Positions 1 through 64,000 of a DNA stretch of 64,000 bases are shown piece by piece (the first letter of the stretch is position 1; each line of letters starts with the position of its first letter). Location: the sequence record OM632671.1; one strand, written 5' to 3'. This stretch comes from Escherichia phage BEU50. The notes beneath the pieces were generated by a model. The model worked only from the letters and a program-made list of their open reading frames with translations. It had not been told where the DNA came from and searched no databases. The translations under genes were made by a program, and so were the position numbers.

Positions 1-161
1 TTAATCCTGATTTAGTTGTTGTACAGAAAAACTGGACCGAATTTTTATGCTACACTGAAGTGGTTTACGTTTACGAAAAACTCGGCGATGAAATGCCTAT
101 CTATGGTATCTTCCGTGAAATCACTGAAAACGGTACAACTTATTGGAAGGAAACTTACTAA
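1..161 (+). CDS. 3' end of unidentified upstream gene (partial; start lies outside window)
   Basis: Open frame from window edge to TAA at 159-161; stop overlaps next ATG (TAATG). Confidence 0.45.
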
Positions 162-574
162 TGGCTAATAAATTCCGCGTTAACTCATGGTACCAATTTA
201 AAGATAAACGTGCCCAAGAAGAGTTTATTAAAGACCACACTGATAATGGGATTTATGCACGACGTCTTGGCATGGAACCATTTAAAGTATTAGATGTTGA
301 CCATCTTGGTCGTCCTACTAAAATTGTGACATCTACTGGCATGGTTGGATACGCAACAGGCGGTGATATCCTTGATGAAAACTTTATCTGGCTCTCCACG
401 AATGAAGCAGAGTTCTTTGACGAAGTTGGAAATCCATATCAAGAGTCTAAAGAGCAAGATTCTGGTGAACTTGACGAATTGTCTGAATTTCCGGTGATGA
501 CGATTACTATCGAAAATAACGACCAGGCATGGTCTTTGTATCAAATGTTGAAAGCTCACTTTAAGGAACAATAA
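161..574 (+). CDS. hypothetical protein (137 aa)
   Basis: Same frame as ORF-track 143..574 (TTG start); ATG at 161 overlapping upstream stop preferred; no recognisable domain. Confidence 0.55.
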
Positions 575-753
575 TGCCGTTATACGACTATAAATGTCAA
601 TCTGAAGATTGTGGTCATGAATATGAAAAAATTAAAAGAATTTCTGAACGAGAAAACGATGTTTGCCCTGAATGTCATCGTCTGTCTACTCGTCGGGTTT
701 CTGCTCCTAAACATGTGAACGGTGGTTTTTACGACTTACTTAAGAAGGGTTAA
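574..753 (+). CDS. small zinc-ribbon protein, FmdB-like (59 aa)
   Basis: Not in ORF track (<60 aa); [18 protein letters not shown]...VCPECH with two Cys pairs; ATG overlaps preceding stop (TAATG). Confidence 0.5.
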   Translation: MPLYDYKCQSEDCGHEYEKIKRISERENDVCPECHRLSTRRVSAPKHVNGGFYDLLKKG

Positions 754-755
754 TT

Positions 756-1181
756 ATGGCTTTTAAAGGTTTTGAAGTTGGTAAGAAATATCGTATTATC
801 AAAGGACAAGAAGATAATTTCTTGAGAATTCTTAATACGACTGGTAAACGTCTTAATACTAATCTGCATACTACTTTATTGTCCAAAGATTTTATTGTGG
901 AAGAGATGATTGGTTACGGTGTTTCGATGATTGCTGTAGAAGCCGTAGGCGATTATGGCCGAACTATTCATAGTATGCAAGGTGATATTCTGCTTTATGG
1001 TGCAGAATTTAAATTCTTTGAAGAAGTTCCGGAACCAGATACAGCTGTCGATTTCAAAAAAGGCTCTATAGAATTTGTTGATGGTTCGGTGATCGTATCA
1101 GGCGATGTGGTCATTACAGTTAAAAGTGAACAAGGGCGTTTAGCTGCAATTGATGCACTTCAGAAAATTAAATTTAAATAA
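756..1181 (+). CDS. hypothetical protein (141 aa)
   Basis: ORF track; tightly packed upstream of gene 39; no recognisable domain. Confidence 0.55.
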   Translation: MAFKGFEVGKKYRIIKGQEDNFLRILNTTGKRLNTNLHTTLLSKDFIVEEMIGYGVSMIAVEAVGDYGRTIHSMQGDILLYGAEFKFFEEVPEPDTAVDFKKGSIEFVDGSVIVSGDVVITVKSEQGRLAAIDALQKIKFK

Positions 1182-1199
1182 GGGCTTAGGCCCTTTTTG
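1181..1199 (+). terminator. rho-independent terminator candidate
   Basis: AGGGC-TTAG-GCCCT hairpin followed by TTTTT immediately after stop at 1181. Confidence 0.5.
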
Positions 1200-1222
1200 C
1201 TTTAGATTTTGGATGATAGAAT
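1196..1222 (+). promoter_or_regulatory. MotA-type middle promoter candidate for gene 39
   Basis: TTTGCTTTA MotA-box-like element, 12-nt spacer, TAGAAT -10, about 22 nt before ATG 1245. Confidence 0.4.
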
Positions 1223-1244
1223 ACCTTCATAACGAGGAGACAAC

Positions 1245-3065
1245 ATGATTAAAAATGAAATTAAGGTATTGTCAGATGTAGAACATATTAAGAAACGTAG
1301 TGGTATGTATATTGGTTCTTCTGCTAAAGAAGCACATGAGCGTTTTTTGTTTGGTAAATATCAACAAGTTGAATATGTTCCTGGTCTGGTTAAATTAATC
1401 GATGAGATTATTGACAACTCGGTTGATGAAGCTATTCGTACATCATTTAAGTTTGCAAATAAAATTGATGTGCAAATTAAAAATAATCAAGTTTCGGTGG
1501 AAGATAACGGACGTGGTATTCCTCAAGGTTTAGTTACCGACCAAACGGGTGAACAAATTCCTGGGCCTGTAGCAGCCTGGACTATTCCAAAGGCTGGTGG
1601 TAACTTTGGTGATGACTCTGAACGCAAGACTGGTGGTATGAACGGTGTAGGGAGTAGTTTAACTAATATCTTCTCTACGTTGTTTACAGGCATCACGTCA
1701 GATGGCGAAAATGAAATCACTGTTAACTGTTCAAACGGAATGGAAAACAAATCATGGTCTTCTAAGAAATCTAAAGGTAAAGGCACTAAAGTAATCTTCA
1801 CTCCTGATTTCTCTTCATTTGAAGAGCATAATTTATCTCAAATTTATTTAGATATTACTTTAGACAGACTTCAAACATTGGCAGTCGTTTATCCTGATAT
1901 CAAGTTCACATTTAATGGTAAAAAGGTTGATGGTAATTTTAAACGATTTGCTAAACAATTTGGTGAAGATAACATCATTCAAGAAAATGATAAAGTCTCT
2001 ATAGCATTCACAACATCACCAGATGGCTTCCGTCATTTAACTTATGTGAATAACATCCATACTAAAAATGGTGGCCATCATGTTGAATGTGTAATGGATG
2101 ATATCTGTGAACATCTTTTGCCGGGTATTAAAAAGAAATATAAGGGTATTGAAGTCACTAAAGCTCGTGTTAAAGAATGCCTCACAATGTTGATGTTTAT
2201 TAGAGACATGAGCAACATGCGTTTTGATTCTCAGACTAAAGAACGTTTAACGTCAACGTATGGTGATATTCGTAATCATATCCAATTAGATGCTAAGAAA
2301 ATTGCTCAGGCACTTCTTAAAAACGAAGCCTTGATTATGCCTATTGTTGAAGCAGCATTAGCTCGTAAATTGGCAGCAGAAAAGGCTGCAGAAACTAAAG
2401 CAGCTAAAAAGGCGACTAAAGCTAAGGTTCATAAGCATATTAAAGCTAACCAATGTGGTAAAGATGCAGATACGACATTGTTTTTAACAGAAGGTGATTC
2501 GGCAATTGGTTATCTCATTGATGTTCGTGACCGTGAACTACACGGCGGATTCCCATTACGTGGTAAGGTGATGAATAGCTGGGGTATGTCATATGCTGAT
2601 ATGATGAAGAACAAAGAGCTCTTTGATATCTGTGCTATCACAGGTCTTATTCTTGGTGAAAAGGCAGAGAATACGAACTATCGTAATATTGCAATTATGA
2701 CCGATGCCGATCATGACGGTCTTGGAAGTATCTATCCAGCTTTGCTTGCTTTCTTTAGTAATTGGCCTGAATTGTTTGAACAAGGACGTATTCGCTTTGT
2801 TAAAACGCCTGTAATTATTGCACAAATTGGCAAAACTCAAAAATGGTTTTATACTGTAGCTGAGTATGAAGAAGCTAAAGATACACTGCCTAAGCATAGT
2901 ATTCGATACATCAAGGGATTGGGCTCACTTCAGCGAGATGAATATAAAGAAATGATTCAAAACCCTGTGTACGACGTAGTTAAACTTCCTGAAAATTGGA
3001 AAGAACTATTTGAAATGCTCATGGGTAACGACCCTGAACTCCGTAAAGATTGGATGCTAGGATAA
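1245..3065 (+). CDS. 39: DNA topoisomerase II large subunit, ATPase (uninterrupted 606-aa form)
   Basis: GHKL ATPase motifs DEIIDNSVDEA and EDNGRGIP; T-even gp39 family; 606 aa, i.e. not split into 39 and 60. Confidence 0.9.
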   Translation: MIKNEIKVLSDVEHIKKRSGMYIGSSAKEAHERFLFGKYQQVEYVPGLVKLIDEIIDNSVDEAIRTSFKFANKIDVQIKNNQVSVEDNGRGIPQGLVTDQTGEQIPGPVAAWTIPKAGGNFGDDSERKTGGMNGVGSSLTNIFSTLFTGITSDGENEITVNCSNGMENKSWSSKKSKGKGTKVIFTPDFSSFEEHNLSQIYLDITLDRLQTLAVVYPDIKFTFNGKKVDGNFKRFAKQFGEDNIIQENDKVSIAFTTSPDGFRHLTYVNNIHTKNGGHHVECVMDDICEHLLPGIKKKYKGIEVTKARVKECLTMLMFIRDMSNMRFDSQTKERLTSTYGDIRNHIQLDAKKIAQALLKNEALIMPIVEAALARKLAAEKAAETKAAKKATKAKVHKHIKANQCGKDADTTLFLTEGDSAIGYLIDVRDRELHGGFPLRGKVMNSWGMSYADMMKNKELFDICAITGLILGEKAENTNYRNIAIMTDADHDGLGSIYPALLAFFSNWPELFEQGRIRFVKTPVIIAQIGKTQKWFYTVAEYEEAKDTLPKHSIRYIKGLGSLQRDEYKEMIQNPVYDVVKLPENWKELFEMLMGNDPELRKDWMLG

Positions 3066-3862
3066 TGAATTATCGTAAAATTTATGATAAACTTATCGCT
3101 GCGGCTAAAAACCGCAGCATTATTCCTAATTATACTGAGACACATCATATATTGCCAAAATCTATGGGTGGGAGTAATGATAAATCAAATCTAGTTAAAA
3201 TGACCCCTAGAGAGCATTTTATCGCCCATTTATTGCTTTATAAAATTCATAAGAACCGTTCTATGCTTATGGCTATTAGAGCTTTTTACATGGGAGCTAG
3301 AAATTCTAGAGATTATGATTGGCTTAAACAAGAATTCTCTAAAGAGCACTCTAGATTTATGAAAGAATGGATTGCTAAAAACGGCAACCCATTTAAAGGT
3401 AAAAAACATACTAAAGCAACAAGAGAATTAATGTCACATATTGCTTCACAACGTATAGGCGAATTAAATCCATTTTATGGTAAAACTCATACGCAAGAAG
3501 CAATAGATAAAATAATACAGGCCAACAAGTTATCTTGGGAGAATGGGCGAAAAGCACCTGTAAAAACAAAAGAACACCAGGATAAAATAACTAAATCAAG
3601 AATGGAAACATTTAAAACAAAAGGATTTAAACCATACACTCCTAGGTCGGAAGAAACTAAAGCTAAGACTAGAGAGTTGTATAAATCTAAATATGAAAGA
3701 AGGCCTATAAGAATCACAAGTGTAAAAACAGGTGAAACTATTGATTTTAACTATCTTTATGAATTAAGAGAGTATTTAGATATAGGGTCTTCTAATATAT
3801 TGAAAGCATTAAATAATCCTAACAGAACCTGCAAAGGTTATAAAATGTGTTGGATGTCCTAA
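3065..3862 (+). CDS. HNH homing endonuclease (mob-type, free-standing)
   Basis: HNH motif HHILPKSMGGSNDKSNLV; repeated GK-HT helix motifs; ATG at 3065 overlaps gp39 stop; ORF-track start 3050 is TTG. Confidence 0.8.
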   Translation: MNYRKIYDKLIAAAKNRSIIPNYTETHHILPKSMGGSNDKSNLVKMTPREHFIAHLLLYKIHKNRSMLMAIRAFYMGARNSRDYDWLKQEFSKEHSRFMKEWIAKNGNPFKGKKHTKATRELMSHIASQRIGELNPFYGKTHTQEAIDKIIQANKLSWENGRKAPVKTKEHQDKITKSRMETFKTKGFKPYTPRSEETKAKTRELYKSKYERRPIRITSVKTGETIDFNYLYELREYLDIGSSNILKALNNPNRTCKGYKMCWMS

Positions 3863-3890
3863 GCTCCTTCGGGAGCTTCATTTTAATTTT
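3862..3890 (+). terminator. rho-independent terminator candidate
   Basis: AGCTCC-TTCG-GGAGCT hairpin followed by T-rich tract. Confidence 0.55.
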
Positions 3891-3904
3891 AATAAGGCTT
3901 AATT

Positions 3905-5005
3905 ATGAAAGTTATGTTTATCCCATCTCGTGCAGTCCCATTTAATCCTGACCGTGTACAAGGTGGTCTTGAAGCGGTTCATTTGAACGTGTTGAAATAT
4001 TTAGTTTCTATCGGTGCCGATATTGATTATATCGGCTTTGATAATGACACGTTTGGTGACTGGAAAGTTACACACCATCCTGTTGGTCATCTGACTAAAT
4101 TCAGTCTAGGTATGAGTTATACTATGGCTCGTAAGATTGTTGAACTAGCCGGCATCCATGAATACGATTTTGTTGTTACTATGGAACCGACTAAACTAAC
4201 CGTTCAGGCAATTAAAGACGCAGGTCTCTCTAAAGTTCATAAGAATTTTATGGCAACACCATTTGAACCAGTATCTCGTGGCATTGTTCAAATTTGGGAC
4301 CAGACTATTCAAATTCATAAGAATGGCGGTAAGAGTTATGCTCCTACTAAAGCCTTCCGTGAATTTGAACGCAAATATTGTTATATGACTTCAGGTCTGA
4401 CTGACAAAATCGATTATGATTATTGGCGAGCAAATCCGTTGTTTGAAGCCGAAGATTATCCGGTTATTTGTTTGACTGAAAAGCCAGAAGTTCTCCCGGC
4501 AACTGATTTGATTATTAGTGCTCAACGTTATGACACTAAGATGCGTCGCACTGATGTTGCTCTTGAAGCAATTAAAGCACTAGGCGAAAATGGTGTAGGA
4601 TACTGTCCTAGTAAATGGGCACCACCAGCTAAATATCCTGTTATTATTGATGCTCCACACAGTGAAATCATGGAACGTCTTAAAACAGCTAAAGCACTTA
4701 TTAATACGTGTCCTGACACAGGTACGGTAGAGAATAGTTCTATTGAAGCCATCTCTAAAGGTGTCCCTGTAATCCAGTTAGTTTTTAAGGATTATCCTCA
4801 TGCGACATTTGAATACGACCCAGATACTGTGCGTGTAGAAATTGATTCCTCTACTCCTAAGAAAGAAGTAGTTGCGCTTTACACAAAAGCTGTATTAGAA
4901 TTCACTGACACATACGAAGCTCGAGTTAAACGTGCTGAAGCAGTATGGAAGAAGTATAATCGAGATGCAGTTGTTGCGATGTGGGATAAAATCTTCACAG
5001 CGTAA
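3905..5005 (+). CDS. hypothetical protein, possible GT-B-fold glycosyltransferase (366 aa)
   Basis: ORF is solid; function weak: N-terminal MKVMFIPSR...GGLE and C-terminal ENSSIEAISKGVPVI resemble GT4-type motifs. Confidence 0.6.
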   Translation: MKVMFIPSRAVPFNPDRVQGGLEAVHLNVLKYLVSIGADIDYIGFDNDTFGDWKVTHHPVGHLTKFSLGMSYTMARKIVELAGIHEYDFVVTMEPTKLTVQAIKDAGLSKVHKNFMATPFEPVSRGIVQIWDQTIQIHKNGGKSYAPTKAFREFERKYCYMTSGLTDKIDYDYWRANPLFEAEDYPVICLTEKPEVLPATDLIISAQRYDTKMRRTDVALEAIKALGENGVGYCPSKWAPPAKYPVIIDAPHSEIMERLKTAKALINTCPDTGTVENSSIEAISKGVPVIQLVFKDYPHATFEYDPDTVRVEIDSSTPKKEVVALYTKAVLEFTDTYEARVKRAEAVWKKYNRDAVVAMWDKIFTA

Positions 5006-5097
5006 ATCCTGAATAGCCTGAGGCACTATTACACATAAGATGATAGATTATATGGTCTTTAGTAATAGTGCCCTAGGAATCTACTGAAGAGAATATT

Positions 5098-5298
5098 ATG
5101 AGAACATATAACGTGGACTTGGAACTTTTTGATAAAGCAGTGCTCCGGGAATTCCGGCTTATCCAAAGATTTTTTGATATCGAATCAGCAGAGTCCTTTA
5201 AAGAACGCTTTAAAGAAATTCGATATAAAATACAAACCGATACAGCTACTAAAGAAGAACTTCTTGAAGTAGCAGAAATTTTTAAACGTAACTTGTGA
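5098..5298 (+). CDS. hypothetical protein (66 aa)
   Basis: ORF track; immediately upstream of rIIA. Confidence 0.45.
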   Translation: MRTYNVDLELFDKAVLREFRLIQRFFDIESAESFKERFKEIRYKIQTDTATKEELLEVAEIFKRNL

Positions 5299-5310
5299 TG
5301 AGAGAAAAAC

Positions 5311-7368
5311 ATGATTATCGAAACGGCTAAAGAAACGATTATTGGTTCTGGTGGTAAGAGCACAGCATTCACTATTCAAGGCAATAGCAAAGTTTATAAG
5401 ATTTTGTCTAATGACCTTTATACAAACAAAGAATTGGCTTGTGTACGTGAATTAATCACAAACTGTATCGATGGACAAATTCTTAATGGTTGCACTGATA
5501 AGTTTATTGTTCAGGCTCCAGGTCGTTTAGACCCACGTTTTGTAGTTCGAGACTTTGGTCCTGGTATGAGTGATTTCACCATTCGAGGTAATGACGAAGA
5601 GCCAGGAATCTATAACTCATATTTTGCTTCAACTAAAACATCGAGTAATGATTTCATTGGTGGATTCGGACTCGGCTCTAAAGCTCCATTAGCATATACT
5701 GATACGTTTAACATTACTTCTTATCATAATGGTGAAGTTCGTGGTTATGTAATTTATCAAGATGACAGTGGTCCACAAATTAAGCCAACCTTTGTAGATA
5801 AGATGGGCCCTGATGACCGTACGGGTGTAGAAGTAGTTGTGCCTGTTAACCCGGAAGATTTTGAAAAGTTCGCATCTGAAATTGCGTATGTTATGCGTCC
5901 TCTCGGCGATATTGCAGAAGTTCGTGGTGTTAAAGATATCAAATACTTCCCGGAATTCGATGATGTTTATTTAGCCAAGGAAGCTCCATGGGGTGAACGT
6001 GGTAATATCATGGCTGTTTATGGTGGTATTGTATATCCAATCGGAAGTGTTATTAAAGAACAAACATGGATGATGACGCGATGCACTACAGCTTATATCA
6101 AATTCCCTATGGGTGAACTAGATGTAGCCCCGTCTCGTGAAGCATTGTCATTTGATAAACGTACAGTAGCAAATATTCATAAACGTGTTGCAGAAATTGA
6201 TGCAAAATTATTTGCTGAAGATTCTAAGAAATGGATTGATTGTGAATATCCACGTCATGTATTCCGTGAAATCGATTCTCTTGGTTACTCTGCTCGTAAA
6301 TACATGGAAAAAGCCGGTTCTAATATTGAATCACTGAAATATTCTAAAGAACAACTAACTTATTCTGAGTTGTACAAACGTTTTAAAATGGGACCTGAAT
6401 GGTGCAACCTTGGCGTTGTATATGATATCGTTTCAGATCCACGACTTCGTCGTATTCGTGAAAGCGGAAGCTCGTCTGCAACTATTTCAATTAATAGCCT
6501 GCTAGGTATTAGTCGTAAGCATATTGATATTGTTATTGACGATGTGAAAGGCCGCGTACCAATGATGCGTGCTCTGAACGATGCTTTGACTTCCACCGAT
6601 GCATCAACACTCGTTGATAAGGTTCCTTCCGGACGGGGTAGTAGCGTATTATTCATTAACCCGGAAGATGAAGTTGCAATGAAACTTCTGGAACGATTAA
6701 AGGTTATTTTCGCTGGTGATAGCCTTAAATTTTATAAGACCTCTGAAATTCTTGCATTAGTTAAACCATGGATTGAAGTTAAAGAACGTTCATCGCAGCC
6801 TCGTCCTAAATCCCCAAGTGCTCATCGGTTCTTTAAGAATGAAAACGATGTTTGGGTATCAGAAGATCTCTTTATTCCGGCCGGTAAAGCTGATGAGATT
6901 CAAGGTTATGTTGTAATTCGTAATCGTTCTAACGCTGAATGTCTTGACGCAGATAAAGGTTGGTTGAACTATGATTCTAATTTCTTGACTCGTATTGCTG
7001 ATTTGTCAGGTATTAAAGAGTTCACTGTAGTCCGTCCACAGATTGCTAAGAAAGTTCGTAAACTTGGTGAAGTAGAATGCTTGTTCGAAAAATCAATTAA
7101 TGACTATATTACGCTAATTGATAAAGTGGATTATGATGAGTATGTATCACCAAGTCGTAGAGCACAGCCTTATTTGAATCATATTACTCGTAACGAAGAG
7201 CTTAACTTCCTTAGTAAGTATTTTAGCTCTAAGAACAAAGAAATCAGTAAAGACTTTGCAAAACTCTCAACAGTAAATAATCGCTGGGGATGGAATCGAT
7301 TCGCAGGTGCTGATAACAGAGACCTGAACAGGAAGTTAGAATTGTGCTTAAAGAGGACTCTTTTGTAG
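5311..7368 (+). CDS. rIIA: rIIA membrane-associated protein with GHKL ATPase domain
   Basis: ELITNCIDG and RDFGPGM GHKL boxes; N-terminus typical of T-even rIIA; 685 aa (T4 rIIA recalled as about 725 aa). Confidence 0.85.
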
Positions 7369-7619
7369 ACCCAGAAATTTTCTACGGTTTGCGTGCCCGT
7401 GAAATTGAAATTGAGCCACAACCTACAGTTAAAATTGAAGGTGGTCAACACCTGAACGTTAACGTTCTGCGTCGTGAAACTCTGGAAGATGCAGTTAAGC
7501 ATCCGGAAAAATATCCGCAATTGACTATCCGTGTATCCGGTTATGCAGTTCGCTTTAACTCTCTGACTCCGGAACAGCAGCGCGACGTTATCGCTCGTAC
7601 CTTTACCGAGAGTTTGTAA
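7344..7619 (+). CDS. autonomous glycyl radical cofactor-like protein (GrcA/YfiD family)
   Basis: C-terminal glycyl radical motif [29 protein letters not shown]; no in-frame ATG (GTG at 7344); 3' half is GC-rich with host-like codons. Confidence 0.8.
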
Positions 7620-7840
7620 TGGCAAAGATAATTATTGAAGGTTCTGAAGATGTGCTAAATGCTTTCGCCGAGTGGTTTAGTAATTCAGGTGAACAACAAT
7701 TTAATGAAGCGTGGAATATGGGTGATATTGATGGAATTTATCCTACGACAGAAATTTCTGTTCAGGGATATGGCATTCATGAACCTATTCGTTTAGTTGA
7801 ATACGATTTATGTACTGGCGAGGAAGTCAAATATGATTGA
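7619..7840 (+). CDS. hypothetical protein (73 aa)
   Basis: ORF track; ATG overlaps preceding stop. Confidence 0.5.
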   Translation: MAKIIIEGSEDVLNAFAEWFSNSGEQQFNEAWNMGDIDGIYPTTEISVQGYGIHEPIRLVEYDLCTGEEVKYD

Positions 7841-8099
7841 AGATATTAAGGGTTATAAACCACATACCGACGAAAAAATCGGTAAAGTAAATGCTATTAA
7901 AGACGCTGAAGTTCGTTTAGGACTTATCTTTGATGCTTTATACGATGAATTTTGGGAAGCATTTGATAGCTGTGAAGATGATGAACTCGCGAAGAATTAC
8001 GCCGAAAGCCTCGATCAGTTAACTATTGCTAAAACGAAACTCAAAGAAGCAAGTATGTGGGCTTGCCGTGCTGTGTTCCAACCAGAGGAAAAATACTAA
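7833..8099 (+). CDS. hypothetical protein (88 aa)
   Basis: ORF-track frame 7797..8099 trimmed to ATG 7833, which overlaps upstream stop. Confidence 0.45.
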
Positions 8100-8377
8100 T
8101 GGCTCAATTAAGCGCAGGGTTTGGTTATGAGTATTATACTGCCCCTCGTCGTGTATCTGTTGCTCCTAAGAAAATTCAAAGTCTTGATGATTTCCAGGAA
8201 GTAGTCCGTAACGCTTTCCAGGACTATGCACGCTATCTTAAAGAAGATTCACAGGACTGTCTCGAAGAAGATGAAATTGCTTACTATACGCAGCGTCTTG
8301 AACAGCTCAAAAATCTACATGAGGTTCGTGCCGAAGTTTCAAAGTCTATGAATAAATTGATTAGATTTAAAGAATAA
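8099..8377 (+). CDS. hypothetical protein (92 aa)
   Basis: ORF-track frame 8057..8377 trimmed to ATG 8099 (TAATG overlap). Confidence 0.45.
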
Positions 8378-8379
8378 CT

Positions 8380-8409
8380 GTTTACTTTTCCTCTTGACTG
8401 TGGTATAAT
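8380..8409 (+). promoter_or_regulatory. T4-type early promoter candidate (regB)
   Basis: GTTTAC at 8380-8385, TATAAT at 8404-8409, 18-nt spacer, then AAGAGGAG Shine-Dalgarno. Confidence 0.5.
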
Positions 8410-8436
8410 TTTTCTATCAGTTAAGAGGAGAATAAC

Positions 8437-8898
8437 ATGACTATCAACACAGAAGTTTTTATCCGTCGAAATAAGCTTCGTCGTCACTTTGAGTCGGAGT
8501 TTCGTCAAATTAACAATGAGATTCGTGAGGCATCAAAAGCAGCAGGGGTCTCATCGTTTCATCTAAAATATTCTCAGCATCTTCTTGATCGTGCAATTCA
8601 ACGGGAGATTGATGAGACATATGTTTTTGAATTATTCCACAAAATAAAAGACCATGTTTTAGAAGTTAATGAATTCCTGAGTATGCCTCCGCGTCCTGAC
8701 ATTGATGAGGATTTTATTGATGGGGTTGAATACCGTCCTGGACGTTTAGAAATCACAGATGGAAATCTTTGGCTTGGATTTACAGTTTGTAAACCTAATG
8801 CGAAGTTCAAAGACCCGTCGCTTCAATGCAGGATGGCAATTATCAATAGTCGTCGTTTACCAGGAAAGGCTTCTAAAGCAGTAATTAAAACTCAATGA
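8437..8898 (+). CDS. regB: RegB site-specific endoribonuclease
   Basis: 153 aa, N-terminus MTINTEVFIRRNKLRRHFESEF matches T4 RegB family. Confidence 0.85.
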   Translation: MTINTEVFIRRNKLRRHFESEFRQINNEIREASKAAGVSSFHLKYSQHLLDRAIQREIDETYVFELFHKIKDHVLEVNEFLSMPPRPDIDEDFIDGVEYRPGRLEITDGNLWLGFTVCKPNAKFKDPSLQCRMAIINSRRLPGKASKAVIKTQ

Positions 8899-8905
8899 GG
8901 TAAGC

Positions 8906-9451
8906 ATGAGAAAAGCACTACTCGCTGGTCTATTGGCCATTTCAATGATGGCACATAGCTCCGAGCATACTTTCAGTAATGTCCAACTCGATAACATGCG
9001 TTACGCGTATCAATTCGGGGAACAATTTTCTAAGGATGGAAAATATAAAACACACAAAAACATCCACAAGAGCGGATTGGGTCATATAATGGCTGCTATT
9101 TTGTGGCAAGAAAGCTCTGCCGGAGTTAATTTAAAATCTAAACCAAAGCATCACGCCTACGGAATGTTCCAAAATTATTTGCCTACTATGCGAGCGAGAG
9201 TTAAGGAACTTGGTTATAATATGACCGATGCTGAAATAAAAAGAATGTTGAATAAACGATCCAATTCAGCTTCCTGGGCGTACATTGAACTTTCTTATTG
9301 GTTAAATATACATAAGGGCGATATAAGAAAAGCAATATCCTCTTATAATTCGGGATGGAATGTTAAAGCAGGTTCTAAATATGCTTCTGAAGTCCTAGAA
9401 AAGGCTAATTACCTTAAAAATAATAAACTTTTGGAAATAGTAAATGACTAA
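8906..9451 (+). CDS. secreted/periplasmic protein with signal peptide (vs.1-like position)
   Basis: N-terminal signal peptide MRKALLAGLLAISMMAHS; WQESS motif; positional analogue of T4 vs.1. Confidence 0.6.
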   Translation: MRKALLAGLLAISMMAHSSEHTFSNVQLDNMRYAYQFGEQFSKDGKYKTHKNIHKSGLGHIMAAILWQESSAGVNLKSKPKHHAYGMFQNYLPTMRARVKELGYNMTDAEIKRMLNKRSNSASWAYIELSYWLNIHKGDIRKAISSYNSGWNVKAGSKYASEVLEKANYLKNNKLLEIVND

Positions 9452-9785
9452 AATTTTGGTTTTATGTATAGGATTAATTTCATTTTCTGCGTTAGCAGAT
9501 ACATCATATACTGAAATTAGAGAGTATGTAAACCGTACTGCAGCGGATTATTGCGGGAAAAATAAAGCATGCCAAGCTGAATTTGCGCAGAAATTAATAT
9601 ATGCATATAAAGACGGAGAAAGAGATAAATCAAGCAGATACAAAAATGATACATTGTTAAAACGATATGCTAAAAAGTGGAATACCTTAGAATGTTCAGT
9701 TGCGGAGGAGAAAGATAAAGCCGCTTGTCATTCAATGGTTGACCGTTTAGTAGATTCTTATAATCGAGGATTGAGTACTAGATGA
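9444..9785 (+). CDS. small secreted protein with signal peptide
   Basis: Signal peptide MTKILVLCIGLISFSALA; Cys-containing mature part. Confidence 0.5.
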   Translation: MTKILVLCIGLISFSALADTSYTEIREYVNRTAADYCGKNKACQAEFAQKLIYAYKDGERDKSSRYKNDTLLKRYAKKWNTLECSVAEEKDKAACHSMVDRLVDSYNRGLSTR

Positions 9786-10261
9786 TTGTAAAATATATCA
9801 AGGGCGATATTGTCGCCCTATTTCTTCAAGGTAATATTATTGCGCACGGGTGCAATTGCTTCCACACAATGGGCTCTGGCGTAGCAGGTCAATTAGCAAG
9901 AGCCTATCCCAAAATTTTAGAAATAGATAAAACCACTACCGAGTACGGTTCTCGTGATAAATTAGGCGATATGTCTATTGTTTTTAAACATAGTCCTACG
10001 GGATTTGGTATATGCTATAACCTGTATACACAATACGAACCGGGTCCTAATCTTGATTATGGTGCTTTAGTAAACTGCATGATAGAATTAAATCTACAGG
10101 CAGAAACCCTTTTGTTTAAACCAGTAATTTACATTCCACGCATAGGTTGCGGTATTGCTGGTGGTGATTGGGATAAGGTTTCTAAATTAATCGACATGTT
10201 TACTCCTGATATTGATTTAATAGTGGTGGATTATGAAAGTACATTACCCGCATCCGTTTGA
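9782..10261 (+). CDS. macro-domain protein (ADP-ribose binding/processing)
   Basis: AHGCNCFHTMGSGVAGQLA and IPRIGCGIAGGDW resemble macro-domain Gly-rich phosphate-binding loops. Confidence 0.6.
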   Translation: MIVKYIKGDIVALFLQGNIIAHGCNCFHTMGSGVAGQLARAYPKILEIDKTTTEYGSRDKLGDMSIVFKHSPTGFGICYNLYTQYEPGPNLDYGALVNCMIELNLQAETLLFKPVIYIPRIGCGIAGGDWDKVSKLIDMFTPDIDLIVVDYESTLPASV

Positions 10262-10445
10262 TCCTAAAAACAAAGTGGAAATTATTCGTCAATGGGAACG
10301 CATTTGCCGTACTAAATGCCCAATTAATAGTCCACATGATGTAGATAAAGACTATATTGGAACATTCGTTGAATATACCTTTATTGATAGGAAAGGTCGT
10401 AAACAACATGTAGAAGAATATTGTTTAAAGGTTACATGGTTATGA
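10233..10445 (+). CDS. hypothetical protein (70 aa)
   Basis: ORF track only. Confidence 0.4.
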   Translation: MKVHYPHPFDPKNKVEIIRQWERICRTKCPINSPHDVDKDYIGTFVEYTFIDRKGRKQHVEEYCLKVTWL

Positions 10446-10648
10446 GCCAAACTAGTATTCTTAAAAATGCCCATTGTGAAAAGTGTAAGTGGCCGATTGT
10501 TTTTGCTTTATGTAATGATGAAATGGCTTGTGATTTCGATTATTGGTGCTATTGTTCTAATAAAGGATGCATCAATCATAAAGGTGAAGGATTTTATTCA
10601 GGATTTTATCCTTATCCTGATTTCGTTAAAGAAGGTAAACCGAAATGA
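10421..10648 (+). CDS. Cys-rich hypothetical protein
   Basis: ORF track; multiple CxxC pairs; start uncertain. Confidence 0.4.
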   Translation: MFKGYMVMSQTSILKNAHCEKCKWPIVFALCNDEMACDFDYWCYCSNKGCINHKGEGFYSGFYPYPDFVKEGKPK

Positions 10649-11009
10649 ATAGTTTTGAGTTACAATATGAAGTGTTACGTGAGCTTGATAATTTAATTGA
10701 ACTCGCTGTCAATAAAGGTTTTGCCATTGGAATCGGTCAAAAAGATACTGGTCATTTAACTATGGAAATATTTAAGCAAAAGCGAATTATTTTAAAACTC
10801 CTGGAAATTAATATATGAGTCTGAGTAAAGAATAAAAAGATAAATTGTTTGAGCTTATCCATGAACTTCTAGATGAGCATGCAGAAGCAAACACCTTTTA
10901 TGATGAATACGGCCCGCTATCTCCCGAACAGCAAGAAGAATTTGCTGATCGGTTTGATAAGAAAGAAAACGAATTAATAGCTTATGTGAATATGCTTTAA
11001 GAAGGTGAT

Positions 11010-11591
11010 ATGGCGAGTTTAATTTTTACTTACGCAGCAATGAATGCTGGAAAATCTGCTTCTCTTTTGACTGCTGCACATAATTATAAAGAACGCGGAA
11101 TGAGTGTATTAGTTCTTAAGCCTGCTATTGATACTCGCGATTCTGTCTGTGAAGTCGTTTCTCGCATTGGAATTAAGCAGGAAGCGAATATTATTACAGA
11201 TGATATGGATATTTTCGAGTTCTATAAATGGGCTGAAGCACAAAAAGATATTCATTGCGTATTTGTAGATGAAGCTCAGTTTTTAAAAACTGAACAGGTG
11301 CATCAATTAAGTCGAATTGTTGATACATATAATGTTCCTGTTATGGCTTATGGATTAAGGACTGATTTCGCTGGAAAATTGTTTGAAGGTTCTAAAGAAC
11401 TTTTAGCGATTGCAGATAAACTTATTGAACTAAAGGCAGTTTGTCATTGCGGCAAAAAAGCGATTATGACAGCTCGATTAATGGAAGATGGAACACCAGT
11501 TAAAGAAGGTAATCAAATCTGTATTGGTGATGAAATTTATGTTTCTTTGTGTAGAAAACATTGGAACGAATTAACTAAAAAGCTCGGTTAG
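11010..11591 (+). CDS. tk: thymidine kinase
   Basis: 193 aa; P-loop AAMNAGKS; matches recalled T4 Tk essentially end to end. Confidence 0.92.
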   Translation: MASLIFTYAAMNAGKSASLLTAAHNYKERGMSVLVLKPAIDTRDSVCEVVSRIGIKQEANIITDDMDIFEFYKWAEAQKDIHCVFVDEAQFLKTEQVHQLSRIVDTYNVPVMAYGLRTDFAGKLFEGSKELLAIADKLIELKAVCHCGKKAIMTARLMEDGTPVKEGNQICIGDEIYVSLCRKHWNELTKKLG

Positions 11592-11633
11592 TGCAAAAGT
11601 TATAAATAGGTTTATCTAACTAAAGGGGTATAT

Positions 11634-11846
11634 ATGCTACAATTAACTGAAAAGCAACTTCGCAATCTTACTGTTCTTCAATTAGATGAAATTCGTAGGG
11701 AAGTTGGAAATATCATTTCAGCTTTGCGTCGAGAAGTATCACTCAACCAATCTCCGGCAGACTATACTAGATTGCGAAATTTTGAAAAATACCTTGATAA
11801 AGTTAAGGCCGTGCATCGGCATAAAGTAAATACAGGACAAAAATGA
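11634..11846 (+). CDS. hypothetical protein (70 aa)
   Basis: ORF track; SD AAAGGGG upstream. Confidence 0.5.
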
Positions 11847-11858
11847 TAGGAGGCCTTT

Positions 11859-12152
11859 ATGGCCTTAAAAGCAACGGCACTATTTGCCATGCTAGGATTA
11901 GCGTTTGCTTTATCTCCATCGATTGAAGCGAATGTCGATCCTCATTTTGATAAATTTATGGAATCTGGTATTAGACACGTTTATATGCTTTTTGAAAATA
12001 AAAGCGTAGAATCATCTGAACAGTTCTATAGTTTTATGCGAACGACTTATAAAAATGACCCGTGCTCTTCTGATTTTGAATGTATAGAGCGAGGCGCGGA
12101 GATGGCACAATCATACGCTAGAATTATGAACATTAAATTGGAGACTGAATGA
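11859..12152 (+). CDS. rI: RI lysis-inhibition regulator (antiholin), signal-anchor protein
   Basis: 97 aa with N-terminal signal-anchor MALKATALFAMLGLAFALS; size and position next to tk match T4 rI. Confidence 0.7.
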   Translation: MALKATALFAMLGLAFALSPSIEANVDPHFDKFMESGIRHVYMLFENKSVESSEQFYSFMRTTYKNDPCSSDFECIERGAEMAQSYARIMNIKLETE

Positions 12153-12535
12153 AATTCAGCGACTTTTCACAAAGTGGAAAACCTTCAAAGGCAGATGAAT
12201 ACTTAGGTTTATTAATGGCTGCACAAGCTTATTTTCATTCTGCGCATTTTGAAACTAAAAGTTATGCTAGACACAAAGCATACGATTTTATTTTCTCCGA
12301 GTTGCCAGATTTGATTGATAAATTTGGTGAGCAATATTTGGGGTATTCTGGTAGAAAATACACACCTTCAATTCCAGATGCTAGTAAACTTCCTACCGAC
12401 ACAATTAAAATGATTGATCGCATACTAGACCAATCTAACAGCATTTATAAAGAAATGCCTCCAGCCATTCAAAGCACGATAGATGATATCACTGGGATGT
12501 TTTATCAGAGTAAATATCTTCTTTCCCTCGAATAA
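12149..12535 (+). CDS. hypothetical protein (128 aa)
   Basis: ORF track; overlaps rI stop. Confidence 0.55.
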
Positions 12536-12539
12536 CGTT

Positions 12540-12563
12540 AGTCTCCTTCGGGAGACTTTTTTC
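12540..12563 (+). terminator. rho-independent terminator candidate
   Basis: AGTCTCC-TTCG-GGAGACT hairpin followed by TTTTTT. Confidence 0.6.
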
Positions 12564-12630
12564 ATTTTACCGGTTTACTTTCCATTTGAGCTGTGATACT
12601 ATACAACCATCGGATAAAGAGGAGAACATC

Positions 12631-12819
12631 ATGAAAATTGAAGCACTTAATCAAGAAGGAAATATCTACGTCATCATTAATGGTGATTTTTTCGTCGACA
12701 TGGATGAAGTTACCAGTGAAGAACTTGTAGAACTTCTTAAGAAACGTTATAATATGTGTGATGAAGTTGCAACTCACATGGCGTGTGCAATATTCTCTCT
12801 TTCATATGTGGTGGAATAA
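12631..12819 (+). CDS. hypothetical protein (62 aa)
   Basis: ORF-track frame trimmed to ATG 12631 preceded by AGAGGAG. Confidence 0.5.
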
Positions 12820-13022
12820 TGAAAACTGAAAAGCAAGCGGATAAAATTAAGGAATTAGTGGCTTCAATTCGTAAAGCAGATGAAGAGCTGATTGACTTTG
12901 CTTGGTATTCATCGGGTATTTCGAATAAAGGCATTAAAGACTTTGAAACTAAAGTTGATAATGCTTTAGAAGCGTTAGATATGTTTCTTGATGAAATTAT
13001 CGATCATAATACGAGAGTTTAA
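12819..13022 (+). CDS. hypothetical protein (67 aa)
   Basis: ATG overlaps preceding stop; begins MKTEKQ. Confidence 0.5.
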   Translation: MKTEKQADKIKELVASIRKADEELIDFAWYSSGISNKGIKDFETKVDNALEALDMFLDEIIDHNTRV

Positions 13023-13024
13023 GT

Positions 13025-13219
13025 ATGCTAACACGTGAACAGTTTGAAAAAATCATTAAATTAGCACGTGATGTTGAAATAGATTCATATCAATTAGCAG
13101 TTGAGCATTGTGAAGGATATTCATACGATGGTATAGAATCAGCTAAAAGGGATTTGGATAAATCTAAAGCTAAGTTAGTCCAATATCTTGAAATGATTAG
13201 GTGGAATAATGAAAACTGA
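13025..13219 (+). CDS. hypothetical protein (64 aa)
   Basis: ORF track. Confidence 0.5.
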   Translation: MLTREQFEKIIKLARDVEIDSYQLAVEHCEGYSYDGIESAKRDLDKSKAKLVQYLEMIRWNNEN

Positions 13220-13381
13220 AAAGCAGATGTTTTTAATGAAACTAATTGAAGAATATGCTAATGCAGTTTCTGACTATGAGCGTTCTTCTCGGGAAAGAGG
13301 TACAGCTTTCGCCAAAGAAGAAATGAAAATCATGGTTGATGCTCACACAAAGCTTCAGAATTTTATTGAAAACAACATTTA
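13208..13381 (+). CDS. hypothetical protein (57 aa), paralogous start module
   Basis: Not in ORF track; begins MKTEKQ with the same 25-nt start region as the 12819 gene. Confidence 0.4.
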
Positions 13382-13384
13382 ACG

Positions 13385-13414
13385 GTTTACAAGTTGGCAA
13401 GGTTATGGTATAGT
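13385..13414 (+). promoter_or_regulatory. T4-type early promoter candidate
   Basis: GTTTAC then about 18 nt then TATAGT. Confidence 0.4.
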
Positions 13415-13549
13415 AATCTTGTCAACTGTCAAGGAGAAGAGAATGAAAGTTTTGTTTGTTGTGTATGTAATGATTCAATATAATTACCCAATGTTTACTT
13501 ATAATCTGGTGAACAACATTATTGATATTATTCAAAGGAGTATGTAATT

Positions 13550-13780
13550 GTGAGTGAGTCGAAGAGAATCAATATGAAACGATTAGTATTAGAAGTTAGT
13601 CCGCTTTTTGGTGAATTGGCTATAGAAAAAGTAAATAACATGTATCGTTTGACGCAAGAAGACGATATGCTATATTTTACGCCTAGTGAAATCATTCATT
13701 TAACCCAAATTGAATATCCTTATACTGATAAAATAGTAAGTATCAATGATGAGCACAAAATTCATTGCTCGTTTGATTGA
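13550..13780 (+). CDS. hypothetical protein (76 aa, GTG start)
   Basis: ORF track; AAGGAG upstream. Confidence 0.45.
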   Translation: MSESKRINMKRLVLEVSPLFGELAIEKVNNMYRLTQEDDMLYFTPSEIIHLTQIEYPYTDKIVSINDEHKIHCSFD

Positions 13781-13870
13781 AGTTGAAGCCCAAATTGCAG
13801 AACACACCAAATTGTTAAAAGCTCTTAATGCAAAAGCAAATGGTTTACGTAATGCTATTGAGGTATTGAA

Positions 13871-14185
13871 ATGAAAAAGCGTCTATTAGAAGACATTGCA
13901 GCTTCAAGTAATTCCAGTTTAATTAAAATTATTATGGCCGGTGAAGAAGACGATCTGGAAATGCGTGGAAAGATTTATGGTTGTGATGATTATAGCAGCC
14001 CTATTAATTGGGATTCTGTAATGGTCATGGTTGAACGTCGCGAAAGGGCTTCTAAAAACGTTCCTAATTGCCCTGAATGTGGAACTGAACAGGTGCAATT
14101 AGTCCATTGGCAGACTAATAATCTTCGTTATAAATGTCGCCATTGTAAACACCGATTTGACCGAGAAGAAAATGACAAAGCGTAA
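13871..14185 (+). CDS. zinc-ribbon hypothetical protein (104 aa)
   Basis: CPECGTEQ ... CRHCKHRF four-Cys pattern. Confidence 0.55.
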
Positions 14186-14414
14186 AGAATATATGGAGAC
14201 CGCCGAAAAGGCAGTCCGTGAATTAGCAATAGCTTATTATAATGAACACGGTAAATTTCCTGATAGATACAGCGTGCTTAAATCTGCTTTAACTCGTTCA
14301 TATAAAAATATGCTATCAGAAGTAAGTGATATTATATACAAACATAAAGAACAAACGGGCCAAAGTCTTGATTACGACGAGACTTTTAAACAAGTACTAG
14401 GAATTAAGGAATAA
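14172..14414 (+). CDS. hypothetical protein
   Basis: ORF-track frame 14157..14414 (TTG) trimmed to first ATG. Confidence 0.4.
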
Positions 14415-14415
14415 T

Positions 14416-14679
14416 ATGTTTAAAGTATATGGTTATGATAGCAACATCCATAAATGTGTGTATTGCGATAATGCAAAACGTCTTTTGACCGTGAAGAAAC
14501 AGCCGTTTGAATTTATCAACATTATGCCGGAAAAAGGTGTTTTTGATGATGAGAAAATCGCTGAGCTTCTGACTAAACTAGGTCGTGATACTCAAATCGG
14601 CTTAACAATGCCTCAGGTATTTGCTCCTGATGGAAGTCATATTGGTGGATTTGACCAATTGCGGGAATACTTTAAATGA
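14416..14679 (+). CDS. nrdC: glutaredoxin/thioredoxin (T4 NrdC type)
   Basis: 87 aa, CVYC redox motif; matches recalled T4 NrdC. Confidence 0.9.
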   Translation: MFKVYGYDSNIHKCVYCDNAKRLLTVKKQPFEFINIMPEKGVFDDEKIAELLTKLGRDTQIGLTMPQVFAPDGSHIGGFDQLREYFK

Positions 14680-14891
14680 TTCTCGAAGGAACTGATTATA
14701 TCCATGATTACCGCGGAAGCGCGGTATATGTAGGTGATGAAGTTGCAGTTTACTACGGGTATGGAACTTTGATGACAGCCAAGGTTATTCAAATTAAAAA
14801 TAATCGTGCTAAACTCGAAGTTTATTATTCTAACGGCGAAAAGTCTATTTCTAAGTGGAAATACGGCGATTGTATGGTCAAACTGGGGTAA
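14676..14891 (+). CDS. hypothetical protein (71 aa)
   Basis: ORF track; overlaps nrdC stop. Confidence 0.5.
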   Translation: MILEGTDYIHDYRGSAVYVGDEVAVYYGYGTLMTAKVIQIKNNRAKLEVYYSNGEKSISKWKYGDCMVKLG

Positions 14892-14893
14892 AT

Positions 14894-15064
14894 ATGATTT
14901 ACGATATTAGTGCAGCAAGAGCTCCATCAATGGTTGCTATTCCAGCTGAAGAATTAGATCGTCTTCATAAAATTGAAGAACTTCTGTGGGAAATTGAATC
15001 TGATTTGCCATCAGGATTAGAATCCTGGATTGATTATGAAGAACTTAATAAGCTTCGGGGTTAA
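14894..15064 (+). CDS. hypothetical protein (56 aa)
   Basis: ORF-track frame trimmed to ATG 14894 following upstream stop. Confidence 0.4.
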   Translation: MIYDISAARAPSMVAIPAEELDRLHKIEELLWEIESDLPSGLESWIDYEELNKLRG

Positions 15065-15186
15065 ACCCTGGTGGGCGGCTAGATGGGAAACTGTAGAGCC
15101 AGAGCCGGAAGAACCGGTTTACACTGATGAAGAAACAGTATATAATGAACCAACGATAAATGACTTAATTGATATGGAGATGGGAC

Positions 15187-15672
15187 ATGATTACAGTAGA
15201 TAAGTGGTTTAGAATTAATCGTGTTGATACAGGGCTATGTAATTACTGGCCGGAACTTAGTGCAGGTACTGTCTTTAAAGTTCGTGAACTTGCAAAAGAA
15301 TGTGAAGATGATATAGAACCTGATACTGGAATTATTGAAATTGAACTTTCTGATGGAAAGATTATTAACATCTATGATAAGCCAATTACGTATTGGTGCT
15401 TGTGGAATACTGAATCCGTTGAAAATGGCGAAATTGAAGAAGTTGTAGAGAGAACTAGCCAAGATGCTCAGAAGCCTAAAGCCGCTTTTCAAGGTGAACG
15501 TATTTCATACGCATTAGCTAAATTAGCTGCACAAGAAAATAACGATGGTTATGAAGGAAATTTAATGCAAGCTGCCGCAGAGTACATTGAATGGCTTGAA
15601 ACTCAAATTTCTTTTTCTGACCAAATGATTCGGCAATATAAGCGATTGCATCAAATGTTTTACAATACTTGA
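15187..15672 (+). CDS. pin: hypothetical protein, possibly protease inhibitor Pin (161 aa)
   Basis: ORF-track frame trimmed to first ATG gives 161 aa, the T4 Pin length; position between nrdC and gene 49. Confidence 0.45.
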   Translation: MITVDKWFRINRVDTGLCNYWPELSAGTVFKVRELAKECEDDIEPDTGIIEIELSDGKIINIYDKPITYWCLWNTESVENGEIEEVVERTSQDAQKPKAAFQGERISYALAKLAAQENNDGYEGNLMQAAAEYIEWLETQISFSDQMIRQYKRLHQMFYNT

Positions 15673-15708
15673 AAAAACTCAAAATTCTTTTTCTGACAAG
15701 GCATTTTA

Positions 15709-15885
15709 ATGAAAACCGAATTGGTTTATACTGAAAAGTTAAATGGCGGTAAGGTTTGGAAACTTTTTATTAAAGGACATTCTACGGACCCTCATATGAC
15801 CACTTGCGTAGGAACCTATTCTCGTCCTACTAAAAAGATGATTCGACAGTATAAACGATTGCATCGAATGTTTTACAATACTTAA
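15709..15885 (+). CDS. small hypothetical protein (58 aa) sharing its C-terminus with upstream gene
   Basis: Not in ORF track; ends ...MIRQYKRLHRMFYNT, near-duplicate of the last 15 aa of the 15187..15672 product. Confidence 0.35.
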   Translation: MKTELVYTEKLNGGKVWKLFIKGHSTDPHMTTCVGTYSRPTKKMIRQYKRLHRMFYNT

Positions 15886-15925
15886 ATAATAAATACCCTT
15901 ATCTATTTAAGGTAAGGGTTTTATT

Positions 15926-16399
15926 ATGTTATTGACTGGCAAATTATACAAAGAAGAAAAACAAAAATTTTATAATGTACAAAACGGTAAATGCTTAATT
16001 TGCCAACGAGAACTAAATCCTGATGTTCAAGCTAATCACCTTGACCATGACCATGAATTAAATGGACCAAAAGCAGGAAAGGTACGTGGATTGCTTTGTA
16101 ATCTCTGCAATGCTGCAGAAGGTCAAATGAAGCACAAATTTAATCGTTCTGGCTTAAAGGGTCAAGGTGTTGATTATCTTGAATGGTTAGAAAATTTACT
16201 TACTTATTTAAAATCCGATTACACCCAAAATAATATTCACCCTAACTTTGTTGGAGATAAATCAAAGGAATTTTCTCGTTTAGGAAAAGAGGAAATGATG
16301 GCCGAGATGCTTCAAAGTGGATTTGAATATAATGAATCTGACACCAAAACACAATTAATAGCTTCATTTAAGAAGCAGCTTAGAAAGAGTTTAAAATGA
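15926..16399 (+). CDS. 49: endonuclease VII (Holliday junction resolvase)
   Basis: 157 aa; zinc-binding CLIC...C..C; matches T4 gp49 family. Confidence 0.88.
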   Translation: MLLTGKLYKEEKQKFYNVQNGKCLICQRELNPDVQANHLDHDHELNGPKAGKVRGLLCNLCNAAEGQMKHKFNRSGLKGQGVDYLEWLENLLTYLKSDYTQNNIHPNFVGDKSKEFSRLGKEEMMAEMLQSGFEYNESDTKTQLIASFKKQLRKSLK

Positions 16400-17217
16400 A
16401 TGTAGTATATAAACTATCATTTATTAATAGAATTAATGCTAAAACCCCACCATATTATTACATTGGAAGTAAAACCAATTGCACTTTTGATGGAACGAAT
16501 ATTATTGATAAAAATGGTAAATTTTATTATTCGTCTTCGTCATCTTCTGAATTTCAAAAAGCCTTATTGAAAGAAACGCCGAAAGTTGAAATATTATATT
16601 TTCAATTAGTCGGAGATGAACAAATAACTAGCATTGAAGCTGAATTTCAAAAGAATATAGAAAAAGATGTATGGAATAAAGAGTATTTTAATTTAGCATA
16701 TGCTGATGGCAAATTTACGACATATGGTATTTCTCCTTCTAAAGAAACTAGAGAAAAGCAATCAATAACCATGATTAAAAGAAATCGTAATAAAGGCAAA
16801 AATCATGGATTTTATGGAAAGCATCATACTAATTTAGCTAGAAAGAAAATATCAGAAGCTTCTAAAAAATACTGGAAAGAAAATCCACATCGTGGATTTT
16901 CGCATACAAAGGAAGCTAAAATTAAAATTGGAATTTCATCTTCTATCAGGCATAAAGGAAGTGGAAATCCGATGTATGGTGTAAAACCTTGGAAAACTCC
17001 GAGCGCAATTAAATCTGGTACTTGTATATTATGGTTAAAATACGCAGAAATTTTATATGATTATTTAAGTCCAGATTTTAAAAGTAAATCATCTATTTTT
17101 GCGGATTTAAACTTACCGAAATTTAGAATTGATAATTTCATCAAAAGGTTTAAAATGGGTTGGAACCCATATTTAGACGAAGAATTTCAAAAGGATAAAT
17201 TAGAATTATGTCTTTAG
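16396..17217 (+). CDS. GIY-YIG homing endonuclease (seg-like, free-standing)
   Basis: N-terminal VYKL...PYYYIGS GIY-YIG module; downstream basic helix repeats; start and stop overlap neighbouring genes. Confidence 0.75.
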   Translation: MNVVYKLSFINRINAKTPPYYYIGSKTNCTFDGTNIIDKNGKFYYSSSSSSEFQKALLKETPKVEILYFQLVGDEQITSIEAEFQKNIEKDVWNKEYFNLAYADGKFTTYGISPSKETREKQSITMIKRNRNKGKNHGFYGKHHTNLARKKISEASKKYWKENPHRGFSHTKEAKIKIGISSSIRHKGSGNPMYGVKPWKTPSAIKSGTCILWLKYAEILYDYLSPDFKSKSSIFADLNLPKFRIDNFIKRFKMGWNPYLDEEFQKDKLELCL

Positions 17218-18205
17218 AAAAAGATGTTTTAAATTTTATTTCAAATAAAGATAAAGAATTAAATACAGAAAACGCCAACAAAGATTCTCGCGTCTTTCCA
17301 ACAAAAAGAGATTTAATGGCCGGTATTGTTTCTAAACATATCGCTTGTCGTATTCTTCCAAGTCATATTGTAAATGCCCATAATGTTGGATTAATTCATT
17401 TTCATGATTTAGATTACAGTATATCATTGCCTTTTACTAATTGCTGTTTAGTAGATTTAAAAGGAATGCTTGAGAACGGGTTTAAGCTCGGTAATGCACA
17501 GATTGAAACTCCTAAATCAATCGGTGTTGCTACTGCAATTATGGCACAAATTACTGCACAGGTTGCTTCTCACCAATATGGCGGAACTACATTTGCTAAT
17601 GTCGATAAAGTACTTTCTCCTTATGTTAAACGCACCTATGCAAAACATATCGAAGACGCAGAAAAATGGCAAATCGCCGATGCGTTAAATTATGCTCAAT
17701 CTAAAACAGAAAAAGACGTATACGATGCATTCCAAGCTTATGAATATGAAGTAAATACTCTCTTTAGTTCAAACGGACAGACTCCTTTTGTAACAATTAC
17801 ATTTGGTACAGGAACTGACTGGACTGAACGAATGATTCAGAAAGCAATTCTGAAAAATCGTATTAAAGGTCTTGGTCGTGATGGGATAACTCCTATTTTC
17901 CCTAAGCTTGTTATGTTTGTTGAAGAAGGTGTTAATCTTTATAAAGACGATCCGAACTATGATATTAAGCAGCTTGCTCTAGAGTGTGCAAGCAAAAGAA
18001 TGTATCCTGATATTATTTCAGCTAAGAACAATAAAGCTATCACTGGTTCATCTGTTCCTGTTTCTCCAATGGGTTGCCGTAGTTTCTTGGGCGTATGGAA
18101 AGATTCGACTGGTAATGAAATTCTTGATGGACGTAATAATCTTGGCGTTGTAACACTGAATCTTCCTCGCATCGCGTTAGATTCTTATATTGGAACACAG
18201 TTCAA
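17208..18205 (+). pseudogene. nrdD: anaerobic ribonucleotide reductase NrdD, 5' portion only (truncated near codon 333)
   Basis: N-terminal two-thirds of class III RNR; frame then runs into reverse complement of gp37 start; no glycyl radical C-terminus. Confidence 0.8.
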
Positions 18206-18340
18206 TCCTGAGTCATCTTTTGTGAAAATTGTTTTATCTTTTAAGTTTATAGCCAATTCACCTTCGGCTAATACTGAAGCAGCAGGACGTTGACCTGCAG
18301 TTTTGCTTCTTTTAAATTGTATTTGTTTTAAAGTAGCCAT
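18206..18340 (-). pseudogene. 37: distal long tail fibre gp37, N-terminal 44-codon fragment
   Basis: Minus-strand [45 protein letters not shown] matches T4 gp37 N-terminus, then diverges and stops within 6 codons. Confidence 0.7.
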
Positions 18341-18348
18341 AAGTCCTC

Positions 18349-18999
18349 TTAATAATAGCCGAAATCTTGAACAGAATCCTTAATTACGATTTGGTCAAAT
18401 CGTGGAACGTGTGAAGGTTGAGATGCAGGATTCTGTGAAAAAAGGTTTGGCGCAGTTAAATTTCCTGTCATAGTGTCTCCAGAGCGTAATACCCTAGAGT
18501 TTGCATTTGCTGTAACAGTATTTATTGCTCCATCAACATAATCTTTACGAGTAGCATCTGATGCTGCGGAAGGAGTAGATGTAACAGTTACAGATGGAGC
18601 CGTTACAGCTTTGGTAAATGTTGTCAAACCTTCTGGCGTAATAGTAATTTGTCCAGTAGTGATTTCACTACCTGCTGGTCTAAAACTAATACCGCCAGAA
18701 GAGCCACCAACTACAAGAGTATTACCAGTGCCGCCACCAGAACGAATTCGGATGGGGGTTTCATTATTACTTAATTGAAGATAACTATTTACACCATAAT
18801 TAATAGTAACTGGGCCTGTGTAAGTACCACCAGTAGATTTAGAAACGAAATCATTATCAGCTGCCTGTGGTTTATTATATTCTGAATATATTTTAAATGA
18901 TTTGTAGAGTACATCGTCACCGGCTGAATTCAACGGAAAATTTCCTTGATGCCAAATGACAGATCCACCTACAGTTGAACCTCCTTTTAAATCAGCCAT
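18349..18999 (-). CDS. 36: long tail fibre distal connector gp36
   Basis: 216 aa; position between gp35 and gp37 fragment; T-even gp36 family. Confidence 0.85.
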
Positions 19000-19022
19000 A
19001 GTATGCCCATTTATTTTAATAT

Positions 19023-19030
19023 TATTTATA
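19023..19030 (-). promoter_or_regulatory. late promoter TATAAATA (gene 36)
   Basis: TATTTATA on plus strand, 24 nt upstream of gp36 ATG on minus strand. Confidence 0.5.
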
Positions 19031-19055
19031 AAGAAAAAAGGAGCCCGGCGGCTCC
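19031..19055 (-). terminator. rho-independent terminator candidate after gene 35
   Basis: GGAGCC-CGGC-GGCTCC hairpin followed on minus strand by TTTTTTCTT. Confidence 0.55.
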
Positions 19056-19061
19056 CTCAGT

Positions 19062-20177
19062 TTAAACTTCTCTAAATTCCTGTCCAAACACTTTACCAGT
19101 TTTAGACGATGCCTGTGTAGGAAGTACCATTATATCTGGAGGTGAAGCCGATTCACAGACATAATTAACGCGAATACCATTGACGCCAAATTCGGCAGGT
19201 TTTGAAATGCCGCCATTTCTTGATACTTCAGAAAAGCTTAAATTTCTCATACCGCCTTGACCCGCTTGGGCGGTTCTCTGTGTGTATATCGTAAATCCTA
19301 CTGCATTTTCAGGAACAACTACATAATCTTCTTTTAATTCCCAAGACCCAGCTTGCCCAGTAAACTCAGCTTGGGTCGAGGAAATATATCCATTTGATGC
19401 ATCATAAAAACGAATAGATATATTTGCAGTTCCAAGATCAAGTAAATCAGCATCAGCATATAGTTGTGCTTTAAGATAAAGAACATCACCAGGAATTAAA
19501 TTGTAGTCAGAAAGTTTACTTATAGCAGCTGAAGTTGGTAAACGCGCAATTTCATTATTAGTTCCACCAACCGCAGACATAAATTGCTCAACGCTTTCGT
19601 ATGTTCTTTTAGGAAATCCTGTAGCTCCGACGTCTTCTAAACTATCAAATACAACATCTAAAATAGTTTGATAATCATCTGTGCTTTTTCTATTACTTAG
19701 TTTAACATGCTCTAATGCAATAGCTCTTTTAGAAGAAGTATAAAAAGCAGCATATGACACGTCAAATCTTGACAATACTGAATCTGATGGAAAAACTGAA
19801 GTTCCTGCTCCCCTTAACCAAGATACCACTTCAGGAGGAAAATTAACCTTTCCGCTAGTTAATATAGCAACAAGTCTATTGTTTGACAAAGAATTCATGA
19901 AACTGACAAAAGTGGTAGATGTTGTATTGTTTGAAGCAGAAAAAGCATATGACTTACTATCAACTAATGCTCCCGTAGAAGGGTCAAAAACTCTTAAATG
20001 AAGACCTGCACTAAATGTTTGATTTCCAACGGGATTATCCTGAAATTTAACATATGGTCCCGCAGTAGAAAGCGGGCAAGAACCCGCTATGCTTATTTTA
20101 TATCTTACTGAATTGCTTTCCGATAAAAATGGCGTTTGGACATATCCTTGTCCAAACTCTGCCATAAATTTTTCCAT
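19062..20177 (-). CDS. 35: long tail fibre hinge connector gp35
   Basis: 371 aa; synteny between gp34 and gp36. Confidence 0.85.
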   Translation of the reverse strand: MEKFMAEFGQGYVQTPFLSESNSVRYKISIAGSCPLSTAGPYVKFQDNPVGNQTFSAGLHLRVFDPSTGALVDSKSYAFSASNNTTSTTFVSFMNSLSNNRLVAILTSGKVNFPPEVVSWLRGAGTSVFPSDSVLSRFDVSYAAFYTSSKRAIALEHVKLSNRKSTDDYQTILDVVFDSLEDVGATGFPKRTYESVEQFMSAVGGTNNEIARLPTSAAISKLSDYNLIPGDVLYLKAQLYADADLLDLGTANISIRFYDASNGYISSTQAEFTGQAGSWELKEDYVVVPENAVGFTIYTQRTAQAGQGGMRNLSFSEVSRNGGISKPAEFGVNGIRVNYVCESASPPDIMVLPTQASSKTGKVFGQEFREV

Positions 20178-20185
20178 AATACCTC

Positions 20186-23100
20186 TTATTCAACCCATTC
20201 AAATTTAACAGTTTTATTCACTGGGTCAGGAATAATGCGAACATTACCAATTCGTAAGAAATCACGAATAGTAAGATTACCTATTATTCCATTATCAGAT
20301 GGGATTGCTCCTATATCCGAAGGTTGAGGAGGATTACCTCCATCGAATACCTGAACAAAACTTGACCAAGAGTTTTTGGTTTTCTGCCATGTACGTGTCC
20401 AGCGAGTGGTACGTGCTTCTGGGGTCGTTGGATAAGTAATCCAATCTTGGTAAAGTGAATCAAGTGTGTTACCAAACTGAGTCAATGTACCAGGAGATTT
20501 AACTTCTTCACCGCGTTCTAAATATGGAAGTCCAGTCACTTCATTAGTTTTTTCAACCATTTTAAAATAACCCGGGAACTGGTTATAAGTGGCTGAATCA
20601 TTAATATCGATTGACCAGAATCCTACAGTATCAGATGTTGGCGCACGGGTATATAAATCAGATGTTTTAACACCTTGAGAACGAATTCTCGAGTTAACAG
20701 TTAAACCGCCTGAACTTATAGTAGCACCTTTTGCAATGATTAAGCTTTCACCAATCGTTACTTGGCCAGATGCATTATTAATAGATAAAGGACGTAATCC
20801 ATTAAATCCGCCAGTTTGATCACCCGATGCAGTAAGCATAAAATTCGTTACTGACCCATCATTGCGAACAATGAAACCATAATTTCCGTTAATAGCACGG
20901 AAAGCATTTGCGCTTCGAGAAATAATTTCACCAGTTGCAGTGACTGAATTACCAAATGTTGCTACACCATTTGCATTCAATGTTCCTGAAGCATTAACAT
21001 TTATCGGTGTTACTGTACCGTTGATATTAAATGTTATATTTCCAGCTTTATTACGCTGAGAATAAAAATGACTAGACGTTTCATCACTAACTTCAAATAC
21101 GGTAGAACGTGTTGTGTCTGATTCCCCACTAAATTGATTTCCCCACACTCTGACTGTCATCGTTTGAGCCGGGTTTGTTCCAGTTTGAGGTCCTTTCTCA
21201 AAAATCAATCGAGTTGCCGTTCCAGTATTAGAAATAGTTAATGTACTATTTGCTGAAACTGATCCACCGAATGTAGCAGTACTAGATGATACAAGAGGGG
21301 CACTCAGATTCGTTTGTTGGGTTAAGGTTAGTGAACCATTAACTGTTTGTGCAATGTCCCTACGAATGAACTGGAGCGAATCTAGACCATCTAATAAATT
21401 ACTATCTACAGCTTTTGCTTTTAATGGCAAATAATTTGCTAATACGCGATTTAATTCATATGGTGATACTGCATAACCATTTTTCTCATATGATTCTAAT
21501 GGTTGTGTTGAACCTACCGTATCATTACCAACGAATGTAATTGAACCAGATGAAGTTTTAACAAACCCTCTTATCAGAGTAGTTGCTGCCCAAGTTGGTT
21601 CACTCTGCACAATCCATTTTAAATTTTTTGGAGATACAGCAGTATTTGCTGATGTTCCAGTCACAGTTTCAGACTGAGTTGCAACTTTAATAACACCTTC
21701 CTGTGCTTCAGTAGATTTAGTACCTAAAAGCTTTTTAGGAGTTATTAAAACATTATCTAATGTTCCTGCAGCAGCTTCAACTTGTGTAGCTACACGAAGT
21801 GTACCACGCTGTGTCTCATTTGCTTCAAGAATATTAAGTGTATAATGGTCCCAGAGAGTTCCTGATTCAACTAATCCAGATAGAGCAACAACAGAAGTAC
21901 GATCAGTACTATTAAATCTAGTTTTAATTTTTAATGGTGTAGAGATGCGAGTATCGTCGACGCCTGCGTCGAATTCAACTTGCGTAGCAATTTCAGCTAT
22001 ACCACTTAAACTTTCAGTTGCTCTACGGTCATTTAAAGTTTTAGGAGTGACTGCACGAGTATAGTCAGTTCCTGTGTTAACTTCACTTTGCGTAGCAATT
22101 TCAATTAAACCAATTCTTCCATCAGTTGATGTCTTTTTATGTAACGTTTCTGGCGTTACAACCGCATTTGCCCATCCTTCTTGGCTTTGTCCAGCAATTA
22201 CTTCACTTTCAACTGCTAAAATTACTGCGCCTTGTTGCGTTGGAGTAGCTTTATACTGATCCAAAGCTTTAGGTGAAACAACTAAATTATTAGTGTTTTT
22301 ATTATAAACATTCGTACCATTTAATTCACGGCTAGAAGCTGGAGTAGCTCCTGCAGTAGATACATAAGTTACAATACCAGATAATGATTCAGAACCTTGG
22401 CGAGCTTGAAGCTTTTTAGGAGTGATGATTGTAGTATCATCAGTACCTGTATTAGTTTCCTGCTGCGTAGCAATTTCAGCGACACCTCTACGAGTTTCTG
22501 TAGCAGTTCTTTCATTCAGCTTTTTAGGAGTGATGATAAGGTCATCTGCAAAAGAGAATGTGGTGTTCTGATTCACTTGAGCAGTAGTTGCTATTCTTGC
22601 AATACCTCTGCGAGTTTCTGTAGCAGTACGATTAGCTAACGTTTCTGGAGTAATTGCTAATTCTTTTTGTGGAGAATTTTCTAAATCAGCATTTGCTTGA
22701 GCTTGCGTAGCTAAAGCAATTACGCCTAATCTTGCTCTAGTAGAAGCATTTAAAGAGTCTACTCTTTCTACAGTTGGAACGTTTTGCTGTACAACCCAGC
22801 ATTTTCCATCAGAATCTTCTATATAAGCAAGTTGTAAAACTGGAACATAATTAGTTTCACCGTTAAAAACTAATTCTTGAACTGTTACCCATTCAGCTTC
22901 AGGCGGATATTCTGAACGTTTTGGGAATTGCAGCAATTGAACTGAGGAAGCAATTTTATCTTCACCTGCAGCTTTGATTTTAACTGTTTGTCCTTTTCTC
23001 ATGTAATTCATGGAAATTTTAACAGTATCACCAACAGAAATATCAGTCGGAAGCTGAAGTTCAATTGTTTGGGTTGTTCCATTATTCGCGCCAAATACCA

Positions 23101-24055
23101 TGACTTCTTCATTTGGACGAATATTAGAATTAGTTGTTATAATGCGTAAACGTGCTTTACTATCCCCGTCAAACAATCTCCACAATTTCTCATTATCATC
23201 AAACATCAAGAAACCGTCAATCGATGTACGGCCTTCAATGGAATGAGTTCCAACTTCTTGCACTGACGTTGTTTCATCATATGTCGTAACAATTGTATGA
23301 TAAAGTGGATTTAATTTATCTAAATCAACGAAATTAATGATATCTCCATGATTGGCAAATCTTGGAAGCTTAACATTAATCGGCGCGGCAGAAGTAAATC
23401 TACGTACGATAAAATCATTAGATTGTGCTTGATATGCAGTCGATGGAGTAACAATCGCAGCTTCTCTGCTATAATCAGCAATATACATTTGCCACAAACG
23501 ATTATTAAAAATGAATACCATCTGTGACTTTGGATGAGTCATTAAAACTGAACGTACCTGTTCACCTCTAAAATTGACAATACTCTGATTTGAAGAATTT
23601 ATTTTAACCTGATTTATGCCAGGTTTTCCACCGATATCTTGAATTATTACGGTTTCTCCATCAAGCGGAGAAGGTGGTAAAGTAAACTCAATGTCATTGC
23701 CAACTGATGTATCTACTGAAATTGCTTCTCCGGATTTTAATTGATATGGTCCAGATGATACGGTTGTATATACAGCATCAGTACGTAATGCTTTCCAACG
23801 AATTCTATTAAAATTTCCAGCAGGTTTTGGAATATTATCCGTTGCTGCCCAAAAACGATTATTATAAATGATTACAAAATCTTTTAAATATCCACGAGTT
23901 GGATCATATTGCTGAACTGTGTTTTCTTGAATTAAGTAATCAACGTTAACACCGTCAGTTCCTACGGTACGATCAGCTAAAGCTACGTTGATTATTTTAT
24001 CGCCACCTGCGTCCAGACCATCTTCTGCTCTGAACTTTCTTTTAATCTCGGCCAT
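20186..24055 (-). CDS. 34: long tail fibre proximal subunit gp34
   Basis: 1289 aa; N-terminus MAEIKRKFRAEDGLDAGGDKIINVALADRTVGTDGVNVDYLIQ and C-terminus KTVKFEWVE match T4 gp34. Confidence 0.92.
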   Translation of the reverse strand: MAEIKRKFRAEDGLDAGGDKIINVALADRTVGTDGVNVDYLIQENTVQQYDPTRGYLKDFVIIYNNRFWAATDNIPKPAGNFNRIRWKALRTDAVYTTVSSGPYQLKSGEAISVDTSVGNDIEFTLPPSPLDGETVIIQDIGGKPGINQVKINSSNQSIVNFRGEQVRSVLMTHPKSQMVFIFNNRLWQMYIADYSREAAIVTPSTAYQAQSNDFIVRRFTSAAPINVKLPRFANHGDIINFVDLDKLNPLYHTIVTTYDETTSVQEVGTHSIEGRTSIDGFLMFDDNEKLWRLFDGDSKARLRIITTNSNIRPNEEVMVFGANNGTTQTIELQLPTDISVGDTVKISMNYMRKGQTVKIKAAGEDKIASSVQLLQFPKRSEYPPEAEWVTVQELVFNGETNYVPVLQLAYIEDSDGKCWVVQQNVPTVERVDSLNASTRARLGVIALATQAQANADLENSPQKELAITPETLANRTATETRRGIARIATTAQVNQNTTFSFADDLIITPKKLNERTATETRRGVAEIATQQETNTGTDDTTIITPKKLQARQGSESLSGIVTYVSTAGATPASSRELNGTNVYNKNTNNLVVSPKALDQYKATPTQQGAVILAVESEVIAGQSQEGWANAVVTPETLHKKTSTDGRIGLIEIATQSEVNTGTDYTRAVTPKTLNDRRATESLSGIAEIATQVEFDAGVDDTRISTPLKIKTRFNSTDRTSVVALSGLVESGTLWDHYTLNILEANETQRGTLRVATQVEAAAGTLDNVLITPKKLLGTKSTEAQEGVIKVATQSETVTGTSANTAVSPKNLKWIVQSEPTWAATTLIRGFVKTSSGSITFVGNDTVGSTQPLESYEKNGYAVSPYELNRVLANYLPLKAKAVDSNLLDGLDSLQFIRRDIAQTVNGSLTLTQQTNLSAPLVSSSTATFGGSVSANSTLTISNTGTATRLIFEKGPQTGTNPAQTMTVRVWGNQFSGESDTTRSTVFEVSDETSSHFYSQRNKAGNITFNINGTVTPINVNASGTLNANGVATFGNSVTATGEIISRSANAFRAINGNYGFIVRNDGSVTNFMLTASGDQTGGFNGLRPLSINNASGQVTIGESLIIAKGATISSGGLTVNSRIRSQGVKTSDLYTRAPTSDTVGFWSIDINDSATYNQFPGYFKMVEKTNEVTGLPYLERGEEVKSPGTLTQFGNTLDSLYQDWITYPTTPEARTTRWTRTWQKTKNSWSSFVQVFDGGNPPQPSDIGAIPSDNGIIGNLTIRDFLRIGNVRIIPDPVNKTVKFEWVE

Positions 24056-24089
24056 TCTCCCGGGCTCCTATTGTGTTTTCAATAATAAG

Positions 24090-24097
24090 TATTTATA
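24090..24097 (-). promoter_or_regulatory. late promoter TATAAATA (gene 34)
   Basis: TATTTATA on plus strand, about 35 nt upstream of gp34 ATG. Confidence 0.55.
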
Positions 24098-24100
24098 CTT

Positions 24101-24130
24101 GTTTACTTTAAGATTTAGATAGTATATAAT
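24101..24130 (+). promoter_or_regulatory. T4-type early promoter candidate (rnh)
   Basis: GTTTAC 24101-24106, TATAAT 24125-24130. Confidence 0.5.
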
Positions 24131-24159
24131 AGAAATCTCACTAATTGAACGAGGTTCAT

Positions 24160-25077
24160 ATGGATTTAGAAATGATGTTGGATGAAGATTACAAAGAAGG
24201 AATTTGCTTAATTGACTTTAGTCAGATTGCGCTTTCAACTGCTCTGGTAAACTTCCCAGATAAAGAAAAAATTAATTTATCAATGGTTCGTCATTTGATA
24301 TTGAACTCAATTAAGTTTAATGTCAAAAAAGCAAAAACGCTTGGATACACTAAAATTGTGCTGTGTATTGATAACGCGAAATCTGGATACTGGCGTCGTG
24401 ATTTTGCTTATTATTATAAGAAAAACCGTGGAAAAGCACGAGAAGAATCTACTTGGGACTGGGAAGGTTATTTTGAATCCAGCCATAAAGTTATAGATGA
24501 ATTGAAAGCTTATATGCCATACATTGTTATGGATATTGATAAGTATGAAGCAGATGACCACATTGCTGTTCTTGTTAAAAAGTTCTCTTTAGAAGGACAT
24601 AAGATTTTAATCATTTCATCGGATGGTGACTTTACACAGCTTCACAAATATCCAAATGTTAAGCAATGGTCACCGATGCATAAGAAATGGGTTAAAATTA
24701 AAAGCGGTTCTGCTGAAATTGACTGTATGACTAAAATCCTTAAAGGCGACAAAAAGGATAACGTTGCTTCAGTTAAAGTACGATCTGACTTTTGGTTTAC
24801 CAAAGTTGAAGGTGAACGGACTCCTTCAATGAAAACTTCAATCGTTGAAGCTATTGCTAATGATCGTGAGCAAGCTAAGGTGCTTCTCACAGAATCTGAA
24901 TATAATCGTTATAAAGAAAATTTAGTTCTAATTGATTTTGATTATATTCCTGATAATATTGCTTCAAACATTGTGAATTACTATAATTCATATAAATTAC
25001 CACCGCGTGGCAAAATTTATTCATATTTTGTAAAAGCGGGTCTTTCTAAATTAACTAATAGCATTAATGAATTTTGA
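24160..25077 (+). CDS. rnh: RNase H (5'-3' exonuclease, FEN family)
   Basis: 305 aa from ATG 24160 (ORF-track 24145 is TTG); MDLEMMLDEDYKEGICLIDFSQIAL matches T4 RNase H. Confidence 0.9.
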   Translation: MDLEMMLDEDYKEGICLIDFSQIALSTALVNFPDKEKINLSMVRHLILNSIKFNVKKAKTLGYTKIVLCIDNAKSGYWRRDFAYYYKKNRGKAREESTWDWEGYFESSHKVIDELKAYMPYIVMDIDKYEADDHIAVLVKKFSLEGHKILIISSDGDFTQLHKYPNVKQWSPMHKKWVKIKSGSAEIDCMTKILKGDKKDNVASVKVRSDFWFTKVEGERTPSMKTSIVEAIANDREQAKVLLTESEYNRYKENLVLIDFDYIPDNIASNIVNYYNSYKLPPRGKIYSYFVKAGLSKLTNSINEF

Positions 25078-25085
25078 GGTGAATA

Positions 25086-25355
25086 ATGGCTAAAAAAGAA
25101 ATGGTTGAATTTGATGAAGCTATCCATGGCGAAGACTTGGCTAAATTTATTAAAGAAGCATCTGATCATAAACTGAAAATTTCCGGTTATAATGAACTGA
25201 TTAAAGATATTCGAATTCGTGCTAAAGATGAACTTGGCGTTGATGGTAAGATGTTTAATCGTCTATTAGCTTTGTATCATAAAGATAACCGTGATGTGTT
25301 TGAAGCTGAAACTGAAGAGGTAGTTGAACTTTATGACACAGTTTTCTCTAAATGA
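25086..25355 (+). CDS. dsbA: double-stranded DNA binding protein DsbA
   Basis: 89 aa; size and position between rnh and gene 33. Confidence 0.7.
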   Translation: MAKKEMVEFDEAIHGEDLAKFIKEASDHKLKISGYNELIKDIRIRAKDELGVDGKMFNRLLALYHKDNRDVFEAETEEVVELYDTVFSK

Positions 25356-25671
25356 CATTCGTCCGGTCGATGAGACCGGTCTTTCAGAAAAAGAACTTTC
25401 AATTAAGAAAGAAAAGGATGAAATAGCAAAGCTTCTTGATCGTCAAGAAAATGGATTTATTATTGAAAAAATGGTAGAAGAGTTTGGAATGAGTTATCTT
25501 GAAGCTACAACAGCATTCTTAGAAGAAAATTCTATTCCTGAAACTCAATTTGCTAAATTTATTCCTTCGGGTATAATTGAAAAAATTCAGTCAGAAGCTA
25601 TTGACGAAAATCTTTTACGTCCTTCTGTTGTTCGTTGTGAAAAAACTAATACATTAGATTTTCTACTATGA
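25333..25671 (+). CDS. 33: late transcription co-activator gp33
   Basis: 112 aa from ATG 25333 (MTQFSLNDIRP...); C-terminus ...TLDFLL. Confidence 0.75.
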   Translation: MTQFSLNDIRPVDETGLSEKELSIKKEKDEIAKLLDRQENGFIIEKMVEEFGMSYLEATTAFLEENSIPETQFAKFIPSGIIEKIQSEAIDENLLRPSVVRCEKTNTLDFLL

Positions 25672-25727
25672 TTAAACTCCGCATGCCTGCTGGTGGTGAA
25701 AGATACATTGATGGTAAATCAGTTTAG
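25668..25727 (+). pseudogene. 59: helicase loader gp59, first 19 codons only
   Basis: [19 protein letters not shown] matches gp59 N-terminus, then TAG; ATG overlaps gp33 stop. Confidence 0.6.
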
Positions 25728-25810
25728 TGAGTATTTTGATAATAAAATTTCTACAGTTAAAACTTCTTCTGATTGTTACTATGATATTACTGTTTTGACG
25801 GAAAAACAAT

Positions 25811-26137
25811 ATGTTGAATTATCACCGCGCGGGCCGTCTATGCCGGGTAGTGAATAAATATAAATCCGACTTTGATGTTAATATTCACCGTGGTACATTT
25901 TGGGGAAATTACGTCGGTAAAGATGCTGGCAGCCGGGAGGCTGCCATTGAATTATTCAAAAAAGATTTTATACGTCGAATTAAATCCGGAGAAATAACTA
26001 AAGCACATTTAGAGCCTTTACGTGGAATGAGGCTAGGATGCACATGTAAACCAAAGCCGTGTCATGGTGATATAATAGCTCATATAGTTAACCGACTGTT
26101 TAAAGACGATTTTCAAGTTGAGGACTTATGCAATTAA
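25811..26137 (+). CDS. conserved hypothetical protein (DUF4326-like Cys/His motif)
   Basis: [12 protein letters not shown] motif; overlaps nrdA start. Confidence 0.55.
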
Positions 26138-28392
26138 TTAATGTTATCAAAAGTAGTGGTGTTTCTCAGAGCTTTGACCCGCAAAAAATTATTAAAGTTT
26201 TATCTTGGGCAGCTGAAGGAACATCAGTAGATCCTTATGAATTATATGAAAATATTAAATCTTATCTCCGTGATGGAATGACAACTGATGATATTCAGAC
26301 TATTGTCATTAAGGCCGCTGCGAATTCTATTTCGGTTGAAGAGCCTGATTATCAATATGTAGCTGCACGCTGTTTAATGTTCGCTCTTCGTAAGCATGTT
26401 TATGGGCAGTATGAACCACGTTCATTTATTGACCATATTTCTTACTGCGTAAATGAAGGTAAATATGACCCTGAATTATTGTCAAAATATTCAGCAGAAG
26501 AAATTACATTTTTAGAATCAAAAATTAAGCACGAGCGGGATATGGAATTTACTTATTCCGGGGCGATGCAATTAAAAGAAAAATATCTAGTCAAAGATAA
26601 AACCACCGGTCAAATTTATGAAACTCCGCAGTTTGCATTTATGACTATTGGAATGGCATTGCATCAAGATGAACCTGTTGATAGACTAAAACACGTTATC
26701 CGTTTTTATGAAGCAGTATCCACTCGACAGATTTCATTGCCAACTCCTATTATGGCTGGTTGCCGTACTCCGACTCGACAGTTTAGTTCATGTGTTGTTA
26801 TTGAGGCAGGAGATTCATTGAAGTCTATCAATAAGGCTTCTGCTTCAATTGTTGAATATATCTCTAAACGCGCTGGAATTGGTATTAACGTTGGTATGAT
26901 TCGTGCCGAAGGTTCTAAGATTGGCATGGGTGAAGTACGCCATACTGGTGTTATTCCTTTTTGGAAACATTTTCAGACTGCAGTTAAATCATGTTCACAG
27001 GGTGGAATTCGTGGCGGCGCTGCTACTGCTTATTATCCTATTTGGCATTTGGAAGTTGAAAATCTTCTCGTTTTGAAAAATAACAAAGGCGTAGAAGAAA
27101 ACCGCATTCGTCATATGGATTATGGTGTTCAACTGAATGATTTGATGATGGAACGTTTTGGAAAGAACGATTACATTACTTTGTTCAGTCCCCATGAAAT
27201 GGGTGGAGAGCTTTATTATTCTTATTTTAAAGACCAAGACCGTTTCCGTGAATTATACGAAGCAGCAGAAAAAGACCCTAATATTCGTAAAAAGCGTATT
27301 AAAGCCCGTGAACTATTTGAATTGCTCATGACTGAACGTTCAGGAACAGCAAGGATTTATGTACAGTTCATTGATAATACGAATAACTATACTCCGTTTA
27401 TTCGTGAAAAGGCACCTATTCGTCAGAGTAACTTGTGCTGTGAAATTGCTATTCCAACAAATGATGTGAATAGTCCTGATGCTGAAATTGGATTGTGTAC
27501 TCTCTCTGCATTCGTACTAGATAATTTTGACTGGCAAGACCAAGATAAAATTAATGAATTGGCAGAAGTTCAAGTTCGTGCTCTTGATAATCTTTTGGAT
27601 TACCAAGGATATCCAGTTCCTGAAGCAGAAAAAGCTAAAAAGCGTCGTAACCTTGGCGTAGGTGTTACCAACTATGCAGCTTGGCTGGCAAGTAACTTTG
27701 CTTCTTATGAAGATGCTAACGATTTAACACATGAACTATTTGAGAGATTACAGTATGGACTCATTAAAGCATCCATTAAGCTCGCCAAAGAAAAAGGACC
27801 TTGCGAATATTATTCAGACACTCGTTGGTCTCGAGGCGAATTACCTATCGACTGGTACAATAAAAAGATTGACCAAATCGCAGCTCCAAAATACGTTTGT
27901 GACTGGTCGTCGCTGCGGGAAGACCTCAAGCTCTTTGGCATCCGTAATAGCACATTATCAGCACTTATGCCATGTGAGTCATCTTCCCAAGTTTCTAACA
28001 GTACAAACGGTATCGAGCCTCCACGTGGACCGGTAAGTGTTAAAGAATCAAAAGAGGGTTCCTTTAATCAAGTCGTGCCCAATATTGAGCATAACATAGA
28101 CCTCTATGATTATACGTGGAAATTAGCTAAGAAAGGTAATAAACCTTATCTTACGCAGGTAGCTATTATGCTGAAATGGGTATGTCAATCAGCTTCAGCG
28201 AATACATACTATGACCCGCAAATTTTTCCAAAAGGAAAGGTTCCAATGTCAATAATGATTGATGACATGCTATATGGATGGTATTATGGCATTAAAAATT
28301 TCTATTATCATAATACCCGTGATGGTTCTGGTACTGATGATTATGAAATAGAAACTCCAAAAGCTGAAGATTGTTCATCCTGTAAATTATGA
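26128..28392 (+). CDS. nrdA: aerobic ribonucleotide reductase large subunit
   Basis: 754 aa; ATP-cone N-terminus; active-site Cys motifs; C-terminal Cys pair CSSCKL. Confidence 0.92.
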   Translation: MQLINVIKSSGVSQSFDPQKIIKVLSWAAEGTSVDPYELYENIKSYLRDGMTTDDIQTIVIKAAANSISVEEPDYQYVAARCLMFALRKHVYGQYEPRSFIDHISYCVNEGKYDPELLSKYSAEEITFLESKIKHERDMEFTYSGAMQLKEKYLVKDKTTGQIYETPQFAFMTIGMALHQDEPVDRLKHVIRFYEAVSTRQISLPTPIMAGCRTPTRQFSSCVVIEAGDSLKSINKASASIVEYISKRAGIGINVGMIRAEGSKIGMGEVRHTGVIPFWKHFQTAVKSCSQGGIRGGAATAYYPIWHLEVENLLVLKNNKGVEENRIRHMDYGVQLNDLMMERFGKNDYITLFSPHEMGGELYYSYFKDQDRFRELYEAAEKDPNIRKKRIKARELFELLMTERSGTARIYVQFIDNTNNYTPFIREKAPIRQSNLCCEIAIPTNDVNSPDAEIGLCTLSAFVLDNFDWQDQDKINELAEVQVRALDNLLDYQGYPVPEAEKAKKRRNLGVGVTNYAAWLASNFASYEDANDLTHELFERLQYGLIKASIKLAKEKGPCEYYSDTRWSRGELPIDWYNKKIDQIAAPKYVCDWSSLREDLKLFGIRNSTLSALMPCESSSQVSNSTNGIEPPRGPVSVKESKEGSFNQVVPNIEHNIDLYDYTWKLAKKGNKPYLTQVAIMLKWVCQSASANTYYDPQIFPKGKVPMSIMIDDMLYGWYYGIKNFYYHNTRDGSGTDDYEIETPKAEDCSSCKL

Positions 28393-28443
28393 TATAATTT
28401 GACTCATGGACGAGTCACTATCTATTAACTAAGTGGAAAATTT

Positions 28444-29118
28444 ATGAGCACAGTTTTTAATACAAACCCAGTTGATGTTTTAAAAGAACCTATGTTTTTT
28501 GGTTCAGGTCTTGGTATTGCGCGTTATGATATTCAACGCCATAAAGTTTTTGAAGATTTGACCGAAAAGCAATTGTCATTTTTCTGGCGTCCTGAAGAAG
28601 TAAACTTAATGATGGATGCTGCACAGTTTAATAAGCTTCCTCAGTATCAGCAAAATATTTTTACTAATAACCTGAAGTATCAATCACTTTTGGATAGCAT
28701 TCAGGGTCGTGCGCCATCTGCTGTACTTATGTCATTAATTTCAGACCCGAGTCTTGATACATGGGTTGCTACATGGACTTTTAGTGAAACTATTCACAGC
28801 CGTTCATATACACATATCATGCGAAATCTTTATACTGATCCATCGAAGGTATTTGATGAGATTGTATTAGATGAAGCTATTATGAAACGTGCTGAATCTA
28901 TCGGTCGCTATTATGATGATGTTCTGATTAAAACCCGTGAATGGGAAAATGCTAAAGAATTTGTAGAACTAGCTAAAGAATCTCCTGATGCTGTCTTTCG
29001 TTTAAACCGAGCTATTAAACAAGAAGCCGAAGCTAAACGTGCTTTAATGAAATCTCTTTACCTCTGTTTGCACGTTATTAATGCCTTAGAAGCATTCGTT
29101 TTTATGTATCTTTTGCGT
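28444..29118 (+). CDS. nrdB: ribonucleotide reductase small subunit, exon 1 (apparent -1 frameshift near 29094)
   Basis: R2 di-iron family; frame gives ...NALEA then off-frame, while the conserved IRFYVSFA continues in the -1 frame up to the 5' splice site. Confidence 0.8.
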
Positions 29119-29228
29119 AAAATGCGCCTTTAAACGGTAACGTTTATCGAAAACTCCTTTAATTGCTGGAAAGTCCTTTATAGGAAAACTAGCAGCCAAG
29201 GTTTTGCTTGCACCTTTAATTAGTATAA

Positions 29229-29236
29229 TATAAATA
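29229..29236 (+). promoter_or_regulatory. late promoter-like TATAAATA upstream of intron ORF
   Basis: TATAAATA about 28 nt before the intron ORF start. Confidence 0.4.
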
Positions 29237-29263
29237 TGGTTATACTTTTAAGAGGATGCACAA

Positions 29264-30073
29264 TTGAACTATAGAAAAATTTGGATAGATGCTAACGGAC
29301 CTATACCTAAAGATTCTGATGGAAGAACATACGAAATCCATCATAAAGACGGTAACCGTGAAAATAATGATTTAGATAATTTGATGTGCCTTTCTATACA
29401 GGAACATTATGATATACATTTAGCTCAAAAAGATTACCAGGCTTGTCATGCTATAAAGCTTAGAATGAAATATTCTCCTGAAGAAATTTCTGAATTAGCT
29501 TCTAAAGCCGCAAAATCTAGAGAAATCCAGATTTTTAATATCCCTGAAGTACGAGCTAAAAATATTGCCTCTATTAAATCTAAGATAGAAAATGGTACAT
29601 TTCATCTTTTAGATGGTGAAATACAGCGTAAATCTAATTTAAATAGAGTTGCATTAGGTATACATAATTTTCAACAAGCTGAGCATATTGCAAAAGTTAA
29701 AGAACGCAATATTGCAGCTATAAAAGAAGGTACTCATGTATTTTGCGGTGGTAAAATGCAGTCAGAAACTCAATCAAAACGGGTAAATGACGGTTCACAT
29801 CATTTCTTATCAGAAGACCATAAGAAAAGAACATCAGCAAAAACATTAGAAATGGTTAAGAACGGGACCCATCCTGCACAAAAAGAAATCACATGTGATT
29901 TTTGTGGTCACATTGGTAAAGGTCCTGGATTTTATCTAAAACATAATGACAGATGTAAATTAAATCCAAATAGAATTCAATTGAATTGTCCATATTGTGA
30001 TAAGAAAGATTTATCACCATCAACATATAAACGATGGCACGGCGACAATTGCAAAACAAGGTTCAACGACTAG
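29264..30073 (+). CDS. I-TevIII: HNH homing endonuclease, intron-encoded (I-TevIII-like, full length 269 aa)
   Basis: HNH motif HHKDGNRENNDLDNL plus C-terminal Cys4 zinc finger; TTG start codon in ORF track. Confidence 0.8.
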   Translation: MNYRKIWIDANGPIPKDSDGRTYEIHHKDGNRENNDLDNLMCLSIQEHYDIHLAQKDYQACHAIKLRMKYSPEEISELASKAAKSREIQIFNIPEVRAKNIASIKSKIENGTFHLLDGEIQRKSNLNRVALGIHNFQQAEHIAKVKERNIAAIKEGTHVFCGGKMQSETQSKRVNDGSHHFLSEDHKKRTSAKTLEMVKNGTHPAQKEITCDFCGHIGKGPGFYLKHNDRCKLNPNRIQLNCPYCDKKDLSPSTYKRWHGDNCKTRFND

Positions 30074-30208
30074 TCTTCGGACGTAGGGTCAAGCGACTCG
30101 AAATGGGGAGAATCCCTCCGGGATTGTGATATAGTCTGGACTGCATGGTAACATGCAGCAGTTCATAAGAGAACGGGTTGAGAATTAGCGAGCTCAATCG
30201 AACATACG

Positions 30209-30711
30209 GTACCTTTAACTTCCATAAAAATATGGAAATTATGGAAGGTAATGCAAAGATTATGAAGTTCATTGCTCGTGACGAACAACTCCACCTCAAG
30301 GGTACTCAGTACATTATCCGTCAACTTCAATCTGGTACTGATGGTGATGAGTGGGTTCAAATTGCTAAAGAATGTGAACAAGAAGCAGTTGACATTTTTA
30401 TGGAAGTAAATAGTCAAGAGAAGGAATGGGCTGCACACCTCTTTAAAGACGGTACATGTCCAGGTATCAATACGCAGAGTATGTGTGCTTTTGTTGATTA
30501 CTTGACTGTGTCTCGTATGAAACAGTGTGGTTTGCCATGCCCAATCACTGATGCTCCGACCAAGCATCCGTATCCTTGGATTCGTGAATATCTGAACTCT
30601 GATTTAGTTCAAGCCGCTCCTCAGGAAGTTGAAATCAGTTCTTATCTTGTCGCACAAATTGATAATGATGTAGACCAAAATGTAATCAATTCATACAAAA
30701 AATATTTCTAA
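30209..30711 (+). CDS. nrdB: ribonucleotide reductase small subunit, exon 2
   Basis: Begins GT-ACC-TTT (..CTFNFHKNMEIMEGNAKI); ORF-track 30178..30711 includes intron-derived leader. Confidence 0.8.
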
Positions 30712-30715
30712 GGAC

Positions 30716-30737
30716 GGGACTTCGGTCCCACTTTATT
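30716..30737 (+). terminator. stem-loop / weak terminator candidate
   Basis: GGGAC-TTCG-GTCCC hairpin then CTTTATT. Confidence 0.4.
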
Positions 30738-31148
30738 ATGAAAGATATTGCCGCCGAATATTCCTTTATTAAATATACAGAATTGGAGCTATTAGAAGAT
30801 GCAACAATTAAAACAGTTGATGTCCCTAATAAGAAAAATGTCATATACGCTATTGCTATAGATGACGAACTTGTGTATATTGGTAAAACCAAGAATTTAA
30901 AGAAACGCATTAACTATTATCGAACAGCCATAAATCGAAAAGACCAGACTTCAGATTCAAGAAAATCACTTATGATTTTGGATGCCTTAATGCAAGGCAA
31001 AAAGGTTGAATTCTGGGCCCGCCAATGTTTTGACCTTTCAGTCACCAACGAACTTGGTTCAATGACCATCGCAACAATGGACCTTGAAGAACCACTTTTT
31101 ATCAAAAAGTTCAACCCGCCTTGGAATATCCAACATAAGAAAAAGTAG
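30738..31148 (+). CDS. denA: endonuclease II (GIY-YIG family nicking endonuclease)
   Basis: 136 aa; VYIGKTKNLKKRINYY GIY-YIG core; matches T4 DenA. Confidence 0.85.
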   Translation: MKDIAAEYSFIKYTELELLEDATIKTVDVPNKKNVIYAIAIDDELVYIGKTKNLKKRINYYRTAINRKDQTSDSRKSLMILDALMQGKKVEFWARQCFDLSVTNELGSMTIATMDLEEPLFIKKFNPPWNIQHKKK

Positions 31149-31195
31149 TTTACATACCACAAGGATTGTGGTACAATTTAAAAAAAACTAACTGA

Positions 31196-32329
<1,134 letters not shown>

Positions 32330-32391
32330 TGGTTTACAAACACCAAGGAAGGTGTTACTATGGCTTTTATCAACAACACGAGGAGAAAATT

Positions 32392-32892
32392 ATGAATATG
32401 CAATTGATTACTAACGATATGGTCGTAACCGCTTTTGGAGACACAACTGACGGAATCCGGGTCTTTAAGAAAGGACGTCCAGTTGGTTATCTTACTGACC
32501 TACGTGTTACACTGGCCAAAAATCTTAAAAAGAAAGTAAAACAAAAAGAGTATTCAACCCGATACGCTGAAGAGAAACGCGAAGCGATGCCAGAAGCAGT
32601 TAATGCTATGGTAGAATTTCTTCAAAACAATTTGACTAAATATGACGCTAATGTGTTCATTAATATTAGTCAACCAAACGTACATATCGCAGGTATCAAA
32701 TTCTATATTATTTGCGACCCTCTTACCGACAAATTCAACCGTCTCGGAATCTCAAGCCCATATCATACAGCAGAAGAGTTGTGTGTATTGTTTGAATCAT
32801 ACAAAATCCAAACTGACGGGCCTAAAACAGTTCTTATCAATGGATTATCCCGAGACGAAATCATTGAGATTATTCAAACATGCTTAAAGTAA
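32392..32892 (+). CDS. alc: hypothetical protein, possibly Alc (host transcription inhibitor)
   Basis: 166 aa from ATG 32392 behind GAGGAGAAAA SD; assignment by position and size only. Confidence 0.45.
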   Translation: MNMQLITNDMVVTAFGDTTDGIRVFKKGRPVGYLTDLRVTLAKNLKKKVKQKEYSTRYAEEKREAMPEAVNAMVEFLQNNLTKYDANVFINISQPNVHIAGIKFYIICDPLTDKFNRLGISSPYHTAEELCVLFESYKIQTDGPKTVLINGLSRDEIIEIIQTCLK

Positions 32893-33236
32893 ATGCATCA
32901 TATATTGTAGTGGCAGCTTTTGCAGTTGTTGCTACTGTAACAATAGCATTTCTGAACCATAAAGTCGATTCGCTGAATACTGAATTGGCTTCTGTTAAAG
33001 AGACTGCTAAAAACAATGCTAAAGTATTAGACGACTTCAAGATTCAATATCAGTCAATCGAAGAAATGACTTATAAGAACCGTGTTTTAGTTGACCAACT
33101 TAAGGCTGAAAATGAAAAGCTCCGTAAGGATTCGAAGAAGAAGAACGTGGTGGCAAGTAAGCCAGGATTGGTCGAAAAACAAATCAACAGGTCCTTCGAT
33201 TCCTTTGCAGAAGACCTCAGGAAGCTCTCAGAATGA
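32880..33236 (+). CDS. hypothetical membrane-anchored coiled-coil protein (118 aa)
   Basis: Hydrophobic N-terminus then charged helical region. Confidence 0.5.
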   Translation: MLKVNASYIVVAAFAVVATVTIAFLNHKVDSLNTELASVKETAKNNAKVLDDFKIQYQSIEEMTYKNRVLVDQLKAENEKLRKDSKKKNVVASKPGLVEKQINRSFDSFAEDLRKLSE

Positions 33237-33523
33237 TTAAATTAACCGCAGTTGTATTATCTATTGGTCTCCTAGTTGGATGTACTCAGGATGTGCCAGT
33301 AAGCCCTAAAGAAACTTTACATCCTTCATGGCCTACGCCTATTTCCGAATACAACCAGAAATGGCAAGTAAAGGTTATTGATGGTAATCCGTGGGTTGGA
33401 ATGCCATTTGAAGACTCTCAAGAATTTCGTATCTGGTTAAACGACGTAAAAAGATATATACATGACCAGAAGACTATGTTATGTTATTATCGTAGTGGTT
33501 TAAAAGAGGAAAAATGCCAATGA
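33233..33523 (+). CDS. putative lipoprotein (96 aa)
   Basis: Lipobox-like LLVGC after hydrophobic signal. Confidence 0.55.
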   Translation: MIKLTAVVLSIGLLVGCTQDVPVSPKETLHPSWPTPISEYNQKWQVKVIDGNPWVGMPFEDSQEFRIWLNDVKRYIHDQKTMLCYYRSGLKEEKCQ

Positions 33524-33738
33524 CTAAAGAACAGCATGAATACATTAAAGGGCTTATCTATGAATCTGAAATGGCGGCTATGATTTATGGACGCCAGATT
33601 CAACGATTAGAATCTTTGCCTCCGACTAATGACCGCTTGTTAGTTCAGTCTCGTGCTAATCTGAAAAATGAATATCAGAATAAGTGGGCAGTAGCGACTA
33701 AAGCTCTTCATGAGTATATTGAATCTTTAGTAAAATAG
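33514..33738 (+). CDS. hypothetical protein (74 aa)
   Basis: ORF track. Confidence 0.5.
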   Translation: MPMTKEQHEYIKGLIYESEMAAMIYGRQIQRLESLPPTNDRLLVQSRANLKNEYQNKWAVATKALHEYIESLVK

Positions 33739-33768
33739 TTTACAAACTCTCGGGAGCAGAGTATAATG
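33738..33768 (+). promoter_or_regulatory. T4-type early promoter candidate
   Basis: GTTTAC then TATAAT at 33763-33768. Confidence 0.4.
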
Positions 33769-33795
33769 CTCCTATGGATAATTGAGGAAATCTAA

Positions 33796-34094
33796 ATGAA
33801 AACATTACTAGAGAATTACATCAAACGGTCTGATGAGTATATTGATATCTGCCGTGGAATGACACTTGTAGATTATGACAAAGATGCTGCAAAGGCACTA
33901 GATGAAGCAGGTAAAGCTCTTCGTAAAGCGGCTAAAGAAAAAGGGTTGGATTTGCAACAACTCAAAAGTCATATGATTAAATTTATTTCTTCAAACGTTA
34001 GAAGTACATCAATTAATAAAAACGTTGCTGAAATTAATAAAGACCGGCGCGAGCATAACATTCGTATTCTTGAAACTTTCTTAGGAATAAAATA

Positions 34095-34095
<1 letters not shown>
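33796..34095 (+). CDS. hypothetical protein (99 aa)
   Basis: ORF track. Confidence 0.5.
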
Positions 34096-35181
<1,086 letters not shown>

Positions 35182-35182
<1 letters not shown>

Positions 35183-35373
35183 TGAAACGATTATATGAAG
35201 TGATTGAGGCCATCGAACAACGTAAAGAATATTTGTTTGTAGCCTGGTCTTTAGTAAATGGACAGTTCGGTATTGATGTGCTGGACTATGAGCATGAAGA
35301 ACGTTTGGACGGCGGTATATTTGATAGCGTCGACCAGGCAATTGAATGGTTAAATGAAAACTATGTACGATAA
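35182..35373 (+). CDS. hypothetical protein (63 aa)
   Basis: ORF track. Confidence 0.45.
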
Positions 35374-35578
35374 ACATCATGAAATCGAAGATGAAGCATA
35401 CAAAATGCTTCGTAAACTAGTGGGTCTTAATATGAGTCCTACATTAATCAACAAACTCGCAGGAATTCGTAATGATCTGAATACTCGTTACAAAGGTGAA
35501 TATCATGTAGAGTTTGTTCCTGTAGGTGAACCAACCGAGCGATTTGTTGTTCGAGTTAAAGTAAATACTGTGCACTGA
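35354..35578 (+). CDS. hypothetical protein (74 aa)
   Basis: ORF track. Confidence 0.45.
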   Translation: MKTMYDKHHEIEDEAYKMLRKLVGLNMSPTLINKLAGIRNDLNTRYKGEYHVEFVPVGEPTERFVVRVKVNTVH

Positions 35579-35585
35579 GGTAATT

Positions 35586-35861
35586 ATGTTCCCAACTTAT
35601 TCTGAAATTGTAAAGGTAGTCTTCAGTCAGATTATTGCTAATAATATGTTTGAAGTGCTTGATAATGCAGCCGAACTCAGAGTTCATGCTCAAGTAACTC
35701 ATGTACTCAATGCTTTGCTCCCAGACCAAGTAGATTCTATTGCTATTACTCTTCTCCCTGGGTCTGCACACGTCATCGTGGTATTTGATCTTGACGGCGA
35801 TTTAGTTATCCAATGTGATATCAATTTCGGTACACAAAAAATTGAATGCAAAGCAATTTAA
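35586..35861 (+). CDS. hypothetical protein (91 aa)
   Basis: ORF track. Confidence 0.45.
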   Translation: MFPTYSEIVKVVFSQIIANNMFEVLDNAAELRVHAQVTHVLNALLPDQVDSIAITLLPGSAHVIVVFDLDGDLVIQCDINFGTQKIECKAI

Positions 35862-35863
35862 TG

Positions 35864-35893
35864 GTTTACAACATGGTAGAGTTGTGATACTAT
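35864..35893 (+). promoter_or_regulatory. T4-type early promoter candidate
   Basis: GTTTAC, 18-nt spacer, TACTAT; conserved leader ending GAGGAAAACAGAATG. Confidence 0.4.
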
Positions 35894-35922
35894 AACTCTA
35901 CCAACACAATGAGGAAAACAGA

Positions 35923-36159
35923 ATGCTAAGTGAAAACCCAATTACAGTACACGAATTTCAGATTAAAGTAAAAGAATTTGCTCAAGCACTCATCAATAAA
36001 GTGTCTGAACGTTTCCAGGATGCAACATTACGAGTTATTCAAGAATCTCCACGTTCTTTTCTCATAATCGTTAATCCTAAAGATGGTGACCAGATTACTA
36101 GCCTTAAATTAGGCAGTGATGGTCTTGTTGAAGCAACTCGAGTATATGGAACACTATAA
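35923..36159 (+). CDS. hypothetical protein (78 aa)
   Basis: ORF track. Confidence 0.45.
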   Translation: MLSENPITVHEFQIKVKEFAQALINKVSERFQDATLRVIQESPRSFLIIVNPKDGDQITSLKLGSDGLVEATRVYGTL

Positions 36160-36279
36160 TGAGAGCTATCTCATTACTATCGAGAATGGTCATAAATCTG
36201 AGCACTACCAACTTAGCCTGTCTAATCCGGTTAAAGGTATTGTTGAATCAGAATCTGTTTATATCTCCTAAGGATTGTT

Positions 36280-37272
36280 ATGTTACCTGTCGTCGGAAAA
36301 CTTATTTCTCCAAAAGAACTGGCTGAGATTATTCCTTTGTCGGAAGCTTACGCATCACAAGTGGCTTCTCATCGCGAACAAGTTAATTCGATTATGAACG
36401 GTGAAGACCCACGCAAACTTATTGTTGTAGGTCCTTGTTCAATTCATGACCCTATTGCTGCTGTTGAATACGGCAAACGTTTGGCTGAACTTCAAACTCG
36501 TCTTCCTAATGTTCTGTTAGTGATGCGCGTTTATTTTGAAAAGCCTCGAACTACCGTAGGTTGGAAAGGTCTTGTAAATGATCCATATCTTGACGGAAGT
36601 TTTGATATGAACCACGGTCTTATAGTTGCACGAACATTGTGTCGTAAACTTCTACGTATGGGACTTCCATTAGCAACTGAAGTATTAGACCCATTCACGA
36701 TTAAGTATCTTTCTGGTATTTTCTCATGGGTTGCTATTGGCGCCCGTACGACTGAAAGTCAGACACATCGTGAAATTGCTTCAGGTCTACCGATGTGCGT
36801 AGGCTTCAAGAACGCAACCAATGGTTCTATTAAAGTAGCTACAGACGCGATGTATAGTGCCGCCTGGCCTCATCGGTATATGGGTATGGACGTCGATGGT
36901 ACTGTAGGCATTGTTGAAGCTGAAGGTAATCAGAATACGCATATCGTATTGCGTGGCGGGACCAACGGCCCGAACTATCATTCTTCTGATATTCAAGAAG
37001 CTTCTAACAAAGCAAGTGCAGTAGGTCTGAATCATTATGTAATGGTTGACTGTAGCCATGCAAACGCTGCTGGGCATTATAGCAATCAAATTGGTATTGG
37101 TAAAAATTTAGCAGCTAATGATTTGGTCAAAGGAATTATGATAGAATCATTCCTACATGAAGGAAATCAAAAAATTTCTGATAATATGTCCTATGGCGTT
37201 TCCATTACCGATGCGTGCATCAGTTGGGAACAAACTAAAGAGCTGTTAACTTATATTAATAAGGTTCAATAA
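36280..37272 (+). CDS. 3-deoxy-D-arabino-heptulosonate 7-phosphate (DAHP) synthase, class I (AroG/AroF/AroH-like)
   Basis: Hallmark motifs VVGPCSIHD, EKPRTTVGWKG, GARTTESQ, DCSHAN, ESFLHEGNQ, SITDACI; about half of residues appear shared with E. coli AroG. Confidence 0.85.
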   Translation: MLPVVGKLISPKELAEIIPLSEAYASQVASHREQVNSIMNGEDPRKLIVVGPCSIHDPIAAVEYGKRLAELQTRLPNVLLVMRVYFEKPRTTVGWKGLVNDPYLDGSFDMNHGLIVARTLCRKLLRMGLPLATEVLDPFTIKYLSGIFSWVAIGARTTESQTHREIASGLPMCVGFKNATNGSIKVATDAMYSAAWPHRYMGMDVDGTVGIVEAEGNQNTHIVLRGGTNGPNYHSSDIQEASNKASAVGLNHYVMVDCSHANAAGHYSNQIGIGKNLAANDLVKGIMIESFLHEGNQKISDNMSYGVSITDACISWEQTKELLTYINKVQ

Positions 37273-37853
37273 TGAAAGCTAGCACATATCTTCAGATTGC
37301 TTATCTGATTTCTCAAGAATCAAAATGTTGTTCATGGAAAGTTGGCGCCGTCATTGAAAAAGATGGGCGCATTATTTCTACTGGGTATAACGGTAGCCCG
37401 GCCGGTGGTGTTAACTGTTGTGAACATGCATCCGAAAACGGTTGGTTGAAGAATAAACCAAGCCCGGTCATCGTTGCTGGGCATAAAGAAGGCACTACAG
37501 CATTTGGACGGGTGGATAATTTTGTTTTGGCTAAAGAACATCGGGCCGCTCATAGTGCATGGTCTGCTAATAACGAAATCCATGCGGAATTGAATGCAAT
37601 TTTGTTTGCAGCTCGTAAAGGTAATTCTATTGAAGGTGCTACGTTGTATACGACACTTTCTCCATGTCCTGATTGCACTAAAGCTATTACGCAGTCAGGT
37701 ATTAAAAAGGTTGTATACGCTGAGTTATATGACAGATCTCCTGAAAATTGGGCAGACATTCTAAAACAAGCCGGTATTGAAGTAATTCAGTACTCTCGTA
37801 ATAATCTTCGTTCTCTGAATTGGGAACAAATTCGAAACTTTTGTGGTGAATAA
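37272..37853 (+). CDS. cd: dCMP deaminase
   Basis: 193 aa; zinc-binding HAELNA and SPCPDC motifs; T4 Cd family. Confidence 0.9.
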   Translation: MKASTYLQIAYLISQESKCCSWKVGAVIEKDGRIISTGYNGSPAGGVNCCEHASENGWLKNKPSPVIVAGHKEGTTAFGRVDNFVLAKEHRAAHSAWSANNEIHAELNAILFAARKGNSIEGATLYTTLSPCPDCTKAITQSGIKKVVYAELYDRSPENWADILKQAGIEVIQYSRNNLRSLNWEQIRNFCGE

Positions 37854-37854
37854 T

Positions 37855-38151
37855 ATGATTTTAACTGAACAAGAAACTATGGTTCTTCGTGAACGTATTA
37901 AAACTATTCTGTCTGTAGGCGTTCATTGTGTTGTGTTTGAAAAGGCTAACGGTGATGTTCGTACGATGTTTGCTTCTCGTGATGAACTTGAAGTCAAATA
38001 TGAAAATAGTAACCCATCAACAGAAGTTCGTTCTGAACCTCGTGAATCAGTTCGAGCATTCGATACCGAGTTAGGTCAGTGGCGTTCTTTCCGCCTTGAT
38101 AAAGTAATTTCGGTTGATGGTACTCCGGTAGAACGTTTGCTTCTTATGTAA
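37855..38151 (+). CDS. hypothetical protein (98 aa)
   Basis: ORF-track frame 37843..38151 (GTG) trimmed to ATG overlapping cd stop. Confidence 0.45.
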   Translation: MILTEQETMVLRERIKTILSVGVHCVVFEKANGDVRTMFASRDELEVKYENSNPSTEVRSEPRESVRAFDTELGQWRSFRLDKVISVDGTPVERLLLM

Positions 38152-38152
38152 T

Positions 38153-38178
38153 ATGCTTTACGAATAGTATGGTATTAT
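38153..38178 (+). promoter_or_regulatory. MotA-type middle promoter candidate (gene 31)
   Basis: ATGCTTTA MotA box, 12-nt spacer, TATTAT -10. Confidence 0.45.
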
Positions 38179-38208
38179 TAATCTATCGTTAAACAACAAG
38201 GAAATAAG

Positions 38209-38541
38209 ATGTCTGAAGTACAACTCCCAATTCGTGCCGTTGGTGAATATGTCATTCTGGTTTCTGAACCCGCTCAAGCAGGTGATGAAGAAGTTACCGA
38301 ATCAGGACTTGTGATTGGTAAACGTGTTCAAGGTGAAGTTCCTGAACTATGTGTAGTTCATTCTGTAGGTCCTGATGTTCCTAAAGGTTTTGTTGAAGTC
38401 GGTGATTTGACTCCACTACCAGTTGGACAAATTCGAAATGTTCCACATCCATTTGTGGCTTTGGGACTTAAACAACCTAAAGAAATTAAACAGAAATTCG
38501 TAACATGCCACTATAAAGCTATTCCGTGTCTTTATAAGTGA
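38209..38541 (+). CDS. 31: co-chaperonin for GroEL (GroES-like) gp31
   Basis: 110 aa; matches T4 gp31 size and context. Confidence 0.85.
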
Positions 38542-38665
38542 TATAAATAACTATATGAAGAGAACACTCTTCTAAGCGGTAGCCTACAACTGAGAGACTT
38601 GTCGAAAGAAGGTGAAATTCAGACGAACGTGGCTACTAAATATTATCTCGAATTGAGAATTTAAA

Positions 38666-38914
38666 ATGATTAAACAATTACAACACGCTCTTGAACTGCA
38701 ACGAAACGCATGGAATAACGGTCACGAAAACTACGGCGCGTCGATTGATGTTGAAGCCGAAGCACTGGAAATCCTGCGTTATTTCAAACATCTGAACCCG
38801 GTACAGGCAGCTTTGGCCTCTGAACTGGAAGCAAAAGATGAACTGAAATATGCTAAGCCTTTGGCTTCTGCGGCTCGTAAAGCAGTACGTCATTTTGTTA
38901 TTACCCTTAAATAA
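38666..38914 (+). CDS. rIII: hypothetical protein, possibly RIII lysis-inhibition accessory protein (82 aa)
   Basis: 82 aa, position next to gene 31 as in T4. Confidence 0.5.
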   Translation: MIKQLQHALELQRNAWNNGHENYGASIDVEAEALEILRYFKHLNPVQAALASELEAKDELKYAKPLASAARKAVRHFVITLK

Positions 38915-39208
38915 GTTTTAGGTGATTCGCTACCTTAGTGCGGCTAGAAAATCGAGGAGCCGTCGAACTGTCTGATTAATGATTTGCGAATCATTATAGT
39001 TTTAAGACCCCGGCAGTTTTACGGTGTACCTCTTGAATGTATTTTGTACTATCACGCGTCAGAAAAAGGTTATCTGTCTAAGTCGTGGTTGGTATGATGA
39101 CGGGTTTATGGTTATCCTGTCGTTAAATATCCAAAACCTATGTTCCCTTCGAGGGCTTGCGCAGGCAATGTCAATAAGTCCTGCATTTTCATTTAAAGAG
39201 AATTTATA

Positions 39209-39388
39209 ATGGCAAAACAAGCTAAAGCAAAGAAAGCAGTTGAAAAGAAAGTTGATGGTACCTCTAAACGCGCTGGATACAAGCGTGGGTCGAACTCTCG
39301 TATTAATCAAACAGTTGAGAAGATCATGCGCAGAGCACGTGCAGTTCTTCGAGATGATGCTTCTCGTTTTGGAAAGGTTATTGCATAA
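39209..39388 (+). CDS. small basic protein (59 aa)
   Basis: Not in ORF track; MAKQAKAKKAVEKK... Lys/Arg-rich; followed by terminator. Confidence 0.35.
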   Translation: MAKQAKAKKAVEKKVDGTSKRAGYKRGSNSRINQTVEKIMRRARAVLRDDASRFGKVIA

Positions 39389-39393
39389 TTTTA

Positions 39394-39418
39394 GGGAGAC
39401 TTCGGTCTCCCTTTTGTG
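39394..39418 (+). terminator. rho-independent terminator candidate
   Basis: GGGAGAC-TTCG-GTCTCCC hairpin then TTTTGTG. Confidence 0.6.
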
Positions 39419-39447
39419 CGTTTAGGGCAGAAAAAGTTTAAAAAGAT

Positions 39448-39476
39448 GTTTACTCTCCTGTAGGATGTGTTACTAT
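39448..39476 (+). promoter_or_regulatory. T4-type early promoter candidate
   Basis: GTTTAC, 17-nt spacer, TACTAT. Confidence 0.45.
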
Positions 39477-39518
39477 AGACTTGTACCATCTAATCAATAA
39501 AACAACCTGGAGAACAAA

Positions 39519-39887
39519 ATGAAAATCAATCTGAACTCATACATCAAATGTAAAGACCACGATGGTTATAAAGCTATCGAAATTAAAGAATTCCAGTGGA
39601 TGTTATACAAAGAGCAATTTGAGTTCGTAGGTTGTATGACCCCTGAAGGTCCTTCTGATGATTTCTCTTGGAAAATTGTGTTAGCAAACTTTTTCACAGG
39701 TGACACATACGAATTAAAAACTATTATTACCGGTAAAATTCGTTCAGAAACATATGTTGACGAAGAAACTGGTTACTCTGAAGATGTTACATGGTATCAA
39801 AATGGACGCATTACAGCAGATAACCTGATAGAAAAAATGAAAGCCAAAGGTGTTTTAAATTTAGACAATTGGATTAAAGTTGCATAA
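39519..39887 (+). CDS. hypothetical protein (122 aa)
   Basis: ORF track; SD GGAGAA. Confidence 0.5.
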   Translation: MKINLNSYIKCKDHDGYKAIEIKEFQWMLYKEQFEFVGCMTPEGPSDDFSWKIVLANFFTGDTYELKTIITGKIRSETYVDEETGYSEDVTWYQNGRITADNLIEKMKAKGVLNLDNWIKVA

Positions 39888-39892
39888 AACAG

Positions 39893-39920
39893 TTTACTTT
39901 GGTACAGGTTATGTTATTAT
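39893..39920 (+). promoter_or_regulatory. T4-type early promoter candidate
   Basis: GTTTAC, 16-nt spacer, TATTAT; leader near-identical to the 39448 cassette. Confidence 0.45.
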
Positions 39921-39961
39921 AGACCTGTACCAACAAACAACTTAAACATCTGGAGAATAAA

Positions 39962-40327
39962 ATGAACTACATCAACTTCGAACGTAAATATGTTTCTAAC
40001 GGTATCGCTGGTTCTTCTGAAGTTATTTGCTTATGGAAACACGAAAACGGTACAGTTTGTGAAATCGAACAGTGCATGACTCCTAATTACGTTTATATGC
40101 GATTTGAAAACGGTATCACGGTTTCAATCACGATGGAAGGTTCAAATTTTAAAATTGCATTAGATGATGATTTCCGTCAGCGTGATTTAGGTACTCATCC
40201 TTGCTGGAATGGTGTTAATCGTAAACTTCTGGTTAAAACTTGGATTCGTCATATCCTGAGTAACCGAGCTAAACCTGAACATCTCGAAGCAATCTTTGAT
40301 GTAGTTCTTAACGAATTTGATATCTAA
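39962..40327 (+). CDS. hypothetical protein (121 aa)
   Basis: ORF track. Confidence 0.5.
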   Translation: MNYINFERKYVSNGIAGSSEVICLWKHENGTVCEIEQCMTPNYVYMRFENGITVSITMEGSNFKIALDDDFRQRDLGTHPCWNGVNRKLLVKTWIRHILSNRAKPEHLEAIFDVVLNEFDI

Positions 40328-40362
40328 ATTAATTGGGAGCTTCGGCTCCCACTGAGGAAATT

Positions 40363-40977
40363 ATGTTTAAAGTTAATACTTTTTATAAAATGAATTTTAA
40401 AAATGGGGATATTACTCCACGCCTTAAAAACATGTTCTCATATGACCTTATCGAGCCTTTTGAAGTTTTAGAAGTTACTGATGCCGGCTCGGTTTGTGAA
40501 ATTAGAACTTCTGAAGGTAAAATTTATCAGGCAGGTGTTGGTAAATTCAGTAATTGTTTTTCTTTAATATTCTCGACCGATTTAGATGAGCATTTTATTG
40601 AATGTCCTAACCCTAAGGTCTATGAAGTTCCACATCAAGAAACTAAGAAAAATGGACCGCACGAATATACGAAGGTTGAAACTCCTCACGGCGTGATGTG
40701 GCGACATAACTCTCCTTTTGGAAGTAAAGGAACATTTGCTCAACTGGCTAAGCCCTACGACGATGAAAAATATGTAGTAGTCCTTTTATCTGAACAGGGT
40801 ACTCAAGACCGTGGATGCCAGCGTTCCGGTTTATTGAGTGAACTCGAAGCTCATAACCTAGCACGTGAATTCGTTGAGAAAAATCCTGGTTCTGAAGCTC
40901 TAGTCATGAAAGCAATTACTCAATATATCACTGCTCAACCTGTTGTTCATCCGGTAGAAATTAATTTCATTAAGTAG
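40363..40977 (+). CDS. hypothetical protein (about 204 aa)
   Basis: ORF-track frame 40333..40977 trimmed to ATG behind GAGGAAA. Confidence 0.5.
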   Translation: MFKVNTFYKMNFKNGDITPRLKNMFSYDLIEPFEVLEVTDAGSVCEIRTSEGKIYQAGVGKFSNCFSLIFSTDLDEHFIECPNPKVYEVPHQETKKNGPHEYTKVETPHGVMWRHNSPFGSKGTFAQLAKPYDDEKYVVVLLSEQGTQDRGCQRSGLLSELEAHNLAREFVEKNPGSEALVMKAITQYITAQPVVHPVEINFIK

Positions 40978-41031
40978 TGTACATCCAAGGACGGATTAGA
41001 GTATAATGATTTCTTTAGTAAGTGGAAAAAT

Positions 41032-41229
41032 ATGAAATTTTTAATAGCACAAACAGTCCAATTAAAAGGTGTTGGAATCCCTGGGATGATTTTTAAAGTT
41101 CTCAACGAATTTAAAACTGCCGCTGGAATTATCAATGAAGCGTATGCTGTTCAATGGGTTGATGGGACTTCTGACATACGTATGGGTAAAGAGTTATCTC
41201 CTATTAAAGGGTTGAAACATGTTGAATAA
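41032..41229 (+). CDS. hypothetical protein (65 aa)
   Basis: ORF track. Confidence 0.45.
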   Translation: MKFLIAQTVQLKGVGIPGMIFKVLNEFKTAAGIINEAYAVQWVDGTSDIRMGKELSPIKGLKHVE

Positions 41230-41437
41230 ATTAATCCAGAAATTGTTTGGTACGGAAATGATTGAAGTTACTTATCGTGTAACCGACGTTTTTCCATATT
41301 ACGCGGAAAACCGTTTAGAACCATACGTTACGTCAATTAAAATGCCTAAAAATGACAGAAATTTATCTATCGAAGACCGTATACCTGGATACGGACATTG
41401 GGCTGATGTTGAAATTATAAGTGTTAAAGATGTCTGA
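41219..41437 (+). CDS. hypothetical protein (72 aa)
   Basis: ORF track. Confidence 0.45.
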   Translation: MLNKLIQKLFGTEMIEVTYRVTDVFPYYAENRLEPYVTSIKMPKNDRNLSIEDRIPGYGHWADVEIISVKDV

Positions 41438-41888
41438 ATTAGAAATAAGAAGTAATTTCAAATGGCCGTCATGTGCATTAAGTAACTTTGCTCAATGGCC
41501 TTTTGTTATGGATGGTATTCAATTCGGAGGTCTTGAAGGATTTCTCCAAGGATGTAAGGTGAAAAATGTTGAACAACAAAGACGTATATTTGGGTTGTCT
41601 GGATTGGCTGCACAGCAAGCTGGAAGGTCTTACGCAAGAGCTCAGGACCGTGGGACTCTCTTCTGGTTCGGAGTTCCATTTTCAAGATACTCCGAAGCGT
41701 GGAAAGAATTATACACAAATGCATATTTTGAAGCCGCGATCCAAAACAAGGGGTTTCGTGATGCCTTACAAGCCTCTAAAGGAAAAATTTTGAAGCACAG
41801 CATGGCCAGCCACCTAACAAAAGATGATACAATACTAACTGAAGATGAATTTATTGACGTGTTAAACCTATTAAGAGACTCTTTATGA
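41421..41888 (+). CDS. NADAR-domain protein (YbiA-like, ADP-ribose-processing family)
   Basis: LSNFAQWPFVMDGIQFGGLEGFLQGCK parallels YbiA FSNFAAWPIKVDG...E.YFQAQK signature. Confidence 0.6.
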   Translation: MLKMSELEIRSNFKWPSCALSNFAQWPFVMDGIQFGGLEGFLQGCKVKNVEQQRRIFGLSGLAAQQAGRSYARAQDRGTLFWFGVPFSRYSEAWKELYTNAYFEAAIQNKGFRDALQASKGKILKHSMASHLTKDDTILTEDEFIDVLNLLRDSL

Positions 41889-42700
41889 AGCCTACTATTT
41901 TGACTGATATTGATGGTGTATGTTTAAGCTGGCAATCTGGACTTCCTTATTTTGCCCAAAAATATAACCTTCCATTAGAACATATTTTAAAAATGATTCA
42001 GGACGAAAAATTTATTTCTCCTGGTAAACTGTTCAATACCGACGATAACCTTGGTAAACAATTAATAGAAAAATATAATAGCTCTGATTTTATTCGTTAC
42101 TTAGCGCCTTATTCTGATGCTCTTCGAGTTATCAATAAACTAAAAGAAGACTATAATTTTGTAGCCGTGACGGCGCTAGGTGATTCAATTGATGCTCGAT
42201 TGAATAGACAATTTAATTTGAATGCTTTGTTCCCAGGCGCTTTCTCTGAAGTAATGATGTGTGGTCATGATTCTTCAAAGGAACAATTATTCGAACTAGC
42301 TAAAACAAAATATAACGTAATTTGTTACGTTGACGATTTAGCTCATCATTGTGACCATGCGGCAGAAATTCTTAATGTACCGATTTATTGGTTGGCTCGT
42401 GGTGAACGTGATGCCATTCCTCGTACTGCACAACGTGTACACACGTGGGATGATATTGAATCTCGTTTGGTTCTGCCTAAGAATAATTCAGATTCAGATC
42501 GTGAAGACCTTTTAAAACGATTGGCGGATTTGCTTAAAGAATCTGGTGCAACAAGTCCAGGTGCATGGCCTAATCAAATTGGCGCTCCGTCGAATCCGTA
42601 TACCTGGCGAACCCTAGGACCAACCGATATGCAGCCATGGTGGACGATTCAAAACTTTCCTTTAGATTCGTCTAAATGGACTTGGTCTATAAATTGTTAA
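41885..42700 (+). CDS. HAD-superfamily hydrolase (putative nucleotidase/phosphatase)
   Basis: N-terminal HAD motif I LTDIDGV; 271 aa. Confidence 0.55.
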   Translation: MKPTILTDIDGVCLSWQSGLPYFAQKYNLPLEHILKMIQDEKFISPGKLFNTDDNLGKQLIEKYNSSDFIRYLAPYSDALRVINKLKEDYNFVAVTALGDSIDARLNRQFNLNALFPGAFSEVMMCGHDSSKEQLFELAKTKYNVICYVDDLAHHCDHAAEILNVPIYWLARGERDAIPRTAQRVHTWDDIESRLVLPKNNSDSDREDLLKRLADLLKESGATSPGAWPNQIGAPSNPYTWRTLGPTDMQPWWTIQNFPLDSSKWTWSINC

Positions 42701-42709
42701 GGGATAATT

Positions 42710-42979
42710 ATGTTTGTAGTTCATGATATTACAGATGGCAAAAACACCACACGTGACTACGGTCATGTTAACATGTTCTTTCGAGACTGGCCATTGTTTC
42801 GTTCAGTAAAAGACGCAGAAATATTTAAAGAGTGTGTTGAACAAGGGTTCATCTACATTTCAGAATATTATGTTGAAGGTCTCGGTAAATGGATTACAAC
42901 TTATCAGAAAACGCTGAAATCGCTTCTAGATGAAGTGGCTTATAATAGAACCGTAACCAAAATCGAGGACATCAAATGA
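42710..42979 (+). CDS. hypothetical protein (89 aa)
   Basis: ORF track. Confidence 0.5.
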   Translation: MFVVHDITDGKNTTRDYGHVNMFFRDWPLFRSVKDAEIFKECVEQGFIYISEYYVEGLGKWITTYQKTLKSLLDEVAYNRTVTKIEDIK

Positions 42980-44469
42980 TTTTAGATATTTTAAACCAAA
43001 TAGCTGCGATCGGTTCTACTAAAACAAAACAAGAAATCCTTAAGAAAAATAAGGACAACAAATTACTTGAACGTGTGTATCGTTTAACATATGCACGTGG
43101 TATCCAGTATTATATTAAGAAATGGCCAGGACCAGGTGAAAGGTCCCAAGCATATGGTCTTCTTGAATTAGATGACATGTTGGATTTTATTGAGTTCACA
43201 TTAGCCACTCGTAAACTCACCGGTAATGCCGCAATTAAAGAGCTCATGGGTTATATCGCTGACGGTAAACCTGATGATGTAGAAGTCCTTCGTCGTGTAA
43301 TGATGCGCGACCTTGAAGTAGGTGCTTCAGTGTCTATCGCGAATAAGGTGTGGCCTGGACTTATTCAATTGCAACCACAGATGTTAGCATCTGCATATGA
43401 TGAGAAATTGATTACTAAAAATATTAAATGGCCTGCATTTGCTCAATTAAAAGCCGATGGTGCTCGTTGTTTCGCTGAAGTTCGCGATGATGGTGTTCAA
43501 TTCTTTTCTCGTGCTGGTAATGAATACCATGGTCTTACCCTATTAGCAGATGAATTAATGGAAATGACTAAAGAAGCTCGTGAAAGACATCCTAATGGGG
43601 TTTTAATCGACGGTGAATTAGTTTACCATTCATTTGATATTAAAAAGGCTGTGAGCTCAGGAAATGACCTGTCGTTCTTATTTGGTGATAATGAAGAATC
43701 CGAAGAAGTACAAGTTGCGGACCGTAGCACTTCAAACGGTTTAGCAAATAAATCTCTTCAAGGGACTATTTCTCCTAAAGAAGCTGAAGGTATGGTTCTT
43801 CAAGCCTGGGACTATGTTCCTTTAGATGAAGTCTATTCTGATGGCAAAATTAAAGGTCAGAAATACGATGTTCGTTTTGCTGCTCTTGAAAATATGGCTG
43901 AAGGCTTTAAACGAATTGAGCCAATTGAAAATCAGTTAGTTCGTAATCTTGACGAAGCTAAAGTGGTTTATAAAAAATATGTTGACCAAGGTCTTGAAGG
44001 TATTATCCTTAAAAACCGTGATTCATATTGGGAAAACAAACGTTCTAAGAACCTAATTAAATTTAAAGAAGTTATTGATATCGCTTTAGAAGTTGTAGGA
44101 TACTATGAACACTCTAAAGACCCTAACAAATTAGGTGGTGTCGAACTCGTATCACGTTGTCGTCGTATTACAACCGATTGTGGTTCAGGGTTTAAAGATA
44201 CAACTCATAAAACAGTTGATGGTGTAAAGGTTCTTATTCCTTTAGATGAGCGACATGATTTGGACCGTGAACGATTAATGACCGAAGCTCGTGAAGGTAA
44301 ATTGATTGGACGTATTGCTGATTGTGAATGCAATGGTTGGGTTCATTCTAAAGGACGTGAAGGCACTGTAGGTATTTTCCTCCCAATTATTAAAGGGTTC
44401 CGTTTTGATAAAACAGAAGCGGATTCGTTTGAAGACGTATTTGGACCACGGTCCCAGACAGGTTTATAA
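42976..44469 (+). CDS. 30: ATP-dependent DNA ligase
   Basis: 497 aa; ligase adenylation motif region KADGARC; T4 DNA ligase family. Confidence 0.92.
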   Translation: MILDILNQIAAIGSTKTKQEILKKNKDNKLLERVYRLTYARGIQYYIKKWPGPGERSQAYGLLELDDMLDFIEFTLATRKLTGNAAIKELMGYIADGKPDDVEVLRRVMMRDLEVGASVSIANKVWPGLIQLQPQMLASAYDEKLITKNIKWPAFAQLKADGARCFAEVRDDGVQFFSRAGNEYHGLTLLADELMEMTKEARERHPNGVLIDGELVYHSFDIKKAVSSGNDLSFLFGDNEESEEVQVADRSTSNGLANKSLQGTISPKEAEGMVLQAWDYVPLDEVYSDGKIKGQKYDVRFAALENMAEGFKRIEPIENQLVRNLDEAKVVYKKYVDQGLEGIILKNRDSYWENKRSKNLIKFKEVIDIALEVVGYYEHSKDPNKLGGVELVSRCRRITTDCGSGFKDTTHKTVDGVKVLIPLDERHDLDRERLMTEAREGKLIGRIADCECNGWVHSKGREGTVGIFLPIIKGFRFDKTEADSFEDVFGPRSQTGL

Positions 44470-44657
44470 TGAAAGCTTATTTAGAAACAGTTATTGTAGC
44501 TAAGAAGGATGGTGGAGATGTTTCCACCTCTTGCTCTCAGATTATATTAGATTTTCCTAATAACGATTCCTATCATATTTTTATGGACAATTTCGATAAG
44601 TACGAAAAAGGCTCTAATTTTGAAGTTTATCGTACTTTGCTTCCGATTGTGGATTAA
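44469..44657 (+). CDS. hypothetical protein (62 aa)
   Basis: ORF track. Confidence 0.45.
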   Translation: MKAYLETVIVAKKDGGDVSTSCSQIILDFPNNDSYHIFMDNFDKYEKGSNFEVYRTLLPIVD

Positions 44658-44677
44658 GAGCCTTCGGGCTCTTTTTG
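44657..44677 (+). terminator. rho-independent terminator candidate
   Basis: AGAGCC-TTCG-GGCTCT hairpin then TTTTTGG. Confidence 0.6.
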
Positions 44678-44712
44678 GCATAAATATAAATTATTACTAA
44701 AAGGAAAACACT

Positions 44713-46800
44713 ATGTCTGAACAATTAAATGAAGTGTTTGAATCTGAAGGCAGTCTTCCTGTCGTCAATTTGAACCCTAAAGCTAAAGTTCCACAAGTCT
44801 GGAAAATTGGTGATATCGATACAAATATTGTAGTTCGTTTATTCTCTTACCTTTCCGAAGGCGACGCTGTAAAACAAGTTAAACTTGGCGACAAATACGC
44901 TCATGTTGTTATTATGAGTCTGTCTGAAAAGGGTAATCTCGCTGAATTGAAAAATGGCCTTGGTCCTGCTCCTATTGATGCAATCAACACCATTTTCAAT
45001 ACAGTATATGAACAAGTTAAAGCTCTTCGTATGGATGCAGTTCTGTTCCGATTCCCTACCAAGAAATTGAAAGGACGTGGACAACAGCTTCAAACTCTTC
45101 TTGCTCGTTTAGTTTCTACTAAAACCGGTGGTCGTTTTAAAGTATTGTCGGCAATGTATCAATTCACAGGTAAACACACCTATGTGATGATGGTTCGTAA
45201 AAATGCCAACATTGAAGATATTAAAGGCATCCCTAACATTAACACAGAGTTGTACACGAAAGTAGATTCTGATGTTGGCGAAGTTTATGTGAGTAAAAAG
45301 ACCGGCGAAAAAGTCACCAAAGAAACGGCTATCGCTGGTTCTATTGCTGCTGTAGAAGAAAAACGTAAAGATAAGCCTGTTATTGCTCGTACTAAAATTT
45401 CTCGTCGTGCTATTGCCGCAAGCCAATCTTTAGAAGCTGACCGCCAAGAAGGTGAGTTATTCCAGAAATACGAAAATTCTGCTAAAGAAGTTAGTGGCCC
45501 GGCTACAGCCGAATTACTTCCTGAAGCATATGAAATCGTACTAGCCCAAGCATCATCCACAGCAAAAGGCACTTTAGTTGCTGATATCGAAAATAAGATT
45601 TATAATCGTATTGATGAATCCTTTAGATTTGCTGATGAAGTTTCTTATGGTAGTGTTATTAAGCCAACTTTAGAAAAGTTTGCTAAGAAAATTAAAACTG
45701 AAAAAACAACATCTGTTAAAGCATTAGCTGCTTTTGTTGAAGCTGCAAACGAAATTGCGGACTCTATTAAAGACGAATGGTTTGAAGATTTTAGACGTGA
45801 TAATTTCCAACTGGCCGACGATGTTTTAGCTGAAGTATCTGAAAAAACTTGGAAACAACGTAAATCAGCGTTCTTGTCTAATGTGATGTATACTTATGCA
45901 CGAGAATCGGCTAGAGGCACCTTTAATATAACAATGAATCGGGACCCTAAACAATACTCTGTTGCTGAAAAACGAGCTATTCGCGAATATGCCTCTTCTG
46001 CGTATACCGATATCAATAATATGTTGTTAGGTCGTTATAAACCAGATTTTTACGATGTTGCAGATGAAGATGAAGTTAAACGCGCTATTGATGGTCTTGA
46101 TTCGGCGTTTTTAAATGGAGACCGTTTACCTGAAGGACTAACGTTATATAGAGCTCAGTCTATCAGAATGCCTATTTACGAAGCAATGGTTAAAAATAAG
46201 GTATTCTACTTCAGAAACTATGTTTCCACTTCACTAGCTCCTATTATTTTCGGTGGGTTTAAAGAGAACGTTGCCCTTGGACTTGCTCCTGAAGAAGTTC
46301 GCAAAGAGCTTAACATTGACAATAATGACGAAGGTGTTACCATTTCTCCTAGTCAAGTAAGAACAGCTATGCATGCGCCAGAACAAATCCGTGTTAACGT
46401 TGGATGGGCTATTGATGGCGCCCATAAAGTTAACGTGATTTATCCAGGACAGTTGAGTAATCACCCTAATGAGCAAGAAATTATTTTGCCTAGAGGCATT
46501 CTCTTGCAGATAAATAAAATTACAGATGCGTCATCTGACACCGGTGCAGGTTTAGAATCCAACCTTAAATTTATTCAAGCTGAAGTCATGTCCTCGGACC
46601 AGTTGGACGAAGCTGTCATTTACGATGGTGATGTTCTCATGGAAACAGGCGAGGTAGTTGCTATGACGGGTGAAATCGAATCAGATGAGCCGGTATCTTT
46701 TGCCTCATTTGTAGAAAAAACTAGTGCACCTAAAGGTTTGAAATTGTTAGCATCTTTAATGGATTTAGAATCAGTTCCGTTTAAATTTATCCAAGGATAG
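44713..46800 (+). CDS. alt: ADP-ribosyltransferase Alt (virion-packaged)
   Basis: 695 aa; N-terminus MSEQLNEVFESEG and overall T4 Alt architecture. Confidence 0.8.
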   Translation: MSEQLNEVFESEGSLPVVNLNPKAKVPQVWKIGDIDTNIVVRLFSYLSEGDAVKQVKLGDKYAHVVIMSLSEKGNLAELKNGLGPAPIDAINTIFNTVYEQVKALRMDAVLFRFPTKKLKGRGQQLQTLLARLVSTKTGGRFKVLSAMYQFTGKHTYVMMVRKNANIEDIKGIPNINTELYTKVDSDVGEVYVSKKTGEKVTKETAIAGSIAAVEEKRKDKPVIARTKISRRAIAASQSLEADRQEGELFQKYENSAKEVSGPATAELLPEAYEIVLAQASSTAKGTLVADIENKIYNRIDESFRFADEVSYGSVIKPTLEKFAKKIKTEKTTSVKALAAFVEAANEIADSIKDEWFEDFRRDNFQLADDVLAEVSEKTWKQRKSAFLSNVMYTYARESARGTFNITMNRDPKQYSVAEKRAIREYASSAYTDINNMLLGRYKPDFYDVADEDEVKRAIDGLDSAFLNGDRLPEGLTLYRAQSIRMPIYEAMVKNKVFYFRNYVSTSLAPIIFGGFKENVALGLAPEEVRKELNIDNNDEGVTISPSQVRTAMHAPEQIRVNVGWAIDGAHKVNVIYPGQLSNHPNEQEIILPRGILLQINKITDASSDTGAGLESNLKFIQAEVMSSDQLDEAVIYDGDVLMETGEVVAMTGEIESDEPVSFASFVEKTSAPKGLKLLASLMDLESVPFKFIQG

Positions 46801-46829
46801 TTTACAAACACATGGATGTGTGATACTAT
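46800..46829 (+). promoter_or_regulatory. T4-type early promoter candidate
   Basis: GTTTAC, 18-nt spacer, TACTAT; conserved leader ...CATGAGGAAAACGTTATG. Confidence 0.4.
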
Positions 46830-46858
46830 CATCCCATAAACAACATGAGGAAAACGTT

Positions 46859-47152
46859 ATGAAATCTATGCTTCGCTTTAATGGTCAAGAACTAGTAGTT
46901 GAAGATGCTATCCCAGCGGATGATGTTTTTAACGAAGCTGTGATTGACGAATTGAATCGAGTATTCCCAGGTGCATTCCATATTGCTATGGAACCTCTTA
47001 AAAACTTTCGTGACCCTGAGCACACTGATCAAATTTTTATCGGTGTAGTGACAGGTCATTTAGAAACAGAGGTACCAATGGTCGTATTAGTTAAATACTC
47101 TAAAGATGATACTCCATTCCGAGCACCAGCATTCCTTTCATTCCGTAAATAA
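46859..47152 (+). CDS. hypothetical protein (97 aa)
   Basis: ORF-track frame 46820..47152 trimmed to ATG behind GAGGAAAAC. Confidence 0.45.
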   Translation: MKSMLRFNGQELVVEDAIPADDVFNEAVIDELNRVFPGAFHIAMEPLKNFRDPEHTDQIFIGVVTGHLETEVPMVVLVKYSKDDTPFRAPAFLSFRK

Positions 47153-47161
47153 ACCCCTAAA

Positions 47162-47185
47162 GGGAGACGTTGTCTCCCTTTTTCT
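47162..47185 (+). terminator. rho-independent terminator candidate (between convergent genes)
   Basis: GGGAGAC-GTT-GTCTCCC hairpin then TTTTTCTT. Confidence 0.6.
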
Positions 47186-48147
47186 TATAGTCCTAAAACT
47201 CTTGACGCAGAATTCACCACACCTGTCAATGTGTTTATATTAGACACGCCACCAGCAGTCCCACCTAATCTAGAAAGTCTTGATACTGCACTTCCTAGAC
47301 CAGAATCATTCTGATTATTTCCAAACATTCCTGAAACACTACTAATAAGTCCTGATTCCAACCATTCTAAAGCAGCCTGTCTATTTACAGCACCTGATTG
47401 CATAACGCGATAAGCAAATGTTACATCAAAAACTGTTATCTGATTATCACCATCATATGTTAACTCAGGAGAAGAGACACTAACAGGAATACATCCGGTG
47501 AACATGACAGCGGTATGTGGTAAACCATTTCGTGCATGTAAATTAACCTGAATATCTGCTTCGACGTCTTGTGGTAAAGCACGAAGACCTGTTACAGGGT
47601 CTTGGACTGAGTTTACCCAGTCTTGCATTGCTCTAAAGTTAGATGCTTCGGAATCCATTCTAAAGCTTATTACTAACGGGTCCATTTCACGACCGGTAAT
47701 TCGGATGTTCGGGGAGTTATAGTTGAAATCTGTTTCATACGATAATCGGTTCTCAGGCATTTTTACAGAATAAATCATTAAACCTGTATTATTATATGCC
47801 ATATTGAAGAAGTCTATCAGATAAGCTCCTACCGTGAACTCACCTAACAAGCTTTGTACCGTACGTTGGCTCATTGCTCCAATCAGATATTTACTTATAC
47901 CCGATTTTCGAATTAATTTCTGTGTTCCTGCTGTAATCAGGGTTGTTACGCCCTGATTGATATCACCTTGAGACAATCCTAGCCAATCGGAATCCAACCC
48001 TAAGTTATTATAAGCAAAACTACCAATTGACGAAATTAGTGAAGACGATTTGGTTGATGGTGTAGTAGCAAATACACAACTAAACATATTGTTTCGTTGG
48101 AAATCTGCATTTATAGCTTGGTTATTAAATTCTTCTAAAGAGTACAT
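47185..48147 (-). CDS. 54: baseplate tail-tube initiator gp54
   Basis: 320 aa; T4 gp54 size and synteny. Confidence 0.85.
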   Translation of the reverse strand: MYSLEEFNNQAINADFQRNNMFSCVFATTPSTKSSSLISSIGSFAYNNLGLDSDWLGLSQGDINQGVTTLITAGTQKLIRKSGISKYLIGAMSQRTVQSLLGEFTVGAYLIDFFNMAYNNTGLMIYSVKMPENRLSYETDFNYNSPNIRITGREMDPLVISFRMDSEASNFRAMQDWVNSVQDPVTGLRALPQDVEADIQVNLHARNGLPHTAVMFTGCIPVSVSSPELTYDGDNQITVFDVTFAYRVMQSGAVNRQAALEWLESGLISSVSGMFGNNQNDSGLGSAVSRLSRLGGTAGGVSNINTLTGVVNSASRVLGL

Positions 48148-49256
48148 TAGAAAGTCCCCGCATAAAGTGAAGAACGGTTTAATGTAATAATTTCTCGCAT
48201 TGTTATCTCTAACGTAAATGTCGATGGTAAGTTAGGAGCAACAGCGAGACCATTAAATTGTCCATTTGGAGTTTTATCAAAACGTACGCTTTGAATTTGA
48301 CATGGGCCAAATACATCAGTTAACCCGTCAAATTTAGACGTGTGTCCAAAGTTTTTAACCATCCAAATTGTAGGGTTGCTTACAACTAATACATTTGTTA
48401 ATGACGCAGTAATCTTTTCAAACAATGTCTTATTTTTTACTGCATCGTCTGGTGTCATAGGCTCAATAAACGTTGAACGGTACCATTCGTCTAAATAACT
48501 TTTAATCTCTTGGGCGTATTGTGATTTACCTGTCTCACCATATGAGAAATAGTTAAAATATTGGTAAATGTTTATAATAGCCATAAGGTCTTCAGTTGAA
48601 CGTGGAGTTAAATCCCATGTAAAGACTTTAGTACGGTTCTCAGCACCGCCATACATACTACGAGAAGTCGTATAAATCTGTTCGTTATTATCAGCCATAA
48701 GCCCTTGAGTAATAGAATCTAATGCACCAAAAACTGCAGTAGAAGCAATGTTACTTAAAACACCTGTAGCAGTACCTCCACCTTTAGTAATAAGGCTATC
48801 ACCTATATCATTAAAACGATGTGAAGTTGTATCAACGTCAGATTTGGAACGTGGCAAAAGTATATTAGCAACAGGAGTTTTATTTATAGTAGACTTATTA
48901 GCTCCGGCAGGAAGCAATCCATTTGAGAATTTAGTCACCGCATCTTTCACATTATCAGTTAAATCTGATATGATACCGTTAGATGAAGTCCCGGCGTATG
49001 CCGGACGTAAATTCCTGAGGGATCCTGAATCGCGTGCAGACATATTGTACGCGGTAAATAATAATCCATTCTTATAAAGGTCTGTTACCTGGAAGTCTCC
49101 TGTGGAGTCATTTCCGGCTGCTCTTCCTGTAGGAAATTGAGCAACATAAGTTTTAGTAGTTGTTTCGGTTTTAGTGCTTTGCCCAGCACTTTCTGATACT
49201 GGGATTGCTTTATTTAAATCCTTTGCATCTACTACTATTTCTTTTACACTAATCAT
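48147..49256 (-). CDS. 48: baseplate tail-tube cap gp48
   Basis: 369 aa; synteny between gp29 and gp54. Confidence 0.85.
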   Translation of the reverse strand: MISVKEIVVDAKDLNKAIPVSESAGQSTKTETTTKTYVAQFPTGRAAGNDSTGDFQVTDLYKNGLLFTAYNMSARDSGSLRNLRPAYAGTSSNGIISDLTDNVKDAVTKFSNGLLPAGANKSTINKTPVANILLPRSKSDVDTTSHRFNDIGDSLITKGGGTATGVLSNIASTAVFGALDSITQGLMADNNEQIYTTSRSMYGGAENRTKVFTWDLTPRSTEDLMAIINIYQYFNYFSYGETGKSQYAQEIKSYLDEWYRSTFIEPMTPDDAVKNKTLFEKITASLTNVLVVSNPTIWMVKNFGHTSKFDGLTDVFGPCQIQSVRFDKTPNGQFNGLAVAPNLPSTFTLEITMREIITLNRSSLYAGTF

Positions 49257-49264
49257 AATAATCC

Positions 49265-51037
49265 TTAATTAACACCGGTGGCATGGAAAATTCCAGGAGC
49301 CGTTGTACTTGTTACAGGGGTCATATTCTGGACTACGGTATTCTTTTTGACGACATTATTTGTGTTACTAATCGCCGCTACCGGTTGCTGTTGTTTAGAT
49401 TCAGAAGCACGTCCTTTCTCTATTGACTGAACTTGTTTTGCTTCTGGAGATTTAGATGAAGATTCAGGCTTAACTGTTGTCTGAGCCTTTTTGGCTTCAG
49501 CCATTTTATTATTTAGCTTTTCAAATCTAGCATCTAATTCCTTTTTAACAACAGGAGTTTTATTAAGTTCAGGGTCTTTAATAAGTTTACTTAAATCGGC
49601 ATAAGACTTCTCGACGTTTTTAGCATTTTCCGGATTAGTCATATCGATTTTATCGATATAATCCTCAAATCTAACCAGTGCCGCACGAGTTTCATTAGCT
49701 TTTATATACGCCTCTTTACGCTCCTCTTCAGGTAAATCTTTTAATTTTGCTGATTCCGCAGCACGCTCATCACTTGTACTAAACTCTTCTTTATTGTCAT
49801 TACCACGAACCCAGTTAGTAACGAATGTTTTACCGCGTTGTAACATATCAAGACCTTTAGAAACGGTTCCTAATTCCCCATCGTCACGCTTCATTTGATA
49901 TTTAGCGACTTTCTCTTGGTCTTCTTTCTTTAATTTGTTCCCAGTAGTTTCTTGGAATCCTTCCAAAGCACGTCCTTCTATTTCGTCCGCGGTATCACCA
50001 AAACCTATAGCACGCAATATAGACGCGGAGAGTTTAGCCATTCCTAATTGAATTAGTTCACCTAAGTTCATTAATGCTGTTCCTACACCTTTGACAATAG
50101 CAACGGTTAAACCACCCCAGTCTCCAGCTTCCCACAATTGTTTTATCGAGTCAATAGAAGTGAATATATCACTTAAGAATTTACCCCACTCTTTAGCTTC
50201 ATCGGAGAATTTAGTAAAGTTTTCATCAAATAAATCCCAGGCAGAAGTGAACTTGTCTGTCCAATATTTGAAATGGACTATCAATAAATCAATACCGATA
50301 ACAATACCAAGAATAAGTGCGGCCATTTTTGCTGCTTCAATAGCAGCCGTTATAGTGTATTTGAAAAGCATTCCAGCAATTCTGTCTGAAATTGATATTG
50401 ATTTATTAAACCCGGTTTGAACTGTTTTGGTGAGCATTGCAATTTTATCGCTCAATTTAAAGCTAATTCCGCCTTTAGAATCGGAAGTAGAATTAGCACT
50501 TTCTTGAACCGGGGCCGGGAAGAAATCTTCGTCTGGCTTATTATCAATCTTTTCAGGTGTAGGGAATGCTTTAAACAACTCATCAGAAGTTTCATTCTCA
50601 ACCACTTTAACAGGTATTGCGTTCTCAATTACTTCAAGAGAGGTGCCTCCTGTATTTTGAATAGCGGTAGATGTTTGTAATTTTTGCTCTAATAATGTAG
50701 CTAATCGGTCTAACTTAGAGCTTATTGCACTAGAAACTTCGTTTATACTTTTAGTGACTTCAGTTTGTTTTTCAATAACTTCTGCGATAAGCTCTGTGCC
50801 TTCAGCAGTATTATCTGTCGAATTCTTTAAGTCTCCAATTGATTCAATAATTCCATTGCCTTTATCTTCTACACTTTGTGATGTGAGTTCAGACGCGGCT
50901 TGGACATCGTCTAGTTTTGATGAAATGTCATTCAATGCTTCTAATGAATCGGTAGCTGCTGTTGCAGCTACTTTTTGTGGTTTATTATCGGCAATGACCT
51001 TATTTCTACGCATGGATTTCATTTCTTCAGGTTTCAT
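49265..51037 (-). CDS. 29: baseplate hub / tail length determinator gp29
   Basis: 590 aa; Ser/Thr/Ala-rich extended protein; T4 gp29 size. Confidence 0.85.
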   Translation of the reverse strand: MKPEEMKSMRRNKVIADNKPQKVAATAATDSLEALNDISSKLDDVQAASELTSQSVEDKGNGIIESIGDLKNSTDNTAEGTELIAEVIEKQTEVTKSINEVSSAISSKLDRLATLLEQKLQTSTAIQNTGGTSLEVIENAIPVKVVENETSDELFKAFPTPEKIDNKPDEDFFPAPVQESANSTSDSKGGISFKLSDKIAMLTKTVQTGFNKSISISDRIAGMLFKYTITAAIEAAKMAALILGIVIGIDLLIVHFKYWTDKFTSAWDLFDENFTKFSDEAKEWGKFLSDIFTSIDSIKQLWEAGDWGGLTVAIVKGVGTALMNLGELIQLGMAKLSASILRAIGFGDTADEIEGRALEGFQETTGNKLKKEDQEKVAKYQMKRDDGELGTVSKGLDMLQRGKTFVTNWVRGNDNKEEFSTSDERAAESAKLKDLPEEERKEAYIKANETRAALVRFEDYIDKIDMTNPENAKNVEKSYADLSKLIKDPELNKTPVVKKELDARFEKLNNKMAEAKKAQTTVKPESSSKSPEAKQVQSIEKGRASESKQQQPVAAISNTNNVVKKNTVVQNMTPVTSTTAPGIFHATGVN

Positions 51038-51567
51038 TCAAGCAATCCAATAATTTCTGCTATACCCTTAATAGGGCCATTAGGGCCTGGAATAGCAATA
51101 GTTGTCGAAAGGTCTTCTGCCCATTTGATTACAAAAGCAGGCATCTCAAGGAAAGAAATTTCTTTCTCTTCGTCATTAACTTTTATTAAGCAATTTGATA
51201 GCATTTCACTGATTGTAGCGAATTGTTCAAATTTGCCTGGGGGTCTAAAATAAAAAGTATTACCTTGAAATTGGAATTCTGTTCGTTGGCATACATAGAC
51301 GTCATCTAGTTTATAAGTGAATCCATCTTTTTCAACTTCAGACTTAAGTTTGTTATTAAATTCCAATATGTGTAGACATGCAAAATCAAAATCGGCGGGA
51401 CTCATATTTTTACAAATAGAATCAGCTAAGATTTTCATGTTTTCGTCAGGACCTTTAACGTCCTTTAAAAGATTATAATGTTTGAGCCCTAATTTGGGAA
51501 TCATTACCTTTTTATTAGACTGTGGTAGAATTATTTTCTTTAGAGGTAGAATCAGATTTAAGTTCAT
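51034..51567 (-). CDS. 28: baseplate hub distal subunit gp28
   Basis: 177 aa; synteny. Confidence 0.8.
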
Positions 51568-52687
51568 TTTTAACCTTAACTGGGTTAACAGGTTCTAACA
51601 CCATTGAGTTGGTAAACATGTACAGATGAGTTTGTGAGTTGTTATTTGATAACTCATGAATAACTTCATCGACGTAAAATTCGGATTTGAATTGGTTCTT
51701 TTGGTCAACAAATATAATTTTAGTAGCAGGCGTTATGTTAAAATTACCTGTAGTAGTGCATTTAGCATATCCGTCATATTGAGCCATTGTCTGAAGACGA
51801 CTTGCTTCTTCAAATCCATTACGATAGGTCATTTCGGAATATCCACCGGATCTTGACACAAGAATAGCATTATCACCATCGCCTGTAACAATAACCGGAA
51901 TAGATGTATCTAAAAATGAATGGGCGAATATTGTGGCGTTTTTAATAGGGTCTCTTGTAAATTGGTTGGCTTTAGTCATCCAGGTAAAATCCCATACTAA
52001 TGGATACTCAAGCTCTTGAATATACTGACCTACGGTATTTGGCTCGCCTACAACCATCTTAATGCCTTCCTGACCAATAAGAGTATCGTAGTCAATCATG
52101 TTTACGCCTAAAATATCTTGCCATACGAATACGAACTTATCACTCGCTGTAGCAAGTCCTAATTCTCTGACATATGCCAAATAATCATCAAATGTGCTTG
52201 TCCAAGGGATATCAGGAACATAAGCATTAATAGTGTTTATTGGCGGAGTAATTAACGCACGATCTTTGTATATGACACCTAACATTTCACGTATAGATTC
52301 GCCTGCGTCCGGGAAGAATGGTCGCCCAAATTTAAGGTTCTCTATAGAATGTATTGTTCCAAGCTCAATTGCAATAATATTGTCACCTTTTGAGTCCACA
52401 GACACAGAATAATGTCTACATCCATAAATTCGAGTTCTAACTTGGAGAGGTGTGTTTGAATTTGAAACAGAGATTTGAACTATCTGTCTACCATCCATTT
52501 TAGTGTGGATGTTTTTAGTGTCATAAAATTGAAGAATCCCTTCATTTCTTCCATATAGCGAATCTCGCATGGTTAAAGTTGTTATTGTTGCTGCGAGTTC
52601 AACGTATCTATTTTCTTGCCAAGCCGAATAATCTTGGTATAATTTAACGCTTAAGTTAGGATATCCTGGACGTTGGAATACTGTCAT
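51515..52687 (-). CDS. 27: baseplate hub subunit gp27
   Basis: 390 aa; synteny. Confidence 0.85.
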
Positions 52688-53436
52688 TTTTTATGGTCCT
52701 TTTCTACTAATGTTAAAGCAATACCACGTTCAACAGGAATCATTTGCATAATAGAATCCAATGTGTATTGACTCTTTACTAGTGAATGGTTTATCTGATA
52801 GAATGTAAAAATCTCATCAGGGTTAACTAACAATTTAAAAACCTCTAAGATATCAGTATATGTTTTAACATGACGTTCACAACAACCTAATCTAAGGGTC
52901 AAATTAATAGGGTTCATAGAAGCAATAACCTTCTCGAGCGAGTCAATGTCTATTGCTTCTATTACTTGGATTTGGTTCTCTTCAGTCAAATCATTCCATG
53001 GGTACCATTCATCATTATAATATATTTCTTTTATGTTTTCACTTATCATTAATGCCTTGTTGTCATAAAACTTTTCAGGGAAAGAAAAACGTATTTTTAT
53101 ACCAGCAACATCAAGTTCAGGTTCGACTAGTTCTTTTTGATATATCTCAAATGGTGCAGTTTTTTCTTTAGAGCATTTAGGGCAAGTGAAAATAACGGGA
53201 ACTTTTGTTTTGCCTATAGAGCCTGCAAAAACTTGCAGGAATATAAATGGTTGCCATGTTTTAGGGTATTCGTTAAAATAATCATCAATCAGATCGGCAA
53301 TTATTTCTTTTTGTTCTTGCGGCGAACGATGTTCGATATCATTTCTAACTAGTAAAAAGTCTCTATAATCCGCTACGGTGAACGGCTTAAAACGATGAAC
53401 ACCATCCGGTAATTTACAACGAATTATATTAGCCAT
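52684..53436 (-). CDS. 51: baseplate hub assembly catalyst gp51
   Basis: 250 aa; synteny; divergent from gene 26. Confidence 0.8.
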
Positions 53437-53453
53437 AATTACTCCTTTTCTAT

Positions 53454-53465
53454 TATTTATAAATA
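53454..53465. promoter_or_regulatory. bidirectional late promoter pair (TATTTATAAATA) for genes 51 and 26
   Basis: Overlapping TATAAATA on both strands between divergent late genes. Confidence 0.6.
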
Positions 53466-53483
53466 CACAATAAAGGAGTTAAC

Positions 53484-54110
53484 ATGTACAAATATACGTT
53501 TACCGTACGTTTAGGCGATAAAGAAGTGAATTGTAGAGCCTTTACTTTAAAAGAATATTTAGGACTCATAGGTGCGCGGGCTACCGGTACTATTGAATCA
53601 GCAGTGAACAATATTATCACTAATTGCTCTAACGCTAAAAACTTGACTAAACAAGAAGCCGAGCTATTGTTGGTAAATCTGTGGGCACATTCGTTAGGTG
53701 AAGTGAATCAAGAACACACCTGGAATTGTTCCTGTGGGCATTCATTTCAAGTCTATATGAATTTATTGCACACTCAATTGGATGAACAGGCCGATCCCTG
53801 GTATTCGTTCAGTGGCATTAAAATTAAGTTCCGTCAACCTAAATTATTTGATGATAAAAATATCGCATTAATGATTGCTTCATGTATTGAGGCCGTTTTT
53901 GTCAATGGAGAGTCCATCCCTGTTGAAGATTTAACTGAAGCAGAAATAAACGACCTTTACGGCCTTATAACAGAAGATGACATGATCAATATTAAAAATC
54001 TTTTGGTATCGCCATCAATTTATCTGGCAACCCCTATTAAATGTCCCAAATGCGGGGCGTCACACGTTCACACAATACGAGGCCTCAAAGAATTCTTTGA
54101 GTTACTATAA
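53484..54110 (+). CDS. 26: baseplate hub subunit gp26
   Basis: 208 aa; synteny. Confidence 0.8.
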   Translation: MYKYTFTVRLGDKEVNCRAFTLKEYLGLIGARATGTIESAVNNIITNCSNAKNLTKQEAELLLVNLWAHSLGEVNQEHTWNCSCGHSFQVYMNLLHTQLDEQADPWYSFSGIKIKFRQPKLFDDKNIALMIASCIEAVFVNGESIPVEDLTEAEINDLYGLITEDDMINIKNLLVSPSIYLATPIKCPKCGASHVHTIRGLKEFFELL

Positions 54111-54508
54111 TGTCTAATATCAATAAACTTTATTCAGATATCGACCCAGAAATGCGCATGGATTGGAACAAGGACGTTGCTCGTTCTGTAGGACTTCGTT
54201 CTATTAAAAATAGTCTTCTTGGTATAGTGACAACTAGAAAAGGCTCACGCCCCTTCGACCCTGAATTTGGATGCGATTTGGTCGACGAACTTTTCGAGAA
54301 CATGACACCGCTTACAGCCGATACGATTGAGCGTAATATCCAGGCAGCCGTCCGCAACTATGAGCCGCGCATCGACAAACTTTCTGTAAGTGTAACGCCA
54401 GTATATGATGACTATACGGTTATAGTAGAGATTAGATTTTCGGTCGTAGATAACCCTGATGATATCGAACAAATCAAACTTCAGTTAGCATCAAGCAATA
54501 GAGTGTAA
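54110..54508 (+). CDS. 25: baseplate wedge subunit gp25
   Basis: 132 aa; synteny. Confidence 0.85.
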   Translation: MSNINKLYSDIDPEMRMDWNKDVARSVGLRSIKNSLLGIVTTRKGSRPFDPEFGCDLVDELFENMTPLTADTIERNIQAAVRNYEPRIDKLSVSVTPVYDDYTVIVEIRFSVVDNPDDIEQIKLQLASSNRV

Positions 54509-54588
54509 TGCTTCAAGGCAACCTATGTATAATGGTTTTAGGTCCTTCCGATACAGCCGGGAGATTATTAGTTAAAAGAGAGAATATT

Positions 54589-55002
54589 ATGAAGCTGGAA
54601 GATTTACAGGAAGAGTTAGACGCAGACTTAGCTATTGATACGACAAAGTTGCAATATGAGACAGCGAATAATGTTAAGTTATACAGCAAATGGCTACGTA
54701 AGCACTCATTTATTCGTAAAGAAATGTTGCGTATAGAGACTCAGAAGAAAACTGCTCTAAAAGCGAGATTAGACTACTACTCGGGACGAGGTGACGGTGA
54801 TGAATTCAGTATGGACCGATACGAGAAATCTGAAATGAAAACTGTCCTGGCTGCAGATAAAGATGTGCTTAAAATAGAGACTACTTTACAATACTGGGGA
54901 ATTTTACTTGAGTTCTGTAGTGGTGCACTTGACGCAGTTAAGTCTCGTAGTTTTGCACTTAAACATATCCAGGATATGCGAGAATTTGAAGCGGGGCAAT
55001 AA
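54589..55002 (+). CDS. uvsY: recombination mediator UvsY
   Basis: 137 aa from ATG 54589 (MKLEDLQEEL...); ORF-track 54508 start is an upstream extension. Confidence 0.85.
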   Translation: MKLEDLQEELDADLAIDTTKLQYETANNVKLYSKWLRKHSFIRKEMLRIETQKKTALKARLDYYSGRGDGDEFSMDRYEKSEMKTVLAADKDVLKIETTLQYWGILLEFCSGALDAVKSRSFALKHIQDMREFEAGQ

Positions 55003-55226
55003 TGCGTTATTCAATTGAAGATGCCTTTAATAACGATGAAGAATTTGAAACTGAAATTAAATTCTTAATGGAAAAGTATCGTCTACGTCGTCAGGATATT
55101 CGTATCCTGGCAGACCACCCTTGTGGCGAAGACGTCCTTTATATTAAAGGGAAGTTTGCTGGGTACATCGACGAGTATTTTTATACAAAAGATATGGGTA
55201 TCGATATGTGCATGCGAATGGTATAA
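55002..55226 (+). CDS. hypothetical protein (74 aa)
   Basis: ORF track. Confidence 0.5.
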   Translation: MRYSIEDAFNNDEEFETEIKFLMEKYRLRRQDIRILADHPCGEDVLYIKGKFAGYIDEYFYTKDMGIDMCMRMV

Positions 55227-55258
55227 ATAGATATGTAATTTCAACTTAGGAGGCAATC

Positions 55259-55426
55259 ATGTCAGATAAGATTTGTGTTGTCTGTAAAACTCCAATCGAT
55301 TCTGCATTGGTTGTTGAAACAGACAAAGGTCCAGCACATCCTGGTCCTTGTTATAATTATGTCCAACAATTGCCGGTTTCAGAAAGTTCAGAAGAGCAAT
55401 TGAACGAAACCCAACTTTTACTATAG
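55259..55426 (+). CDS. small Cys-containing protein (55 aa)
   Basis: Not in ORF track; strong SD TAGGAGG 7 nt before ATG; CVVC...C. Confidence 0.45.
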   Translation: MSDKICVVCKTPIDSALVVETDKGPAHPGPCYNYVQQLPVSESSEEQLNETQLLL

Positions 55427-55484
55427 TGTTACCTTTTTTGCCTATGGTTTTTGGCCCTTCCAAAAAGGTCGGGCCTTTTTTTAA

Positions 55485-55715
55485 TTAGAAGTCTTCTTCC
55501 GCATCCTCATCGTCGCCTTCAAGTTCGGCACGCTTACCTGCTAAGGCATCCCTGACAGAAATATCATCTGTATCTTTTAATTCCGTTTCTTTTATACGTT
55601 TCTTATAATAAGCTTCCAATTCTTCAAGCCCTTCTAAGGTATGACAACTAGCAATTTTACCCATGAATTCGTCAATAGATGCTTCGTATAAAAATTGTTT
55701 AAATTCAAGTACCAT
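55485..55715 (-). CDS. uvsW.1: UvsW.1 small acidic protein
   Basis: 76 aa immediately downstream of uvsW. Confidence 0.65.
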   Translation of the reverse strand: MVLEFKQFLYEASIDEFMGKIASCHTLEGLEELEAYYKKRIKETELKDTDDISVRDALAGKRAELEGDDEDAEEDF

Positions 55716-55740
55716 TTTTATCTCCTAAGGGCCGAAGCCC

Positions 55741-57255
55741 TTATAAATTAATTGTTTTCATTACATAGTTAAATTTCTCATCAGCGTAACGTTGGATACG
55801 ATCAATACCGTGTTTTAACAAGTAATTAAGATGAGTATACTTCTTTTTAGTATTTAATGATTTAGGTTTTACACCTGCGTCATCTATGAGATCCCAAACT
55901 GTAGCAACAGCTTTAGAACCGTGCTTACGAAGCACACGACCTACGGTTTGAAGTACGATAATTTTTGATTTAACACCATGGGCAAAAATAACATGATGAA
56001 GATTCTTGACTGAAATACCAGTAGAGAATACTCCATATGATGCAACAATAATAATGCCTTTACCATTTTCTGCCATGACTTTAAGCGCGTTACGTGTTTC
56101 AGTATCAACTTCACCTGATACGTAATAAACTTTTTCGTATCCAAGCTCTTTAATAGCTTCAAATATTTCTTTACCGTGTGTAACGTGTTTAAACATTACA
56201 AAGGCGTTCTCGTCTTTCTTAGCCAATTTGACTGAAAGTTGAGCAATCCACTTTGTACGTCGTTTTAGTCCGGTAATAATTTTAACTTCTTCTTGGTATG
56301 TTTTACCTTTTAATTTAACAGTGAATTCGTCCGGATAACGAAGGAAAATACTATTAATCTTAAGCTCAGTTACCTGTCCATCTTCCATTAATTTAGACGT
56401 GCTAACAGGACGGAAGATTTCGCCGAACATGCCTACATACTGCATTACATTGGCTTTTCCGTCTCTTAATGAGCCGGATAAACCGAATTTAAACATGCAA
56501 TTATTTAATCCTGAGATGATTGAAGAAATACTTTTGCCTGTTGCTAAGTGGCATTCATCGTTCATCATCATACCGAACTGAGAGAACCATTCTTTAGGCT
56601 GCTTAACTACCGTTTGCCATGTGCCAACAATAATTGGAGCGTCGTTTTTAGATTTGTCCGCTTTATCAGCACCACCGCCAATTTTCTTAATCATCGAATG
56701 ACTAAACAAGCGATAATCAACAAAATCATTAGCCATCTGGGTTGTCAATGCTGTTGTAGGGACGATAATGAGAATTTTACCTTCATAGTTCTCTAGATAA
56801 TACCGAGCTAAAAGTGCTTGGATTAGTGATTTACCTGCTGATGTCGGAAGGTTTAAAATTCGACGACGATTAACTAGTCCTTCATATACTGCATCTTTTT
56901 GATACCAATGTGGTTCGATTTTGGCATTGCCGGAATAAATTTCTTGTTTAGAAAGCCATGCGTCAAAATCTTCCCTGGTAAGGTCTTCGGTCTCAAAGAT
57001 TTTAGGGTCAATCCATACAGAATAACTCATATTGTTACAGAACTTTTTTATTTGTCCTACAAGTCCATATGGTAACAAACGATTGTAATCTAAAAGTCGA
57101 ATTCTACCATCCCAGTTCCCATATTTGTAACGCGGGTTGAATTTGTACCCATCGGCTTCAAAGCTAAAAAAGTCACGAAGTTCGTAAAACGTACTTTCGT
57201 CGCATTCAATGCGCACGTGACTAAAATCATAAAAATGTACTTTAATATCTGTCAT
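55741..57255 (-). CDS. uvsW: UvsW DNA/RNA helicase (SF2)
   Basis: 504 aa; Walker A LPTSAGKS, DExH-type box. Confidence 0.88.
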   Translation of the reverse strand: MTDIKVHFYDFSHVRIECDESTFYELRDFFSFEADGYKFNPRYKYGNWDGRIRLLDYNRLLPYGLVGQIKKFCNNMSYSVWIDPKIFETEDLTREDFDAWLSKQEIYSGNAKIEPHWYQKDAVYEGLVNRRRILNLPTSAGKSLIQALLARYYLENYEGKILIIVPTTALTTQMANDFVDYRLFSHSMIKKIGGGADKADKSKNDAPIIVGTWQTVVKQPKEWFSQFGMMMNDECHLATGKSISSIISGLNNCMFKFGLSGSLRDGKANVMQYVGMFGEIFRPVSTSKLMEDGQVTELKINSIFLRYPDEFTVKLKGKTYQEEVKIITGLKRRTKWIAQLSVKLAKKDENAFVMFKHVTHGKEIFEAIKELGYEKVYYVSGEVDTETRNALKVMAENGKGIIIVASYGVFSTGISVKNLHHVIFAHGVKSKIIVLQTVGRVLRKHGSKAVATVWDLIDDAGVKPKSLNTKKKYTHLNYLLKHGIDRIQRYADEKFNYVMKTINL

Positions 57256-57260
57256 AATAA

Positions 57261-58004
57261 TTACCTTAAACGGCCTTTAACATATCCATCTGGGATGGAT
57301 AACGGATTTACTAATTTATTTATAGCCCCGTTATTTACCCATATTCTGCCGGTGGTCGTAGGTTTTACTTCACAGCCCTTTCTAGATTTTCTATTAAGTT
57401 GGACCATTCCTTTTACAAATCCTTCAGGCATCGGGTCCTCGGCTGATATAAATCTGTTTTCTTTACCGTTGTTAACACAAATTTTATTTAGAGTTGTAGG
57501 ATTTTTAGGACCTTTAATTTTATCAATCTTTGGCTTTCCTGTACCATACCGCCCGTGGCATGTTGGGTCTTCAGAGTATCGACGTTTATTTGTTTCAGAT
57601 AGTTTTCTTTTTGTTTCTTCCGATCTGTGTTTTCCTAAAAGATTATGACCAAGCCTCTTTATTCGTTCTTTAGCACTATTAGACATTTTAGTCTTATCAG
57701 CTTCGGTGTACTTATACCTTCCACCTTCACCGCCTTGGCGCATATTATAATACTCGTTAGATTTGACCAAATCCTCTGTTACTAACTGAGCTTCGTATTC
57801 TAAAGCTTCAGCGGAAGTTTCAAATTGTTTAATTATTGAACGTTTAAATGATTCTTCTCCGTATTTTTTGATAGCGCGATTTAAGGCAACACCTGACCCT
57901 AGATACGAATCATTTAAATTTTCTGTAGAATGTTTGCCAATGTACTTTTTACCATTGATTAAATTTACGGTCTCATAAACAAAGTGATACATACTCTTTT
58001 CCAT
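57261..58004 (-). CDS. segE: GIY-YIG homing endonuclease (segE-like)
   Basis: MYHFVYETVNLINGKKYIGKHS GIY-YIG module; start trimmed to Met 14 of ORF-track frame. Confidence 0.7.
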   Translation of the reverse strand: MEKSMYHFVYETVNLINGKKYIGKHSTENLNDSYLGSGVALNRAIKKYGEESFKRSIIKQFETSAEALEYEAQLVTEDLVKSNEYYNMRQGGEGGRYKYTEADKTKMSNSAKERIKRLGHNLLGKHRSEETKRKLSETNKRRYSEDPTCHGRYGTGKPKIDKIKGPKNPTTLNKICVNNGKENRFISAEDPMPEGFVKGMVQLNRKSRKGCEVKPTTTGRIWVNNGAINKLVNPLSIPDGYVKGRLR

Positions 58005-58041
58005 GTAATAAATATAGTTATATTTATAATGAGGAAATATC

Positions 58042-58710
58042 ATGATCGATAAAGACTATATTGAAGAGTTACGTGCTCTTTCTGATAAAAAGGAAGCCAA
58101 AGCTAAACTGTTTGAATATGCGGAACAATTTGGCATTAGTGTTAAGAAAACAAAATCATTCGATAATATTGTTATTGATATCGAAGAAGCTCTTAACGCA
58201 CTGGCTGATGAACCATTACCTGAAACTGATGGATTATCTATCACTGATTTAATTACTGCCGCAGATGATGTGGACGGTGTTAATTTCACCAACGAAGAAG
58301 TTAAAGAAGAAGCTATTCTGTTGTTTGATTCTCCAACAGAACAAGTTGAAGTATTAGAAGTTGTCGAACAAGAAAAAGAATTCGACCATGATAAATTCAA
58401 AGAAGCAATTACTCAGGTTGTTGAATCTGAAAAAGAGCCTGAGACAGAGGTAAATAAAGAAGTAAAATTTGTTCTGCCTGAAAATTTTAGTCCTACACTC
58501 ATTAAATTAGGCAAAGGCCTAGGATATGTTACTGTTCCTTGGTGGATTTATCAATGGATCGCTGAAACCCCAGATTGGAAATCTCGCCCAACTAGTTTTG
58601 TGCATGCTTCTGCTCACCAAACATTATTTAGCTTAATTTATTATATTAATCGCGATGGATCAGTTCTAATTCGTGAAACTCGTAATTCTTCTTTCGTAAC
58701 ATTAAAATAA
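58042..58710 (+). CDS. inh: hypothetical acidic protein, possibly Inh (prohead protease inhibitor)
   Basis: 222 aa, acidic; position between segE and hoc as in T4. Confidence 0.5.
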   Translation: MIDKDYIEELRALSDKKEAKAKLFEYAEQFGISVKKTKSFDNIVIDIEEALNALADEPLPETDGLSITDLITAADDVDGVNFTNEEVKEEAILLFDSPTEQVEVLEVVEQEKEFDHDKFKEAITQVVESEKEPETEVNKEVKFVLPENFSPTLIKLGKGLGYVTVPWWIYQWIAETPDWKSRPTSFVHASAHQTLFSLIYYINRDGSVLIRETRNSSFVTLK

Positions 58711-58719
58711 GGATAACTT

Positions 58720-59850
58720 ATGGCTTTTACAGTTAATATAACTCCTAAAACACCTACTGGAGTTATAGGACAGACTCAGCAGTTTACTGTCACACCCAGT
58801 GGTCAGGCTGAAGGTGGAACTATTACATATGCTTGGACTGTGGATGATGCTCCTCAAGTAGGATCGGCAGAAACTTTTGATTACGTGTTAAAAGGACCTG
58901 CTGGAACAAAAACAATTAAAGTTGTTGCAACAAATACTATTCCTGATACTGACGCTGAAACAGCAGAAATTACTACGACTATCACGGTTAAAAATAAAAC
59001 TCAGACAACTACGTTGGCAGTAACTCCCAATAGTCCTCCAGCAGGAGTAATTGGAACAGCTGTTAAATTTACCGCTGCTTTGGCTTCGAAGCCATCAGGT
59101 GCATCTGCTACGTACCAATGGTATGTTGACGGTTCTCAAGTTAGTGGAGAAACTAACTCTACATTTAGCTATACTCCAACTACAAGTGGAGTTAAAAAAA
59201 TTAAATGCGTAGCCCAAGTAACCGCGGCAGATTATGATGCAAAGGAAGTTACTTCTAATGAAGTATCATTAACGGTTAATAAGAAGACAATGAATCCACA
59301 GGTTACATTGACTCCTCCTTCTATTAACGTTCAGCAAGATGCTTCGGCTACATTTACCGCTAATGTCACTGATGCACCACCAGAAGCACAAATTACTTAT
59401 TCATGGAAGAAAGATTCTTCTCCTGTAGAAGGGTCAACTAATGTATATACCGTTGATACCTCGTCTATTGGAAGTCAAACTATTGAAGTTACTGCAACTA
59501 TTACTGCAACTGATTACGATAGCAAAACTATTACAGCAGAAGGTCAAGTTCAGGTAACTGATAAAGTTGCTCCAGAACCAGAAGGTGAACTACCTTATGT
59601 TCATCCTCTTCCACATCGTACTTCAGCTTACATCTGGTGCGGATGGTGGGTTATGGATGAAATCCAAAAAATGACTGAAGAAGGTAAAGATTGGAAAACT
59701 GAAGATCCAGATAGTAAATACTACCTGCATCGTTACACTCTTCAGAAGATGATGAAAGACTATCCGGAAGTTGATGTTCAAGAATCACGTAATGGATACA
59801 TCATCCATAAAACTGCTTTGGAAACTGGTATCATCTATACATATCCATAA
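58720..59850 (+). CDS. hoc: highly immunogenic outer capsid protein Hoc (Ig-like repeats)
   Basis: 376 aa; three Thr/Val-rich Ig-like repeats plus C-terminal capsid-binding domain. Confidence 0.85.
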   Translation: MAFTVNITPKTPTGVIGQTQQFTVTPSGQAEGGTITYAWTVDDAPQVGSAETFDYVLKGPAGTKTIKVVATNTIPDTDAETAEITTTITVKNKTQTTTLAVTPNSPPAGVIGTAVKFTAALASKPSGASATYQWYVDGSQVSGETNSTFSYTPTTSGVKKIKCVAQVTAADYDAKEVTSNEVSLTVNKKTMNPQVTLTPPSINVQQDASATFTANVTDAPPEAQITYSWKKDSSPVEGSTNVYTVDTSSIGSQTIEVTATITATDYDSKTITAEGQVQVTDKVAPEPEGELPYVHPLPHRTSAYIWCGWWVMDEIQKMTEEGKDWKTEDPDSKYYLHRYTLQKMMKDYPEVDVQESRNGYIIHKTALETGIIYTYP

Positions 59851-59856
59851 TCGTAA

Positions 59857-59883
59857 GGGGCTTCGGCCCCTTTCTTCGTTTTT
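59857..59883 (+). terminator. rho-independent terminator candidate
   Basis: GGGGC-TTCG-GCCCC hairpin then TTTCTTCGTTTTT. Confidence 0.6.
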
Positions 59884-59945
59884 AAAGCATACAAAACACA
59901 ACTTGAGATTGATGTATATAATGGCACAAACCAAATAATACGGGA

Positions 59946-60146
59946 TTGATTATGAGAGCTGAAGTTGAAGTTTATACATTACATGAGGCGGGATTTTCAT
60001 TCGTAGAAATTGCTCAAAAAATTGGTTTACAACCTAAAGAAGTTGGATTACTATGGACTAAAGCCGAGACAGCTCGGTCAAAGTTTAAAGCAAAAGAAAA
60101 AGTTGTATACCGTAAACGTTTGATTAACAAAAAGGTGAAGAAATGA
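59946..60146 (+). CDS. hypothetical protein (66 aa)
   Basis: ORF track. Confidence 0.45.
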   Translation: MIMRAEVEVYTLHEAGFSFVEIAQKIGLQPKEVGLLWTKAETARSKFKAKEKVVYRKRLINKKVKK

Positions 60147-60394
60147 GTTTTGCACAGGAATTAAGAGAAAGGGCACTGGCCACTAAAGCTAATTTGTTGA
60201 GTGATTTTATTACTAACTTCTCTGTGATGGCAGAGAAAGCCGCTGATAAAGGCCAGACACAATTCACGTACTACCCGTCAAAGAACGATTTAACTATAAC
60301 TGAACAAGTCGGTCAATGGCTTCGTGATAACGGCTTTCAGTACAAAATTAATCACGACCAGCGTGATGGGCACTGGATAGAAATCAAGTTCTAG
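60143..60394 (+). CDS. hypothetical protein (83 aa)
   Basis: ORF track. Confidence 0.5.
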   Translation: MSFAQELRERALATKANLLSDFITNFSVMAEKAADKGQTQFTYYPSKNDLTITEQVGQWLRDNGFQYKINHDQRDGHWIEIKF

Positions 60395-60395
60395 T

Positions 60396-60422
60396 ATGCT
60401 TTACATTTTTTGATGGTATAAT
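60396..60422 (+). promoter_or_regulatory. MotA-type middle promoter candidate (rnlB)
   Basis: ATGCTTTA MotA box, 13-nt spacer, TATAAT. Confidence 0.45.
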
Positions 60423-60513
60423 GAATCTAGGTTCTATCCATTCAAATTAAACATCCGGTCAGAGATAGAGTCTCTGCTAATTATTTTGATATTATTATTT
60501 ATAATGGTGATTT

Positions 60514-61512
60514 ATGTTTAAGAAATACAGCAGTCTTGAAAACCACTACAACTCTAAGTTTATTGAAAAACTCTACACTAATGGTTTGACTACTGGTGTT
60601 TGGGTAGCACGTGAGAAAATCCATGGGACTAACTTCTCGTTAATAATTGAACGTGACAACGTCACATGCGCCAAGCGCACAGGCCCTATTCTTCCAGCAG
60701 AAGATTTTTATGGTTATGAAATCGTACTCAAGAAGTATGATAAAGCTATTAAAGCCGTTCAGGAATTCATGTACACAGCTCGAGCCGTATCATATCAAGT
60801 ATTTGGTGAATTCGCTGGTGGTGGAATCCAGAAAGGTGTTGACTACGGTGAAAAAGATTTTTATGTGTTCGATATCCTTATCAATACAGAAAGTGGTGAT
60901 AATACGTATTTGACCGATTACGAAATGCAAGATTTCTGTAATGAATTCGGTTTTAAAATGGCACCAATGCTTGGACGTGGCACATTTGATGCTCTTATCA
61001 TGATTCCAAACGACCTTGATTCTGTCTTAGCCGCTTATAATGCTACTGCGTCAGAAGACCTTGTCGAAGCAAATAATTGTGTATTTGATGCTAATGTTAT
61101 TGGCGATAATACGGCAGAAGGTTATGTTCTGAAGCCTTGTTTCCCTAAATGGCTGCCAAACGGTACTCGTGTAGCTATTAAGTGCAAGAACTCTAAATTC
61201 AGTGAAAAGAAAAAGTCTGATAAGCCTATTAAAACTCAGGTTCCATTAACCGAAATTGACAAAAACTTGCTTGATGTTCTAGCTTGTTATGTTACATTAA
61301 ACCGTGTTAATAATGTGATTTCTAAGATTGGGACTGTAACGCCAAAAGATTTTGGCAAAGTGATGGGATTGACTGTTCAAGATATTCTGGAAGAAACTTC
61401 TCGTGAAGGTATTGTATTAACATCATCTGATAATCCGAATCTTGTTAAGAAAGAATTAGTCCGAATGGTGCAAGATGTTCTGCGTCCTGCATGGATTGAA
61501 TTAGTATCATAA
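60514..61512 (+). CDS. rnlB: RNA ligase 2
   Basis: 332 aa; nucleotidyltransferase KIHGTN motif; T4 Rnl2 family. Confidence 0.88.
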
Positions 61513-61514
61513 CG

Positions 61515-61547
61515 AAAAAGGGACCGTAAGGTCCCCTTTTTTTTTGT
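61515..61547. terminator. bidirectional rho-independent terminator between convergent rnlB and gene 24
   Basis: AAAAA-GGGACC-GTAA-GGTCCC-TTTTTTTTTT. Confidence 0.65.
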
Positions 61548-62831
61548 TTATTCATCTATAATAATTTTAGGCAATTTAACACCGAGTAAAACAGACAAGT
61601 CTGAACGTCCTGCCATTTTATCCATGTCCCCACCATCAATTATTCTCGCTTCTTTTTCGTCTTTTGCTACTGTGTAAGGATTTGCTGATAAAGCATATCT
61701 AACCAATAATCCGATAGACGGTTGCAAGCTTTCTGGATCAACTACAACTTTAAATGCACCAACATGTTCCGGGTCATCTAAATCTACTCCTTCAGTGTAT
61801 GGAGCATAAAAGATGGACCCTACAATTTCTTTTTCGCCGATATTTTCTACAACACCCACAACAACATAATCTAACGGACTGTTGGTATCGCAGTAAAGAG
61901 GTAATCCATTTGCCAAGAATCCATAAGCATTTTGTGAAAGATACTTGTCATCTTCTGGCTTATGTTTTAACCAACCAGAAGCAGCAAGAATAGCAGCTGC
62001 ACGAGCTGAGGCTACACAAAACGTTGCAGTATAAGTTGTCTCTTTTTGAATGTGTGATACCATTTCACACACCATTCGATATAATGAACGACCTGCTTCT
62101 GGAGCGGATGCGTAGCTCAAGTCAATAAATCCGGTGTCAGTAATTCCAGTAACTTTATAACGTTTCGATACAGTAATTAAAGACTGAAGAATATCTTTAT
62201 TAATTTCATCAGCCATTTCAGTAGCAAGCAAATCTTCTAAGAAGTTAGGGGCATCAAATCCATTCGCTTCCAAATCTTGCGCTAATTCAACCGTGAGGCC
62301 AGTTTTAAGTTTACGAGATTTGACTGAAGTTTGCCATTTATTAATCTGGAATCTTGCATCAGAAATTTCGCTACCAGAGCTTTCAAATTTGCTTGTTATC
62401 GCTGCATCTGAAAATAACCGTACCTTCAAATGAACGACCGCAATCTGAAGAGCTAATTCTAGATCACTTTCTTGAATATCTGCAAATGGTGTATCTTCTA
62501 ACACTTTATAGACGATATTATTATATTTGAAAAAATCGCCTTTATTTAGTGTGACTTTTGATTCTTCTGTGAGCTCAGTAATTTTTTCTCGGTCTACATA
62601 TCCAACTTCGCCAGCATAAGTAGCACCGGTTTTAAATGTGAATTCGTTATCTGGGTTAAGATATTTGATACCATAAAAAGCAGCAACAGGTTGATTAGTT
62701 CTTTGTGTTGCTACAATGTCAGAATATATTAATTTAGTCGTAGCGCGAGTCAAAGCAACGAGATTTGGGCGACCAATTGAGTTGCTAGTAGACGTTGTAG
62801 ATTCACGCAATAATTTTTGGATTTTACTCAT
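61548..62831 (-). CDS. 24: head vertex protein gp24
   Basis: 427 aa; major-capsid-like fold family; synteny. Confidence 0.85.
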   Translation of the reverse strand: MSKIQKLLRESTTSTSNSIGRPNLVALTRATTKLIYSDIVATQRTNQPVAAFYGIKYLNPDNEFTFKTGATYAGEVGYVDREKITELTEESKVTLNKGDFFKYNNIVYKVLEDTPFADIQESDLELALQIAVVHLKVRLFSDAAITSKFESSGSEISDARFQINKWQTSVKSRKLKTGLTVELAQDLEANGFDAPNFLEDLLATEMADEINKDILQSLITVSKRYKVTGITDTGFIDLSYASAPEAGRSLYRMVCEMVSHIQKETTYTATFCVASARAAAILAASGWLKHKPEDDKYLSQNAYGFLANGLPLYCDTNSPLDYVVVGVVENIGEKEIVGSIFYAPYTEGVDLDDPEHVGAFKVVVDPESLQPSIGLLVRYALSANPYTVAKDEKEARIIDGGDMDKMAGRSDLSVLLGVKLPKIIIDE

Positions 62832-62861
62832 TGCATTTTTTCCTTATTGAGAATATAATTT

Positions 62862-62869
62862 TATTTATA
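62862..62869 (-). promoter_or_regulatory. late promoter TATAAATA (gene 24)
   Basis: TATTTATA on plus strand about 30 nt upstream of gp24 ATG. Confidence 0.5.
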
Positions 62870-62875
62870 AAAGTG

Positions 62876-62905
62876 GTTTACACACAAAAAGCGTCGTGTT
62901 ACTAT
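62876..62905 (+). promoter_or_regulatory. T4-type early promoter candidate
   Basis: GTTTAC, 18-nt spacer, TACTAT. Confidence 0.45.
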
Positions 62906-62919
62906 AGACCTATCAAAAC

Positions 62920-63201
62920 ATGAGGAGATTAAAAATGAACAAATTAAACTTTATCCGTACCACACTTTCTAACCTTGACAAAGACATCAAAGCTCTGGTA
63001 GAAAAATTTGGTACCAATCCTAACGGTAATGCAGTTAATGCATTGGTTAAGAAATACGAAGCCCTGGCTTATGAAACTGACTTCTGGTGGAACGGTGAAT
63101 ATTCTACCCATACCAAAGACAAATCTGGTAACTGGCTGAAAATCCAAGAAAATCGTATTGACTTCCGTGATATCATCAACCGTCGTGTCAAAGCAGCGTA
63201 A
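62920..63201 (+). CDS. hypothetical protein (93 aa)
   Basis: ORF track; SD GAGGAG. Confidence 0.5.
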   Translation: MRRLKMNKLNFIRTTLSNLDKDIKALVEKFGTNPNGNAVNALVKKYEALAYETDFWWNGEYSTHTKDKSGNWLKIQENRIDFRDIINRRVKAA

Positions 63202-63204
63202 AAT

Positions 63205-63864
63205 ATGAATTATTTAATTTACAAAATAACCAATCTCATTAATAACAAGATTTATGTTGGAGCCCATGCCACTACAGATGTTAACGATTCTTATATGGGT
63301 TCCGGGGTTAACATAGTAAAATCCATAAAGAAATACGGCTTAGAGAATTTTAAAAAGGAAATCCTTTTCAATTTCGAAACATCTGAAGAGATGTATGCTA
63401 AGGAAGCCGAACTAGTTGACGAGGCTTTTGTCATGAGAACAGATACTTATAATGCAGCCTTAGGCGGCAAGGGTAATCCTGTTATAGTAGCTTTACAGGA
63501 ACCTGGGTATCGTGAGATGTTATCCAAAAAGACAAAAGCTGGTATGACTGAAGAAGTTCGGGCCAAAATATCTAAAAAGAAATTAGGTTCTAAAGAATCT
63601 AAAGAACATCGAGAAAACAAATCTATAGCAAATAAAAAGTTTTATAAAAATAGAGATTCTCATCTTAAAGGTAGAAAACTATCAGAAGAGCATAAAGCAA
63701 AAATTAGAAAGAATTCTAATAAAGGTAAGAAATTTGTATTTGTGGATATTTCTATTAAAGGTCATGAATTTAACCACTACGATTACGCTGCCGAATTCTT
63801 TAACGTATCCGCAAAAACTATAAGAAATTGGATTAATGAACGCGATGATTGTTTTAAGCTATAG
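63205..63864 (+). CDS. segD: GIY-YIG homing endonuclease (segD-like)
   Basis: MNYLIYKITNLINNKIYVGAH GIY-YIG module; basic C-terminal DNA-binding region. Confidence 0.75.
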   Translation: MNYLIYKITNLINNKIYVGAHATTDVNDSYMGSGVNIVKSIKKYGLENFKKEILFNFETSEEMYAKEAELVDEAFVMRTDTYNAALGGKGNPVIVALQEPGYREMLSKKTKAGMTEEVRAKISKKKLGSKESKEHRENKSIANKKFYKNRDSHLKGRKLSEEHKAKIRKNSNKGKKFVFVDISIKGHEFNHYDYAAEFFNVSAKTIRNWINERDDCFKL

Positions 63865-63921
63865 AAACAAGAATGGGAGACCGGAGTCTCCCATAAGGTT
63901 ATGTATTTTAACGTTAAAGCA

Positions 63922-64000
63922 TTAAATTCCTTTAACGTAGACGCGTCTAAAGTAAGCGTTCTTACCAAGGCTGTTCAGGATAGACGGCATACCGGACTGG
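63922..64000 (-). CDS. 23: 3' end of a minus-strand gene, probably major capsid protein gp23 (partial)
   Basis: Minus-strand frame ...QSGMPSILNSLGKNAYFRRVYVKGI* open to window edge; synteny with segD/gp24. Confidence 0.4.
   Translation of the reverse strand, partial: QSGMPSILNSLGKNAYFRRVYVKGI

Follow-up and report, generated by a model that had tools for sequence, protein, structure and literature searches.

A DAHP synthase of T-even phages with a conserved catalytic site and a predicted change in its inhibitor site

Escherichia phage BEU50 carries a gene whose 330-residue product is assigned here, from its sequence, to the type I-alpha DAHP synthases (EC 2.5.1.54 family), with a catalytic apparatus predicted to be complete. 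Its inhibitor site appears to be remodelled, as it is throughout a clade of T-even phages, while the active site is kept. In aromatic biosynthesis, DAHP synthase is the gate that controls flux and is subject to feedback inhibition. We consider it probable, although far from certain, that the phage gene provides an early-expressed enzyme insensitive to aromatic amino acids, which would keep the entry to the shikimate pathway open after host shut-off.

The existence of the gene in phages is not news. It is an already known accessory gene: over 200 phage records annotate it, by homology only. About 140 Mosigvirus records have annotated copies that are 98-99.7% identical, and in other T-even genera the identity is 58-78%. 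The gene labelled ‘phospho-2-dehydro-3-deoxyheptonate aldolase’ in GenBank for JS09, moskry, O157 typing phages, F48, X20, PM2 and PEi20/26 is the same one, and the gene described here is a member of PHROG 5045 (AMG category); the position ahead of cd is likewise shared. Published mention of phage DAHP synthase treats it as an AMG whose function is unknown; for functional studies of any phage DAHP synthase, the searched literature yielded annotation-level mentions only. What this analysis adds to prior knowledge is only the regulatory-site signature, which was not found described in the searched literature.

The gene and its neighbours

In the window, which is the whole stretch of 64,000 nucleotides of sequence record OM632671.1 that was analysed, the gene occupies positions 36280..37272 on the + strand. 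It starts with an ATG, preceded at a distance of 5 nt by a Shine-Dalgarno motif, AAGGA (36270..36274, +), as can be read directly from the sequence. A preliminary description, made from the DNA letters, had reported a 330-residue open reading frame with the hallmark class I DAHP synthase motifs, and this proved exact in its coordinates as well as in the hallmark residues, all of which were found. Since an in-frame TGA lies at 36244-36246 and no ATG, GTG or TTG occurs ahead of the start, the N-terminus of the protein cannot extend further.

The location between pseT and dCMP deaminase was also correctly described. PseT polynucleotide kinase (34283..35182) lies before the gene, with four small open reading frames between them, and cd, the dCMP deaminase gene (37272..37853, +), follows it. 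The ATG of cd overlaps the DAHP synthase stop codon in the sequence TAATG (37270..37274, +), and the two genes are probably translationally coupled and co-transcribed. A sigma-70-like site, TTTACA-17-TACTAT with an upstream TG (35865..35893, +), lies between the cd.3-like and cd.2-like reading frames, at a position matching that at which the early promoter Pe133295 is annotated in T4. This site is a candidate promoter for cd.2, the DAHP synthase gene and cd, weak on its own, as shuffled controls contain just as many sigma-70-like sites as this region does. There is no dedicated promoter directly 5' of the DAHP synthase gene, and the part of the unit upstream of it contains no + strand terminator-like site and no late-promoter TATAAATA. 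No Rfam family matched in 32000-40000.

Family, fold and catalytic residues

An HMM search, the check suggested in the preliminary description, places the protein among the class I DAHP synthases. The NCBIfam model TIGR00034 (aroFGH) is matched with 427.1 bits against a cut-off of 173.2 (residues 6-327 on model positions 9-335 of 342), PRK12755 with 455 bits against a cut-off of 343, and the Pfam family DAHP_synth_1 (PF00793) with E = 6e-75. Residues 1-330 cover positions 8-337 of the 341 in the PHROG 5045 profile (8.2e-182), and residues 8-327 match the structure of Escherichia coli AroF (6agm) at 2e-104. Over the full length, the protein is 51% identical to AroF, 47% to AroG and 44% to AroH. 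The scores with the isoenzyme models stay below the respective cut-offs (364.3 bits against 568 for the AroG model NF006723, and 385.7 against 463 for the AroH model NF009396), which makes GenBank names like ‘aroF, Tyr-sensitive’ too specific.

The AF2 model has a pLDDT of 91.7 and superimposes on type I-alpha DAH7PS structures (4hso, 8e0u and 1n8f) with TM 0.94-0.96 and an rmsd of ~1.6 A. It contains the (beta/alpha)8 barrel and both type I-alpha additions: an N-terminal extension, shorter here by 8-9 residues, and the beta6a/beta6b hairpin, with strands at residues 198-203 and 209-214. The phage enzyme is like E. coli AroF (6agm/6agl), AroG and AroH in its type I-alpha family, in its metal, PEP and E4P residues, and in its barrel and beta-hairpin.

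All hallmark residues are kept. In AroG numbering, the metal ligands are C61, H268, E302 and D326, and the residues that bind PEP and E4P are R92, K97-P98-R99-T100, G163-A164-R165, K186 and R234. The catalytic residues in the numbering of the window protein are C53, R83, K88, R90, R156, K177, R225, H260, E289 and D311; of these, C53, H260, E289 and D311 correspond to the metal ligands Cys61, His268, Glu302 and Asp326 of AroG, which are invariant in the alignments. Conservation is 100% for C61, R92, K97, R99, H268, E302 and D326 across 29 phage-clade and 98 cellular sequences, and G163-A164-R165, K186 and R234 are invariant in an alignment of phage and E. coli sequences. The loss of a metal-binding or catalytic residue on careful alignment had been named in the preliminary description as an observation that would count against the assignment; none is lost.

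Distribution and selection

The window comes from a Mosigvirus-like T-even coliphage, with DNA 98.5% identical to Mosigvirus genomes. Mosigvirus, Kanagawavirus, Marfavirus, Winklervirus and Bragavirus all have a DAHP synthase gene in the slot beside cd; in T4 it holds the unrelated 112-aa cd.1, and in RB69 it is empty. The earlier remark that the gene is not part of the classical T4 set is borne out by these two phages. A link to the arabinosyl-hmC DNA modification of Mosigvirus was considered and rejected, since RB69, in which that modification has reportedly been described (title of PMC6024577), is without the gene.

The phage sequences (29, from at least six genera) form a monophyletic clade, and in a neighbour-joining tree with midpoint rooting all 98 cellular sequences are sister to it. 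The best cellular identity to the phage protein is 53%, compared with 51% for AroF. GC3 is 29% in the phage gene versus 50-57% in E. coli aroFGH. The gene is under purifying selection, with dN/dS of 0.14-0.20 between genera; within Mosigvirus, the roughly 3 synonymous and 7 non-synonymous changes are too few for an estimate of selection.

The inhibitor site

The 29 phage-clade and 98 cellular sequences were compared for fixed differences, defined as positions with at least 90% conservation within each group. The only positions fixed differently in the phage clade are Q151K, D155G, S180P, F209Y and T223A (AroG numbering), and P150I occurs in 28 of the 29 phage sequences. In the window protein, these six positions, taken in order from 150 to 223, are I141, K142, G146, P171, Y200 and A214. 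Relative to E. coli AroF, AroG and AroH, the inhibitor contacts are replaced at all six positions. Q151 and S180 are essentially invariant among the cellular homologues, yet no clade member retains either. The chance that at least four of the five fixed sites would fall among the 14 known inhibitor-site positions is ~1e-5. The canonical inhibitor site (Q151, S180, P150, D155, F209 and the N-terminal D/E/N-D/N pair) is absent in the phage clade, whereas cellular proteins are ~100% canonical. Because the site is a regulatory and not a catalytic feature, its non-canonical form does not exclude membership in the enzyme family.

Published work describes this site. A review (PMC9529685) reports that the side chains of Q151/Q152 and S180/S181 bind the main chain of Phe or Tyr and that D155 makes a stabilising salt bridge; it gives feedback resistance as complete for P150L and D146N and also lists S180F, L175D, L179A, F209A/S and V221A as resistant. 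The Phe site is built from the N-terminal extension and the beta-hairpin (PMC4735112).

Engineered or selected feedback-resistant forms of AroG and AroF (P150L, S180F, D146N, L175D, F209A, Q151 variants and N-terminal-domain engineering) share with the phage enzyme changes at positions 150, 151, 180 and 209 and at the N-terminus, where laboratory changes abolish inhibition by Phe or Tyr (PMC9529685; Zhang et al. 2014, cited by title). Unlike those variants, the phage changes are natural, multiple and fixed across the clade, they introduce other residues (Ile, Lys, Pro and Tyr), and their effect is predicted.

The preliminary description also considered a deregulated enzyme plausible, arguing that the N-terminus was about 20 residues shorter than that of AroG. 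That argument fails, as 20 residues is the difference in total length. At the N-terminus, the phage protein has 8 residues fewer than AroG (phage P11 aligns with AroG P19), and compared with AroF it has 9 fewer. Internal deletions of 1, 5 and 3 residues and a shorter C-terminus, minus an insertion of 1 residue, make up the rest of the difference. These 8-9 residues and the three small deletions also set the phage protein apart from E. coli AroF and AroG. Deregulation itself stays plausible on other grounds, namely the replaced inhibitor-contact positions (P150I, Q151K, D155G, S180P and F209Y). The N-terminal shortening does remove the acidic/amide pair found at D6-D7 in AroG, which has no counterpart in any of the 29 clade members. 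Ahead of the residue equivalent to AroG P19, the 29 phage proteins have 8-12 residues, versus 16-53 in the 98 cellular ones.

The signature appears, from the sequences searched, to be confined to the T-even phage clade. The DNA encoding DPFTIKYL was sought as an exact motif in the genomes of 185,579 bacterial species; the 19 matches (about 26 would be expected by chance) include none in a DAHP synthase gene. Loss of the canonical site as a general trait of virus-borne DAHP synthases was considered and rejected, since 74 of 80 viral copies in IMG/VR, mostly from giant-virus MAGs, have the canonical residues. The sole other non-canonical case is the distant copy in Aeromonas phage HJ05.

A precedent for a naturally amino-acid-insensitive enzyme exists in the PhzC-type (type IIB) DAH7PS PA1901 of Pseudomonas aeruginosa, which is without functional allosteric sites for aromatic amino acids and serves a dedicated demand outside feedback (PMC6435475). 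It differs from the phage protein in being type II rather than type I-alpha, in omitting structural elements and having an altered oligomer where the phage enzyme has point replacements, and in belonging to a bacterial secondary-metabolite cluster instead of a phage genome.

Proposed role and alternatives

The reading that we prefer can be set out as follows. Transcription of the gene, shared with cd.2 and cd, would precede replication, and its own Shine-Dalgarno sequence would serve for translation. The enzyme would condense PEP and E4P regardless of the Phe, Tyr and Trp pool: the residues predicted to hold the inhibitor backbone are gone (Q151 to Lys, S180 to Pro), an Ile stands where P150L abolishes inhibition, the D155 salt-bridge residue is missing, and so are the first 8-9 N-terminal residues, with which the partner subunit helps to form the site. 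Once host transcription is shut off, de-repression of host aroF, aroG and aroH would be impossible, and the phage enzyme would then sustain carbon flow into the shikimate pathway. Pre-existing host enzymes would carry out the later steps, and aromatic amino acids and chorismate-derived compounds would be sustained for the burst.

The data show the identity of the protein, its fold and intact catalytic residues, the clade-specific signature, purifying selection, synteny and the accessory distribution. That the enzyme is active and blind to its inhibitors, when it is expressed, and what the phage gains from it are what we infer. The aromatic amino acid or chorismate supply proposed in the preliminary description would be one such benefit. 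Output of aromatic amino acids need not rise, because the phage supplies only the first step and the terminal branches (PheA, TyrA and TrpE) stay feedback-controlled. T4 and RB69 thrive without the gene, and therefore any benefit would be conditional. If the reading is true, a virulent phage overrides host metabolic feedback by a single gene for an inhibitor-blind enzyme, and a natural, evolution-tested feedback-resistant type I-alpha enzyme becomes available for metabolic engineering. The effect on fitness is directly testable, because close relatives differ naturally: RB69 is without the gene, and JS09-like phages have it.

It is rather unlikely, although more credible than the other alternatives, that the enzyme is active and unregulated but serves a different end, either chorismate-derived cofactors (pABA and folate for dTMP and hydroxymethyl-dCMP) or a drain on E4P and PEP that re-routes central carbon. 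T-even phages depend on the folate-dependent enzymes of td, frd and gene 42. The DAHP synthase gene lies within, and is probably translationally coupled to, a nucleotide-metabolism unit beside dCMP deaminase, in a position conserved across genera, and because the terminal aromatic branches stay under feedback control, extra chorismate may spill into other branches. Adjacency is, however, a weak guide to function in T-even early regions, which are mosaics of small unrelated reading frames, and T4 and RB69 make hm-dC DNA without a DAHP synthase gene.

The conservation of the replacement residues raises another question. Were the site simply abandoned, such high conservation would not be expected; the residues may instead serve a new effector or the structure. 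The pocket might have been re-tuned to another effector, such as a pathway intermediate or a metabolite of the infected cell, so that the enzyme is regulated by a new signal; we regard this as unlikely. I150, K151, G155, P171 (window numbering), Y209 and A223 hardly vary between genera with only 56-78% identity, and entropy over AroG 150-189 is lower in phages (0.11-0.15) than in cellular proteins (0.31-0.48), which argues for selection on a new state rather than decay. The region also borders active-site strands, however, which offers an alternative reason for its conservation, and the changes to Pro and Gly suggest a collapsed or locked pocket over a new binding site. The broader proposal that the I-K-G-P-Y-A replacements either lock the enzyme in an active state or form a new pocket for regulation, so that shikimate entry is coupled to a signal or demand specific to infection (such as folate derived from chorismate for hm-dC or dTMP synthesis), is similarly doubtful. 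If true, it would be a natural case in which a virus has altered the allosteric control of an enzyme at the entry to a host pathway.

Somewhat less likely again is an ordinary feedback-sensitive enzyme, with which the phage merely adds enzyme dose, the inhibitor-site changes being neutral or compatible with inhibition. The closest solved relative is the Tyr-sensitive AroF, and the residue at AroG-211 is Gly, as in Tyr-type enzymes. The beta-hairpin, most of the N-terminal strand, D146, L179 and V221 are retained, and Lys can hydrogen-bond a carboxylate; a ligand with such a group might still be bound by the Lys at 151. Against this, the Q151 and S180 that every clade member has replaced are also nearly invariant in the 74 other viral copies; substitutions at P150, Q151, S180 and F209 confer feedback resistance experimentally (PMC9529685); and the counterpart of AroG D6-D7 is gone.

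Mis-assignment of another PEP-aldolase of the superfamily, for example one that is KDO8P-synthase-like or acts on another sugar phosphate, is very improbable: PF00793 spans both DAHP and KDO8P synthases and one phage paper loosely ties the domain to LPS synthesis, but NCBIfam matches are to DAHP synthase models only (no KdsA at E<=1e-3) with the aroFGH equivalog far over its cut-off, neither the KPRT motif of the DAHP synthase type nor the Cys-His-Glu-Asp metal site shows any variation, and identity to AroF, AroG and AroH is 44-51% over the full length.

A cd.2 relic and a direct repeat around the gene

The resident cd.2 (35923..36159) is of the RB69/T4 type, and directly 3' of it the 120-nt spacer holds a 41-aa reading frame (36146..36271, +), the remnant of another cd.2, of the Kanagawavirus/Marfavirus type, of which it represents the 3' half. 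Kinship of this reading frame with T4 cd.1 was considered and rejected, as there is no similarity. The segment absent in RB69 is flanked by an imperfect direct repeat, with the left copy ATAATGAGAGCTA at 36156..36168 (+) and the right copy ATAATGAAAGCTA at 37269..37281 (+), identical at 12 of 13 positions and 1113 bp apart. RB69 has a single copy of the repeat, at its cd.2/cd junction.

The DAHP synthase gene and its relatives

The DAHP synthase (DAHPS) gene of BEU50 is an ORF of 330 aa at 36280..37272 (+), with an ATG start and a TAA stop; the ORF listing recovered the same coordinates and length as the preliminary description. A Shine-Dalgarno motif, AAGGA, lies 5 nt before the ATG (36270-36274, +). 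Because an in-frame TGA stands upstream at 36244-36246 and no further start codon falls between the two, the short N-terminus of the protein is real and not a mis-call. Profile searches bear out the earlier assignment to the DAHP synthase family: the protein matches Pfam DAHP_synth_1 (6e-75), NCBIfam TIGR00034 aroFGH (427 bits; cut-off 173), PRK12755 (455 bits; cut-off 343) and PHROG 5045, ‘phospho-2-dehydro-3-deoxyheptonate aldolase’ (8e-182). It scores under the cut-offs of both the AroG- and the AroH-specific NCBIfam models, and the GenBank label ‘aroF, Tyr-sensitive’ on phage DAHPS is over-specific. An antisense ORF of 100 aa (36787-37089, -) and an antisense sigma-70-like site (TTTACC-17-TATAAT with TG, 10/12; 37104-37076, -) within the gene are probably chance matches in AT-rich coding sequence.

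Many Mosigvirus genomes (a20, moskry, O157 typing phages 3/6/13, JS09 and others) share 97.6-98.5% identity with the 4.26 kb between pseT and gene 31; coverage of this stretch reaches at least 80% in 139 records. A tblastn search with the protein found 212 phage records, 139 of them at least 95% identical. Identity is 77-78% in Kanagawavirus (Enterobacter Entb_45, Edwardsiella PEi26), 67-68% in Marfavirus F48 and other Klebsiella phages, 67-69% in Winklervirus X20 and Erwinia Virsaitis27, and 58-59% in Bragavirus PM2 and other Proteus phages, with a few distant or unrelated contigs besides. The majority of the matching phage records already carry a DAHP synthase annotation. The gene is real, but it is known already at annotation level, since annotated phage genes match it at 99.7% identity, a PHROG already contains it and papers discuss it: the phiC120 genome paper mentions a DAHPS domain, and a Klebsiella-phage paper hypothesises aromatic amino acid supply. 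We found no biochemical or genetic study of phage DAHPS in the searched literature, to which the remodelled inhibitor site of the whole clade, described below, seems new.

Catalytic site, fold and selection

The protein was aligned with E. coli AroG, AroF and AroH (MG1655) and four phage orthologues, and a second alignment held 127 sequences. The metal ligands C61, H268, E302 and D326 (AroG numbering throughout) and the PEP/E4P residues R92, K97-P98-R99-T100, G163-A164-R165, K186 and R234 are invariant in the alignments. The hallmark class I motifs noticed at first reading thus survive careful alignment, with every metal and catalytic residue kept. The closest solved structure is the Tyr-sensitive AroF 6agm (2e-104, phage residues 8-327 against 17-344). 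An AlphaFold2 model built with 49 sequences (pLDDT 91.7, pTM 0.91) shows a complete (beta/alpha)8 barrel together with the beta-hairpin of the type I-alpha enzymes, and fits DAH7PS structures from N. meningitidis and E. coli at TM 0.94-0.96 and an rmsd of about 1.6 A. From residues and model together, the phage enzyme is very probably active.

Among phage genera dN/dS of the gene is 0.14-0.20, and its GC3 of 29% is phage-like, against 50-57% in E. coli aroFGH. On these figures we take the gene to be old and maintained, neither a recent pick-up from a host nor a decaying remnant. Differences within Mosigvirus (window, SQ17 and JS09) are mostly non-synonymous, about 7 against 3 synonymous (dN/dS 0.6-0.7), a number too small for interpretation; at the N-terminus, residues 5-6 differ among these phages, VG vs IR.

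A remodelled inhibitor site

A search of 5.8 billion proteins reveals a sharp identity gap: the phage clade is 56-99% identical to the query and 319-343 aa long, whereas no cellular homologue exceeds 55% identity, and their lengths run from 341 to 385 aa. In an NJ tree the 29 sequences of the phage clade form one monophyletic group. Signature positions were defined as at least 90% conserved both in the phage clade and in the cellular group, with differing residues. The whole protein has only five, Q151K, D155G, S180P, F209Y and T223A (cellular residue first); P150I is present in 28/29 phage-clade sequences. In cellular enzymes, side chains of Q151/Q152 and S180/S181 hold the main chain of bound Phe/Tyr and a D155 salt bridge stabilises the site; AroG P150L and D146N are completely Phe-resistant, S180F, L175D, L179A, F209A/S and V221A are feedback-resistant, and Gln151 variants have an effect on inhibition (PMC9529685). 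The beta-hairpin holds T223, which is two residues away from V221. The chance of at least four of the five signature positions falling among the 14 known inhibitor-site positions (of 329) is about 1e-5.

DNA encoding DPFTIKYL turns up 19 times in 185,579 bacterial species genomes, never in a DAHPS gene, where about 26 occurrences are expected by chance. Among 80 DAHPS-encoding IMG/VR contigs, I-K-G-P-Y-A occurs only in those of T-even size, and the other 74, mostly giant-virus MAGs, have canonical or nearly canonical inhibitor-site residues. Across these collections the signature is specific to the T-even phage clade. The replacement residues are nearly invariant, and entropy over AroG 150-189 is 0.11-0.15 in the phage clade vs 0.31-0.48 in cellular enzymes, which indicates that the new state is under selection and counts against simple loss of function. 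This state may be either a conformation locked in the active form or a pocket of new specificity.

The preliminary description had argued for deregulation from an N-terminus about 20 residues shorter than that of AroG. The whole protein is 20 residues shorter, but alignment assigns only 8 to the N-terminus (phage P11 = AroG P19), and 9 relative to AroF; internal deletions of 1, 5 and 3 residues and C-terminal shortening, less a 1-residue insertion, make up the remainder. The argument therefore falls, while a deregulated enzyme stays plausible, and the remodelled site turns that idea into a sharp, cheap experiment. Phage sequences have 8-12 residues ahead of AroG-P19 vs 16-53 in cellular ones. 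The absent stretch holds an acidic/amide pair aligned with AroG D6-D7, residues that presumably contact bound Phe in the AroG-Phe structure; hydrophobic residues of the strand that match I10 and I13 are retained. Engineering of the N-terminal domain has reportedly yielded feedback-resistant enzymes (Zhang et al. 2014).

Separately, the unrelated 79-kb Aeromonas phage HJ05 encodes a distant DAHPS (3899-5062) of 387 aa, with about 37% identity and a long N-terminus. Its catalytic residues are intact and its inhibitor site is non-canonical (Q151H, D155P, S180P, F209V), making it perhaps a second case, independent of the first, of a phage DAHPS whose regulatory site has changed. Fusions of a type I-alpha DAHPS to a C-terminal prephenate dehydratase domain (PF00793 + PF00800), AT-rich and 590-680 aa in length, occur on about 14 IMG/VR contigs, mostly giant-virus MAGs, and keep canonical inhibitor-site residues (L098, i.e. 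IMGVR_UViG_3300025449_000058, 3001-4002 and downstream; L086, L088, L092-L095, L099, L100, L102, L107, L109, L111).

Expression and proposed role

The DAHPS stop overlaps the ATG of cd in TAATG (37270-37274, +). No promoter-like site was found directly upstream of the DAHPS gene; the nearest, TTTACA-17-TACTAT with TG (35865-35893, +), separates cd.3 from cd.2, where T4 is annotated with the early promoter Pe133295. Sigma-70-like sites in the region are no commoner than in shuffled sequence. From about 29.2 kb to 38.5 kb the + strand has no terminator-like site, and late-promoter TATAAATA is absent as well. A MotA-box-like middle-promoter motif, TGCTTTAC...TATTAT (38154-38178, +), stands just upstream of gene 31 (38209), and TATAAATA (38542-38549, +) just downstream of it, ahead of an rIII-like ORF (38666). 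The stop-start overlap and this pattern of promoters, late promoters and terminators suggest prereplicative co-expression of DAHPS with nucleotide-metabolism genes. TGCTT-N12-15-TANNNT is enriched across the whole window (34 matches vs 17 expected; 0/100 shuffles reach 34).

T-even phages shut off host transcription, and RB69 and T4 carry alc a few kb upstream of the cd locus. Two controls act on host DAHPS, feedback inhibition and repression by TyrR/TrpR. In the mechanism we propose, phage DAHPS would be expressed early in infection, would catalyse without inhibition by Phe/Tyr/Trp, and would keep up carbon entry into the shikimate pathway once de-repression of host aroF/G/H is impossible. 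Insensitivity to the three amino acids is probable from the altered site; early expression with sustained carbon entry has an even chance of being right; and on balance we lean towards the whole chain, an active, aromatic-insensitive, early DAHPS that holds the shikimate entry open.

An unregulated DAHPS favoured for its supply of chorismate-derived cofactors, or as an E4P/PEP drain, and not for amino acids, is compatible with the same enzymology; this purpose seems rather unlikely. Re-tuning of the pocket to another effector, which near-invariant replacement residues would also fit, is improbable. An ordinary DAHPS that retains its inhibitor sensitivity is a still poorer candidate. With every catalytic residue kept, a different aldolase specificity is scarcely credible. 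The aromatic-insensitive enzyme is the reading we prefer.

Genomic context and cassette history

As first described, the gene lies between pseT, the gene of a polynucleotide kinase/phosphatase identified by profile search (34283..35182), and the dCMP deaminase gene cd (37272..37853), which follows it directly; four small ORFs intervene on the pseT side (cd.4-like, RB69 ORF227-like, cd.3-like DUF7355 and cd.2-like DUF7320). Downstream of cd come a 31.1-like WYL_2/SH3 protein and the gp31 co-chaperonin. The DAHPS gene is directly upstream of cd in Mosigvirus, Kanagawavirus, Marfavirus, Winklervirus and Bragavirus. In T4 (L014 3119-4262) the slot holds an unrelated hypothetical cd.1 of 112 aa and no DAHPS gene, confirming that the gene lies outside the classical T4 set, and in RB69, the type species of Mosigvirus (L009 11743-12503), the gene is missing and cd.2 abuts cd; very close relatives are thus polymorphic for its presence.

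Relative to RB69 the window has 1113 bp extra, flanked by a direct repeat identical at 12/13 positions, ATAATGA(G/A)AGCTA (left copy ATAATGAGAGCTA, 36156-36168; right copy ATAATGAAAGCTA, 37269-37281), of which RB69 has one copy. The cassette was either inserted here through microhomology or deleted in the RB69 line. Directly after the resident RB69/T4-type cd.2, in the 120-nt spacer, a 41-aa ORF (36146-36271) matches the C-terminal half of cd.2 of the Kanagawavirus/Marfavirus type and gives no alignment with the resident cd.2, so the cassette bears a donor-type cd.2 scar. We read this scar from the alignments as evidence of cassette exchange between T-even genera. The relic is annotated as a gene in JS09 (JS09_0231) and is unannotated in moskry. 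Neighbouring genes carry mistaken names in several GenBank records: pseT is called ‘zeta toxin’ or ‘AAA family ATPase’, cd of relatives is called ‘ribD riboflavin biosynthesis protein’ or ‘tRNA-specific adenosine deaminase’, and their 31.1-like WYL_2/SH3 protein (37843-38151 here) is called ‘tail fiber protein’.

Follow-up and report, generated by a model that had tools for sequence, protein, structure and literature searches.

The spacer between rIII and the gene 30.9 homologue of Escherichia phage BEU50 was analyzed within a 64-kb window, which is the whole stretch of DNA under study. It had been described from the letters alone as a 294-nt noncoding stretch (38915-39208), and this description holds: the spacer begins directly after rIII and ends at the start of the 59-aa gene 30.9 homologue, whose translation is a small protein rich in Lys and Arg. 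The strong terminator expected after this basic reading frame is also present, as a hairpin annotated as a terminator in related GenBank records. A simple consensus scan for promoters and terminators, which missed this annotated hairpin, returned one promoter-like site, upstream of rIII, and no sigma-70-like promoter inside the spacer. T4 rIII has promoters of the early, middle, and late classes (PMC9409239). A conserved form of the region occurs in over 770 records of T4-like phages. The spacer is 244 nt long in T4 and ranges from 120 to 416 nt among relatives, and the 30.9 start is kept in all loci compared. The region is pieced together, as a mosaic, from small RNA modules, which from one phage genus to the next change order, are gained, or are lost (Table 1).

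Table 1. Features in and around the rIII-30.9 spacer, in window coordinates.
Feature	Position	Strand	Size	Basis or remark
Late-promoter motif TATAAATA	38542-38549			near rIII
rIII	38666-38914	+		ORF and annotation of relatives; upstream gene of the putative module-carrying unit
M5, one ToxI-type repeat: AGGUGAUUCGCUACCUUAGUGCGGCUAGAAAAUC	38920-38953	+	34 nt	blastn and HMM
H2, long imperfect hairpin (GAGGAGCCGU...ACGGUGUACCUC) with perfect 8-bp apical hairpin at 38977-38996	38954-39032	+		predicted fold
Mechanical ORF	38984-39097		37 aa	
Mechanical ORF	39024-39209		61 aa	
M7, optional hairpin module, conserved loop AAAAGGUUA	39049-39092	+		nhmmer
M1, H-type pseudoknot	39094-39143	+	50 nt	covariance model and covariation
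M3, two hairpins: CCC-UUCG-AGGG then CUUG; GCAGG-CAAUGUCAAUAAGU-CCUGC	39145-39184	+		variants across loci
Gene 30.9 ribosome-binding region and start codon	39195-39211	+		sequence
Gene 30.9 homologue	39209-39388		59 aa	PHROG 1427
Terminator hairpin closing the rIII-30.9 unit	39394-39418	+		sequence; terminator annotation in related records
Early-promoter-like site for 30.8	39448-39478			3' of the terminator hairpin

The original prediction also called the region GC-richer than its neighbours. At 40.5% GC it exceeds the 36.8% of the window (86th percentile), but not the adjacent genes (rIII, 43.4%; 30.9, 42.2%). The folding energy of the whole region is ordinary, with z-scores of -0.66 (+ strand) and -1.37 (- strand). 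Two of the three hairpins proposed at the outset stand: the perfect 8-bp stem, for which 2.2% of shuffles and 12 of 217 window tiles of the same size also have an equivalent, and GCAGG...CCTGC at 39161-39184, whose stem covaries among relatives. The third, GCGGCT...AGCCGT, does not; its pairing is lost in T4, and its 5' arm is part of a ToxI-like pseudoknot. The argument that the region is more than a product of chance is a comparative one, made from conservation, covariation, and homology and not from thermodynamic stability.

The expectation that no credible reading frame would be found was correct. Neither of the two mechanical ORFs matched a Pfam or PHROG family, and 1-nt and 50-nt indels in close relatives disrupt them; the ORFs annotated in the equivalent spacers of some GenBank records are mutually inconsistent. 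A coding gene or pseudogene was rejected because there is no family match and no conserved frame, and the indels break the frame. A remnant of a decayed mobile element had been suggested as well. Since an intact gene occurs in no relative compared, and since the modules retain their base pairs via compensatory changes, the region is not a decayed gene.

A covariance-model scan against Rfam, the check proposed with the original prediction, returned nothing relevant. Rfam 15 gave no match in the window at gathering thresholds, and at E values up to 10 positions 38400-39600 and four related loci gave sub-threshold, chance-level matches only. A C/D-box or k-turn reading of UGAUGA...CUGA was rejected, as it had only a weak snoRNA match at chance level. 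The identities of M5 and M1 come from plasmid toxin-antitoxin loci, not from Rfam.

The ToxI-type repeat and the TenpI-related pseudoknot

ToxI, the antitoxin RNA of type III systems of the toxIN family, is the partner of the endoribonuclease ToxN. We used an HMM built solely from plasmid ToxI arrays, every one of them upstream of a toxN gene, to search the window. The sole match was at 38917-38950 (27.6 bits, E = 1.5e-7), corresponding to M5. In blastn searches of plasmids, M5 matched tandem arrays of 13, 4, and 5.5 copies located directly upstream of annotated ToxN/AbiQ toxins. ToxI arrays matching M5 were present in 40 of 5426 complete E. coli genomes and were plasmid-borne in every case. 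The reverse blastn search, with a true ToxI as query, returned 250 phage records, BEU50's group included; the identity to Mosigvirus phages was 89-92%. Judged by these matches, M5 is a homologue of the ToxI arrays, and it lies in the same orientation as rIII.

The pseudoknot is preserved in M5. Among 18 units from phages and plasmids, 94% of the cells are paired versus 84% in shuffles, and none of 500 shuffles reached this value. With pairs assigned from covariation and not from a crystal structure, helix 2 is 100% paired, and pairs 13-29 (CG/UA/AU) and 14-28 (GC/AU) covary. M5 retains GCUAGAAA and reads GCGG-CU-AGAAAA, versus GCAG-CU-AGAAA in the canonical ToxI; its loop is 2 nt shorter. C27 and U28 of ToxI are both present in M5, in a numbering deduced by placing the CU-to-GA change on the pPA21A-type repeat. 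A C27G or U28A change in ToxI destroys antitoxin activity (PMC3475682). AAAU, a cleavage motif of the ToxN type, flanks M5 at 38909 and at 38949, a spacing of 40 nt; the corresponding distance in native arrays is 36-37 nt.

M5 is present in a single copy in the window, according to the HMM, and the ToxI-like site occurs once per T4-like record. Natural loci have 1.9-5.6 tandem copies of ToxI; M5 is not in tandem, and no toxN or antitoxin-toxin terminator adjoins it, its neighbours being rIII and 30.9. Such an orphan unit is what a phage mimic, rather than a toxin-antitoxin locus, would look like. The plasmid ToxI HMM detects M5 in only 10 of 37 rIII-30.9 spacers. The element is missing altogether from RB69, and in phages T2, T4, and T6 M1 is accompanied by an M5 that has diverged. 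The T4-type M5 (GGAGAUUCACUGCC...GUGUGAGCUA) had no match in plasmids.

TenpI is the antitoxin RNA of the type III tenpIN systems and the partner of the TenpN toxin. M1 consists of stem 1 (UGACG/UGUCG), stem 2 (AUGG/CC(U)AU), and the conserved loops GUU, UUAUCC, and GUUAAAUAUCCAAAA. We compared it to TenpI with two covariance models, R1 built from phage M1 copies only and R2 built from TenpI repeats only; the noise ceiling for such models in searches of 50-64 kb is about 11 bits. With R1, M1 is the sole match in the window (62 bits, E = 7e-13; the next best scores 11 bits). M1 was found in all 37 spacers. Both stems covary, with 83% of cells paired versus 66% after shuffling, a value that 0 of 500 shuffles attained.

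Upstream of a genuine TenpN, which scores 112 bits with NCBIfam NF047358 (cut-off 90), lie repeats that share the M1 architecture. When R1 was run on five tenpN loci, the six top matches were all antitoxin repeats (25.0, 20.5, 17.9, 15.9, 13.9, and 12.3 bits). Conversely, R2 matches M1 copies from other genera, from a vibriophage, and from a contig with a tRNA cluster, with scores from 25 to 12 bits. In a joint alignment of M1 with plasmid TenpI, 87% of cells are paired versus 66%, and both stems covary. On these models, which match in both directions, the M1 family is related to the plasmid TenpI arrays. On BEU50's own M1, R2 gives only a partial match of 9 bits, which is not significant (E = 1.8), and the Yersinia TenpI repeat scores 8.8 bits with R1; the link between the M1 of the window and TenpI is for this reason transitive, via the M1 family.

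TenpI repeats are 39-57 nt long and occur in enterics and Vibrio (PMC3401426, Table 2); their stem 1 is conserved, their stem 2 covaries, and they contain an A-stretch (PMC12283969). M1 agrees with TenpI on each of these points. Natural TenpI is found as about two tandem repeats beside tenpN, whereas M1 occurs as one copy per T4-like genome with no toxin gene adjoining. A pattern scan for M1 in 185,579 bacterial genomes returned 38 matches, about the estimated chance expectation, none of them with the M1 pairing. The M1 nhmmer profile had no match on the Yersinia plasmid, and a scan of metagenomes with the Yersinia TenpN gave no confirmed relative. A preQ1-I-like riboswitch has the same topology as M1; this identity was rejected, since Rfam gave no match and since tRNA clusters, away from any regulated gene, also harbor M1.

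Other modules and placement across phages

H2 is predicted in both the minimum-energy and the centroid fold and contains GGAG, a RegB-type motif, at 38956. Its apical part is cleanly deleted in phage Ozark (L011) and in locus L031, the latter keeping the basal helix with a changed sequence. Because the apical hairpin is invariant in the loci compared, it gives no covariation information. H2 had no match in plasmids or E. coli.

The nhmmer profile of M7 found one copy in the window (E = 8e-13) and 20 matches across all DNA searched. M7 is missing from T4, and in many relatives it is replaced by M2, a structured module of ~140 nt. Inspection by eye revealed compensatory changes in M7, from CAGA/UCUG to CAGC/GCUG and from CACG/CGUG to CAUG/CAUG; in locus L034, M7 is enclosed by a different outer stem. 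The nhmmer profile of M3 is weak. Across loci, M3 stays paired although its loops and stems vary (CAGG/CCUG becomes ACUGG/CCAGU, for example), and its second hairpin is swapped for module M4 in other genera. M4 lies upstream of rIII, and M2 is a kissing-loop RNA in relatives.

In plasmids, blastn found no match for M4, M2, or the remainder of the spacer, and in E. coli genomes none for the spacer part 39040-39200. Three of the five modules (H2, M7, and M3) had no counterpart in the plasmid and E. coli searches. These three are conserved structures and may be further decoys, or processing or stability elements.

Outside the rIII-30.9 spacer, ToxI-like units are found between tRNA genes in T5-like phages. 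M1 is located between or beside tRNA genes in phages unrelated to BEU50 (L040, L065, and vibriophage L135). In most non-T4 genera M1 directly adjoins M5. The distance from M1 to the 30.9 start is 65 nt in BEU50 and more than 250 nt in L018. Serratia phage X20 also carries M1.

Proposed role of the spacer

We consider it fairly probable that the spacer carries orphan type III antitoxin mimics that are co-transcribed with rIII and blunt abortive infection; the homologies are those described above, and the function is one that we infer from sequence. The phage probably makes M5 and M1 as decoys against nuclease defences that are controlled by RNA antitoxins. The spacer would form an intercistronic array of structured RNA modules on the + strand transcript shared with rIII and 30.9. 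In a host with a matching toxIN or tenpIN system, the shut-off of host transcription by the phage would let the labile antitoxin decay and so free the toxin. The phage pseudoknots, made throughout infection from the rIII promoters and processed from the transcript, would bind and inhibit those freed toxin variants that they match, substituting for the lost antitoxin. The M5 RNA would perhaps be trimmed at the flanking AAAU sites by the toxin itself. The cleavage of phage RNA would be delayed or prevented as a result.

Some observations weigh against the mimic reading. Phages T2, T4, and T6 are strongly aborted by a plasmid-borne E. coli toxIN, and T4 relies on the protein TifA (PMC9391042). 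Phage X20 is aborted by the plasmid-borne Photorhabdus TenpIN (EOP < 1e-9) and by the Pectobacterium ToxIN (PMC5449768). Each mimic is a single copy, set against about 2 to 13 repeats in a natural antitoxin. The transitive TenpI link of the window's M1, the shorter loop of M5, its recognition in only 10 of 37 spacers and its absence from RB69, and the three modules that had no counterpart in the searches also count against this reading.

At the outset the region had been read as a possible structured leader, as a small RNA, or as what is left of a mobile element. Of these, the RNA-level reading survived, the region being noncoding with covariation-supported structure in several parts; the dedicated 30.9 leader and the decayed gene did not. 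A structured 5' leader or intercistronic regulator of 30.9, whose folds would set translation or stability and might be bound by the basic gp30.9, appears unlikely to us. The spacer does end at the 30.9 ribosome-binding site, M1 is alongside 30.9 in every T4-like locus compared, gp30.9 is a small protein rich in Lys and Arg, and the Shine-Dalgarno sequence of other genera is covered by a hairpin (UCUCC...GGAAGA) formed by the final 30 nt. However, M1 and the ToxI-like module are also found far from any 30.9, between tRNA genes of unrelated phages, and for this reason the spacer is not a dedicated 30.9 leader. Furthermore, the module order relative to the start codon is shuffled, M5 is homologous to a trans-acting antitoxin, and no Rfam cis-regulatory family matches.

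We assign a similarly low probability to elements of RNA processing or stability, either entry or barrier sites for RNase E, RNase III, or RegB, by which the rIII and 30.9 messages would decay independently of each other, or stable small RNAs that are unrelated to toxin-antitoxin systems. Such elements would agree with the GGAG motif in H2, with the several stable hairpins predicted, with the T4 precedent of rnaC and rnaD, stable small RNAs cut from tRNA-cluster transcripts, and with the finding that H2, M7, and M3 had no homologue in the searches of plasmids and E. coli. They leave unexplained why M5 is homologous to ToxI, why the M1 family is related to TenpI, and why M1 has conserved unpaired nucleotides, and M1 and M2 have no obvious similarity by eye to rnaC and rnaD. 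A processing role for H2, M7, and M3 may hold alongside the mimic explanation.

Neutral debris, in which fragments of host toxin-antitoxin systems and other DNA recombined into a hyperplastic spacer and are now functionless, is the least probable alternative: the variable spacer length, the insertion, deletion, and permutation of modules, copy numbers below the repeat number of working antitoxins, and the abortion of module-bearing phages by plasmid-borne systems (PMC9391042, PMC5449768) would fit it, but the presence of M1 in every spacer over several genera with compensatory changes in both stems, the M5 pairing preserved via double changes along with the critical C27 and U28, and the independent placement of both module types in tRNA clusters of unrelated phages argue for selection on RNA structure and not for decay.

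Returning to antitoxin mimicry, a broader version of the proposal is more tentative, and we regard it as possible without favoring it. T-even and related phages might keep a modular "RNA anti-defence island" by rIII that comprises the ToxI and TenpI mimics, with M7, H2, M3, M4, and M2 as decoys for further RNA-controlled defences; its cassettes would move between phage families, be parked in tRNA clusters, and be released by tRNA processing.

PhiTE is the one phage for which mimicry of a type III antitoxin RNA is documented, and there it serves as a rare escape route. If the mimic reading is true, mimicry would be a standing, conserved trait of T4-like phages, the most thoroughly studied group of phages, T4 included, and a second antitoxin family, TenpI, would be mimicked; as far as we found, no phage TenpI mimic of any kind has been reported. 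In the literature covered, which is incomplete and gives absence of evidence only, no ToxI- or TenpI-like RNA is reported in T-even phages. A function would be assigned to a long-unexplained T4 spacer, and the placement data would suggest that some small RNAs of phage tRNA clusters are anti-defence decoys. The toxIN and tenpIN variants that a phage tolerates could be forecast from its sequence, with use in host-range prediction and phage therapy. The further conserved structured RNAs M2, M4, and M7 would be candidates for the same decoy role.

Comparison with known systems

The TenpI repeats of Yersinia p_153kb, Citrobacter pC50_002, Klebsiella pKP1433, and E. coli pTX313-2 are, like M1, H-type pseudoknots of ~50 nt. 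They share with the M1 family a conserved stem 1 (GUGG/CCAC type), the AUCC-CCAC-GUUAAA motifs, and an A-stretch before the covarying stem 2. The M1 of the window differs in its stem 1 (GACG/UGUC), its longer loops, its single copy, and in having no tenpN nearby.

The ToxI units of pECA1039, E. coli pTA113-2 and pU90-1, and P. atrosepticum pPA21A are about 89-92% identical to M5 over the 36-nt unit. ToxI and M5 alike have a pseudoknot of two short helices that show compensatory changes, and an A-rich 3' tail with AAAU. In contrast to ToxI, M5 lies within a phage mRNA, with a phage gene on either side, without tandem repeat and without toxN.

The small RNAs rnaC and rnaD of T4 (species 1 and 2 RNAs) are freed from the tRNA cluster by tRNA processing, and M1 and ToxI-like units hold such positions in other phages. 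However, rnaC has a tRNA-like T-arm, whereas M1 and M5 are pseudoknots. The identity of M1 or M2 with rnaC or rnaD was rejected after comparison by eye.

The closest precedent is the pseudo-ToxI of PhiTE, which like M5 is a phage-encoded, intergenic, noncoding copy of a ToxI repeat. It is transcribed in infection and can suppress ToxN abortive infection through molecular mimicry (Blower et al. 2012, PMC3475682). PhiTE is a Pectobacterium phage, a 142-kb myovirus unrelated to BEU50. The wild-type phage carries 1.5 repeats with the inactivating C27G/U28A changes and escapes only by recombination or by expansion, to at least 4.5 repeats (PMC3475682); M5 is one repeat with C27 and U28 intact and the shorter loop. 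As a mimic, M5 need not be repeated, though PhiTE needed the expansion. M5 is conserved across a phage group and did not arise as an escape mutation, and it sits in an array with other RNA modules. A counter-defence against ToxN is provided in the same phage group by TifA (gp61.4) of T4-like phages (PMC9391042, PMC10853763). [quoted passage not shown]

Genomic context and mosaic anatomy of the spacer

The window derives from a T4-like Mosigvirus phage, and its segment 38500-39500 shares 99% identity with Escherichia phages JM17, FL18, and G53. The gene order on the + strand is dCMP deaminase, a small ORF, gene 31, rIII, the spacer, 30.9, a terminator-annotated hairpin, and gene 30.8. Because a promoter scan found no sigma-70-like promoter inside the rIII-30.9 spacer, and the promoters serving rIII in T4 are of the early, middle, and late classes (PMC9409239), we infer that the rIII-30.9 transcript includes the spacer.

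The original prediction of a noncoding region was borne out: neither mechanical ORF had a family match, and indels of 1 nt and 50 nt disrupt these ORFs in close relatives. The hairpins it named are present in the sequence. Its claim of GC enrichment holds relative to the window (40.5% versus 36.8%) but not relative to the neighbors rIII and 30.9, which are richer. The folding energy of the whole spacer is ordinary (z = -0.66 and -1.37 for the + and - strands, respectively), and the proposed Rfam check of the spacer returned no match. What distinguishes the spacer is its conservation. The short "hypothetical proteins" annotated within it in some records were rejected as spurious, given their inconsistent coordinates, frame-breaking indels in relatives, and lack of a family match.

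The spacer matched 773 phage records. The T4 version is 244 nt long with 77% identity, and matches were also found in T2, RB69, and phages of Gaprivervirus, Dhakavirus, and Karamvirus. In the 37 rIII-30.9 spacers compared (the window and 36 related loci), lengths range from 120 to 416 nt, and the spacers are mosaics of a few shared blocks that are inserted, deleted, or reordered. M7 is absent from the T4 spacer; a number of T4-like phages, including those of Klebsiella and Enterobacter, have a different block order, with M1 directly adjoining M5. Natural deletion variants include RB69 (L006 502-764), which lacks the ToxI-like module M5, the LF82-1 type (L010/L013), without M5 and H2, and Ozark (L011), without M7 and the apical part of H2. 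These are ready comparison strains for the role of each module.

Features of the locus and of comparison loci (positions in L-numbered loci are local to each)
Feature	Position	Strand	Remark
Gene 31	38209-38541	+	
Late-promoter motif TATAAATA	38542		
M4	38578-38636	+	59 nt, GGUAGC-CUACAACUGAGAGACUUGUCGAAAGAAGGUGAAAUUCAGACGAACGU-GGCUAC, between gene 31 and rIII
rIII	38666-38914	+	
rIII-30.9 spacer	38915-39208	+	294 nt
M5	38920-38953	+	
H2	38954-39032	+	long hairpin, perfect 8-bp hairpin at tip
Mechanical ORFs	38984-39097; 39024-39209		
M7	39049-39092	+	
M1	39094-39143	+	
M3	39145-39184	+	two hairpins
30.9 ribosome-binding site		+	last block of spacer, 3' of M3
Gene 30.9 homologue	39209-39388	+	59 aa
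Hairpin 3' of 30.9		+	called terminator in annotation of related records
Gene 30.8		+	own early-promoter-like site
Spacer "hypothetical proteins"			GenBank MK327943 (G53_00216), PQ480333 (NRGP0074_0066/67), PV958097 (CDS0254/0255)
M2	L007 ~630-780		also L008, L009, L018-L023, L025, L027-L030, L032, L035, L037
AUGUAUUUCUCCAAAAUGGAAGAC before 30.9 start			L018, L023, L027, L029, L035 and others
TenpI repeat pair, compensatory stem 2	L139 200-320		E. coli pC40_Col

H2, M7, and M3 are conserved, and pairing is retained wherever their sequence varies. They had no match in Rfam or in plasmids, nor did 39040-39200 when searched against E. coli genomes. These modules may be further decoys, or processing or stability elements. 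In other T4-like genera, M4 lies within the rIII-30.9 spacer, where it takes the place of the second hairpin of M3. Covariation is seen in the stems of M4 (CUGA/UCAG to CCGA/UCGG), 45 copies were found by nhmmer in the comparison loci, and neither plasmid blast nor Rfam gave a match. At the M7 position, many relatives carry M2 (...CGGCAAGUGCAUGCUACC...GCUAACGGUGUGCAACAGAUAAGAG), a GC-rich structured RNA of ~140 nt that is absent from the window and present in one copy per genome. Inspection by eye revealed a hairpin capped by GAAA, several helices that covary, and a 6-bp kissing interaction between loops that covaries as well (UGAUGG/CCAUCA, CGAUGG/CCAUCG, CUAUGG/CCAUAG, CAAUGA/UCAUUG). Without a match in Rfam or plasmids, M2 looks like an undescribed RNA class. 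Outside Tequatrovirus and Mosigvirus, a conserved AUGUAUUUCUCCAAAAUGGAAGAC within the final ~35 nt upstream of the 30.9 start codon can fold as a hairpin (UCUCC/GGAAGA) covering the Shine-Dalgarno sequence; the ribosome-binding region of the window and T4 is different and unstructured-looking.

M5 and the ToxI repeats

The resemblance of M5 to the Pectobacterium ToxI antitoxin repeat, 36 nt long, was put to the test. In a blastn search, 38915-38965 matched 60 plasmid records, at several places per record. The matches include 13, 4, and 5.5 tandem repeats on P. atrosepticum pPA21A, E. coli pU90-1, and E. coli pTA113-2, respectively; the gene immediately downstream of each array carries the annotation of a type III toxin of the ToxN/AbiQ family. 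ToxI-type arrays are found in 40 of 5426 complete E. coli genomes, every one on a plasmid. A profile built only from plasmid repeats matched one place in the 64-kb window (38917-38950, E = 1.5e-7). The reverse search, with two ToxI repeats as query, matched 250 phage records; the query hits the window's phage group in one copy at 89-92% identity, and also about 160 Klebsiella T4-like phages.

Across 18 units from phages and plasmids, both of the short, interleaved helices are retained, with compensatory changes. M5 retains the C and U of "GCUAGAAA", which we identify as C27 and U28 of ToxI. Changing either one alone abolishes antitoxin activity, and both are changed in the pseudo-ToxI of Pectobacterium phage PhiTE (Blower et al., PMC3475682). 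Near M5, AAAU motifs occur only at 38909 and 38949; they bracket it at a spacing of 40 nt, versus 36-37 nt for the length of native ToxI units. AAAU contains the cleavage motif of ToxN. By sequence and retained pairing, M5 is a ToxI repeat. The plasmid ToxI profile detects M5 in just 10 of the 37 spacers; T4/T2-type M5 is diverged, with compensatory changes. The tail of the window's M5 is of the CU type, whereas those of pPA21A, pU90-1, and PhiTE are of the GA type.

M1 and its relationship to TenpI

M1 was found in all 37 spacers and is single-copy in each T4-like genome. Its two stems form an H-type pseudoknot by interleaving, with covariation in each (stem 1: GAC/GUC, GUG/CAC, GUC/GAC, GUU/AAC; stem 2 variants include GUUGG/CCAAC, GAAAG/CUUUC, GUGAG/CUCAC, and GAUGG/CCAUC). 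In the alignment 83% of cells are paired, against 66% in shuffles, and none of 500 shuffles reached this value. The conserved unpaired nucleotides are GUU, UUAUCC, and GUUAAAUAUCCAAAA. When 185,579 bacterial genomes were scanned for M1 with a strict pattern, only chance-level matches emerged.

This anatomy agrees with published descriptions of TenpI, whose units of 39-57 nt, from enterics and Vibrio, have a conserved stem 1, an A-stretch, and a covarying stem 2 (PMC3401426, PMC12283969); a tenpIN locus was therefore sought for comparison. On Yersinia plasmid p_153kb, the toxin matches NCBIfam NF047358 (112 bits, cut-off 90), and two non-identical repeats upstream of it have the layout of M1. 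As a tblastn query this toxin matched 95 plasmids, and five enterobacterial tenpN loci formed the comparison set.

A covariance model built from 26 phage M1 copies alone scored the window copy at 62 bits and the rest of the window at no more than 11 bits. Its six top matches across the five tenpN loci are exactly the antitoxin repeats (25.0 to 12.3 bits), which precede the toxin gene and share its strand; the Yersinia repeat scored only 8.8 bits. Conversely, a model built from 12 plasmid TenpI repeats alone matched M1 of other T4-like genera (25.0, 21.4, 18.4, and 16.1 bits), of a 140-kb vibriophage (15.3 bits), and of an environmental tRNA-cluster contig (13.8 bits); its match to the window's own M1 is partial and not significant (9 bits). 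Pairing of the pseudoknot reaches 87% in the joint alignment, versus 66% in shuffles; because this alignment was fitted to stem 2 only, the counts for stem 1 do not depend on the model. Judged by these models, the M1 family and TenpI are related; the window's M1, a diverged member of the family, is linked to TenpI only transitively.

In L138 and L139, the pair of TenpI repeats in each locus differs by fully compensatory stem 2 changes; in Yersinia p_153kb (L138 48040-48150) these are GGAUG/CAUCC and GAACA/UGUUC. This agrees with the "non-identical repeats" described within TenpI loci (PMC12283969) and gives independent support for the pseudoknot.

Placement in tRNA clusters and proposed role

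ToxI-like units also occur in tRNA clusters. In T5-like phages they lie between tRNA genes: two separate a pair of tRNA-Ile genes in Klebsiella phage pKMKP103 (L133 701-767), and one separates tRNA-Lys from tRNA-Arg in Vibrio phage JSF10 (L134 701-739). In two other phage families (L131, L132), single copies are followed by terminators. M1 lies between tRNA-Asp and tRNA-Pro in contig L040, immediately 3' of tRNA-Met in L065, and in a noncoding stretch of ~1.1 kb downstream of the tRNAs in Vibrio phage 424E50-1. Thus, M1 and ToxI-like units, neighbors in T4-like spacers, share the same type of slot elsewhere, from which tRNA processing would free them as small RNAs. This placement supports action in trans and disfavors a role tied to 30.9. 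The tRNA-adjoining stretches L135 1034-2181 (424E50-1, about 1.1 kb) and L055 ~1430-1900 (about 0.5 kb) have tiny doubtful ORFs or none annotated and hold, besides an M1 copy, other GC-rich, structured-looking sequence; they may be further noncoding RNA islands.

Labile RNA antitoxins keep type III toxins inactive, and phage shut-off of host transcription releases the toxin (PMC9391042); a phage-made copy can substitute for the antitoxin, as in PhiTE (PMC3475682). The homology of M5 to ToxI and of the M1 family to TenpI is well supported, and we propose that M5 and M1 would replace the lost antitoxin where the ToxN or TenpN variant is a matching one. Several observations speak against an effect that is strong or general. 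There is one copy of each mimic; plasmid-borne E. coli toxIN aborts T2, T4, and T6, and T4 relies on the protein TifA (PMC9391042); Serratia phage X20, which carries M1, is aborted by plasmid-borne Photorhabdus TenpIN and Pectobacterium ToxIN (PMC5449768). These abortions limit the claim of mimicry without refuting it, because antitoxin-toxin pairs differ in sequence from locus to locus, as with the CU- and GA-type tails, and copy number had an effect too in the T4 experiments.

In the searchable literature we found no report of T-even phages carrying a ToxI-like RNA, of any phage with a TenpI-type mimic, or of ToxI/TenpI-like modules in phage tRNA clusters. The type of element is already known from the pseudo-ToxI of PhiTE; given the number of phage records matched by the ToxI query, antitoxin mimicry may far exceed this single published case.

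Follow-up and report, generated by a model that had tools for sequence, protein, structure and literature searches.

The adfN gene of an RB69-like phage: an ortholog of T4 gene 30.3 with a predicted role in countering DarTG1

The adfN reading frame and its T4 counterpart

In the 64,000-nucleotide stretch of DNA from Escherichia phage BEU50 analysed here (OM632671.1; hereafter the window), a plus-strand open reading frame closes at the TGA codon at 41886-41888. The original prediction had placed its start at 41421, which is the first in-frame GTG returned by a mechanical ORF call. We replace this by the ATG at 41430, which is almost certainly the biological start and yields a protein of 152 amino acids (41430-41888, plus strand, stop codon included), because T4 gp30.3 and the annotated coding sequence of phage mogra begin at the equivalent ATG, because residues 1-152 of the window protein pair with residues 1-152 of T4 gp30.3 without gaps, because the published numbering of E36 and K43 lands on a glutamate and a lysine only when counted from there, and because the preceding gene, 30.4, has its stop overlapping this ATG (ATGTCTGA). 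Counted in the same way, the segment that had been quoted in the original prediction, LSNFAQWPFVMDGIQFGGLEGFLQGCK, corresponds to residues 17-43 (41478-41558). We refer to the gene as adfN, for anti-DarT factor NADAR, and to its product, a NADAR-fold protein and predicted DNA ADP-ribosylglycohydrolase, as AdfN.

Over 152 of 152 residues, the window protein is 95% identical to T4 gp30.3 in a gapless alignment (E = 4e-112). The seven differences (K11R, F80L, E89P, I120V, M125I, H128G and D139A, window residue first) are conservative or surface substitutions, and none of them falls in an invariant column. Many sequenced T-even phages match the surrounding 3.6 kb at 98.4-98.7% identity, with 98.6-98.7% for Mosigvirus genomes; mogra, the best-annotated of these near-identical phages, is classified in Mosigvirus, the genus of RB69. 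The adfN gene of the window is an ortholog of T4 gene 30.3, residing in an RB69-like (Mosigvirus) genome. Its identity and family assignment were already known, the mechanism and the family having been published between 2023 and 2025.

Gene neighbourhood and the stand-alone behaviour of adfN

The genes around adfN follow the T4 order, with 31, rIII, 30.9, 30.8 and 30.7 on one side of a variable slot and 30.5, 30.4, 30.3, 30.2, 30.1, 30 (ligase), alt.1 and alt on the other, and the same order is found in T4, RB69 and mogra. Immediately upstream lies the ortholog of gene 30.4 (41219-41437, plus strand; phrog_2042, E = 2.4e-35), the last 8 nt of which are also the first 8 of adfN, and immediately downstream the ortholog of gene 30.2 (41885-42700, plus strand), with its start and the adfN stop sharing the sequence ATGA. 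Further along the same strand follow gene 30, encoding the ATP-dependent DNA ligase (42976-44469; PF01068, E = 1.9e-26, and synteny with T4), and alt, encoding a phage ADP-ribosyltransferase (44713-46800; PF03496, E = 6e-28, and synteny with T4, RB69 and mogra). There is little space between these same-strand genes, and 30.1 overlaps the ligase gene by 4 nt. No terminator-like site was predicted on the plus strand between 40357 and 46800, and the counts from the promoter and terminator scan were no different from those in shuffled sequences; we therefore make no statement on transcription units beyond the presence of same-strand, overlapping genes. The operon that had been proposed to end at DNA ligase does not match this arrangement, as the same-strand array continues beyond the ligase gene with alt.1 and alt. 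One early-gene block hence encodes both a writer of ADP-ribose marks, Alt, which acts on proteins, and an eraser, the NADAR protein, for DNA; co-expression of NADARs and ADP-ribosyltransferases in T4-like phages has been remarked upon before (PMC9503650).

In place of the 95-aa T4 gene 30.6, the window has a plus-strand ORF of 204-214 amino acids between 30.7 and 30.5 (40333-40977, with a probable ATG at 40363). Pfam, NCBIfam and PADLOC gave no match to it, its annotation in mogra is hypothetical, and of the 80 viral loci described below it turned up in only one (L005); it resembles an accessory gene specific to the lineage, placed in a hypervariable slot.

Because T4 AdfN is reported to need a T-even factor, we looked for candidate partner genes by running tblastn with ten neighbours from the window against 80 viral 30.3 loci, consisting of 14 close T-even loci and 66 distant ones (37-48% identity), and by clustering all flanking ORFs. 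The whole gene block is conserved in the 14 close loci. Only 8-9 of the 66 distant loci have 30.2 and the ligase gene near 30.3, the two co-occurring with each other rather than with 30.3, and apart from them no ORF family recurs beside 30.3. AdfN behaves as a stand-alone gene, while 30.2 tracks the ligase, which argues against a dedicated partnership between 30.2 and AdfN. One apparent partner, an ORF 'cluster' present at 19 loci, proved to be an artefact caused by an antisense ORF inside 30.3 itself.

A further ORF lies within adfN in another frame: an ATG-initiated stretch of 75 amino acids (41566-41793, plus strand) that is the counterpart of T4 gene 30.3', annotated there as 'internal translation, in a different reading frame'. 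Of the 14 close T-even loci, 12 retain this frame open, and none of the 66 distant loci does; its conservation may be a mere by-product of the nucleotide identity of the host gene.

The product of gene 30.2 had been described as a HAD hydrolase. All database matches bearing on this label are sub-threshold: the window protein reaches the Pfam HAD_2 family at E = 0.013, below the cutoff; a Pfam scan of every member of a 13-member 30.2 alignment yielded nothing further except NT5C in two relatives (E = 0.075); a single-sequence search of the PDB returned a 5'(3')-deoxyribonucleotidase at E = 0.11; and a profile of the 13 homologs found nothing significant in the PDB. A single-sequence AlphaFold model was unusable (pLDDT 37). 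What speaks for HAD membership is the set of invariant residues D8xD10, T96, K132 and D150/D151, which fit HAD motifs I-IV and weakly suggest that 30.2 is a HAD-like protein and putative phosphatase. From about residue 200, gp30.2 carries a C-terminal tail of roughly 70 residues (42485-42700) rich in W, P, N and T. Both the length and the sequence of this tail are hypervariable among close T-even phages; the distant homologs lack it and end at about 205-212 amino acids.

Family, fold and catalytic residues

The window protein matches the Pfam family PF08010 (Phage_30_3) along its entire length (E = 5e-69; 231 bits against a gathering cutoff of 36; profile positions 1-138 of 138), which places it in the gp30.3/AdfN subfamily. 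This family is entered in PHROGs as being of unknown function. PF08719, the Pfam model for NADAR, gave no match to the window protein even at E <= 1, and searches with the single protein in the PDB, NCBIfam and PADLOC found nothing. The 'NADAR signature' named in the original prediction is therefore a remote similarity, and the link surfaces only through profiles or structure. When 61 full-length homologs were scanned singly, 24 matched PF08719, the best at E = 1.5e-7, so that an HMM check against NADAR/DUF1768 of the kind that had been proposed fails for the window protein itself and succeeds for these relatives. Several of 82 database homologs are named 'YbiA (DUF1768 family)' by JGI, and one carries both Pfam matches.

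A profile built from the 61 sequences had a single meaningful match in the PDB, E. coli YbiA (2b3w, E = 0.0095), located on the LSNF...E..Q..K motif, and hhalign aligned the family profile with E. coli YbiA over 91 columns at 93% probability (E = 3e-7). The AlphaFold2 model computed from the alignment is of high confidence (pLDDT 93.3, pTM 0.88) and shows the characteristic alpha+beta NADAR fold, as judged by structure comparison including Foldseek, at about 20% identity to the YbiA-subfamily structures 2b3w and 8bau. It agrees, as an independent reconstruction, with the structural part of the published work on T4 AdfN (PMC11825919). The window protein has a NADAR fold, and the initial assignment to this superfamily, made from the letters of the sequence, is borne out by profile and fold comparison and by the presence of Glu36 and Lys43.

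These two residues belong to the N-terminal NADAR motif, LSNF...E36-G-F-L-Q40-x-x-K43 (41478-41558, plus strand), which both hmmsearch and hhalign align with FSNF...E48..Q52..K55 of YbiA, E36, Q40 and K43 pairing with E48, Q52 and K55 in the hhalign alignment. Neither the 61 homologs nor the 80 viral loci show any variation at L17, S18, N19, F20, E36, G37, Q40 or K43. Glu36 (codon GAA, 41535-41537) is the catalytic glutamate and Lys43 (codon AAG, 41556-41558) the catalytic or ADP-ribose-contacting lysine; the corresponding E36A and K43A variants of T4 AdfN are defective (PMC11825919). An absence of the conserved catalytic residues, which had been named as the outcome that would speak against a NADAR protein, is not what the alignments show.

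The third position of interest is His123 (codon CAC, 41796-41798), which stands opposite the catalytic Glu125 of YbiA-type NADARs. The hhalign block ends by pairing K122 with V124 of YbiA, and H123 therefore falls on E125. All 61 homologs have this histidine, as do 80 of 80 viral loci covering the position, the latter having been fetched independently of the 61-homolog alignment. Replacement of the catalytic Glu/Asp by His has been described for phage NADARs (PMC11543638; also PMC11125620), and a histidine at the catalytic-acid position of the last strand is the signature of the gp30.3 subfamily. To call the window protein 'YbiA-like' is thus appropriate as far as the NADAR fold is concerned, but not in the strict sense, since His123 marks the phage gp30.3 subfamily.

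The protein ends in a C-terminal alpha-helix (residues 138-152; 41841-41885, plus strand), which spans residues 138-151 in the model and is intact in the window, and which AdfN proteins need for full activity. The sensitivity of RB69 to DarTG1 has been traced to an inserted T at gene position 411, which removes the last 15 residues and with them the terminal helix, and C-terminal truncation lowers AdfN activity (PMC11825919). In our DNA alignment, the RB69 allele (NC_004928, 8222-8681, minus strand) carries this extra T, which neither the window nor T4 has, and translates only as far as residue 137. The other close relatives examined, including the window, have a full-length 30.3, and RB69 appears to be the exception within its own genus. 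Further candidates for RB69-type truncation, suggested by tblastn matches spanning residues 1-144 only, were rejected: the locus in question (L008) translates to full length, and the short matches reflect alignment trimming.

Probable function and alternative readings

NADARs have been shown to cleave ADP-ribose from guanine and to serve as antitoxins of DarT1 (Schuller et al., PMC11543638). For T4, the purified gp30.3 removes ADP-ribose from guanine, but not from thymidine (Toxins 2024, PMC11125620), and the DarTG1 resistance of T-even phages was mapped to gene 30.3, which was then renamed adfN (Johannesman et al., PMC11825919). In the latter work, deletion of adfN rendered T4 and T2 sensitive to DarTG1, ectopic adfN rescued RB69, and purified T4 AdfN de-ADP-ribosylated DNA (PMC11825919). 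The published work describes T4 gp30.3 as a guanine-specific DNA ADP-ribosylglycohydrolase that is both needed and sufficient for overcoming DarTG1 (PMC11825919, PMC11125620, PMC11543638). T4 AdfN did not, however, rescue uninfected E. coli from DarT1 toxicity and rescued non-T-even phages only partly (PMC11825919, PMC11125620), so that the mechanism in vivo needs something in addition; T4-type AdfN is reported to be fully effective only during T-even infection, with a T-even factor being required.

By extension from T4, the following course of events would apply to the window phage. Upon infection of a DarTG1 host, the DarT1 toxin would ADP-ribosylate guanines in the phage DNA and block its replication. 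AdfN, acting as a small, stand-alone N-glycosidase of the NADAR fold, would then hydrolyse the N-glycosidic bond between guanine and ADP-ribose, restoring the base and releasing free ADP-ribose, and the phage could replicate; AdfN would in effect be an 'orphan antitoxin' taken over from the DarG1 half of the system. We regard it as highly probable that the window gene is the T4 30.3/adfN ortholog and encodes a NADAR-fold N-glycosidase that counters DarTG1 by de-ADP-ribosylating guanine. Orthology, the NADAR fold, Glu36, Lys43 and His123, and the intact C-terminal helix come from the present analysis, while enzymatic activity, guanine specificity and DarTG1 counter-defence are taken from the published, 95%-identical T4 protein. 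It is through this T4 protein, too, that the original proposal of a NADAR-type counter-defence by removal of ADP-ribose from DNA gains its support (PMC11825919, PMC11125620, PMC11543638). Because of the 95% identity to T4 and the fact that no invariant column is changed, we infer that the AdfN allele of the window is active.

Other roles can be weighed against the same evidence. Before the experiments on T4-type proteins, phage NADARs in general had been proposed to act not on DNA adducts but on soluble ADP-ribose derivatives, degrading for example immune signalling nucleotides or by-products of RNA repair (PMC9503650). As the main role of AdfN, this would suit a stand-alone early NADAR gene close to phage ADP-ribosyltransferases, and no neighbour is conserved across the 66 distant loci, so that the gene context does not fix the substrate; we nevertheless consider it unlikely, given that the T4 ortholog de-ADP-ribosylates DNA in vitro and that its genetics are specific to DarTG1 (PMC11825919, PMC11125620). 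It is very unlikely, moreover, that AdfN serves mainly for self-protection by erasing off-target ADP-ribosylation of nucleic acids by the phage's own ADP-ribosyltransferases Alt, ModA and ModB. Although alt follows 2.8 kb downstream as part of the same-strand array, with ModA and ModB encoded elsewhere, an alt homolog is found within 5 kb of 30.3 in only 3 of the 66 distant loci, and the phenotype of the T4 adfN deletion was reported specifically on DarTG1 hosts (PMC11825919).

The fold and the N-terminal motif, which AdfN has in common with E. coli YbiA, would also be compatible with a YbiA-type housekeeping N-glycosidase that detoxifies intermediates of the riboflavin pathway or salvages nucleotides. 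We give this reading next to no credence, as the subfamily-defining E125 is an invariant histidine here, the neighbourhood holds no riboflavin or NAD-salvage genes, and YbiA itself, in the published assay, confers no protection from DarT1 in vivo, whereas AdfN does so during T-even infection (PMC11125620, PMC11825919). The nucleotide-salvage role that had been offered as an alternative to counter-defence found no support for the same reasons of sequence and context. Two further readings, which start from the reported need of T4-type AdfN for a T-even factor, we likewise think improbable: the translationally coupled gene 30.2 would cooperate with AdfN, for example in converting a phosphoribosyl remnant or the ADP-ribose set free, or AdfN would have a second substrate, for instance RNA bearing ADP-ribose or an adduct that occurs only in modified hmC DNA; with regard to cooperation, 30.2 lies beside 30.3 in only 8 of the 66 distant loci and follows the ligase.

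Returning to AdfN as a counter-defence enzyme acting on DNA, two consequences arise. The window gene should be labelled adfN, DNA ADP-ribosylglycohydrolase, anti-DarTG1 factor; nearly all database records examined still list adfN homologs as 'hypothetical protein'. For phage biology and phage therapy, the intact adfN predicts that the RB69-like phage of the window, unlike RB69, escapes DarTG1: if the allele is active, this Mosigvirus should form plaques on DarTG1 hosts.

AdfN among known NADAR proteins

The closest counterpart of the window protein is AdfN of T4 (gp30.3, PF08010), with which it shares the flanking genes, E36, K43 and H123, the intact C-terminal helix and 95% identity. The two differ by the seven substitutions and by their genomes, that of the window belonging to Mosigvirus, the RB69 group, and the T4-type protein to Tequatrovirus. 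In the RB69 type strain, by contrast, the allele is frameshifted and weakened, while that of the window is free of the insertion.

The YbiA subfamily of PF08719, represented by E. coli YbiA (2b3w) and a Phytophthora NADAR (8bau), is set apart by its conserved last-strand glutamate, E125 in YbiA, at the place of which the window protein has His123. E. coli YbiA, a bacterial N-glycosidase encoded in an SOS-linked locus, has been assigned to the riboflavin pathway. The AdfN proteins of Bas32 and Bas60 are, like T4 AdfN, phage-borne NADARs that counter DarTG1 (PMC11825919). They belong to other NADAR clades, were acquired independently and are active without T-even infection (PMC11825919), a distinction that we draw from their published description.

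The NADARs associated with DarG1/DarT1 (BC4488 subfamily; Geobacter lovleyi NADAR, PDB 8bat) differ from the window protein in several respects. They are encoded next to a DarT toxin gene, whereas the neighbours of adfN are 30.4 and 30.2, with no ADP-ribosyltransferase domain adjacent; they have a catalytic Asp, where the window protein has His123; and the DarG1 type comprises 219 residues with an N-terminal extension, compared to 152 residues without one. DarG1 also differs in its effect, since the T4 protein fails to neutralise DarT1 in uninfected cells (PMC11825919, PMC11125620). By analogy, the window protein would work like a DarG1 antitoxin, but it is not one.
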